Positions 1 through 32,000 of a stretch of 32,000 bases of DNA are shown here, in pieces. The position numbers and the translations under genes were made by a program. The stretch is from Candidatus Thorarchaeota archaeon. GTDB lineage: Archaea > Asgardarchaeota > Thorarchaeia > Thorarchaeales > Thorarchaeaceae. Within the stretch, counting starts at the first letter, position 1, and each line of letters starts with the position of its first letter. The stretch lies in contig SHMX01000001.1 of NCBI GenBank assembly GCA_008080745.1, positions 300,001 to 332,000 on the forward strand. The letters are read 5' to 3'. The notes under the pieces are model-generated. The model saw only the letters and a list, made by a program, of their open reading frames with translations. It had not been told where the DNA came from and did no database searches.

Positions 1-171
1 AATAAATTTGAGTCCGACGCCCATTTCCACTTTGTCATCCATAACTTTGGGAATGCTGTCATCAATGTAGACGCTTTTGGTAGTTGCCCTGACCATGAAT
101 GCCTCAGCTTGGCTTGCTCCTGCTTTTTCTGCAGTTTGAATCACCCTGGAAGTAATATCACTCATATCCAT
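1..171 (-). CDS. pmbA: PmbA/TldE family protein, N-terminus only (runs off window start)
   Basis: Manual translation from ATG at 171 gives MDMSDITSRVIQTAEKAGASQAEAFMVRATTKSVYIDDSIPKVMDDKVEMGVGLKFI, a typical PmbA N-terminus. It starts 1 nt after the tldD stop. Confidence 0.85.
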   Translation of the reverse strand, partial: MDMSDITSRVIQTAEKAGASQAEAFMVRATTKSVYIDDSIPKVMDDKVEMGVGLKFI

Positions 172-172
172 T

Positions 173-667
173 TCAGCCACCTCCAACTATTATCTCTGCA
201 CGCATATGTGGACCCCCACTTGAAACTGGCACCCAATCTTCTTCGCCCTTACCACAGGTACCACCTGAGAAGTCCAAGGTTTTACCTACCGCATCGACAC
301 TTTGTAGAATATCTAGTACCTTTCCTGCTAGTGACATACCCCGAACTAACTGTGTTAGTTCGCCATTCTTAATGATATAGCCTTTCAACGCACTTGCTTG
401 TACACCACCTCCAACGACATCCTCCATACCTGATGTGGCCTTGATTACATAGAGACCGTCTTTTGTATCCTCGATTATCTCTTCATTCTTCCAATCTCCG
501 GAGTCAAAGAATGTATTTGTCATCCTCGCAAAGATGCGTCGGTTGTAATCTTGTGCTCTACCATTTCCAGTAGGATTCACACCCATAAGAATCGCTGATT
601 CAAGCGTATGCATGTAGCCTGAAAACACACCATTTTCGATGATGGTTGTACGGGAAGATGGAGTACC
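173..667 (-). pseudogene. tldD: tldD 3' fragment (downstream of the IS607 insertion)
   Basis: Reads GTPSSRTTIIENGVFSGYMH...GNGRAQDY...TCGKG...PVSSGGPH, which are TldD C-terminal motifs. It joins the 5' fragment in frame once the IS is removed. Confidence 0.9.
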
Positions 668-732
668 GTTGATTGAAAGTTGGACAAACTTAGACAGGGT
701 CTAAGCAGTCCGTCCAGCAACGGCACTGGACG
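668..732 (-). ncRNA. Candidate 3' part of TnpB omegaRNA scaffold at the IS right end (5' limit unknown)
   Basis: Two perfect 7-bp hairpins, CGTCCAG/CTGGACG (711-732) and CTTAGAC/GTCTAAG (689-705), overlap the tnpB 3' end and lie just before the element end, where TnpB omegaRNAs are encoded. Confidence 0.5.
680..698 (+). repeat. IS607 right-end subterminal 9-bp motifs (putative TnpA sites)
   Basis: TTGGACAAA (680-688) and TTAGACAGG (690-698). The first is the exact reverse complement of the left-end TTTGTCCAA. Confidence 0.7.
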
Positions 733-2770
733 ATGCATCTTGTACGTGAATGATGTTTCTAGCCGCATTCACATCGGCATGAAAGTGCTCATCACATCCT
801 GAGCAATAAAAGTACTCTCCACCTCGGGTTTCGGTGGTAGCATGAGCATCCTTGACCCGGACCCCCTTCTGTCCACACTGATGGCAGAGCTGGGAGGTAT
901 GCCAGGGGTTGACGGTCCACACAGAATACGGACTATGACCTACCTGCTCCCGCATGTACCTGACCGTGTCGATGATCTTACCCCAGAGGTTGGAACTGAG
1001 GTTGTATGACAGGTCCTTGGACCCACCATGAGCCTGAAAGCTCCGGAGGTCCTCAAAGAAGATCTTTCGAACCCGATGCTCCTCGCATACCCAGACGGTC
1101 TCAGAGGCCACTGTTCGAGCCACCTCTCGGTCAAGACGACGAACCTTTCTCCACAGGGCATCGATGTGTCTATCCTTCTTGAGGATATGCCCAGGATAAA
1201 CCTGTCCTGACCGTTTGCGGTCCCAGTTGTTCTTCTTCCGTTTGGACTCTGAGATCAATGTGTAAGCCTGCTTTCGCAGGAGTTCTCGCTTCTGGATCAA
1301 ACGTGCAGCTCCGATGAGGCGGTCCACGAACTCTCGGCCATCCTTAGTATCTCGTTCTATCGAGATGGCCACAGGTGACCGAAGGCCTCGGTCAACTCCC
1401 GCCTTTGCGTCATAGTCTCGCTCCCCCAGAACCTCTTCAATGAGGGTATCATCGGGAGCCATGAAGGGAATCTGCAGGGTGACCCGTCGCCCATCCACAA
1501 GAATACGAGGAGGAGCACTTCGACGGGACTGACGCAATATATGTACCTGTTTCTCTAGCTCGGTTATCTGTTCCTCGTCCCGGTTCCGCCTGGCCTTCAG
1601 TCGTGCTAGGAGATGAGCTGCGTGCTGAAACTGGATGGTGTTTATGAGCTGGTGGTGCATGTCGTCAAATTTTGCTGCTCGAAATAGCAGTTGGTCTTTT
1701 CGCTGAAGGTCTGCAGTCTTCTCAGCCATCCCTCTATCATCATTCGCAGCTCGGGAGAGCCAGTTGAGAAAGCGAAAGCTCAAGGTTCGCTTTTTATACG
1801 GAGAGGCATCGTGGTCCCTTCCATCGATACCTGGGGGAAGCTTGAGATGAAGGAGAATCTCCTTGGGTCGGTCCTCATCCACGGTGAACCAGTACCCCTG
1901 CCCGATACTGTTCTCGGTTGATGCAGAGAAGTCGAGGGAATAGTTACGAAGCTGGGGGGTGGTGAAGGGATAGCCCTTCTTATCCCAGTGCTGGAGGAGC
2001 TGGAGGACCATACCTGAGACCTGCCCATAGTCCGGGGAACTGGTCCTGAGGAGTGATGCTATCTTCTTTCGTTGTGTGCCTCGCCACTGGAGCTTGATTC
2101 CCATAGTATCTAGTACATGCTGGTCCACGGCATACCGGAGCTGTCTCAGTACCCCCATAGCGTAATGAAATCCGGACCCGTTATCCTTAACGGCATCACA
2201 GGCATCCCGGACCTTTCGGATCAGGGCTCCGGGGATACGTTTTCGCCGCATCAGGCTCAGGGCATCATCGGGGTCCTTTACCAAGACCGTAACCGCTGCT
2301 GTGAAGAGCTGACGTCGGGAGTAGTCCGCCAAGACCATCCGTCCCACCTGCTCCAAGGCATTGCGATGGAGTCGTTCGTAGATCAGGGTCTTGAACTCGT
2401 CATTCTTTTCGTAACAGAGGTCTTTTTCCCTGCGAAGGAGGGTGTAGGCTCTTCCGCGGTATTCAGAGAGAGCCTTACCGATAGTCTCCGCCCGGGTTGG
2501 TGAGGCATAGACTCGGTCCAACATCATATTTACTACAGTGACATACTTCTCGAAGTGTCTCATCAGCCGCTCAAGGTCAATACCCTTGACCTTCTGACCG
2601 GAGCCCTTAGCAACCAAGCGTAATTGATGGGTCTGTGTATCTTGTCTGAAACGGGGGTCGGGTCGGTTGCCCTTGCCGCGCCGCTCCACTACCCGGTTAA
2701 CAGAATTCAGAACGAAGGACTCGACGAGATAGGAAACCTTTGAATTCCTACTAATATATTTGCCAGTCAT
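701..2770 (-). CDS. tnpB: Large TnpB/Cas12f-like RNA-guided endonuclease (~689 aa from MTGKY; ORF open from 2839)
   Basis: RuvC-I GVDRG, RuvC-II FFEDL, zinc ribbon CHQC...CSGC, RuvC-III HADVNAARNI. Located downstream of IS607 tnpA. Confidence 0.88.
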   Translation of the reverse strand: MTGKYISRNSKVSYLVESFVLNSVNRVVERRGKGNRPDPRFRQDTQTHQLRLVAKGSGQKVKGIDLERLMRHFEKYVTVVNMMLDRVYASPTRAETIGKALSEYRGRAYTLLRREKDLCYEKNDEFKTLIYERLHRNALEQVGRMVLADYSRRQLFTAAVTVLVKDPDDALSLMRRKRIPGALIRKVRDACDAVKDNGSGFHYAMGVLRQLRYAVDQHVLDTMGIKLQWRGTQRKKIASLLRTSSPDYGQVSGMVLQLLQHWDKKGYPFTTPQLRNYSLDFSASTENSIGQGYWFTVDEDRPKEILLHLKLPPGIDGRDHDASPYKKRTLSFRFLNWLSRAANDDRGMAEKTADLQRKDQLLFRAAKFDDMHHQLINTIQFQHAAHLLARLKARRNRDEEQITELEKQVHILRQSRRSAPPRILVDGRRVTLQIPFMAPDDTLIEEVLGERDYDAKAGVDRGLRSPVAISIERDTKDGREFVDRLIGAARLIQKRELLRKQAYTLISESKRKKNNWDRKRSGQVYPGHILKKDRHIDALWRKVRRLDREVARTVASETVWVCEEHRVRKIFFEDLRSFQAHGGSKDLSYNLSSNLWGKIIDTVRYMREQVGHSPYSVWTVNPWHTSQLCHQCGQKGVRVKDAHATTETRGGEYFYCSGCDEHFHADVNAARNIIHVQDASSSAVAGRTA

Positions 2771-2873
2771 TGTCTTATGCTCTGTCGTTGATTCACTCTC
2801 AGACTCTTGCCTCCAGGACTGGCACTGGATTTGTTCCATCGTTCTGGTTCTCCACAGTACTGTGCTGACTGTA

Positions 2874-3239
2874 CTATATAATCTCAGTACAAGATATCCG
2901 TCGCATATTCAGCCCTGAGCCTACATCCGTAAAGACCATGGGTCCCGTCTTGAACCGAACTCTACAGGCCCTGGTCAGCAACTCTAACTGCCGGTCCAGG
3001 TCACCATCGGTCTTCTGTCGATGTCCCGAGACCCGGGCGTAGACTGCACATCTCTTTCCTCCGGGTGAATCCAGTAGTTTTCGATGAAAGATTCCCAATA
3101 CTCTGTTGACCTCTGCAAGGGCTATCCGTCGGTGGTTCCCTGCGGTTCTATGACAGGTGAGAAATCCTCGGGCATCCCATCGCCGGATGGTCTTGGTGCA
3201 CACACCCAAGCGCCGTGCTGCCTGTGATACTGTGAACAT
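2874..3239 (-). pseudogene. tnpA: IS607 serine transposase TnpA, C-terminally truncated (121 aa)
   Basis: MerR-type HTH (AARRLGVCTKTIRRWD), catalytic YARVS and DVGSGLN are present. The ORF stops before the DRLxR motif and helix E. Confidence 0.88.
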
Positions 3240-3266
3240 ATTAATACTTCAAAGAATCAGCTGATA

Positions 3267-3285
3267 TATGTCCACCTTTGTCCAA
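3267..3285 (+). repeat. IS607 left-end subterminal direct repeats
   Basis: TATGTCCAC (3267-3275) and TTTGTCCAA (3277-3285), 10-nt spacing, ~22-40 nt inside the left end. Confidence 0.7.
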
Positions 3286-3307
3286 GTTTTCACGGACTGT
3301 TTCCTAC

Positions 3308-4203
3308 CCCTCCGAGTCAAACGGAATTCTTCCTTGAGGTCCCTCAAGAGTTCCATCATCAATCATTGTGACCATATCAGATGCAATCTTCTTTCCAACC
3401 ATTCCTGTAAGAAAAGAACGCTCTTTGACTACTTCGTCAGCCTCACTTGCATGTCCACATACCTCGTGAGCTATCAGCCCTGCGACATCACCATCCATTA
3501 TAACTTTCAGTTTTCCAGAGGGGGGTTTTTCTGCTTCTAGTAATTTTAGGGCGGAATGAGCACAAGTACCAGCAAAATCAACAGGATCTATTTCTCGTAC
3601 AAGCTCATAACCCTTAGAGCCGGACCTAATAGCATAATCATACTGAACTGTAGATTCGTCTCTCACTACTGGTTGAACCATCAAAATGGTTCGTATTTCA
3701 TCCCAGGCGAGGCGTGTTCCCAGGGTATTTACTAGATGATATACACGTTTGCCATCACTATATACACTATTTGTATTTACGACCTTATCGTCTACTTTCT
3801 GGGCCTCGTCTAATTCCATAACAATATCCAGTTTCTCAGATGCGCTCACAGAAATCGGGTCTTCTTTGACCTTTTGCCACACTGTTTTCTCGACTGGAGT
3901 GATTCTTGAGAGATCTATGTTCTTTCAAGAATATTTAGCTCCCGCCTTTGCCATCTTTACTGCGGTTTCAAGCAACTCGTATAACCGCATTTCAGTTACC
4001 TTCCGAGTCATCGACGCTTGGCCCCAACACTCTCCAACAAGAGCACGGGCAACAGTACCAGTAGCAGAGGGCTGGGTAAAACTCCGCAAACGCCCATTTT
4101 GAGCCATCATTCGAGAACTCTTTCGAACCTCGTGACGAATATCAGCAAAAAGAGGTTCCTTTTTTGAAAATTCCTCGATGACTTCTCCCATCATTTCTAA
4201 CAT
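3308..4203 (-). pseudogene. tldD: tldD 5' fragment with in-frame TGA at 3925-3927
   Basis: ORFs 3925-4203 and 3304-3882 share one frame, separated only by TGA (AKYS*KNIDL). The HEVCGH metalloprotease motif and PFDSEG are present. The reconstructed protein is ~462 aa. Confidence 0.9.
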
Positions 4204-4260
4204 GTGATGTCACTGAGATTTGTGGATGCGTTTGTGAAATAAGTCTGCTTGCCAGAGCAG

Positions 4261-5175
4261 TTAGAGGAATAATGTGCCTCTGAGAATCAATACAGCAGTT
4301 CCACCTACTCTTACCTGCGATATATTTTCCCGATCACCTGTAACCTCAACAAAGACATTCCCCGGACGTCCAACATAGTGCCCCTGTTCAACAACGATAC
4401 TTGTAACTGGAACAGATGGATCCATGAGCCCATACTTGAGAATGTAACCAGCCATAGCTCCAGCACCAGACCCACTAACAGGGTCTTCATTAACTCCCAA
4501 ACGTGGTGCGAAGTGTCTCACCTGAAAGTCAGAGGTCACATCCCGGACATCATGAGTAAAGACCTGAACCGACACATAGTCTGCATCTTGACCAAGCTCT
4601 ACCAGTCTCTTCCAGTCAGGAGAGATGTTATCAAGAGCACGTTGGGTCGATACTGGAATCATCAGATGAGGGGTTCCGGTACTTACAGTCTGTATAGGAT
4701 TAATAGTCGAGAAGTCAGCCAATGTAAGTCCCAACGCTTCTGCATAGTCCTTCGGGTCGTATGCTTCCATGAAGGAGGGAGTTGAATGCAGTATCTGAAC
4801 TTCATGGTTACCCGTGGTGTCATTACGAACAATTTCTACATCAAGAACCCCTGTTGAGGTCTCTAAAGTACACATGTTCACGTCCTGTACTACTTCAACC
4901 AAGCCTTCCTGAATGAGGGCATGGAAGGCTGCAATAGTAGGATGGCCAGAAAATCCAAGTTCTCCATTAGGGGTCATATACCTGAATTTGAAATCTGCAC
5001 GATTAGAACTTGAAACGAAGACTGTTTCACGAACGTTGAATTCTCTTGATATCTTTAGAAGATTCTCTTTGGATATGTGATTTGCACCCAGTACCACAGT
5101 GGCAGGATTACCACCAAAAGGTATGTCTGTGAAAGCATCTACATGCATTATTTTTAGTTCGCGCTGACGTCTCAT
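4261..5175 (-). CDS. PhzF family isomerase/epimerase
   Basis: VDAFTDIPFGGNPATV, FSGHPTIA and EDPVSGSG motifs. Confidence 0.9.
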   Translation of the reverse strand: MRRQRELKIMHVDAFTDIPFGGNPATVVLGANHISKENLLKISREFNVRETVFVSSSNRADFKFRYMTPNGELGFSGHPTIAAFHALIQEGLVEVVQDVNMCTLETSTGVLDVEIVRNDTTGNHEVQILHSTPSFMEAYDPKDYAEALGLTLADFSTINPIQTVSTGTPHLMIPVSTQRALDNISPDWKRLVELGQDADYVSVQVFTHDVRDVTSDFQVRHFAPRLGVNEDPVSGSGAGAMAGYILKYGLMDPSVPVTSIVVEQGHYVGRPGNVFVEVTGDRENISQVRVGGTAVLILRGTLFL

Positions 5176-5491
5176 ATTCCATCAACTCTTCATCATATGA
5201 AAATAACCTATTAAGGTCTCATTACATGGCTGATGAAAAGTTTGCAAAAGAGAAGGTGCGGGCACATGGAAATCGTGGTAGGAGGGGGGAGTTTCGTAAT
5301 TGAGGGCATGTAACGAAAAACTAGCCATGTACCCGCTTGTTTTTCTTGTTTTATGCTTGGTATGTACCACTCAATTTACTGTCACAAAGTGACTAATTGT
5401 AACATGAATTGAATTCTTTTAATTATTTCGGTCTTTAATGGAAAAATTAACAGGATTAAGTGCTAGAATATTATTTTACAAAAGAGTGAGG

Positions 5492-5512
5492 GAGGATGCG
5501 GTCTGCATCCCC
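5492..5512 (-). terminator. Hairpin + U-tract after tes 3' copy C
   Basis: Minus strand GGGGATGC-AGACC-GCATCCTC (8 bp with one G-U pair), followed by CCTCACTCTTTT, 8 nt after the stop. Confidence 0.6.
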
Positions 5513-5520
5513 GCGAATTA

Positions 5521-5750
5521 TTAATCTTTAGCAACAAAGGTTTGGAGATAGATCTTCCTCAACCTTGTCTGGCCTACGGCGTTCTCTCCACTCCTCGATC
5601 GGAATGCTGAACTTCTCCTCAGATATTGCACGGTGAATGGTGTTCATGGTGCAGAACGGAATGGTTCGACCGTCAGGAACAGAATAGTTGATATCACAAT
5701 GAGAAACTCGTTCAAGATCGAAAGTGTATGGGTCTTGGAAGTGCATCATT
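5521..5750 (-). pseudogene. Orphan 3' fragment of tetraether synthase, copy C (decayed, two 1-nt deletions near the end)
   Basis: MMHFQDPYTFDLERVSHCDINYSVPDGRTIPFCTMN aligns to the tes C-terminus. The tail is frameshifted relative to ESISKPFVAEE. Confidence 0.9.
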
Positions 5751-5804
5751 GAAATTGGGTTGCGGGCGGTTTGTTTTTGGATGTAATCAATTACTACCTC
5801 AAAA

Positions 5805-6212
5805 TCAATAGGATTCAACTATCAATCCATCGATTTTCTCGAAATGGCGTTGATTGTTTGTCAGAATGCGAGTGACACCAGAAGATATTGCAACACCTGC
5901 AATCATAACATCTCGTATTCCAATAGGGTGTCCTCTCTTCTTCAGGCTTGCTAAAACTCTTCCTGCCTCTATAGCCGCTAAGCGAGTGAAGGGAAGAACC
6001 TCAGTCTGAGCTAGTATCTGTTCCAACTCCAGTTGTCTCTTTCGTATCTTTGAATCCTGTTGAATAGGCATGCCATATAGACCACTATATAGTTCGAAAG
6101 CATTTACTTCTGAAGTATACATGGCCATGGACTCATGTTCTGACAACCAAGAAACAGCATGCGGCTTTCTTCTCAAAATATCAACTAGAAACGTTGTATC
6201 AAGAAAGATCAG
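5805..6212 (-). CDS. vapC: VapC-type PIN-domain toxin (probable CTG start at 6212)
   Basis: The frame extends upstream of the listed TTG to give IFLDTTFLVDIL. SEVNAFELY, IGIRDVMIAG and LTNNQRHF are PIN motifs. Confidence 0.9.
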   Translation of the reverse strand: MIFLDTTFLVDILRRKPHAVSWLSEHESMAMYTSEVNAFELYSGLYGMPIQQDSKIRKRQLELEQILAQTEVLPFTRLAAIEAGRVLASLKKRGHPIGIRDVMIAGVAISSGVTRILTNNQRHFEKIDGLIVESY

Positions 6213-6454
6213 CTCAAGTCAACTCCTTCATAGGACGAAGACTGTATCTCTTCAAGGATCTCTTCTAAGGCGGTTTCTTCTTTTTCTGTTAGATCACTCC
6301 ATCCCTCAGATGTCTTTACCCACTGAAGTAAAGATGAAGTTGTCTTTCCGCGACAGAGGCGGGAGATAGTATCGCCAAAACTCTCACCGGGAAGCTTCAT
6401 CTTCTTGAGAAGATCATATACTTCTTCAGTAACAGAAATTGTCTTGGATGCCAT
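6209..6454 (-). CDS. vapB: Archaeal VapB-family antitoxin
   Basis: MASKTISVTEEVYDLLKKMKLPGESFGDTISRL matches the archaeal VapB antitoxin pattern. Acidic C-terminus; its stop overlaps the vapC start. Confidence 0.88.
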   Translation of the reverse strand: MASKTISVTEEVYDLLKKMKLPGESFGDTISRLCRGKTTSSLLQWVKTSEGWSDLTEKEETALEEILEEIQSSSYEGVDLS

Positions 6455-6466
6455 AGTATTCACACT

Positions 6467-6493
6467 CTACATATGTATATGTAGATATATAAA
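6467..6493 (-). promoter_or_regulatory. vapBC promoter: TATA box plus palindromic operator
   Basis: Perfect 8-bp inverted repeat CTACATAT-GT-ATATGTAG (6467-6484), directly downstream of minus-strand TTTATATA and just upstream of vapB. Confidence 0.65.
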
Positions 6494-6548
6494 CTCTGAT
6501 TCTTTTCAAAAAATAGTCTGAGGACTTTTGAGGTTGGAAAAAGAGGGG

Positions 6549-6568
6549 GAGGATGCTCGTGCATCCTC
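6549..6568 (-). terminator. Hairpin + U-tract after tes 3' copy B
   Basis: Perfect 8-bp stem GAGGATGC/GCATCCTC followed by CCCCTCTTTTT on the minus strand, 6 nt after the stop. Confidence 0.65.
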
Positions 6569-6574
6569 AAACGT

Positions 6575-6815
6575 TCACTCGTCCTGTGCTACGAAGGGAG
6601 TGGTGATGGATTCCTCTTCCATCTTGTCGGGTTTTCTGCGTTCTCTCCACTCTGCCAAGGGGATACTGAACTTCTCCTCAGATCTTGCACGGTGAATGGT
6701 GTTCATGGTGCAGAACGGAATGATTCGACCATCGGGTAGGGAGTAGTTGATGTCACAGTGCTGGACTCGTTCAAGATCGAAATTGTATGGGTCTTGGAAG
6801 TGCATCATGCCGACC
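6575..6815 (-). pseudogene. Orphan 3' fragment of tetraether synthase, copy B (intact 77-codon frame)
   Basis: (LVG)MMHFQDPYNFDLERVQHCDINYSLPDGRIIPFCTMN...EEESITTPFVAQDE is homologous to the tes C-terminus. Confidence 0.9.
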
Positions 6816-6895
6816 AGCTGATTTTTTTCTAAGACAGTAGTAGGAAATCATTTCAAAGGAATAGTGAAAAAAGAAGGTATCCCGAAGGATACCGA

Positions 6896-7591
6896 TTATG
6901 TGAAGAAGTTCCAGCTTATGTAGTGAGTGTCCCAGTCAGCATTGCCATTAGGCCATGAGGTCTTGTAGAACTCAGAAAATCCGGACAAGCCTGCACGAAG
7001 CCAGATTCCCACAAAGTAGTACTGAGAAGTTGAGAATTCGTAGTAATCATTGAAGTATAGCGAATCATAGATGTCTTTGTATCCAGTAGAACTGGACCAG
7101 CTCTGACTGTTCTTCTGGCTCCAAGATACACTATCACCAGGATGATAGGAACTCCATCCCCTGACAATTGGAGTACTCTGCCCCATATCAACAACTACCC
7201 AATATGCCTCCCAAGACGCAACACTTAGCCAGCCAGAACTGATACCATAGAGGAAATCAGCATCGATTGAGAGTTGCAAGTATTTATGGGAGGAATCAGC
7301 TGGCTTGATCTTGATGAGACAGTAGAATTCCAAATAAGCAGTACCTATTCCACCATCTCTATCACCATGGAAATCAAAATCCCCATTGTACTCATGAGCT
7401 GAAACATAGGTCCAGACATTTGAATCGTAGCCAGACTTCACAAAGGCAACCATCTGCGCACTTCCCGAATAGACCGTACCACTATTAGCCTGAATCCCTG
7501 TAGGATCATGCAGAGCAGCAACTGGTTTTGGAAAGAGCACAAGGGCCACCAGAAACACTGCACAAAACAGTAACTTTCCATTTGTTTTCAA
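6896..7591 (-). CDS. Secreted hypothetical protein (signal peptide; Ser/Trp/Tyr-rich)
   Basis: The N-terminus KTNGKLLFCAVFLVALVLFPKPVAA looks like a signal peptide. No family recognised. Confidence 0.7.
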   Translation of the reverse strand: MKTNGKLLFCAVFLVALVLFPKPVAALHDPTGIQANSGTVYSGSAQMVAFVKSGYDSNVWTYVSAHEYNGDFDFHGDRDGGIGTAYLEFYCLIKIKPADSSHKYLQLSIDADFLYGISSGWLSVASWEAYWVVVDMGQSTPIVRGWSSYHPGDSVSWSQKNSQSWSSSTGYKDIYDSLYFNDYYEFSTSQYYFVGIWLRAGLSGFSEFYKTSWPNGNADWDTHYISWNFFT

Positions 7592-7705
7592 TCACGTTAC
7601 CCCGTACCAAGAATCTGGTACACTATACCAGACGCATAAGAAATATAAAAAAAAATATCGAAATATATAAAAGATTAATCGAATAGAAAATCTTGGTAGA
7701 TGTGA

Positions 7706-8206
7706 TTGAAAGAACGTAGCGAAAGGCAGGGTGCCCCGTGGTGGCTTCCAGTTCTAATCATTGCGGTTGTATACTTTGTTCCATGGAACTTCAATTTCTT
7801 TAGCTTCAGAAAGATACTTTATCTTGAAGCTCTGTCTTGGAGACTAACTGTCTTTGGAAACCCATACGAAATGGCTTTTGGATGGGTTAGATTTGATGAA
7901 ATTATCCTGGGGATACCATTCTACATCTTCTTTCATCTCTTCGCGATTCAATGGTATAGACTCTATGAAGGGAAAGCCTCAGTTCGAAGTACTCTAATCC
8001 TTGGCATTCTTACTATCAGCATCCAAGCGTTCATTATCTTCATGACTATGTTACCTATATTGTGGAATCCATCATGGCCATATGTAGTACCTCCTAGCTA
8101 TCCGATTCCAGTATGTGCCTTCATCGCATGGATCTTCATCAAGGTGTATCCCCCACCGAACCAAGAACCTGAGTCGGACTGGCTTGATGAAGAAAACTCA
8201 GAGTGA
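7706..8206 (+). CDS. Hypothetical multi-pass membrane protein with acidic tail
   Basis: About four hydrophobic segments; C-terminus PPNQEPESDWLDEENSE. Divergent from the secreted-protein gene across an AT-rich spacer. Confidence 0.7.
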   Translation: MKERSERQGAPWWLPVLIIAVVYFVPWNFNFFSFRKILYLEALSWRLTVFGNPYEMAFGWVRFDEIILGIPFYIFFHLFAIQWYRLYEGKASVRSTLILGILTISIQAFIIFMTMLPILWNPSWPYVVPPSYPIPVCAFIAWIFIKVYPPPNQEPESDWLDEENSE

Positions 8207-8245
8207 TTTCGTTTCAAGACTGGAAAGAAGGGAAAAAGAAGGAGA

Positions 8246-8265
8246 GAGGATGCAAAGACATCCTC
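8246..8265 (-). terminator. Hairpin + pyrimidine tract after full-length tes (copy A)
   Basis: GAGGATG-TCTTTG-CATCCTC followed by TCTCCTTCTTTTTCCCTTTC, 9 nt after the stop. Confidence 0.65.
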
Positions 8266-8274
8266 AATGATCGA

Positions 8275-9927
8275 TTACTCTTCAGCAACAAAGGGCTTGG
8301 AGATGGATTCTTCCTCAACCTTGTCGGGCATGCGACGGTCACGCCACTCTGTCAAGGGGATACTGAACTTCGCCTCTACACGTGGTCTGTGTAGTGTGTT
8401 CATTGCACAGAACGGTATGATTCGTCCGTCAGGAACAGAATAGTTGATATCACAATGCGATACACGCTCAAGATCGAAGTTGTATGGATCCATGAAGTGC
8501 ATCATTCCTACCATGATAACACGCTCCATAAATTTAGACAGAGAGTCATAATCACCGCGATCAAGGAATGCACCGATAAGGTCCTTAATGAGGCCCTTTC
8601 TCTTGATATGACGAACACCAGCAGCTAATTTAGCCTTAGCCCGTTTGCTAGCGGCACGTTTACCATCAGCATAGAGGTTTGCGATTTCCTCAAGGAGTTC
8701 AATGAACTTATCAACGTCAATAATGTTGGTGATTGGTTCGTAAGAGCCATCATCGTTGATATAGAGGAAAGTAGACATACCACAGGCGAAGTGAGAGCTT
8801 AGTTCTAATTGAGGAGTGCCTTTCATTAGACCAAGTGCACGCCCAACAGGCATCATAGCTGGAACAGGATACCATTCCGAGGCCGGGATCTTACCATCAG
8901 TCTGTTCTTCGATGAGCTTGATACAATCGGGGATGGTAATACGCATCTCTTGACGCTTGTCATAGTCGATACGACCAGTGATGCTTACTGGTTGGAAGTT
9001 CACACAACGGATGACATCGGAGTTCTCAACTGCAAATTCAACTATGCCGCCAAGCTGATCATGGTTAACACCACGAACTACTGTAGGAACAAGAACCAAC
9101 GAGTCAAGTCCGGCTTTTCGACAGTTTTCAATGGCATCCATTTTGACTGGAAGAAGATTACTTCCACGAGCTTCGATATAAGGTTCAGGGGTTATGCCAT
9201 CAAATTGCATATAGATTGTGGATAGACCTGCATCTCTGAGTTCTTGGGTGTATTCCAGACTCTTACCAATACGAATAGCATTACTTGCAATCTGAGTATG
9301 TCGGAATCCAAGCTCCTTTGCCCATCGGATATATGTTGGTAGATGTTTACTAACAGTGGGTTCTCCACCAGCGAATTGAATGGCTGGTGCTGGGACAGGA
9401 AGGTTACCTCGTAGATTTTTCAACATCTCAAATACTTCTTCAGGAGTTGGCTCATAGACAGTTCCAGATTCAGCAGCATGAGCAAAACAGATAGGACAAC
9501 GTAGATTGCATCTATTGGTCACATCAAGCAGAGCAAGCGCAGTGTGGGACTTATGCTCGGGGCACTGACCACAGTCTTCAGGGCAGCCTTTTACGGTTTC
9601 GGTTCTAGGATTATCAAGACCGACAGTTTTGTACCACCATGACTGGGCCTTTCTGAACATATCAACATCGCCCCAGTAGATGTCTTTGAACTCGCCATGA
9701 GTTTCACAAGTCTTCTTGAACATGACCTTACCATCTTCTTCATAGAGGGTGGCATCGATGACGGTTACTTTATCATCACTTAATAGACACTCAGGACAGA
9801 TAGACTGAGTATCATAGGGGAGCTTACGTATCTCATGTTTTTCAACATGATAACGGGACAACTCATCCCCACTCTCAGCATGTTTAATGGGTTCTGCTGG
9901 AACAGGATCAACTTTTTCATGTACCAT
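8275..9927 (-). CDS. tes: Tetraether lipid synthase Tes / GDGT-MAS (MJ0619-family radical SAM), ~550 aa
   Basis: N-terminal SICPEC and GCPEDCGQCPEH; radical SAM CNLRCPIC; QFAGGEPT; HFACG; C-terminal HFMDPYNFDLERV..CDINY..PDGRIIPFC. Confidence 0.88.
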   Translation of the reverse strand: MVHEKVDPVPAEPIKHAESGDELSRYHVEKHEIRKLPYDTQSICPECLLSDDKVTVIDATLYEEDGKVMFKKTCETHGEFKDIYWGDVDMFRKAQSWWYKTVGLDNPRTETVKGCPEDCGQCPEHKSHTALALLDVTNRCNLRCPICFAHAAESGTVYEPTPEEVFEMLKNLRGNLPVPAPAIQFAGGEPTVSKHLPTYIRWAKELGFRHTQIASNAIRIGKSLEYTQELRDAGLSTIYMQFDGITPEPYIEARGSNLLPVKMDAIENCRKAGLDSLVLVPTVVRGVNHDQLGGIVEFAVENSDVIRCVNFQPVSITGRIDYDKRQEMRITIPDCIKLIEEQTDGKIPASEWYPVPAMMPVGRALGLMKGTPQLELSSHFACGMSTFLYINDDGSYEPITNIIDVDKFIELLEEIANLYADGKRAASKRAKAKLAAGVRHIKRKGLIKDLIGAFLDRGDYDSLSKFMERVIMVGMMHFMDPYNFDLERVSHCDINYSVPDGRIIPFCAMNTLHRPRVEAKFSIPLTEWRDRRMPDKVEEESISKPFVAEE

Positions 9928-10108
9928 AATATTCGCACTCCATGAGGCGATTAGTACCACCACTAAAGAGGGTGGTATTCTGGTGATTGGTCATCAAAAA
10001 CCGAATATAACCTTTATCCGAAGTTTCAGAGTATGAAAGCTAGTACGAGATGTTTCATGCTAATTGTGTGATGGATTCATTATTATATCAGTCAAAATAT
10101 GTTTTCAT

Positions 10109-10894
10109 ATGCAACTTGATTTATTCACTACTGGTTTTACAGCTATTGTGATTTTTCTTTCTGCACTCGTCCATGGAATAGCTGGCTTCGGAGCTGCTCA
10201 AGTTGCTATGGGTCTTCTTCCGCTCTTTCGAGACCCAGCTGCTGGGTCAATCATCTTCACCTTCATCGCAATTGTATTGAACTTGAGAGTATGGTGGAGT
10301 GTCCGTGAAGATTTCGCGTGGAAAGATTGGCTCATCCCCGTGAGCGGTCTTTTGTTAGGCTTGCCGACAGGGATATTTCTTTTTCAGGGACTTGATGAAA
10401 CCGCACTGAGAATTGTAATTGGAATCACTTTAGTGATAGGTGTGATACTCATTATCATAATGCGTATGACAGAAATAGGAAAAAGCTGGATGAAAGAATC
10501 TTCACTCAAACTGGGGTGGAAAACAGGAGTATTGGCTGGTTTCTTTGCTGGTATCTTGGGCGGTTCGGTAGCAATACCTGGACCTCCAATGATATTGTAT
10601 GGAACATATCTTTTGGCAACCGAGGAATGGAAAGGAAATCATACAAAAGCTGTCTTTACTGCCTTCTTTGGTACGCTGATGACCTATAGACTAGCTTCAC
10701 TTGCCTTTGTTGGAGCGATAACGTTTGATTTAGCATTAGAAGCGATGGTTGTTATGCCTGCACTCTTCATTGGTTCAGCAGTCGGCATTTTTCTCTATAA
10801 GCGAATAGATGAAACAAAATTCAGATGGATAGTGCTGGTTGGTCTAGCCATGAATGCATTCATTCTTATCTTAACAGCTATCCCAGAGTTCTAG
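10109..10894 (+). CDS. TauE/SafE family sulfite exporter-like membrane protein
   Basis: SALVHGIAGFGAA and GILGGSVAIPGPP repeats; about eight TM segments. Confidence 0.85.
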   Translation: MQLDLFTTGFTAIVIFLSALVHGIAGFGAAQVAMGLLPLFRDPAAGSIIFTFIAIVLNLRVWWSVREDFAWKDWLIPVSGLLLGLPTGIFLFQGLDETALRIVIGITLVIGVILIIIMRMTEIGKSWMKESSLKLGWKTGVLAGFFAGILGGSVAIPGPPMILYGTYLLATEEWKGNHTKAVFTAFFGTLMTYRLASLAFVGAITFDLALEAMVVMPALFIGSAVGIFLYKRIDETKFRWIVLVGLAMNAFILILTAIPEF

Positions 10895-10937
10895 ATAACT
10901 AAATATATTAAACGTCTTTACTATAGTTTAGTAATGA

Positions 10938-12395
10938 GTGTCGATGCTTGTGGATAGTAGAAATTTAACACTGCTTCAAATAAATGACAGTCACGCCTAT
11001 ATTGAACCACACAATGAATATTTCTGGAATGGCGAAGAACTTGTGATTAGGGAAGCAGGAGGATATGCCAGAATTGCGGAATTGGTGAAAACCATCCGTG
11101 ATGAAAAGAAGAACCAAGTATTATTCTTAGATAACGGGGATACAATTCATGGAACATACCCAGCAGTAACAAGTCATGGAGAAGCCATGGTTCCCATATT
11201 GAATAGGATGGGTATTGATGGTATGACACTTCACTGGGAGTTTGCATATGGGCCAGAACAGCTGAAGAAAATATCAAAGATGATAGATTACCCCTTCTTG
11301 GCCTGCAATACATACAATGAAGAAGACGGAAAATTGGTCTATCCTGCATATGAGGTGTACGAAAGAAATGATATGAGAATAGGAGTTATTGGAATTGCAA
11401 ACAGAATAGTAGATGTAACCATGCCCGTACAGTTCAGTAGGGGTGTAAAAATAACTAAAGGCGTTGATGAATTACCAGATCATATCAGAACCCTTAGAGA
11501 AAAAGAACGTGTTGATTTAGTAGTCGTCCTTTCACATCTTGGACTGCCACATGCAAATTATATCGCTGAGCACATTGATGGAATTGATGTCTTTCTCAGC
11601 GGACATACGCATAACCGGCTGTACATGCCATTTGTGGTTAACAATACGATTATCATTCAATCTGGATATCAAGGCTCATTTATTGGAAGATTAGACCTCA
11701 GTATAAGGGACAAAAAGATAGTAGGATTCAAGCATGACCTGATTGAGATTAATGAGAATATACCCGATGACCCAGAGGTCAGAGAAGAGGTGACTAAAGT
11801 GATGGAACCTCATCGTGAGATGCTTCATGAGGTTGTTGGCGAAACCAAGACTCCTCTAGCCAGACATAGAGTTATGGAGAGTACAATGGATAACTTCCTT
11901 CTTCAGGGCCTAATCAATACATCAGATGCAGAGTTAGCATTTTCAAATGGATGGCGATATGGTGCGCCTATACCGAAGGGAAATATAACAATGGAGGACC
12001 TCTGGAATATCATTCCCGTTAATCCACCAGTTTCAGTCTGTTCAATTACTGGAGAAGAACTACTAGTTATGATGGAAGAGAATCTTGAAGCTACCTTCTC
12101 TCGAGACCCTTTTGGACAGATGGGAGGTTATGTGAAAAGGTGTTTAGGGCTGCATATCTATTTCAAAATTGAGAATCCTAAAGGCAGGCGAATTCAAGAC
12201 TTCTTCATTGGTAAAGAAAGATTGGATAGGAAAAAGACATACCAAGCTTGTTTTGTGACAACTCAGGGTATTCCTGAAAGGTATGGATCCGAACGAAGAG
12301 ATTTGGATATTGACGCTATTGAGGCTTTGCGACTGTTTCTGGATGAAAAGAAAAGTGTGAAAGCAAATCTACGAAATGCCATTGTCGCAATATAA
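10938..12395 (+). CDS. 5'-nucleotidase-superfamily metallohydrolase with SoxB-like signature
   Basis: NDSHA, GGYARIA, DNGDT, HWEFAYG, SGHTH, WRYG and DPFGQMGG motifs. No signal peptide. Confidence 0.8.
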   Translation: MSMLVDSRNLTLLQINDSHAYIEPHNEYFWNGEELVIREAGGYARIAELVKTIRDEKKNQVLFLDNGDTIHGTYPAVTSHGEAMVPILNRMGIDGMTLHWEFAYGPEQLKKISKMIDYPFLACNTYNEEDGKLVYPAYEVYERNDMRIGVIGIANRIVDVTMPVQFSRGVKITKGVDELPDHIRTLREKERVDLVVVLSHLGLPHANYIAEHIDGIDVFLSGHTHNRLYMPFVVNNTIIIQSGYQGSFIGRLDLSIRDKKIVGFKHDLIEINENIPDDPEVREEVTKVMEPHREMLHEVVGETKTPLARHRVMESTMDNFLLQGLINTSDAELAFSNGWRYGAPIPKGNITMEDLWNIIPVNPPVSVCSITGEELLVMMEENLEATFSRDPFGQMGGYVKRCLGLHIYFKIENPKGRRIQDFFIGKERLDRKKTYQACFVTTQGIPERYGSERRDLDIDAIEALRLFLDEKKSVKANLRNAIVAI

Positions 12396-12399
12396 TAGC

Positions 12400-12723
12400 T
12401 TATTCTAGGTCTTCAAGATTAAGAACGAGGTGAGCAGAAAAACCACCCCGTTCCTCACTCTTATTCTTACGAATGCTCTCAATCTGCATTTTAGAAATTT
12501 CTCTATGTTCTAGTAAAGCATAGATGGCTTCTAGTATATCAGCAATCTCTATTGATTCTCCGGATTCATGGAGTTCTAAGGATTCTTCAAGAATCTTATC
12601 TCGGAGGAGCTTGTCTATTTCATCATGTGATGCTCTGCGAACTTGGGCTTCCAATCCCTTCGCTCTAATGATATCTGGAATCTTATCCCTGACTAGCTTT
12701 TCTTTTCCCAAAGCCCTCACCAC
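12400..12723 (-). CDS. MazG-like nucleoside triphosphate pyrophosphohydrolase
   Basis: KLVRDKIPDII, KILEESLE and EIADILE motifs. Confidence 0.82.
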   Translation of the reverse strand: MVRALGKEKLVRDKIPDIIRAKGLEAQVRRASHDEIDKLLRDKILEESLELHESGESIEIADILEAIYALLEHREISKMQIESIRKNKSEERGGFSAHLVLNLEDLE

Positions 12724-12733
12724 AGACTGGATT

Positions 12734-13405
12734 CTACCTAATAGCCAAAGCTACTTCAATTTGATCCTTGGCTACTTTTTTGAAATCATCAATAGCTGCT
12801 TGGAGACCCTCGGGAATATCTGTAGTCCAGGGTTCTTTTGCTCCTCGTGCAACACCATCCTTCATTTCTTCAAAGGGTAAGAAAGAGGGTTCCATCTGAT
12901 CGTTAAAGGATAGTGTACCAAGCCATTTTCCAGCTTCATGTACTTCATAGAGAGGAAACAAATCATCCATCTCATCAGGAACAATAGCATCCCAGAAAAT
13001 AGTCATACCGTTGAATTGCCCCGCATCGCCTAATCCGATAGCATAGGTATCTAATGTTGCCTTTGCAGAACGAATAGTATACAACAATCCAATACGACAA
13101 TTCAGGCATTGATTGAATTCTAGACCGTCCCCATTAGGTTGAGGATATGCAATTCCATTGGTTTCTTTATTGGAATCGTTGCAATGAGGACACAGATCCA
13201 TGCCCCACCTAACTTCGAGGTGATCTTCAAATGGTCCTTCTAGAAATCTCTTCTTAGAGGTTTCAAAGGCATCCTTTACAGCTTGAAATCCTTCATCATC
13301 CATCTTTTTCCGAATGGCGGACCAAACATCTAACAAGTTCTGAGCACGTACGCCATAGATGATATCTGCCAGTTTATCAAGTGGTTTTTCTTCCAACCCG
13401 CTCAT
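12734..13405 (-). CDS. Hypothetical protein with CxxC...CxxC zinc ribbon
   Basis: 223-aa ORF containing CPHC and CLNC. No family recognised. Confidence 0.65.
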   Translation of the reverse strand: MSGLEEKPLDKLADIIYGVRAQNLLDVWSAIRKKMDDEGFQAVKDAFETSKKRFLEGPFEDHLEVRWGMDLCPHCNDSNKETNGIAYPQPNGDGLEFNQCLNCRIGLLYTIRSAKATLDTYAIGLGDAGQFNGMTIFWDAIVPDEMDDLFPLYEVHEAGKWLGTLSFNDQMEPSFLPFEEMKDGVARGAKEPWTTDIPEGLQAAIDDFKKVAKDQIEVALAIR

Positions 13406-13678
13406 AATGTGTCATCCCACATGAATCTCTGCCCTGATACAATTAAGTTTTGACCAGACGCAGATAGTGGTCAAAGTTAGTTAGCCTAAGATTTTTAACA
13501 GCTACATTGAATTTCCAACTAAGAGCCCTAACAGGTGAAAAGGATGGATTGCCAAATTAAATAGCAATGGCTTCTTTGAAAAGCTAGTCCATCTTGAGTT
13601 TACACCATTACGAACTAATTATAACGGGGCTCGAATTGATTCCAAATCAAATCTCAATCAATACAAGAGGAGTCCATA

Positions 13679-16600
13679 ATGAGCCCCCTAGCAAAGCGCT
13701 ACGACCCGATAACCCTTGAAGAAGAGATACTCAAGTACTGGAAGAAAAATGAAACATTTAGGAAGACAGTGGAATTTAGAGAATCAGGACCACGTTGGAA
13801 CTTCCTAGAAGGGCCACCTACTACAAATGGCTTCATGCATGTTGGTCATGCAAGGGGCCGTGCAATGAAAGACGTCCAAATCAGATACATGACTATGAAA
13901 GGATACAATGTCTGGCGACGAGGTGGTTGGGATATGCAGGGACTCCCAGTAGAGTTGGAGGTCGAGAAGAAAGAAGGTCTCGCAGAGAAGGGTGAGATAG
14001 AATCAGAGATGGGAATGGATCAATTTGTTCAGAAATGTAAAGATCTTGTGGATTTCTATCTTGAACGATGGGTCAACGATTCTGTTAGGCTGGGACTTTG
14101 GCTGGACTTCGACAGCGCTTATCAAACCAGACGTGATGATTACATCGAACATGTGTGGTACTTTCTCAAGTTAGCCAGTGAGAAAGGGTTGTTGGGAAGG
14201 GGTTACCGAGTCAACCCCATATGTCCACGATGTGTTACTGCGCTATCTGGCCATGAAGTTTCTCAAGGATACATGACAAAAACCGATCCCTCGATATACG
14301 TCAAGTTCAAGCGAAAAGGAATGGAAAATGAATACCTTGTCATCTGGACTACTACGCCATTTACCCTAATATCCAATGAGATGGTATCCGTACATCCGGA
14401 TATGACATATGTGAAGATTGAGGCCGATGGAGAATTCTGGTGGTTAGTTGAAGACTTGGTTGAGACCGTCATGGAGAAAGCTAAGGTCAAGAAGTACAAA
14501 GTGGTTGAGAAACTAAAAGGAAAAAAGATGCTAGGTTGGAAATACGAACATCCCTTCAAAGAAGAGGTTCCATTTCACCAAGAGCATGATGAGAAGTATA
14601 TGCATGCAGTTGTAACCGGAACTCATGTAACAGTTGAAGATGGTACGGGACTCGTCCACACAGCGCCGGGTTTTGGTCCTGATGACTTCGAGGTAGGTAG
14701 AGAATTTGATGTTCCCGTTCTCGCCCCTGTAACTAAGAAGGGACACTTTACAGAAGAAGTACCAATATTTGAAGGGAAGTATGTATTTGATACGAACAAA
14801 GACGTTCCAGAGATACTCAAGCAAAAGGGACTTCTCCTACACCAAGAAACACTAGACCACGAATATCCACATTGTTGGAGATGTGATACACCACTCATAT
14901 ATCTAGCAGATAAGACTCAATGGTTCCTAAAAATGGAAGGAGTTAGAGACCAACTCGTAGAACAGAACAAGAGAGTGGAATGGACGCCGGACTGGGCAGG
15001 AAGTGGTCGATTTGGAGACTGGGTTGCAAATGCAGATGACTGGTGCATATCTAGGTCTCGAATCTGGGGTTCACCACTACCAGTCTGGGTATGTGATGAC
15101 TGTCATGAGGAAGTAGTAATCGGCTCCCAAGAGGAACTCAGAGTGAATGCTGTTGAATTTCCAGAAGAGTTTGAGATGCATCGCCCGTGGGTTGATGAGG
15201 TTGTCTTGAAATGCGAAAAATGTGAAGGAATCATGCATAGAGAACCTTTTGTGACTGACTGTTGGTTGGATTCAGGGATGGCACATACCGCAAGTGTGCA
15301 TTACCTCAAAGACCCAAAGCTGTTCACAGAAGTGTTTCCATATGATTTCATTACAGAGGCGGTTGATCAATCTAGGGGATGGTTCTATAGCTTGCTCTAC
15401 ACCTCTGTTGTTATGCACGGTACTGTAGCCTATAGGGCGTGTGTTAGCCAAGAACATGTCTTAGATGAAGATGGAGGTAAAATGAGTAAATCGCGTGGAA
15501 ATGTGGTCTGGGCCGAGGATGTCTTCAAGGAAATAGGAGCTGACCCATATAGGATACATGTGGTGACAAAGTCCTCCTCATGGTCAAGAATGAATTATGC
15601 AAAAAGAGAAGTTGATCTTACTAGAAAAAAGCTAGACATTCTTTGGAACGTAGTTCTCTTCGCAGACACCTACATGGAGCTAGACAAATTCAAGTTTGAT
15701 GAAAAGAGATTGAAGAAGGGACTCAAGAAATCAGATTTGGAAGATAAATGGTTGGTGTCAAGAGTTCAAAGCGTTTTGAAGTCATTCCATGAGTATATGG
15801 ACAAATATCTCTGGCATCACGCAGGAAGAGTCCTATTAGAGTTCATAACCGAAGATCTCAGTAGAATCTATCTGCCATTGGTCAAAAAACGTGTGTGGTT
15901 AGAGAGTGAGGATCCTAAGAAGGTAATGGCATATGATGTACTATACTATGCCCTACAAAGTATACTTCGATGTATGAACATCTTCACACCCTTTTTGGCA
16001 GAGAAGTTGCATCAGGACTTCCTAACCAAATTTGCAGACAATCAGCCCGAATCAATAAACCTGACAGATATGCCCGAAGTGGATGAGAAGTTACTAGATA
16101 AGGAGATAGAAGCGACCTTTGATGTTCTAGAAGAACTCAGATCTGCATCAAGTCATGCAAGAAATAAGCGTGGTGTGAAACTTAGACATCCTGTTGCAAA
16201 GGTGGTTTTAATCGCGCTGACAGAAGAGATAGCCAAACGAGCTGAGAGTCTAAGAGATTTACTATTGGATGATTTGAATACCCGAGAATTCGAGGTACAA
16301 AAGACCGATGTTATGGCAGAATTTACAAAATTATCCATCAAACCTAACTTTAAGGCCCTTGGCCCACGATACAAGGACAAGATGAAGGCCATTGTAAAAA
16401 CCCTAGAAGCGATAGACGGAGGAAAACTACGTGAAGACCTTGAAACAGGTAAGGCATTCATAGATGTTGAGGGTGAGAAGATCGAGATTCTACCCGGGGA
16501 TGTCGAATTTGAAGAGAGCCTCCCTGAACATCTGAGCCAAGCTGATAGCAAGATTGGTAAAGTGTATGTTGATGTTACCCGTACTAAGGAACTGGAAGCT

Positions 16601-16876
16601 GAGGGATTAATCAGAGATGTCACTCGCAGAATTCAAGTCATGCGAAAAGAAATCGATCTCAACGTAGAGCAAGAGATAGATCTGACAGTACGCTTTTCGG
16701 ACGCTGAATCACTTGAACTGGCCAAGATGTTTGAAGATTATCTAGCAAATGAAACTAGAGCTGATAGCATGGAATTGGTTGGACCAAAAGCAAGACCAAA
16801 GTGGAAGAGCTTTGAGTATACGAAGGATTGGGAGATAGACGACCTCAAGATAAAGGTCGGCATGACCCCCAAATAG
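13679..16876 (+). CDS. ileS: Isoleucine--tRNA ligase (archaeal/eukaryote type)
   Basis: GPPTTNG-HVGH, GWDMQGLP, editing-domain WTTTP and GTGLVH, DQSRGWF, KMSKS; 1065 aa. Confidence 0.96.
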   Translation: MSPLAKRYDPITLEEEILKYWKKNETFRKTVEFRESGPRWNFLEGPPTTNGFMHVGHARGRAMKDVQIRYMTMKGYNVWRRGGWDMQGLPVELEVEKKEGLAEKGEIESEMGMDQFVQKCKDLVDFYLERWVNDSVRLGLWLDFDSAYQTRRDDYIEHVWYFLKLASEKGLLGRGYRVNPICPRCVTALSGHEVSQGYMTKTDPSIYVKFKRKGMENEYLVIWTTTPFTLISNEMVSVHPDMTYVKIEADGEFWWLVEDLVETVMEKAKVKKYKVVEKLKGKKMLGWKYEHPFKEEVPFHQEHDEKYMHAVVTGTHVTVEDGTGLVHTAPGFGPDDFEVGREFDVPVLAPVTKKGHFTEEVPIFEGKYVFDTNKDVPEILKQKGLLLHQETLDHEYPHCWRCDTPLIYLADKTQWFLKMEGVRDQLVEQNKRVEWTPDWAGSGRFGDWVANADDWCISRSRIWGSPLPVWVCDDCHEEVVIGSQEELRVNAVEFPEEFEMHRPWVDEVVLKCEKCEGIMHREPFVTDCWLDSGMAHTASVHYLKDPKLFTEVFPYDFITEAVDQSRGWFYSLLYTSVVMHGTVAYRACVSQEHVLDEDGGKMSKSRGNVVWAEDVFKEIGADPYRIHVVTKSSSWSRMNYAKREVDLTRKKLDILWNVVLFADTYMELDKFKFDEKRLKKGLKKSDLEDKWLVSRVQSVLKSFHEYMDKYLWHHAGRVLLEFITEDLSRIYLPLVKKRVWLESEDPKKVMAYDVLYYALQSILRCMNIFTPFLAEKLHQDFLTKFADNQPESINLTDMPEVDEKLLDKEIEATFDVLEELRSASSHARNKRGVKLRHPVAKVVLIALTEEIAKRAESLRDLLLDDLNTREFEVQKTDVMAEFTKLSIKPNFKALGPRYKDKMKAIVKTLEAIDGGKLREDLETGKAFIDVEGEKIEILPGDVEFEESLPEHLSQADSKIGKVYVDVTRTKELEAEGLIRDVTRRIQVMRKEIDLNVEQEIDLTVRFSDAESLELAKMFEDYLANETRADSMELVGPKARPKWKSFEYTKDWEIDDLKIKVGMTPK

Positions 16877-16877
16877 C

Positions 16878-18212
16878 TCAATAGGGAGAATCCTCTCTGC
16901 TGAGTCCTTCCGCCAGGGTATAGAAGAATCTTGCATTCTCTTGGATGGACTCCAGAGAAACCCATTCGTTAGGTCCGTGAAGATTGCCTCCACGTGGACC
17001 AAAATCAAAAACATCTGCTCCATGACCTGCAAAATATCGGGAGTCAGAAGCTCCATATCCTTCTATTAGCTTGTAACGTATATTCTCTTTCCTTAACGCC
17101 CACTCTGCAGCCTGGATAAGTTCAGAGTCTGGTGGAGAATCCACATATCCAATTCCTGCATGGACCTTTACGCTTGCATTTTCAACTTTCCCTTGAAGCG
17201 CTTTTTCAAATGCTGCCTGTACCGCGTCACCATCATTAGTCATAGCTCGAATATCAAGATAGAATGACCAAGTATCATCATCTAATTCGACCAGATTGGG
17301 TGATACAATAGTACCCAAATCTGAATGTTCAGTATGGTATGGAGCTGCAGTAATAGAGAGGAGAGAATGAACTAATCCTGTAAGAGTGGCGTCATATTCC
17401 AGATCTTCCCCTTTACTATCTGGATGGATTATATCCAGTTCTACCCAATCTGGAATCACATTTGATTTAACGAACCCACCCCTGATTGCACTGACCTTGG
17501 AGTATCCCTGCAAATCCAAATATTTTGATGCTGCCAACATCGCATGACGATCAACACCCAGTCGTTGATATGCTGAATGACGAGACTCACTTCCAAAGAT
17601 GTCAGTTTTGAATCGAATTGTTTCTTTTCGCCCTTTTGTTCGGAGAATTTTCTTTTCAGCTCGGATATATGTGGGTAAAATGTTCCTTCTGCGATGAATG
17701 ATAACTTGATTGATTCCATCTGCAATTACTACATAATCGGGAAACATATCATTATCCACAAGATATTCTTTCAGATATCCTGCTCCATGCGAGCCCCCTA
17801 TTTCCTCATCACCAGAAGCAGAGAGCATGATTGTCGCAGGAATTGGTGATTGTTTCAATATTTGTGCCATTAGAATCATAGAAACAATGTTGCCCTTGTT
17901 ATCACAGGTACCACGACCATAAGCAGTGTCACTTTCAACATGCAGTTTGAAAGGATCGGTCCTCCAACCATCACCAGGAGGTACAACATCAAAATGAGCT
18001 AAGAATAGAATCTTTGGACCCGAATTACCCTTTATCCCAAAAGCAGTATGGTATCCCTTAGACTCAAGCAACTCAGTCTTAAACCCGAATTCAGCCCAGC
18101 GCTGGTTTATATAATGGCCACATTCAGGATCTGCTTTCTTACCTGAAGATGCCTCGTTAGTAGTATCATAAGATACGAGAGTTTCTAATTCTGTCTTGAC
18201 ATCAATTGGCAT
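16878..18212 (-). CDS. M20/M25/M40 family metallopeptidase/deacylase (ArgE/DapE-like)
   Basis: AHFDVV, GRGTCDNKG, DEEIGG and HGPNE metal-binding motifs. Confidence 0.88.
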   Translation of the reverse strand: MPIDVKTELETLVSYDTTNEASSGKKADPECGHYINQRWAEFGFKTELLESKGYHTAFGIKGNSGPKILFLAHFDVVPPGDGWRTDPFKLHVESDTAYGRGTCDNKGNIVSMILMAQILKQSPIPATIMLSASGDEEIGGSHGAGYLKEYLVDNDMFPDYVVIADGINQVIIHRRRNILPTYIRAEKKILRTKGRKETIRFKTDIFGSESRHSAYQRLGVDRHAMLAASKYLDLQGYSKVSAIRGGFVKSNVIPDWVELDIIHPDSKGEDLEYDATLTGLVHSLLSITAAPYHTEHSDLGTIVSPNLVELDDDTWSFYLDIRAMTNDGDAVQAAFEKALQGKVENASVKVHAGIGYVDSPPDSELIQAAEWALRKENIRYKLIEGYGASDSRYFAGHGADVFDFGPRGGNLHGPNEWVSLESIQENARFFYTLAEGLSREDSPY

Positions 18213-18306
18213 AGTAATTCAGTATAAAGTGAATCATACTTGTAAATAACTGCTTTGAGAAAAAGAAATGAGAAAGAGTGACGTTCAATCGCCACTCTAA
18301 CTTAGA

Positions 18307-20520
18307 TTAGGTTCGCTTGTATACCCAACGGCTCCAAGAACCGAGATTGGGTAGCTCTTCAGGCATACCTTTGCGTGCTCTAATTTCAAGCACCTTAGGT
18401 TCCTGCATGTTGGATGGTAGAGGTTCGAATCCTCTGAATTCGTATCCAAAGAAGCTTCTACCTGCTGTTGCACTTCGGAACTCGTCTGCAATACCAATGG
18501 TTTCTGCAGTTGGAAGTGTTCCCTTTACCGTGACAGTGTCCTCTTCACCTTCGATAGTGAGAATCTGTCCTCGATGCCCAGTTAGTACTTTGATTACTTG
18601 ACCTTGGGTATCTGTTGGAGTCTTAATATCAGCATTAAGCACAGGCTCGTAGAGCTGTGGTCTAGCTGTAAGGAAGGACAGATTGAGTCCAGCACTTGTC
18701 ATGGTTGCAACTTCGTTGTAACCGGTATGAGCAGGATCACTGTGAACAGTTGCATCAGTCAACACTACTTTTACACCCATAATAGGTTCGTGGGCAAGAG
18801 GTCCTTCATCAATAAACTCGCGGAAGGTGGTCTCAAGATAAGAGTAGATTCTATCGAATCGCTGTACACCACTCATTGCATCAACAAGCATGCACGATTC
18901 ATAAATATCAAGAATCTTACGTGCCTCTTTTGCGTCCCAACCAGCTTCATCACGAAGGGTGGTAGCTCGCTCTCTCGCATTTTGTTCAGCAGTAATCTTC
19001 TTCTTCTTAATCAGCTCGACAGTTTTCTCATCTAATGGTTCTATGTATAGCCTTAGACGGTTATGACCGTTGGGAGACTTGGTATGGAATTCATCTCCGC
19101 GCTCATGAATTTTCTCACGATAGACAATAATGGGTTCAGATACGTTAATCTTCACCTGTTCATTAATTCGTTTTGTGAGAATTTCAATCTGAAGTGGATC
19201 AATACCATCTAGCCGATATTCACCAGACTCTTTGTCATGTACAAATCGTGCAGTGGGATCAGCCATAATCCATTTGGATACGACCTCACCAAGTTTTGCA
19301 ATATCCTGTGGGTCCACAGGTTTGATACTTCGACTGACAACAGGTTCGCTAACATATTCAATCTGTTCAAAGCCCTTCATCTCAGAGTCCGGGTCTGTGA
19401 AAGATTCACCAGAGGGACACATGAAACCAAAGATTGAGAACAAGTTACCAGCAGGTACTTCCTCCATGTCAAGAATATCTGTGATTTCTTGAACTCCAAG
19501 TCTACGGACTCGAGCGTTTTGTCGCATTCCAATAAGTCGAATCTCCTGTCCGGAACGAAGAGTACCTGAAAATATTCTCCCAATAAGTGTCGGACGTTTG
19601 CTCTTGGGGTCAACGAAGATCTTGGTAATCATTCCAAGAAGTGGACCATCCCGATCACACTCTAACAATGCCTTCCCTTCAGGACTCTCAAGATCACCGG
19701 TCCAAATTCGAGGAATCTTGTATTTTTGTGCTTCTTTAGGATTCGGCAGATGATGAACAATCATCTCTAAGAGTGCTTCATCCAATGGGAGGTTTTCACG
19801 TAACCAGCGTTCATCGCCCTCATCGTATTTCTCAAAGACAACTAGAGGTTTTATCTCTCTCTTTTCAAGAGTCTTCATAGTGAAGGCCCAGCCAGTCTTA
19901 GCACTACCTATGGCTACAGTGCCTTCTTGGAAACTTACACGCCAATCAGAAGTAAATTCTGGAGGTGCAACTTTCTTGATGAGTTCATTAACCTTAGCAA
20001 TGATAATGTCAATTCTTTCGTATACCTTCTTTGGTGGTAGCTTGAGCTCGTTGATTAGTCTGTCCACTTTGTTAATGAAAAGGACTGGTTTACAAGCTTC
20101 TCCACCCACAGCCAGACGAATATTGGTTTCGGTCTGAGTCATAACACCTTCAAGTGCATCAACTAGAATGACTGCTCCATCACTAGCACGAAGTGCACGA
20201 GAGACCTCACCAGTGAAAGAAAGGTGTCCTGGGGTATCCGATAGCTGTACTAGATACTCTTCATTATCCACTTCGAAGTTGAGAAGAACTACACTTGTGA
20301 AGATGGTAATACCTCTCTCTTGTTCTTCCTCATCACTATCGGTCATTAATGCCTGTCCAGCTGCAGCATCACTCATGAGACCTGCTCGGCGCATAAGATA
20401 GTCCGATGTTGTGGTCTTTCCATGATCAATATGTGCACTGATTGATACGATTCTTTTATGTGAGTAATCGTCTGATTTGATTAGTCTTTTAATAGCGTCA
20501 GGGTCCTTGATTTTGACCAT
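18307..20520 (-). CDS. fusA: Translation elongation factor 2, divergent (probable aEF-2 paralog)
   Basis: AHIDHGKT, ERGITI, DTPGH and NKVD motifs; 737 aa. Diphthamide loop reads DPAHTG. Confidence 0.92.
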   Translation of the reverse strand: MVKIKDPDAIKRLIKSDDYSHKRIVSISAHIDHGKTTTSDYLMRRAGLMSDAAAGQALMTDSDEEEQERGITIFTSVVLLNFEVDNEEYLVQLSDTPGHLSFTGEVSRALRASDGAVILVDALEGVMTQTETNIRLAVGGEACKPVLFINKVDRLINELKLPPKKVYERIDIIIAKVNELIKKVAPPEFTSDWRVSFQEGTVAIGSAKTGWAFTMKTLEKREIKPLVVFEKYDEGDERWLRENLPLDEALLEMIVHHLPNPKEAQKYKIPRIWTGDLESPEGKALLECDRDGPLLGMITKIFVDPKSKRPTLIGRIFSGTLRSGQEIRLIGMRQNARVRRLGVQEITDILDMEEVPAGNLFSIFGFMCPSGESFTDPDSEMKGFEQIEYVSEPVVSRSIKPVDPQDIAKLGEVVSKWIMADPTARFVHDKESGEYRLDGIDPLQIEILTKRINEQVKINVSEPIIVYREKIHERGDEFHTKSPNGHNRLRLYIEPLDEKTVELIKKKKITAEQNARERATTLRDEAGWDAKEARKILDIYESCMLVDAMSGVQRFDRIYSYLETTFREFIDEGPLAHEPIMGVKVVLTDATVHSDPAHTGYNEVATMTSAGLNLSFLTARPQLYEPVLNADIKTPTDTQGQVIKVLTGHRGQILTIEGEEDTVTVKGTLPTAETIGIADEFRSATAGRSFFGYEFRGFEPLPSNMQEPKVLEIRARKGMPEELPNLGSWSRWVYKRT

Positions 20521-20755
20521 CGATTTTCACCCTTAATTATCAATAGCCTGACCCCAACTTGATACAATATAGTTCTCATAAGAACTCGTTGAGGTCACCG
20601 TTTTCTATACCGGTGGCTTGCGCGACAGCCCTTATAGAATCTTAAAAGATTATCGTCATAGGATATAATGTCAAGAAATCGATTGCTTCATCTACAAATC
20701 TATTACAAAGGAAAAATCCATTTCATATTGAAAAGTACCGAAGGTTTCAATAACT

Positions 20756-21427
20756 ATGATTAACGAGTTAATTGGGCCATTGCATTGGGTCTTATTATCA
20801 GGATTACTAGGGATGTTTATTTCAGGCATATTTTCCAAAAAACTTCAGCTTGAAAGAAGGTTTTTTCTTATTCCTTATGTCATAATCATGTCAATATTTC
20901 TATATTCCTTCTTTTCACTGAACAATATCAGTTTCCTAAATCTAATCATTGAAAATTCGATGTATGGAATAATTGTAGGGATAATTGTAGGCGGAATTCT
21001 TGTAAAGACGGTTCAAAATCAACCAATATCTCGAACCAGTACTGGAAACAAACTATTAGGAGAGGTTCTCTGGTTTGGTATAATCTATGGATTTATTGAT
21101 GCACTATTATTGAATGTTATTCCAGTCATCACAATATGGAATGGTTTCGAAATAATGGGATTAACTAGTATATGGTGGGGAATGATTATTGCGTTGGTAA
21201 CTAGTTTTACTGCAAGTATGTTCGTCACTTTCATGTATCATATTGGATATGATGAGTTTCGCAACAAGAGTATTGGTTTCGTTATAATTGGAAACAGCAT
21301 TATCACAATTGCATATATCATAAGTCTAAATCCACTTGGTGCAATACTAAGTCATGTGATCATGCATATCGCTGCAGTATATCAAGGGCCAAAAACAACT
21401 CTTCAATTACCGCCACATCATGAATAA
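20756..21427 (+). CDS. Hypothetical membrane protein (AT-rich gene)
   Basis: Six to seven hydrophobic segments; HVIMHIAA near the C-terminus; ends TTLQLPPHHE. Confidence 0.7.
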   Translation: MINELIGPLHWVLLSGLLGMFISGIFSKKLQLERRFFLIPYVIIMSIFLYSFFSLNNISFLNLIIENSMYGIIVGIIVGGILVKTVQNQPISRTSTGNKLLGEVLWFGIIYGFIDALLLNVIPVITIWNGFEIMGLTSIWWGMIIALVTSFTASMFVTFMYHIGYDEFRNKSIGFVIIGNSIITIAYIISLNPLGAILSHVIMHIAAVYQGPKTTLQLPPHHE

Positions 21428-21442
21428 TATGGTAAATTGATA

Positions 21443-22222
21443 CTATTTCTCAGCGATAACAACCATTCTTTCGCTGGTCGAAGAGTATGGCATTTTTGGT
21501 AGTTTATTCTGTCCATAATATTCTATTCGCGAGAATCCTATGGCCTCAAGCATTGTTCGAATTTCAAGAGCGGTATACATTCGGATATCATTGTTAGACA
21601 TAGCATCTTGATTCATGAGTATAATGCGAGATTTCTCGGAATCGATATAGATTGCAGGTCGTCCCTTAAGTACTCCAGATGGTGCATCCAATGCATGGGG
21701 TTCACTTAGAAGATATCCTTCGTCAACCTTGGACCAAGTCTTCTGAAAACGTGGGAGGTTATATGGATTCATCAAGTCCAGTATTAGACGTCCTCCATCA
21801 ACCAGTGCATTGAACGAGCCCTCAAGGACACGTAAGTTTTCCTCATGATCGAAGAAACCAAAACTATGACTGAGGATAACAGCACCTGTGAATCTTTTGA
21901 CAAAATTAATTTCTCGCATGTCCCCTCGGAAGAGGTTCACATTGACTCCTGCCTCAATGGCTTTCTCATCTGCGACACTGATGAGAGTTTGGGATAAATC
22001 AAAACCAGATACCTCAAATCCGCGTTGAGCAAACTCGATTGCATGGTCACCTGCTCCGCAGGCAATATCCAATATTTCATCGCCTTTCTCTAATTTGAGC
22101 GTCTCAATACAGAAATCAACAATGAGGCTGTCATATTGCTGAATACCCGGAATTGTCTGACGATGCTTGACTCGGAATAGTTCAGCCCAAAATTCATCCC
22201 AGCCTTTTTCAACGTTTTCCAT
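21443..22222 (-). CDS. Class I SAM-dependent methyltransferase
   Basis: Motif I ILDIACGAGDH, GFDLS, GDMR, SFGFF. Confidence 0.9.
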   Translation of the reverse strand: MENVEKGWDEFWAELFRVKHRQTIPGIQQYDSLIVDFCIETLKLEKGDEILDIACGAGDHAIEFAQRGFEVSGFDLSQTLISVADEKAIEAGVNVNLFRGDMREINFVKRFTGAVILSHSFGFFDHEENLRVLEGSFNALVDGGRLILDLMNPYNLPRFQKTWSKVDEGYLLSEPHALDAPSGVLKGRPAIYIDSEKSRIILMNQDAMSNNDIRMYTALEIRTMLEAIGFSRIEYYGQNKLPKMPYSSTSERMVVIAEK

Positions 22223-22420
22223 ATCTCATTCTTCCAACAAAAATAGGTCATTTGTAAGATATGAAGCTTGTTGTAGAGAATACTCTTAGCGTTATATTAT
22301 TGAAATTTCGAAGACCATGTATTGGGTCTATTCGAAATTAGGTTAAAAGAGAACAAATGTTATGCATGATAGAGAACCTCTCATAAATCAGAGAGGTCAA
22401 AGTAATGCAAGGGGAAAAAA

Positions 22421-22783
22421 ATGAGCCAAAAAATTCAAGATCTAACAGAAATCTTGCGAGGTTTGGAACAAGGTTCTGACGTCATGGGATCTGCTCTTGT
22501 CACGGACAAGGGACAATTGATCTGTGCTTCACTACACTCTGATGTTGATGAGAGAGCTGTTGCCGCTATGGGTGCAGCCATGCTCTCAATCGGAACACGT
22601 GTTGGAAAAGTCCTAAATTCAGGTGAAATGGAATCCATCGAGATAGATGGAGAGGATAGCTTGGTTATCGTCCGCCATATTGGTAAAACTATTCTAATTG
22701 CTACCGCACCACCTGATGCTAAAGTAGGTCTCATTGATTTTGAGATCGACAAAGCACAAGAAGAAATAGAGAACCTTCTCTAA
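22421..22783 (+). CDS. Roadblock/LC7 (MglB-like) domain protein
   Basis: 120 aa; SALVTDKGQLICASL...AAMGAAMLSIG pattern is typical of roadblock domains. Confidence 0.88.
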   Translation: MSQKIQDLTEILRGLEQGSDVMGSALVTDKGQLICASLHSDVDERAVAAMGAAMLSIGTRVGKVLNSGEMESIEIDGEDSLVIVRHIGKTILIATAPPDAKVGLIDFEIDKAQEEIENLL

Positions 22784-22795
22784 CTATACAATACT

Positions 22796-22821
22796 GTCTT
22801 GAGGATAAATATCCTCAAGAC
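22796..22821 (+). terminator. Perfect 12-bp inverted repeat followed by T-tract
   Basis: GTCTTGAGGATA-AA-TATCCTCAAGAC, 12 nt after the roadblock stop, followed by TTTTTATTTTATTTTTTT. Confidence 0.7.
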
Positions 22822-23118
22822 TCTGACTGTTTTTATTTTATTTTTTTACTATAATAAGAAGAATGTGGAGATATCCGCATTAAGTCATGCTAGTCTGGCC
22901 GCCGGGAGGGAAGGACAGATTCAAGCGTTAAGAGAAATATAAGCCAATAATGCGGACTAAATTCTCCGAGAGGTCATAGAAAAAGATACCTATAAATCTA
23001 TAGGTTTTCTACAAAAAGACGGAAGTTGTTCAAAAAAAGAAAGATGGCGTTATTTTTGGAGGTGTCAATATCTAATAGATAGAAGAAGTAATGTGTAGTA
23101 GAAGAGAGAAGAACAAGT

Positions 23119-23228
23119 TGGTAGCCCCGCCAGGACTCGAACCTGGGTCAAGGGGAGATCCTATCGAAGAGCACTGGAAGCTCAACGGTTCCAGAACCCC
23201 TCATGATGGACCGCTACACCACGGGGCT
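23119..23228 (-). tRNA. tRNA-Gln(CUG) with 34-nt intron at 37/38 (23157-23190) and encoded CCA
   Basis: Acceptor stem AGCCCCG/CGGGGCT (A1-U72), anticodon stem AGGGG/CCCCT, T-arm CCAGG-TTCGAGT-CCTGG. Bulge-helix-bulge forms with TTCT pairing AGGA. Mature length 76 nt. Confidence 0.95.
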
Positions 23229-23404
23229 ATACATTTGTTGTTAAGCAGATAGATGTCGTCTAATAGATATATTGATAGATATCCACTGTTCATCGAGCAG
23301 GACATTAGGTTTGTTTAATTACCTTTTCGGTGAGTTTGATCAATTTTTCGAGACAGATGTAATTATTAATATGATACAAAGAATCAATTCTTCGTGAGAT
23401 AGCT

Positions 23405-24142
23405 ATGCCAATCTGGACAGAATTGACCCATCCAAAGTTTATCGATGCATCCAATCGAACTGAGGTTGTGGTCATGATCACAGGAGCGCTAGAAGCTCAT
23501 GGAAAGCATCTTCCGCTCGGAACAGACACTATTCTACCCAAATACCTTGCTGAAGAGATAGCTGGAAAAACAAAAGCATTGATCCTGCCACCAATACCAT
23601 ATGGAGATAGCTGGTCTTTCGATCCATTTGCGGGAACTGTTTCAGTATTACCGGAAACACTAGTTCATCTGTATCATGATGTGATGAAATCGGTATTCAA
23701 TCATGGCTTCAGATTTATTATAGCACTAAATGGACATGGTCCAAATTCAGCTTTATTACAGCAAGCTGCGAAGAAGGCGACCAACAAAGGAGAGCATGCG
23801 GTCATTATTGTCAACTGGTGGTTGGACCTTGCAAAGAGTGCAAGAAAAATCGTTCTCACTACACCAGAGGGGCATGCGGCTGAAGATGAAACTTCGGAGA
23901 TGTTGTTTGTAAGACCCGAGCTTGTAGATGAGGCTAACATGGTAGCAGGGAGAGTTGAAACAAAGTACAGAATCGTTTCAGCTCGATACCGAGAAGATCT
24001 TCTTCCCAATGCAATCTATGGAAACCCATTAGATGCTAGTGAAGACAAGGGTCGAATAATCATGGAACAAGCAGTAGAGGAACTCATTGAATTGGTTCAA
24101 AGCTTGGAACGAGGAAAGCTCCCTTTGATTGAAAATGAATAG
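23405..24142 (+). CDS. Creatininase/creatinine amidohydrolase family protein
   Basis: EAHGKHLPLGTD, NGHGPN and HAAEDETS motifs. Confidence 0.9.
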   Translation: MPIWTELTHPKFIDASNRTEVVVMITGALEAHGKHLPLGTDTILPKYLAEEIAGKTKALILPPIPYGDSWSFDPFAGTVSVLPETLVHLYHDVMKSVFNHGFRFIIALNGHGPNSALLQQAAKKATNKGEHAVIIVNWWLDLAKSARKIVLTTPEGHAAEDETSEMLFVRPELVDEANMVAGRVETKYRIVSARYREDLLPNAIYGNPLDASEDKGRIIMEQAVEELIELVQSLERGKLPLIENE

Positions 24143-24144
24143 TT

Positions 24145-24993
24145 CTAGATTCCAATCTTGAATATCAACGCATCACGCAAAAGACGTTGAAACATCTTGA
24201 GCAAGTTCTTGCCTTCTGTAGCAATAGTGGGAAATACAGGTAAACCTTCCAAATCTAACATTCGCACCATATAATCGATGGGCAAAGCGTTTGGAAGGTC
24301 TCGTTTGTTCAATGCTACGACAATTGGCATAGTTGCTAATCTATCAGTCCCTAAAGCAATCCGTAGTTCCTGAATCGAAGCAAGATTCTCGTTCATCTGT
24401 TCTGGTTGACTATCAGCCATGAATATTAGACCATCAACATCTCGCAAGACAGTAATTCGACTTTGAGCGTGTCGTCTCTGACCAGCTACCGTAAAGACAT
24501 CAAATACGATTTTCTCGTTGGCTGCGATGGGTACGAAATCAAAGAAGGTAGTTCGTCCTAGCTCATCAGCAATCTCAACTATTTTCCCCTTCGACAATGA
24601 ACGAACATTGGCAAAGAGCCAACGTAATGCAGTTGTCTTTCCGGATAATGATGGACCGTAAAACACGATTTTGATGTGTACTCGGCCCTGACCATCACGT
24701 CGAATTGACCTCCCCGGTACTATCTCTTCTACGCGTTGTCGAGAGATTTTTGCTCTTTCAGCTAGTTCTGTGGTGATTTCTTGATCAATCAGCATTCCTT
24801 TTTGGGAGGCAACAAGGGTCCCATTCGGAGGGGGAGTGGGATTTACAGATTTCACTGATTCAGTCGTTTCCAGTGATTTGGTTTCAGTAGTCTCTCCGGA
24901 GGAAATATCAGAGGTATCCAGTTCATTCTCCTCTTCGGGTTTTCCTCTCAGACGGGAGATCAATCTTTTTAATCGGGACAAGCCTCTCTCCAT
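24145..24993 (-). CDS. MglA-like small GTPase with ~105-aa N-terminal extension
   Basis: KIVFYGPSLSGKTT, RTTFFDF, TVAGQ, DGLIFMADSQ, NKRDL, ATEG. Confidence 0.88.
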   Translation of the reverse strand: MERGLSRLKRLISRLRGKPEEENELDTSDISSGETTETKSLETTESVKSVNPTPPPNGTLVASQKGMLIDQEITTELAERAKISRQRVEEIVPGRSIRRDGQGRVHIKIVFYGPSLSGKTTALRWLFANVRSLSKGKIVEIADELGRTTFFDFVPIAANEKIVFDVFTVAGQRRHAQSRITVLRDVDGLIFMADSQPEQMNENLASIQELRIALGTDRLATMPIVVALNKRDLPNALPIDYMVRMLDLEGLPVFPTIATEGKNLLKMFQRLLRDALIFKIGI

Positions 24994-25092
24994 TCGTCAC
25001 AGTACTAATGACAGACTTAAACTTTGGGGGGGCCTCTTTTTCTCCACAACCGTTCAGTGAACTTTATCAGATACAGAGTAGAAAGCAAAAAT

Positions 25093-26217
25093 ATGCCAGG
25101 AATTATCGAGAAAGATGTCATTGCTTCACAGTTTCCAACATTGAATGATATGACCTATTTGAATAATGCATCAACTGGAATACCTCCAAGAAAAACAATA
25201 GAAAGCATCAAGCAGTATTTGGATAACAAGGAACGAGCTATAGGAAACTTTCAAGAAACGCTCAAAGCTTTCAAAAATATTCGGGAGCTCCTGGCAGAGT
25301 TATTAGGAGGACATTACAAACAGTACGGGCTTGTTCCTAACACTTCAGAAGGAATAAACGCATTTGGGCACGGAATTACCTATTCTGATAATGCAAACAT
25401 TGTAATCTGCGACCTCGAGTTTCCTGCAAATTATATTCCCTGGCAGAATATTGCAGAGTTGTACAACATTGAACTTCGTGTTGTCAAATCCGTAAAAGGA
25501 CAGGTTCCAATCGAGAGTTTTGCTGAGAGTATTGATAAGCATACCAAAGTGGTTTCTGTCAGCCAAGTTCAATTCGCTTCCGGATTTAAAACGAACCTCT
25601 CCAAATTGGCAAAAATAGCTCACGAGAATGAAGCATTCTTTGTGACAGATATCATTCAAGCAGCAGGATGTGTTGAAACAGACCTGAATGCCGCAGACGT
25701 AGATTTTGCAGCAGCCCAAGCTGCTAAATGGTTGATTGGACCAATCGGAGCGGGATTTGTGTATATTAAAGAAGAGTTAATCGAACAGATAAGACCGAGA
25801 TATCTGGGTTGGTGGGGTGTGCAGGATTTCTGGGAGTTTGAGTATCAGGAGCGAAAACTGATGCCAGACGCAACACGATTCATTGTAGGTTCGCCTGCTA
25901 TGACTGCTTATGTAGGGTTCCAAGAATCGTTGAAGGTTCTTTTAGACATTCCCGGAGAAAAACGTGAAAAAGCAGCAATAGCAACAGCAGATTATCTTCG
26001 AAAAAGGCTACAGGAAGAGAATATACCCTATTACGATTTCCCAGTAGAAAATCAATCTGCCATAGTATCATGCGCACCACCAGAGGCTGACGATCTGCAA
26101 ATGGCACTACACAAGGAGAATATCCATTGCTCAGTGAGAAATGGTAGGCTTAGAGTTTCACCACATTTCTATAACACGTATGAGGACATAGACAGACTAA
26201 TGGAAAAAATCAGGTGA
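25093..26217 (+). CDS. Class V PLP-dependent aminotransferase-fold enzyme
   Basis: YLNNAS, DLEFPAN, DIIQAAG, PLP lysine in AAKWLIGP, LRVSPHFYN. Confidence 0.88.
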   Translation: MPGIIEKDVIASQFPTLNDMTYLNNASTGIPPRKTIESIKQYLDNKERAIGNFQETLKAFKNIRELLAELLGGHYKQYGLVPNTSEGINAFGHGITYSDNANIVICDLEFPANYIPWQNIAELYNIELRVVKSVKGQVPIESFAESIDKHTKVVSVSQVQFASGFKTNLSKLAKIAHENEAFFVTDIIQAAGCVETDLNAADVDFAAAQAAKWLIGPIGAGFVYIKEELIEQIRPRYLGWWGVQDFWEFEYQERKLMPDATRFIVGSPAMTAYVGFQESLKVLLDIPGEKREKAAIATADYLRKRLQEENIPYYDFPVENQSAIVSCAPPEADDLQMALHKENIHCSVRNGRLRVSPHFYNTYEDIDRLMEKIR

Positions 26218-26903
26218 TAGATATGTTTGATGTGATAGACCAAAAAATATACTTTAGAGTTGCTAACACTTTTGATTCCAATATCGGACTCATTATTGAA
26301 GACGGACATATAGTTTTAGTTGATTCAGGGACAGGAATGAATCATAACCAATTGGTGCGTGATCTGAAGACACTCAACCTCGATGTATCAGACATAACAG
26401 ATATTCTACTGACTCATTCACATATTGACCACATTGGAGGTATTCTTCCCATTATGGATGAGACCGACGTTACCATTCACCTGCACAAAGCTGAAGCTGA
26501 AAAAATAAATGCAGGAAACACTAGCTGTACGCTCTCTCAGAATTTCGGTCATGATTTTCCCCCAATCACTATAGAGAGTATATTGGATGAGGGTTCAGTT
26601 CTTGAGTTTGGTGACACACGGCTGAAAATATATCATACACCTGGACATTCTCTTGGTTCAGTCTGCATCAAAGTAGAAGATACACCCATATTGTTTACAG
26701 GAGACACCATGTTCCCCGGTGGCAGCTTTGGAAGAGTAGATTTTCCTGGCGGTGATAAAAGGAAGATAGTAGAATCTTTGAAGAGAATCTCTTCTATGGA
26801 TTTCGATATTGCGTTACCTGGGCACATGAACGCAGTAAAAAGCAATGGAAAGAAATCTGCAATTTCATCATACCAGATGGCAAAATCATGGTTTAAGGTG
26901 TAG
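26214..26903 (+). CDS. MBL-fold metallo-hydrolase (glyoxalase II-like)
   Basis: THSHIDHIGG, HTPGHS, FTGDT, LPGH. Confidence 0.9.
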   Translation: MIDMFDVIDQKIYFRVANTFDSNIGLIIEDGHIVLVDSGTGMNHNQLVRDLKTLNLDVSDITDILLTHSHIDHIGGILPIMDETDVTIHLHKAEAEKINAGNTSCTLSQNFGHDFPPITIESILDEGSVLEFGDTRLKIYHTPGHSLGSVCIKVEDTPILFTGDTMFPGGSFGRVDFPGGDKRKIVESLKRISSMDFDIALPGHMNAVKSNGKKSAISSYQMAKSWFKV

Positions 26904-27879
26904 AGATTGATTTCATGAGCTTATCTATGTCAAGAGATGATTCTTCGCGATAATCAGATTCAGCAATACATTTTGCCTCAAGTGCTTTTACAAGAGCATA
27001 AACTGTTTCACTCGCAGGTGTGGGAATTCCAAGCTCTTTTGCATAATTGATAATTTTCCCTGTTATAGAGTCAATCTCAGTTAGTTTTCCCGCTCGAATA
27101 TCTTGAAGCATCGAGTTGATATTGCTGCTGGTTGCTTTAGCAGTACCAAGGGCATATCTAACGGGATCTTCAGTAGTAAGATTGATACCCAGGGCCTCTA
27201 CAACAAGTACGGCTTCCTCCACCAATTGAACTATCAGACCTCTGAGGTCTTGATTTTCATATACTTCACCATTCGTAAGACCCGTAAGCGCGCCGATAGG
27301 ATTTATCCCACAGTTGACCAATGTCTTAGTCCATACAACACCCTCAATGTTATCTGACACCTTAACATCAAAACCTGCAGAACGCAACATTTCAGAGATT
27401 ATCGGGATGAATCCATAATTGGATGGAAAATGAGAGCCAATTTCAGTTAATCCAGTCCCAGTCACTTTTACTTTTCCGGGTCCGGTTCTAATAGCACCCA
27501 TACAGGTTGTACCACGAATCACTCTTTTTGTATCTAAGCTTTCAGCAATTTCTTTTTCGGTACCAATACCATTTTGGAGAACCATAACATATGCACCACG
27601 CTCAACAAGATGACTAACTCGTTTTGCAGCGGTAACGGTATCATAGGTCTTGGTTGTGATGAGGACAAGGTCTGCGTCTTCTATACTGCTCGGATCTGTG
27701 GTAGTATCGGGATATACTACATGTGTGCCCATTACCCCAGTTATTTTCAAACCGTGAGAAGCAATAGCATCAATATGGGGTTTTCTGCCAACAAGAGTTA
27801 CATTGTGTTCGCTATTCAGTGTTAGAAATCCACCATATAGACTTCCTATGGCACCCGACCCCATTACAACAATTTTCAC
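26893..27879 (-). CDS. panE: 2-dehydropantoate 2-reductase
   Basis: GSGAIG Rossmann motif, TTKTYD, LQNGIG, WTKTLVN, NSMLQD, TEID. Confidence 0.93.
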   Translation of the reverse strand: MKIVVMGSGAIGSLYGGFLTLNSEHNVTLVGRKPHIDAIASHGLKITGVMGTHVVYPDTTTDPSSIEDADLVLITTKTYDTVTAAKRVSHLVERGAYVMVLQNGIGTEKEIAESLDTKRVIRGTTCMGAIRTGPGKVKVTGTGLTEIGSHFPSNYGFIPIISEMLRSAGFDVKVSDNIEGVVWTKTLVNCGINPIGALTGLTNGEVYENQDLRGLIVQLVEEAVLVVEALGINLTTEDPVRYALGTAKATSSNINSMLQDIRAGKLTEIDSITGKIINYAKELGIPTPASETVYALVKALEAKCIAESDYREESSLDIDKLMKSISTP

Positions 27880-28694
27880 GCGTCTGCCTCCTTAAGTTCT
27901 TTTACGGTTCGAGGTTTTCTGTGTAGAGCTTCTTTTGCTTCTGTCTGTAGACGGTCAATCATGATTTGAAGTGAGGTTTCCAAGTTCTCACCGTTATCGA
28001 ACTCTTGAACAAACTTTTCCAGTTCTCTGGTTTCCAATTCACGCAACTCGTTGGCAACTTCCACCATGATGGGCATTGCACGGATAATGTTGTCAACAAT
28101 AGTAATATTGGAAAACACAGAAGTCCTGCTCATGGGATTCAAATCAACTGTAACAACTCGTTTTCCGACAGCTCGAAGTGCTTCTGTACGATCTCCATCT
28201 TCCAAGGGGACCAAAACGACATCTGCCTTTGCAATTCCTTCAGAATCAACCTTCCTTCGATTGCTACTCAGTTCCGGAATAGTTTCAGAAGGCCTATCAT
28301 GAGTCCCTAAAACCGTCTTTGCTCCAGCATCATGTAAGACCTTTAGTATTGCATCCTCTCGTTCTTTTCTATAGTAAAAAAGGTTAATCTCAAGAAGTGC
28401 ACCAGTTATTTCTGAAAACTCAACGAGTTCTGTCGGAACCAACGAGCACACATTGCCATTTACGCTGATTACAGGATGGTTAGCGAGTAGTATCTCAGCT
28501 ACTGCTGCGTAAATTGCTTTTTTAGCCTGAGGTGTGGTCGTTTCTCCAATAAGATAATCGAAAGCCTCTCCTCGTCCATGTGCTAGTAATCCAGCAGTTG
28601 CAACAATATGCAGCTGATGTCCCTCGATTATGGTTTCACGTGTTTCAAGTGAAACTTTTCTGGGATGATCATCAGGAATCTCAGTTATATCCAT
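27876..28694 (-). CDS. Archaeal phosphopantothenate synthetase (4-phosphopantoate--beta-alanine ligase)
   Basis: HGRGEAFDYLIGE, SVNGN, VPLEDGDRTEAL and VDLNPMSRT motifs. Confidence 0.93.
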   Translation of the reverse strand: MDITEIPDDHPRKVSLETRETIIEGHQLHIVATAGLLAHGRGEAFDYLIGETTTPQAKKAIYAAVAEILLANHPVISVNGNVCSLVPTELVEFSEITGALLEINLFYYRKEREDAILKVLHDAGAKTVLGTHDRPSETIPELSSNRRKVDSEGIAKADVVLVPLEDGDRTEALRAVGKRVVTVDLNPMSRTSVFSNITIVDNIIRAMPIMVEVANELRELETRELEKFVQEFDNGENLETSLQIMIDRLQTEAKEALHRKPRTVKELKEADA

Positions 28695-29635
28695 TAGAGT
28701 AACCTCCCACCTTCTGTATCAAGTTGCGTGACAAATATCTCATTAGCATTCCAATTTCGGCTTATGAGTGTACTTACTTGACTTATCTCATCTCGTTCAC
28801 AGAAACAAAAAATAGAATTACCAAGCATTACCATTCCAGTCCGTTCAAAACCAACTTCTTTTAGTTCATTTAGAGTCTGTTTTATTCTTTCATTTGCCAA
28901 TCCAACAGAAAAGGCAAACCTCTGTGCACAAGTAATGAAAGTGTCTATTTCGGGAGAGTCAATTATCATTGAAACAAGATTGTCGCCCACACGATTGATA
29001 CGACTGCGATGTTCCGGATTAGTTAGTACTTTACGTGTATCAAGACCAGTACCCCCAGCTAATACCACCTTGAGATCAGAGTCACAAGGTATGTTATGAA
29101 TCGCCCCAATCCCTGGGGCACCAGGTCGAGTGCGAATCTCAAATCCACCAACAGTCTGAGCGATGACATCACCTAGACCACTCTGATTTTCCACTTCAGC
29201 GACATGAGCAAACTGAGCGAGTGTCTGATTATCAAATTCATCAGAAAAGATGTGACCTAAAGCATAAGCTGTACCCAATGCACCAGCACCAGAAGCACCA
29301 AAACCAACACCAATGGGCAGGTCTGAATGGTGTTTCACATGAATGGTGTAAGACTCACTGGTTTCATCAAGCAATCTTTGTGTCACCGTCCTTGTCACAG
29401 GACCTTCAATTCGTACATCGTTGTAATCGACCAGTATCTTGGATATTGTACTCTCAACCACTTCTACTGTAGTAGTAGTACCCATCTGAACAGAGAATCC
29501 AGCACCTGTCGACCCCCGTTGAAGAGGATTGGCTTCTTCATCATAGATTCGGAACAGACCAGTAATGTGTCCCGGAACAAAGGCCTTTGCAGTTCTTCTT
29601 CGGAGAGGCAATGTCTTGTCTATTTCATCTCTCAC
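28694..29635 (-). CDS. Archaeal pantoate kinase (GHMP family)
   Basis: AFVPGHITG, GSTGAG, PIGVGFGASGAG, SGLGDV, MLGNSIF. Confidence 0.93.
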   Translation of the reverse strand: MRDEIDKTLPLRRRTAKAFVPGHITGLFRIYDEEANPLQRGSTGAGFSVQMGTTTTVEVVESTISKILVDYNDVRIEGPVTRTVTQRLLDETSESYTIHVKHHSDLPIGVGFGASGAGALGTAYALGHIFSDEFDNQTLAQFAHVAEVENQSGLGDVIAQTVGGFEIRTRPGAPGIGAIHNIPCDSDLKVVLAGGTGLDTRKVLTNPEHRSRINRVGDNLVSMIIDSPEIDTFITCAQRFAFSVGLANERIKQTLNELKEVGFERTGMVMLGNSIFCFCERDEISQVSTLISRNWNANEIFVTQLDTEGGRLL

Positions 29636-29670
29636 AAGAGGTACTAATAATGTAATTCCATGTATTTATG

Positions 29671-29707
29671 GTTTTAATGGTATGTAATGGTATATTACCA
29701 TTAAAAC
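29671..29707. promoter_or_regulatory. Nested inverted repeat upstream of the pok-pps-panE operon
   Basis: GTTTTAATGGTA (29671-29682) pairs with TACCATTAAAAC (29696-29707). Inner palindrome TAATGGTA-TAT-TACCATTA (29685-29703). Confidence 0.5.
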
Positions 29708-29744
29708 ATCGATGAAACCGTACCAGAAGGAAACGACTCCTCGT

Positions 29745-30584
29745 TTACTTTCGGAGAGGTACTAGACTAACATATTGCTTCTCAGAGGGGTATTCTGCTG
29801 GTGGTGCAGGGTATGCCCATCTGGCATCTATATCTCGTCCGCTTAAATCGTATACTCTAAAACTTCCAGAAGACCATGTCAGAGGGCTAAATCCAAGAAG
29901 AAGAGTCTGGGTTCTCCAGCTAGTTACAACCATGTGACGATTCATGCCTGCAGTAGGAACGACAAGAAATACATTGGAAAGTTCCATGAGAAGAGATGTA
30001 CTTATCCTATAGAAGAAGCTGTATGTTTTTCGATGTTCTTCCGAACCTTGTTGACGTAAATCGTTCAAATATCTCTCAATGGTAGCATCATGAACTGTCG
30101 GATCCATAATATCTGATAGTTCTTCAACATCAACAACTACAGCGGTTTCAAAATAATAGGCAAGAGGAAATTCAGTTATGTGAAAAATGATAAATTTGTC
30201 ACGGGTTATACTATTATAGAGATGTTGGAATATAGACTGTTTTGAATAAAGCATACTCGCATCCAGAGTTGCAGGATTGAAATTTTCGGCTTCGCTTGAA
30301 ACGGCTAGACGAAACATATCATCAAGCATATCCCCATCATAACCAATTCGGACAACATAGTAGGGAGAGTCCTTGCGCGTATCCTCAATTTTTCCGGTCA
30401 CTTTAAGATATTCGTCAAAATCTCTACGGAATGTATCTGCCTCATTATCATTATCTAAGACAAAGAGCGACTGAGTGGGAGTTCCAAAGGCAGAAACAAC
30501 TTTTTCATAAGCTTGGTAGCGAGCTCTTTTCTCAGGTTCGAATCTGCTAAGAATCGTATCCAAATCATGAGAGGAGTTCGCCAA
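29745..30584 (-). CDS. Hypothetical protein (279 aa)
   Basis: Long ORF with protein-like composition; no family recognised. Confidence 0.65.
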   Translation of the reverse strand: MANSSHDLDTILSRFEPEKRARYQAYEKVVSAFGTPTQSLFVLDNDNEADTFRRDFDEYLKVTGKIEDTRKDSPYYVVRIGYDGDMLDDMFRLAVSSEAENFNPATLDASMLYSKQSIFQHLYNSITRDKFIIFHITEFPLAYYFETAVVVDVEELSDIMDPTVHDATIERYLNDLRQQGSEEHRKTYSFFYRISTSLLMELSNVFLVVPTAGMNRHMVVTSWRTQTLLLGFSPLTWSSGSFRVYDLSGRDIDARWAYPAPPAEYPSEKQYVSLVPLRK

Positions 30585-30885
30585 GTATTCCGCACCCGCT
30601 ATAGTTCTGTTCGTTCATTCACTGTTCTGTTGACACAGTTTATATCCCGTGTCAGTTGTCAATGATAGCGCACAATCAATGAGAGATTCCCATAAAGAAG
30701 AACCATTGACATTCTGCAATTGATAACTTGACTCATATATTCTTTGCTCACCTATCTAGCTGATTCAATCCATTGAGTTAAAAAATGAAATTTACAGACC
30801 CGATAAAGAAAGAAATGCTTGAAAATATACCATTAGAATGAAATATCAAGGGAAAAGTCACGAGAGAATGATGAGTGTGATACAT

Positions 30886-32000
30886 ATGCAGCATACATCG
30901 AAACTGATCAAAGGATCATTAAGTTCATTACTTGAGGGGAAATCTATAGCTCTATGCATTACGGGAAGTGTAGCAGCTGTTGAGTGTGTTGCTCTATCAC
31001 GAACTCTAATGCGTCATGGTGCAGAAGTATATACAATAATGAGTTCAGCGGGTCAAAAGATAATTCATCCACATTTAATGGAATGGGCTACAGGTAACCA
31101 AATAGTTACTGAGCTAACAGGTCAAATCGAACACGTGACACTAGCAGGAAAGCATAAAGACCATGTCGATCTCATTCTCGTCGCACCCTCTACTGCCAAT
31201 ACAATTGGAAAAATAGCCAACGGGATTGACGATACACCAGTTACCACCACGGTATCATCAGGAATAGGAGCGAAAATTCCAGTCGTAATTGTTCCAGCAA
31301 TGCATCAATCTATGTATGATCATCCAGCAGTTATGGACAATATTGCAAAACTTCGCGATATTGGAGTGCATGTGATGGCCCCCAGAATGGAAGAGGCCAA
31401 GGCAAAGATTCCCACGGTATCCTCAATAGTAGATTATGTTATAGGTGTGCTTGGACCACAAGACCTTGTTGGAAGGCATTTCCTAATTACTGCAGGCCCC
31501 ACGAGAGGGTGGATCGACCGTGTTCGATTTATTACAAACCCCTCAACGGGAAAAATGGGCATAGCGGTAGCACAGGAAGTTATTGCAAGAGGAGGGGATG
31601 TAACCCTCATTCTAGGACCAACTTCACTTGATGGTCCTGAATATGCTGACATCGTTCATGTTGAAACCTCACAAGACATGCTGGATGCGGTATTAGATAC
31701 TCTGAACAATCATAATGTTGATGTGTTCGTTTCAGCAGCCGCTGTACTCGATTATATCCCTAAAACAAAAGTGGACAAGAAAATGCCCTCTGGAAAGGAT
31801 TCTCTTACTGTAGAATTGGAACCAACGAAGAAAATAATTGAAGAGGCGAGAAAACACCATCCAGAACTATACATAGTGGGTTTTAAAGTAGAATCGGGAG
31901 TTTCCGATGAGGAACTTGAAAAGCGAGCGAGAAAGAAGATTGAAACAGGGATATGTAATATGGTGGTAGCAAACGATGCACTGCGAAAAGGTGTCGCGTT
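30886..32000 (+). CDS. coaBC: Bifunctional phosphopantothenoylcysteine decarboxylase/synthase (runs off window end)
   Basis: Manual translation gives MQHTSKLIKGSLSSLLEGKSIALCITGSVAAVEC...APSTANT...PAMHQSMY...TAGPTR...TNPSTGKMG...SAAAVLDY...VGFKVE. Not in the ORF track because it has no stop in the window. Confidence 0.93.
   Translation, partial: MQHTSKLIKGSLSSLLEGKSIALCITGSVAAVECVALSRTLMRHGAEVYTIMSSAGQKIIHPHLMEWATGNQIVTELTGQIEHVTLAGKHKDHVDLILVAPSTANTIGKIANGIDDTPVTTTVSSGIGAKIPVVIVPAMHQSMYDHPAVMDNIAKLRDIGVHVMAPRMEEAKAKIPTVSSIVDYVIGVLGPQDLVGRHFLITAGPTRGWIDRVRFITNPSTGKMGIAVAQEVIARGGDVTLILGPTSLDGPEYADIVHVETSQDMLDAVLDTLNNHNVDVFVSAAAVLDYIPKTKVDKKMPSGKDSLTVELEPTKKIIEEARKHHPELYIVGFKVESGVSDEELEKRARKKIETGICNMVVANDALRKGVA

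Follow-up and report, generated by a model that had tools for sequence, protein, structure and literature searches.

The 32,000-nucleotide stretch of DNA analysed here (the window) contains a tnpB-like gene at positions 701..2839, a single open frame that encodes a protein of 712 amino acids (P0001); like every other feature of the window described below, it lies on the minus strand. TnpB proteins are the OMEGA RNA-guided nucleases of IS200/IS605 and IS607 elements and, compared to P0001, are small, with about 400 amino acids. The locus raises the question of whether a protein of this size is still a nuclease of this kind and, if so, what it serves. With a probability of roughly 0.7, the gene encodes an enlarged TnpB-type, omega-RNA–guided DNA endonuclease whose family is known so far nearly exclusively from Thorarchaeota-labelled MAGs.

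The C-terminal part of P0001 carries the RuvC motifs GVD (RuvC-I, D483, codon 1393-1391), FED (RuvC-II, E596, codon 1054-1052), and HAD (RuvC-III, D689, codon 775-773) together with a C4 zinc ribbon (C652, C655, C679, and C682; 886-794). All of these residues are invariant in a 25-member alignment, and the only Pfam match on the protein, PF07282 (residues 619-696), reaches 49.8 bits and so exceeds its cut-off of 26.3. The oversized TnpB with an intact RuvC triad and a four-Cys zinc ribbon that the preliminary description had reported is thus borne out, and so is its long N-terminal region, put there at about 450 amino acids: 482 residues precede the RuvC-I aspartate, compared to about 190 in ISDra2 TnpB. 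Among the NCBIfam models, guided_TnpB (NF040570) aligns with 222 residues (476-697) at 2.7e-20 but, at 73 bits, falls short of its cut-off of 100, the Cas12f2 model matches residues 474-696 at 1e-17, and IS607_TnpB (NF038280) reaches 23.4 bits, far below its cut-off of 350. A sequence search of solved proteins with P0001 found none that is close; the best match (E 5e-4) covers the zinc ribbon and RuvC-III only. Judged from these motifs, P0001 is an enlarged TnpB-type nuclease that is apparently catalytically intact.

The family of P0001 comprises at least 255 clusters. Its full-length members have 700-727 amino acids and show 50-66% identity; as the family keeps to this length throughout, the size of the protein is neither an annotation artefact nor a chance read-through. 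Both the N- and C-terminal parts of the family proteins give dN/dS values of 0.08-0.27, and both halves are under purifying selection. In comparisons that involve the window copy, the C-terminal part gives 0.10-0.13, while dS of the N-terminal part is saturated. A search for normal-sized relatives, with the C-terminal 237 amino acids against proteins of 130-415 amino acids, returned fragments of the same family only. The literature was searched as well, and no paper describing the family was found. The suggestion of an expanded TnpB-type clade is supported. The protein was found in 8/12 sampled genomes (9/13 in the comparison with the RNA model below) of the GTDB family of the host and in 0/8 genomes outside it, and the family is so far nearly confined to Thorarchaeota-labelled MAGs. 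The Asgard host thought probable in the preliminary description agrees with the Thorarchaeota lineage of this assembly; another genome of the same GTDB family, which encodes P0121, bears the NCBI name Candidatus Thorarchaeota.

For the larger, N-terminal part of P0001, residues 1-475 have no Pfam or NCBIfam match, and a profile of this part searched against 1.84 billion representatives returned 37 matches, all of them family members or fragments; nothing outside the family was found in that search for the N-terminal 470 amino acids. These results would suit a chimera in which an unrelated protein, contributing the N-terminal 450-480 residues, had been fused to a C-terminal fragment of TnpB. 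The predicted structure, however, makes such an origin highly improbable. In the AF2 model (mean pLDDT 73; residues 1-89 below 50), Cas12f chains are the best structural matches (Z 15.7-17.0; best Foldseek E 1.9e-10). AsCas12f aligns over 360 of its 416 residues at Z 17.0 (model residues 35-706), ISDra2 TnpB over 345 of 362 at Z 14.1 (model residues 34-712), and Fanzor2 over 239 residues at Z 14.6; the Foldseek and VIA matches to Cas12f and TnpB cover residues 34-712 of the model, and chains of 360-420 amino acids are followed over nearly their whole length. The closest Atlas structure is that of a 509-amino-acid TnpB cluster from Methanobacteriota, also archaeal (TM 0.60/0.82). Beta strands at 41-44, 316-356, and 445-456 alternate with helices, giving the succession WED-REC-WED, and the modelled N-terminal part runs continuously into the RuvC half. 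Moreover, conservation and constraint of the N-terminal part extend to all full-length members, which also argues against an unrelated fused fragment.

The predicted fold of P0001 contains a complete TnpB/Cas12f core. Relative to a Cas12f of 420 amino acids, the surplus amounts to about 290 residues, as estimated from the aligned ranges, and is found in three places: a basic N-terminal tail that is poorly modelled, an apparently doubled REC region, helical and about 200 amino acids long, and an 80-amino-acid helical hairpin between WED strands. Because the N-terminal 470 amino acids have no match outside the family, the assignment of WED and REC rests on this model of mean pLDDT 73. A search of PDB representatives with the N-terminal part only gave weak matches, of which Cas12l and Cas12b were the sole multi-domain ones (Z 6-7). 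Most entries in that list of matches were coiled-coil look-alikes of the helical hairpin at 378-438.

The gene is carried by an IS607-type element of 2.64 kb with a GG core and no target duplication, which lies within a tldD paralogue. The left end (3240..3307, GTAGGAAACAGTCCGTGAAAACTTGGACAAAGGTGGACAT...) forms the tldD junction and shares homology with the corresponding ends of the mini-elements described below; it is adjoined by the GG core dinucleotide at 3308..3309, whose twin stands at the right junction (667-666). The tldD/pmbA-family gene is split into a C-terminal part at 173..665 (PF19289, 3.4e-30), which shares 83% nucleotide identity with an uninterrupted orthologue from the same genus, and an N-terminal part at 3310..4203 (PF01523, PF19290, and PF19289). 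The empty site in a same-genus genome (L084) has the sequence gac tgt gaa ggc aca cct, and the frame E-G-T-P is regained when the element is taken out along with a single GG. Next to the nuclease gene, at 2874..3239, is a remnant of an IS607 tnpA (121 amino acids) with a MerR-type HTH and the start of a serine-recombinase domain, including the catalytic-serine motif YARVSGHRQ, that is truncated after about residue 114. Pfam recognises MerR (1.9e-10) and Resolvase (8.5e-5) in the remnant; the NCBIfam model transpos_IS607 aligns over positions 2-109 of 187 at 73.6 bits, short of its cut-off of 110, the catalytic domain being truncated. Intact relatives of 200 and 187 amino acids, 72-75% identical over residues 1-114, are found beside family nucleases in L040 and L063. 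The label "IS607 TnpB" given to the gene earlier accordingly fits the element of this copy, while the protein itself scores far below the model of that name and most relatives have no TnpA neighbour; instead, they adjoin a giant ORF (1,711 amino acids) with no Pfam match (Cas1 included) and no usable Atlas match.

Both recognisable tnpA genes in this genome are truncated. A single genome has thus seen two losses of the IS607 recombinase and has retained the nuclease. The truncation is one reason to consider the element a decaying relic, dead in this genome, with a nuclease that is intact merely for want of time to decay. The split tldD provides another: besides the insertion, its N-terminal part has acquired an in-frame stop as a further lesion (3925-3927; translation ...GAKYS*KNIDLS..., compared to an open frame of 463 amino acids in the orthologue), and the insertion is therefore probably not recent. 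Furthermore, a single complete copy was assembled in this genome, and no empty-site contig was found in two marine-sediment metagenome runs that are a possible source of the DNA, where the contigs carry the insertion. Decay of this kind is nevertheless improbable, as all 712 codons are open, no catalytic or zinc-binding residue has been lost, the family dN/dS of about 0.1 takes in the window copy within the limits given above for its two parts, and the promoter box and RNA helices described below are preserved.

The 3′ end of the gene also appears to encode an RNA. The right end of the element (666..790), which overlaps the final ~30 codons of tnpB, is predicted to contain an omega-RNA scaffold consisting of stem A (778-775 with 765-762), hairpin B (730-713), hairpin C (711-708 with 685-682, enclosing an inner stem that brackets the stop codon at 703-701), and a tail (681-666) that terminates in ...CAATCAACGG. 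Across 31 family copies the terminus is conserved and the flanks differ right after it. The helices comprise 17 pairs with 94.5% of cells paired and compensatory changes at 9 pairs; none of 500 shuffles attained these values, and controls slid along the alignment were 24-43% paired. The wobble positions of two Ala codons (HAD..NAA) covary synonymously (UA 10, CG 6, GC 4, UG 3, AU 2, GU 1), and the window right end folded as a single sequence reaches -38.6 kcal/mol (z -3.0). It has no family match in Rfam. An alternative or pseudoknot helix of GUGAAUG with CAUUCAC is 80% paired with many broken cells. Collectively, these alignments identify a covarying, presumably structured RNA at the 3′ end of tnpB that stops exactly at the transposon boundary. 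The tldD coding sequence directly 3′ of it (646..665, TACTCCATCTTCCCGTACAA...) would encode the guide; its position is set by the right-end boundary and its length of ~20 nt is assumed.

Two further elements are found at the other end of the gene. First, a hairpin in codons 4-10 of tnpB (2812..2829, TCCAGTGCCAGTCCTGGA) shares the motif CCAG-YGYC...-CTGG with hairpin B of the right end; 96.5% of its cells are paired, 19 cells are compensatory, and 0/500 shuffles equalled it in percent paired and covariation score. In the doubtful extension set out in the last paragraph, this hairpin at the 5′ end of the mRNA could give the protein a means of controlling or processing its message. Second, a TTATATA box (2875..2881) lies ~36-42 nt upstream of the tnpB ATG and shares nucleotides with the stop codon that ends the tnpA remnant. 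A TATA-like block is conserved in 24 family upstream regions and also in the mini-elements, which suggests that it may act as a promoter.

About a dozen of these mini-elements, each of ~190 nt, are present in this genome. Each of them combines a left end with a TATA box and the scaffold, and each has a different flank; one, for example, lies at 186179-186368 of contig 4. With the model of the RNA end, this genome gives 20 matches and ten relatives give 2-48. RNA ends exceed tnpB genes about 10-40 fold. Matches occur in 10/13 genomes of the host GTDB family and 0/8 outside, and the RNA model and the protein are missing together from three genomes of the family. In other genomes, no left ends were recovered with the window left-end motif or as inverted copies of right ends. 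The TATA box of the mini-elements stands ~100 nt before the right end, from which a scaffold of about 100 nt may be estimated; on its own, this RNA folds no better than shuffles (z +0.9). In the reconstructed mini- and full-element sites, a few rows of which are mis-parsed, GG is present at 35/38 left and 38/38 right junctions. The target sites read non-C, GG, then T, with C at -1 in 2/38 and T at +1 in 33/38, and a target-adjacent motif is weakly defined by them.

According to the proposed mechanism, which follows the TnpB/omega-RNA paradigm, transcripts of the right end and of the mini-elements would bind the protein and the adjoining flank would serve as guide. The complex would then cut matching DNA beside a target-adjacent motif of which the GG core is part. 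Cleavage of the empty donor site after excision would keep the element in the population, a mode of retention described for other TnpBs. Since both recognisable tnpA genes are truncated in this genome, the nuclease would now serve elements unable to move alone and might use the RNAs of the mini-elements in trans; for the same reason, a role in transposon maintenance may be obsolete here. The mini-elements could also be ordinary non-autonomous derivatives of the transposon, the promoter being a mere leftover.

A different reading is that the host has co-opted the system, with the nuclease and the dispersed mini-elements forming a trans-acting repertoire of guide RNAs for regulation or defence rather than transposon maintenance. 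An intact, constrained tnpB beside truncated tnpA genes, the complete absence of TnpA beside most relatives, the excess of RNA ends, and the TATA box kept in each mini-element are what such a repertoire would look like. However, the guides are whatever flanks each insertion and therefore match host loci, not foreign DNA; the flanks differ in each genome, which indicates recent mobility; and family copies break assemblies as active repeats do. In addition, the window has no tandem repeats anywhere and no CRISPR array, cas genes, or Cas1, and none of the 31 family copies has a GTTCACTCA-like motif within 120 nt downstream. Co-option is, on this evidence, unlikely, though not as improbable as a decaying relic.

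Compared to characterised TnpBs (ISDra2, 8h1j/8exa; ISFba1, 8iaz), the P0001 system shares several features: the split D-E-D RuvC with a C4 zinc ribbon of the PF07282 type, the modelled order WED-REC-WED-RuvC, a structured RNA that overlaps the 3′ end of the gene and stops at the transposon right end, and a carrier transposon with a serine-recombinase tnpA, here a truncated one. It differs in an N-terminal region of 470 amino acids that cannot be aligned by sequence to other TnpBs, in HMM scores under the curated cut-offs, in the extra hairpin and doubled REC region of the model, and in a mini-element scaffold that appears short. The Cas12f proteins (AsCas12f, 8dzj/8j3r; Un1Cas12f1, 7c7l; CnCas12f1, 8hr5) are closest in structure, but P0001 is transposon-borne (in tldD) and 290 amino acids larger, is encoded in a window that lacks CRISPR components, and resembles them in sequence only over the zinc ribbon and RuvC-III.

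Cas12 and Fanzor both descend from TnpB, Fanzor2 probably from TnpB of the IS607 type. P0001 resembles APMV Fanzor2 (9b0l) in its TnpB-derived fold and enlarged size class; it differs in its prokaryotic host, and no affinity at the sequence level was detected. The specific link to Fanzor and Cas12 origins that had been suggested for this gene is not upheld, as Fanzor2 (Z 14.6) stands no closer to the model than Cas12f (17.0), ISDra2 TnpB (14.1), or Cas12b/i.

Altae-Tran et al. (2023, PMC10691335) described two groups of Asgard TnpBs in non-canonical transposons, Cas1H-Asgard-1 and -2, with an aCas1 neighbour and a downstream variable stretch bounded by a conserved T and a GTTCACTCA-like motif. 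Compared by this description only, the P0001 family resembles these groups in the T that is the first flank base at most of its sites; it differs in lacking the downstream motif and in its neighbours, an IS607 TnpA remnant in the window and the giant ORF without a Pfam Cas1 match in relatives. The same paper (PMC10691335) also describes standalone omega-RNA loci or MITE-like OMEGA derivatives, in which scaffold and ends without effector or transposase outnumber effector genes. The mini-elements are likewise short, mobilised copies of a scaffold and commoner than effector genes; relative to that description, they differ in that each copy keeps a left end and a TATA box and in that they accompany an unusually large effector.

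The growth of effectors from TnpB is usually reconstructed via distant comparisons. Here, one close-knit family unites a Cas12-sized protein still on a transposon, an exact right end, putative guides that can be read from the flanks, a reconstructable target site, and dozens of predicted natural guide-RNA genes per genome, so that target choice, the need for RNA, and the function of the added domains become directly testable. A nuclease with a compact RNA, of use in genome editing, might also come from the family. As a tentative extension, itself doubtful, the family might represent a natural transitional stage in which protein replaces guide-RNA scaffold, having gained ~290 REC/WED residues as the omega-RNA was reduced to ~100 nt, with guides that have become independent, promoter-bearing mobile mini-genes served in trans by a single nuclease gene. 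If this is true, the family would represent a dispersed, transposon-built counterpart of the CRISPR array in Asgard archaea.

The tnpB gene of the window (701-2839, minus strand) forms one uninterrupted reading frame of 712 codons. Its product carries the RuvC motifs GVD (D483), FED (E596) and HAD (D689) and two CxxC pairs (C652/C655 and C679/C682); in an alignment with 25 homologues, 50-66% identical to it, the three acidic residues and the four cysteines are invariant. By sequence, just the last third of the protein was recognisable to Pfam and NCBIfam. PF07282 (Cas12f1-like TNB) matched residues 619-696 above its cut-off, guided_TnpB aligned over residues 476-697 but scored 73 bits against a cut-off of 100, and the IS607_TnpB model scored only 23 bits. 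The 482 residues N-terminal of the first catalytic aspartate had no family match in either collection. With the open frame, the invariant motifs, the PF07282 match and this unmatched region, the preliminary description of an oversized TnpB with an intact RuvC triad, a zinc ribbon and a long N-terminal region proved correct.

An AlphaFold2 model built from a 25-sequence alignment (mean pLDDT 73) was of low quality at residues 1-89, 301-312 and 602-615. From N- to C-terminus, it shows a short strand at 41-44, inside the conserved YLVESF block, then a helical region (89-288), strands (316-356), a long helical hairpin (360-438), further strands (445-456) and a RuvC fold that comprises two long helices, a zinc ribbon and the RuvC-III helix. 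Cas12f structures ranked at the top in Foldseek (E 1.9e-10). In VIA-align, AsCas12f (Z 17.0, 360 of 416 residues aligned) and Fanzor2 (Z 14.6, 239 aligned) both covered residues 35-706 of the model, ISDra2 TnpB covered residues 34-712 (Z 14.1, 345 of 362 aligned), and Cas12b and Cas12i scored Z about 14-15. Because these alignments span the TnpB and Cas12f chains, the window protein is modelled as a complete TnpB/Cas12f core with roughly 290 additional residues. By an estimate based on the aligned ranges, the REC region accounts for about 140 of the extra residues, the stretch from residue 301 to the C-terminus for about 110, mostly in the 360-438 hairpin, and the N-terminal tail for the remainder. 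The closest Atlas structure was a 509-aa Methanobacteriota TnpB cluster (TM 0.60 by query, 0.82 by target), and the N-terminal half modelled separately gave weak Cas12l/Cas12b matches (Z 6-7). Foldseek, VIA-align and the Atlas search did not single out Fanzor. For the proposed relevance to Fanzor and Cas12 origins, no evidence was found of a specific tie to Fanzor or to the origin of any Cas12 subtype, the Z score of Fanzor2 falling between those of AsCas12f and ISDra2 TnpB.

The window protein and its relatives, a group of enlarged Asgard TnpBs referred to here as the 712-aa family, comprised at least 255 related clusters in a word-indexed search. Among the 120 clusters listed, nearly all were of 690-727 aa, and the named entries were Candidatus Thorarchaeota plus one Promethearchaeota. 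With one genome taken per species, a pattern scan detected more than 421 family coding stretches, frequently several per genome and many at contig ends. A search of 1.84 billion representative proteins with an N-terminal profile (470 residues) returned 37, all of them family members or fragments, and no relatives outside the family. Similarly, a search with the C-terminal 237 residues for normal-sized relatives among proteins of 130-415 aa returned family fragments alone. Of 20 relatives, 12 belong to the host's GTDB family, and 8 of these have the protein; the eight from outside that family lack it. One relative genome of the same GTDB family encodes, letter for letter, protein P0121, which NCBI assigns to a Candidatus Thorarchaeota MAG, and the suggested Asgard host is therefore supported. 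Nei-Gojobori analysis of ten pairs gave dN/dS of 0.08-0.27 where dS was unsaturated, equally low in the N-terminal and RuvC parts.

In an alignment of the 3' ends of 31 full-length copies, conservation extends to ...GTCCAAnnnACAATGAACGG and ends there, at base 666 of the window, 35 nt past the stop codon. Three covarying helices and the inner stem of the third precede this terminus. Stem A (GCNG/CNGC) joins the wobble bases of the two HAD..NAA alanine codons and is paired in 26 of 31 copies with six pair types. The closing pair of hairpin B (CCAG...CUGG) is intact in every copy, as U-A (16 copies), C-G (14) or G-C (one). In hairpin C (GGAC...GUCC), the inner stem spans the stop codon. Taken together, the helices have 94.5% of their cells paired, with compensatory changes in 9 of 17 pairs; none of 500 shuffles equalled this pairing, and slid controls were 24-43% paired. 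The final 125 nt in the window fold at -38.6 kcal/mol (z -3.0), and no Rfam family matched. The motif of hairpin B (CCAG-YGYC..-CUGG) recurs as a 5' hairpin, TCCAGTGCCAGTCCTGGA, at 2829-2812 (minus strand) in tnpB codons 4-10. Across 23 copies, 96.5% of its cells are paired and its stems alternate among CCAG/CUGG, GCGG/CCGC and CCGG/CCGG, and the encoded peptide varies among copies. Autoregulation or processing may take place at this hairpin.

A tnpA remnant of 121 aa (2874-3239) is located upstream of tnpB; it encodes a MerR-type HTH together with the initial 50 residues of a serine-recombinase domain. Its residues 1-114 share 72-75% identity with the TnpAs of two other loci (200 aa in L040 and 187 aa in L063), and beyond them the similarity breaks off. 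The element is flanked by two halves of one tldD/pmbA-family gene. An uninterrupted orthologue from the same genus reads ...gac tgt gaa ggc aca cct... at this site, and the window junctions (slashes) read ...gac tcg gag gg/GTAGGAAAC......CAATCAAC GG/t act cca. Removal of the element with one GG restores the E-G-T-P frame, which gives an element of 2,642 bp (3307-666, one GG counted). The GG core without target duplication is as expected for IS607, and G+C is about 0.53 in the element versus about 0.42 in its surroundings. The split gene also has an in-frame stop at 3925-3927 (minus strand; ...GAKYS*KNIDLS...) within its remnant at 3310-4203, which marks it as a decaying pseudogene and makes a recent insertion improbable. 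The host genome has four further tldD/pmbA-like matches.

The terminal 20-nt right-end pattern occurs at 16 sites in the host genome (reversed control, 0-1). Ten of these, plus one cut by a contig end, lie in a repeat of about 190 nt consisting of a left end homologous to that of the window (GGGTnnCAAACAG...AAAACTTGGACA), a GCTTATATAGG box, about 100 nt with hairpins B and C, the terminus ...ACAATGAACGG and a unique flank. Mini-elements from five relatives have an identical layout and are also about 190 nt. A covariance model of the last 80 right-end positions found 20 sites in the host and 2-48 in each of ten relatives of the same GTDB family, none in three family genomes without the protein and none outside that family. 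One relative, G011, has 44 right-end RNA matches, yet its tnpB is only a 50-residue remnant; the mini-elements are orphans there, or else the nuclease gene is missing from the assembly. GG is present in the reconstructed target sites, with T as the first flank base in 33 of 38 and C before GG in just 2 of 38 (a few table rows were mis-parsed); the right end itself is C-GG. A target motif without C before GG would allow the nuclease to spare occupied sites.

The host genome has a second family copy, divided between two contigs. Its left end, its TnpA (cut short at 147 aa) and the N-terminal part of its TnpB are at the end of contig 16 (about 9200-9938); the C-terminal part of TnpB and the right end are at the start of contig 5 (1-589). 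This TnpA truncation is independent of that in the window copy, and the host assembly (98% complete) yielded no intact IS607 TnpA. At most other family loci, a divergent giant ORF without a Pfam match stands upstream of tnpB in place of tnpA. The sole such gene in the host genome (1,711 aa; contig 2, 473075-480281, L103:573-7785) is divergent from a different, 608-aa TnpB-like gene, and its homologues (25-47% identity) lie divergently upstream of most family members in other genomes. In some deletion derivatives (P0227 and P0232), the TnpA HTH is joined to the zinc-ribbon end of TnpB; at L040:1446-4533 and L063:1984-3273, TnpA is intact and, after it, an unrelated ORF on the minus strand takes the place of the first 200 or more tnpB codons. 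Several family copies end about 45-150 nt from an opposite-strand tRNA-Lys(CTT) or tRNA-His(GTG) gene (L015:5160-5236, L029 and L038:5224-5300, L030:5298-5371, L008:5270-5343), with mutually alike immediate flanks (CCAGTGGCTTAGC...). In the window, a tRNA match at 23122-23228 (minus strand) covers 107 nt where the model has 71 positions, pointing to an archaeal tRNA with an intron.

Altae-Tran et al. 2023 (PMC10691335) describe Asgard TnpB groups with a downstream GTTCACTCA-like motif; in 31 copies of the 712-aa family, no such motif was present within 120 nt downstream. Collectively, the best reading is an enlarged omega-RNA-guided TnpB that is probably active, for which we infer guide use and the target motif. 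The window copy sits on an IS607-type element that has decayed, and mobile mini-elements would provide guide RNAs alongside it; the family, as found here, is confined almost wholly to Thorarchaeota-labelled MAGs.

Follow-up and report, generated by a model that had tools for sequence, protein, structure and literature searches.

Cassettes without a recombinase, bounded by repeats of the 3' end of their target gene, are known from bacteria. The CIME/ICE accretion at the 3' end of fda in Streptococcus thermophilus and the SCC composite islands at rlmH are tandem structures of this type and are presumably mobilised in trans. They differ from the array described here, at the tes gene of a Thorarchaeota genome, in that they are bacterial, their repeats are short and identical, and recombinases are known in related strains. 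Integron arrays resemble it in their compact one-operon cassettes, which lie in one orientation and are each followed by a hairpin-containing repeat, and in the presence of a toxin-antitoxin cassette; in the tes array, however, the junction is at the 5' edge of the repeat.

The closest described systems are two. In case of e14/phage 21 in the Escherichia coli icd gene, the DNA is inserted into a protein-coding gene, and the replacement 3' end which it brings keeps the enzyme functional (PMC13626634). The e14 element sits between icd and the C-terminal pseudogene icdC, so that the displaced fragment persists at the far end, and recombination between the two ends yields chimeric proteins (PMC13626634). 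The tes array is similar in these respects. However, e14 has its own integrase and excises, while no recombinase is present in the tes array; here there would have been two tandem events with a cargo of 0.8-1.4 kb in an archaeal host, and the ends are diverged by about 25%, whereas those of e14 are nearly identical. In Thaumarchaeota, integrated elements occupy 3'-distal parts of protein genes and one site can be re-used in tandem (Krupovic et al. 2019, PMC6563490). The archaeal host, the 3' protein-gene target, the direct-repeat flanks, the empty site in relatives and the re-use of the site are common to both cases, but the thaumarchaeal elements have short att sites (e.g. 13 bp) and tyrosine integrases or Cas1 (PMC6563490), in contrast to approx. 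270 nt of diverged coding sequence with a terminator and no integrase in tes. Both integration with replacement of the 3' end and tandem re-use of one site thus have precedents in bacteria and archaea (PMC13626634, PMC6563490); for tes and for the Asgard lineage they would be new. According to the literature searched, this is apparently the first description of such an integration in a membrane-lipid gene, and the first in any Asgard protein-coding gene. Since it comes from a single metagenome-assembled genome and the mechanism is a proposed one, the weight of the finding is moderate.

Three copies of the tes 3' end and the empty site

The window, i.e. the whole stretch of 32,000 nucleotides that was analysed, carries a live tes gene, whose product is by its full-length similarity to the solved enzyme a true GDGT-MAS/Tes homologue. 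The predicted protein matches PDB 7TOL over residues 51-542 (E 1.4e-162), has radical SAM (PF04055) and HMPTM zinc ribbon (PF23545) domains, and is 91% identical to the orthologue of a same-genus relative (G001; the genome studied here is G000). The layout expected of Tes, with a zinc-ribbon/rubredoxin N-terminus, a radical SAM core and a C-terminal domain for the auxiliary cluster, is thereby recognised. The positions of the features are collected in the table.

Features of the tes locus and its surroundings, with positions in the window
Feature	Position	Strand	Evidence
IS607-type element: truncated tnpA + tnpB	668..3314	-	domain search, comparison with G001
Truncated tnpA: MerR HTH + first third of resolvase domain	2874-3239	-	domain search
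tnpB, 712 aa, Cas12f1-like TNB domain	701-2839	-	domain search
phzF-like gene, native downstream neighbour of tes	4261..5175	-	PF02567
Copy C: most distal orphan tes 3' end + hairpin	5479..5749	-	repeat search, alignment
Cassette 1: VapC PIN-domain toxin (predicted)	5805..6176	-	PF01850, E 1.5e-12
Cassette 1: VapB antitoxin (predicted)	6209..6463	-	PF02697, E 1.9e-12
Copy B: orphan tes 3' end + hairpin + T-tract	6538..6816	-	repeat search, alignment
Cassette 2: 231-aa secreted ORFan (sec231)	6896..7591	-	N-terminal signal-like hydrophobic segment
Cassette 2: 166-aa multi-pass membrane protein, no family	7706..8206	+	ORF, several hydrophobic segments
Copy A: live 3' end of 76 codons with stop codon, terminator hairpin and T-tract	8235..8505	-	repeat search, alignments
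Terminator-like hairpin of copy A	8265-8246		hairpin scan
Live tes (predicted GDGT-MAS/tetraether synthase, 562 aa)	8275..9963	-	Pfam, PDB 7TOL, G001 orthologue
Core at the junction in live tes: TGGTAGGA + ATGATGCACTTC	8494..8513	-	alignments, pattern search

The repeat search of the window gave one family of direct repeats of 279 nt, with three copies at 5479-5757, 6538-6816 and 8235-8513. The repeated unit consists of the last approx. 230 nt of tes and the terminator hairpin. According to the original prediction, three tes ends with hairpins lie here in the same orientation, the two orphans start at nearly the same codon around an identical 12-mer, and the distal copy is frameshifted while the middle one is intact; all of this was confirmed by the repeat search, by blastn and by alignments. 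In the whole 3.16-Mb genome, A, B and C were the only tes-end matches obtained by blastn (E 2e-48 and 9e-42 for the orphans). Their pairwise nucleotide identity is 73-77%, that is, they are 23-27% diverged, with identical stretches of 32-38 nt in common. The homology begins abruptly at ATGATGCACTTC, spans the stop codon and a conserved hairpin with an 8-bp stem, and continues to the T-tract of the terminator, which forms the right boundary. The left boundary is common to the three copies within approx. 8 nt, the tes homology of B reaching about 8 nt further upstream (TGGTCGGC) than that of C, and the outer flanks are otherwise unrelated. Copy B is an intact ORF of 77 amino acids (6575-6808) which starts with ATG-ATG and is 88% identical at the amino acid level to the Tes end of G001. 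Decay was observed only in copy C, which has lost single bases at two places close to its end and has three second-position changes of its own.

A common core is present at every junction. The 12-mer ATGATGCACTTC, identical in A, B and C, codes for M487-M488-H489-F490 of Tes; the extended 20-mer, TGGTAGGA followed by ATGATGCACTTC, was found only at A, at B and, with two mismatches, in the tes2 paralogue. M488 is aligned with M459 of the 7TOL chain, which corresponds to native Met439 (a tag offset of 20 residues, checked against the C9/C12 motif), and the stretch coding for this residue is extremely conserved. Met439 is the labile ligand of the C-terminal [Fe4S4] cluster of Tes (PMC9433317).

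In G001 the gene order is tauE-tes-phzF and only 362 bp separate tes from phzF, which represents the empty site. The tes-phzF distance is 338-863 bp in 23 of the 40 Thorarchaeota loci, and the empty arrangement occurs in several genera. In the genome studied here, A and C bracket 3.1 kb with B in between, and the synteny comparison suggested earlier identified these 3.1 kb as an insertion. The alignment with G001 is continuous from the native upstream sequence through A and ends at 8235, at its terminator; a second, separate alignment opens at the beginning of C, crosses the intergenic region and enters phzF (score of the C flank against the G001 intergenic region 34 versus a null of 11, p<0.002). 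Judged by these alignments, the flanks of A and C have the geometry of putative attL and attR sites. The proposed order of events is consistent with C abutting the native flank and being the only decayed copy.

Cargo, recombinases and a neighbouring IS607-type element

ORF and Pfam analysis bore out the predicted cargo, secreted and membrane protein genes between A and B, and vapBC between B and C. The putative antitoxin gene is upstream of the PIN-domain gene with a spacing of 32 nt, and both gene order and domains are those of a VapBC toxin-antitoxin pair. No Pfam match was obtained for either the 231-aa or the 166-aa protein. The former has just 3 homologues among 5.8 billion proteins; its gene is single-copy in the genome and has its own terminator-like hairpin at 6893-6876. 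Distant homologues of the 166-aa protein are paired with sec231 homologues on three other contigs (L053, L054 and L056), and the homologous pairs stand beside IS elements and toxin-antitoxin genes in unrelated contexts. The cargo consists of mobilome-type genes, vapBC and a rare ORFan pair. The two cassettes have no arm sequences in common, and the GC content of both is host-like; both points count against site-specific integration.

No recombinase gene is present within 5478-8516, as had been stated. In the 98%-complete genome no match to PF00589 or PF16795 was found, i.e. no tyrosine recombinase was detected, and the sole PF00239 matches are small IS607-type TnpA genes; the search for a tyrosine or serine integrase that might account for the array was therefore negative. 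The claim that no transposase lies in the array holds for its interior, but the wider statement that none was involved has to be qualified, since the membrane/secreted pair is linked elsewhere to an element of the type found 3.6 kb from it. This element, 2.2 kb beyond copy C, belongs to the IS607 family according to its gene content, a TnpA with MerR-type HTH followed by TnpB, inserted as a unit. Comparison with G001 showed a precise, G000-specific insertion between pieces of a PmbA/TldD-like gene, with a GC content of 50-56% versus 40-46% in the host. Since tnpA is truncated, the element is probably not autonomous. Homologues of its tnpA and tnpB adjoin homologues of the membrane/secreted pair in two Asgard contigs, L054 and L056.

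The idea of tes as a repeated hotspot was not borne out beyond one genome: no other mid-contig orphan tes end was found in 86 genomes of the family or in approx. 400 genomes of the Asgard phylum. An intact vehicle was not found in viral contigs, in metagenomes or among short Tes-end ORFs, and the contigs of the two source runs, which drop rare variants, contained no circular forms, excision joints or empty-site variants.

Two classical explanations were rejected. In case of an integron, IntI and attI would be expected; neither is present (PF00589 is absent from the genome), and the repeat is a gene end under codon constraint, not an attC site. Target-site duplication by a transposon or casposon does not fit copies of approx. 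270 nt that are 23-27% diverged with third-position differences, and no inverted repeats bracket the cassettes.

Divergence of the ends and the origin of the array

Third codon positions dominate the differences in every pair of copies (first, second and third positions: 7/7/27 for B-C, 8/3/37 for B-G001). Thus B and C are retired functional alleles and not decayed duplicates, and they diverged as working ends in different genomes, in agreement with the prediction that the orphans are displaced Tes ends. The live end is anomalous as well. Between G000 and G001, Tes differs in 5 of 200 residues (2.5%) just before the boundary and in 15 of 76 (19.7%) after it. For divergence, a downstream/upstream ratio of 2.57 was obtained (Fisher p 0.002), versus 1.08-1.66 in 8 control pairs. 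In the trees, G000 and G001 fall together for the body of tes (bootstrap 100), whereas for the 3' segment G001 clusters with B and C (92/85). The predicted swap of the Tes C-terminus by incoming DNA is supported by this step in divergence from the 12-mer on, but only in part, since in the AU test on 234 nt a sister relation of A and G001 was not rejected (p 0.25), so that the live end may be native. The ends are also mosaic, with 28 runs of informative sites where 54 would be expected (p<1e-4), and the copy most like G001 is not C throughout. Clean whole-end swaps are therefore too simple a picture, and extra recombination must be assumed.

We lean towards reading the array, now without an integrase, as the remnant of two site-specific integrations that followed each other in the G000 lineage and each replaced the 3' end of tes. 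Each incoming DNA circle would have carried an att site made up of a short core, the complete functional last 76 codons of tes and the terminator. The core would be ATGATGCACTTC, perhaps extended upstream to TGGTNGGN. Crossover at the core would join the host tes body to the end of the element, keeping the enzyme intact, and push the previous end downstream of the cargo. In the first event vapBC may have entered and the native end (C) been retired; in the second, the membrane/secreted pair would have entered and end B been retired. The recombinase genes and most of each element may have been lost later, leaving only 0.8 kb and 1.4 kb of cargo, or the cassettes may have been mobilised in trans; gene conversion among the three tandem ends afterwards would account for the mosaics. 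In this reading we infer that the mechanism was site-specific, that the events came in this order and that the integrase was lost. Against this reading, archaeal att sites are typically much shorter than the repeat of approx. 270 nt. If it holds, a concrete att-like core and a genus are given for seeking the missing mobile element, and the locus would provide natural viable tetraether synthase chimeras, with their joint at the residue that aligns with the catalytic auxiliary cluster's labile Met ligand. Such chimeras would be ready-made constructs for testing how the C-terminal domain tunes the enzyme.

The strong mosaic structure, the long shared region, the identical stretches of 32-38 nt, which could support recombination, and the lack of a detected integrase would also suit Campbell-type homologous recombination, in which foreign circles with a tes 3' fragment enter by single crossover within approx. 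270 nt of homology without a dedicated integrase, and repeated events and crossovers give mosaics. We consider this unlikely. The tes fragments of two unrelated cassettes would have to begin at the same place to within about 8 nt, and why random circles should carry precisely the part from core to terminator, kept under purifying selection, is not obvious. Moreover, A departs from B, C and G001 at the first nucleotide after the 12-mer, which places the last crossover at the very edge and not at a random internal point. An old static array, formed before the G000/G001 split and lost from the relatives by direct-repeat deletion, with no recent or repeated integration, is quite improbable. It is in line with the host-like GC content and with copies as diverged from each other as from the G001 end, and direct-repeat recombination would leave one mosaic end, as in e14 excision (PMC13626634). 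But, given the empty arrangement in several genera, it needs many independent precise losses, and the third-position-dominated divergence of the orphans cannot accrue in copies that lie dead in a single genome. Moreover, B is entirely intact, C has suffered little damage, and the proteins of the cargo are rare, with their other occurrences in unrelated contexts.

A chimeric assembly of strain variants joined through shared k-mers is highly improbable, even though the genome is metagenome-assembled with 4.8% contamination and contigs built from the source runs at k=31 end precisely at the shared stretches. Contigs from the public runs tile the array at uniform depth and without mismatches, breaking only at shared stretches of at least 31 nt; these are below 40 nt and are spanned by ordinary reads. 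In the two runs all pieces have equal depth (43-47 and 120-142), neither alternative paths nor variant letters occur, and strain-variant path errors cannot yield orphans that follow non-tes sequence and extend in full from core to terminator. The array structure is real. That the orphan ends are kept for a function, either as a silent gene-conversion reservoir for the C-terminal cluster domain of Tes or with B translated as a free 77-aa module, would be compatible with integration at the core, and we give it a very small chance. The intact ORF of B and the exchange among the ends speak for it, as does the split tes of another lineage, which on 18 contigs takes the form of two ORFs, one directly after the other (415 + 91 aa), and whose C-terminal part may act as a separate chain if the frameshift is real. 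That split, however, is a frameshift at an A11 run approx. 25 codons upstream of the boundary and may mark a slippage site or an error in sequencing. C is frameshifted, the youth of B accounts for its intactness equally well, none of the family or phylum genomes searched keeps such copies, and a scan for sigma-70-type promoters stayed at background level. In the boldest reading, integrase-less cassettes would dock at the 3' end of tes in Thorarchaeota and be moved by IS607-type TnpA/TnpB in place of a classical integrase: the membrane/secreted pair would have come with the element, which then hopped 3.6 kb, and the translatable ends would serve as a gene-conversion reservoir, reshuffling the C-terminal [4Fe-4S] domain of an essential lipid enzyme from the residue aligned with the labile Met ligand. 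We regard it as improbable. Such an element does lie near the array and has homologues beside the same cargo pair elsewhere, but its tnpA is truncated and it is cleanly inserted in another gene. IS607 transposition is not known to duplicate target stretches of hundreds of bases. The rare secreted/membrane pair and the IS607-type element with its oversized TnpB form a separate lead on the movement of small modules in Asgard archaea.

The three tes ends and the native locus

A repeat search of the window (G000:C1:300001-332000) returned one direct-repeat family, 279 nt long and present in three copies, and by blastn the tes end occurs in three places in total in the whole host genome G000 (3.16 Mb in 19 contigs, 98% complete), the two orphan ends being found at E values of 2e-48 and 9e-42. 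On the coding (minus) strand the alignability of the live end (A) and the orphans (B, C) begins abruptly at the 12-mer core ATGATGCACTTC, and the alignable region covers 76 codons with their stop codon, then a hairpin whose 8-bp stem (GAGGATGC/GCATCCTC) is conserved, and a T-rich tract. The A and B hairpins were scored terminator-like. The pairwise nucleotide identity of the three ends is 73-77%; the similarity of B to tes extends approx. 8 nt more upstream (TGGTCGGC vs TGGTAGGA), an extension missing from C. The original prediction of three tes ends with their hairpin in the same orientation, separated by unrelated cargo, was thus confirmed, as was the state of the orphans: B is an intact 77-aa ORF and C has two single-base deletions close to its end. 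The live gene can be taken as a genuine tetraether synthase.

Positions and content of the array, its neighbours and related loci in the host genome
Feature	Position	Content
Live tes	8275-9963 (-)	radical SAM and HMPTM zinc-ribbon domains; PDB 7TOL (GDGT-MAS), E 1.4e-162, residues 51-542
Repeat member at A	8235-8513	
Repeat member at B	6538-6816	
Repeat member at C	5479-5757	
166-aa multi-pass membrane protein	between A and B	no Pfam family
231-aa protein	between A and B	signal-like N-terminus; no Pfam family
vapB, vapC	between B and C	VapC with PIN domain
phzF	4261-5175 (-)	next after C
51-nt sequence	5273-5323	C-phzF intergenic; also at G000:C3:125145-125195 (100%) and C4:258385-258431 (85%)
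IS607-type element	668-3314	GC 50-56% vs host 40-46%; G000-specific, between pieces of the PmbA/TldD-like gene
PmbA/TldD-like ORF	3925-4203	domain 1
PmbA/TldD-like ORF	3304-3882	domain 2 and start of domain 3
PmbA/TldD-like ORF	173-628	rest of domain 3
SoxB-like 5'-nucleotidase	10938-12395	
Second Tes paralogue	G000:C6:48750-50312	60% identity
Third, distant radical SAM relative	G000:C1:622670-623572	30% identity

The relatives of G000 are metagenome-assembled genomes of Candidatus Thorarchaeota. G001, which represents the only other species of the genus, reads tauE-tes-phzF-(PmbA/TldD pieces) and has a tes-phzF gap of 362 bp. By blastn it aligns in two pieces, one continuous through tes up to the end of the A terminator (8235), the other starting at the first C base (5749) and running via the intergenic region into phzF and past it. 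The 110 nt 3' of the C hairpin gave a local score of 34 against the G001 intergenic region (null 11.4 ± 2.0); the flanks 3' of the A and B terminators and 5' of the B and C cores gave no match in the similarity test. The empty site together with the two blastn pieces means that 3.1 kb are lineage-specific, A continuing native upstream and C native downstream sequence. Judged by sequence comparison, this stretch is an insertion with att-like geometry. The arms of cassette 1 (vapBC) and cassette 2 (the membrane and secreted protein genes) have no significant similarity to each other.

Two marine-sediment runs of one study, probably the source, were used as k=31 contigs only. These tile positions 4000-10500 without mismatches and with an even depth, 43-47 in the one and 120-142 in the second run, and break only where the copies have at least 31 nt in common (a 32-mer in A/C, a 38-mer in B/C). 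Since non-tes sequence lies 5' of each orphan, strain chimerism cannot make the array, and the tiling and the depth speak against the chimeric assembly put forward as a possible refutation as well. The circular or empty-site forms that had been expected were not met with: neither excision or empty-site joints nor alternative paths were seen in the contigs of the two runs, which rare products could escape. The 51-nt sequence between C and phzF, which shows raised depth and contigs branching several ways in these runs, is a small dispersed repeat.

Retired ends and the exchanged module

Dead duplicates in place would change evenly at the three codon positions. The differences at first/second/third positions were 15/6/36 (A-B), 7/7/27 (B-C), 8/3/37 (B-G001) and 8/6/34 (C-G001), a third-position excess in all pairs (p<4e-4 vs equal distribution), thus most of the divergence arose while the ends encoded a functional Tes C-terminus. 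Since a genome has one live end at most, this divergence took place in different genomes or on elements. By their codon pattern B and C are evidently retired working tes ends, and relaxed constraint is seen only in C (three unique second-position changes and the two frameshifts).

The Tes proteins of G000 and G001 differ at 37 of 482 residues before the boundary (5 of 200 in the adjacent stretch) and at 15 of 76 after it. This after/before ratio of 2.57 (Fisher p 0.002) compares with 1.08-1.66 in eight other closely related pairs, none of them significant. In the tree of the upstream 300 codons G000 and G001 stand together (bootstrap 100), and in that of the 3' segment G001 joins B (92) and C (85), with A outside. 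The AU test, on 234 nt only, did not reject a sister relation between A and G001 (p 0.25) or alternative placements of A, so the divergence step is a stronger argument than the tree. The live end A looks swapped.

The informative sites across A, B and C fall into 28 runs vs 54 expected (p<1e-4), with alternating blocks of B=C, A=C and A=B along the ends. Such blocks are beyond any single-crossover history; the tandem copies must have undergone gene conversion or have recombined repeatedly with incoming alleles, which weakens the case for any simple assignment of the native end.

In the 7TOL alignment C29 and C32 of the chain take the place of the rubredoxin ligands published as C9 and C12, a shift of 20 in the numbering. 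Chain M459 is therefore Met439, which binds the C-terminal auxiliary [Fe4S4] cluster as a labile ligand (PMC9433317). In the G000 Tes the residue aligned with Met439 is M488, the second Met of the 12-mer core, which means that the exchanged module comprises most of the C-terminal cluster domain. This domain adjoins both lipid pockets. A 25-nt stretch at the core (ATGATGCACTTCCAAGACCCATACA) is identical in L061, a contig of a distant lineage, and a stretch so highly conserved would be the type of sequence that integrases typically exploit. The second Tes paralogue of G000 has TGCTTGGTATGATGCATTTC as its core, and orphan ends were found near neither this gene nor the third radical SAM relative.

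Origin of the array and search for comparable cases

In the best-supported history, DNA integrated twice in succession at the same core of tes and replaced the Tes C-terminal module each time. Each integration would have stacked the old tes end behind new cargo; later the recombinase functions would have been lost and gene conversion would have acted among the tes ends. Homologous (Campbell-type) recombination is a serious rival as the origin of the array, and the mosaic ends speak for it. The successive integrations would be events of the same kind as e14 in icd (PMC13626634) and as the archaeal elements that occupy 3' parts of protein genes, with one site re-used in tandem (PMC6563490). The tes array differs from these in its long, diverged replaced end and in its tiny, integrase-less cassettes, which are unusual. 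Integration replacing a 3' end would be new for tes and for the phylum, the kind of event being already known.

The array itself holds no recombinase, as had been noted before; the proposed search of the genome for a matching integrase gave no match to PF00589 or PF16795 in G000, although the positive controls fired. The idea of tes as a repeated hotspot met with no second case among the relatives: no mid-contig orphan tes end was found in 86 family genomes, 400 phylum genomes and 57 loci with 6-kb flanks. The synteny comparison upheld the lineage-specific 3.1 kb: phzF lies downstream of tes on the same strand in 40 of 57 Thorarchaeota loci, with a spacer of 338-863 bp in 23 of the 40, and the longer spacers of other genera (1.2-5.2 kb, 17 loci) were rejected as second examples because ordinary lineage-specific neighbours lie inside (a TldD/PmbA pair, a methyltransferase, an HD hydrolase, a GH3 enzyme, an FAD oxidoreductase). 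The apparent second case in G060 was also discarded; the two contigs concerned share 127 identical nt where they overlap, an ordinary assembly break, and the 7.4 kb before phzF hold ordinary genes and no second tes end.

No relatives of B were found among viral contigs, the exact scan of metagenome and viral contigs for the cassette-2 arm/core junction gave no match, and the alignment of homologues of the 231-aa protein found nothing in metagenome and genome contigs. Identical PhzF or VapB proteins came from the source sample's own contig only, or were absent. Stand-alone Tes C-terminal ORFs were sought among 5.8 billion proteins and those on long contigs inspected; no integrase lies beside the latter. 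The candidates were set aside: P0006 is truncated at a contig end, P0008 has a frameshifting deletion, P0012 and P0026 come from error-ridden assemblies, P0105 (in 18 contigs) results from a frameshift at an A11 run, and P0062 is what is left of a deleted tes.

In L061-L063 (JGI and ENA contigs of another archaeal lineage) the A11-run frameshift (~7960-8001 in L061) divides tes into two ORFs of 415 and 91 aa. The identical 91-aa product occurs in 18 contigs from several samples, and the break may reflect a sequencing error that recurs, a slippage site or a true split of the gene. On another contig, L065, a histone gene and that of ribosomal protein S25e enclose a 65-aa Tes C-terminal remnant (8001-8198) without a tes body; the related L064 has tes in its place, and this lineage appears to have deleted tes and kept the 3' end alone.

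The IS607-type element and the cargo

The tnpA of the IS607-type element is truncated to the MerR HTH and resolvase positions 2-51 only (serine recombinase), and its tnpB is oversized (712 aa). An intact TnpA homologue of this subfamily lies at G000:C16:9293-9616. The insertion of the element is precise, between two ORFs adjacent in G001, G009, G022 and G052. A search of 5.8 billion proteins gave only three homologues of the 231-aa cargo protein. The membrane/secreted pair recurs in two independent contigs, L054 (56% identity) and L056 (46%), as the immediate neighbour of homologues of the IS607-type element (tnpA and a tnpB fragment in L054, tnpB only in L056), in the same order and orientation as in the window. 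G000 has one copy each of the cargo pair and of the full-length tnpB, 3.6 kb apart. A shared arrival of pair and element, followed by a local IS hop, is plausible. The tnpB family is common in Thorarchaeota (41 of 86 family genomes, ~190 matches); three copies, in three genomes, lie within 6 kb of tes vs ~0.7 expected (Poisson estimate, p about 0.035), which is weakly suggestive of a closeness above chance.

In L077:6281-11075, from another Thorarchaeota genus, IS607-type remnants fill the tes-phzF interval: a tnpB C-terminal fragment abuts the tes terminator and tnpA fragments are present, with unrelated 233-aa and 795-aa ORFs between. In L053/L054 two 230-aa ORFs, one of them the homologue of the 231-aa protein, flank a 157-aa membrane gene (L054:2103-4109), and Asgard signature genes (Roadblock/LC7, Arf-like GTPase) surround the unit. 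A 26-nt direct repeat in L054 (636-661, 8605-8630) brackets ~8 kb including a degenerate tnpA and a tnpB; the motif is absent from the window, and its reading, with the two flanking Robl_LC7 genes, as a duplicated gene end was dropped, these genes being 28% identical paralogues.

The PmbA/TldD-like metallopeptidase is encoded in three consecutive small ORFs. Since G001 has the same three pieces with no IS between them, the split is older than the IS insertion; a pseudogene, recoding or a genuine gene split could each account for it. In G001 the counterpart of the SoxB-like 5'-nucleotidase (L038 ~7719-8075) matches residues 4-81 and 429-485 only, and this gene seems to have suffered an internal deletion.
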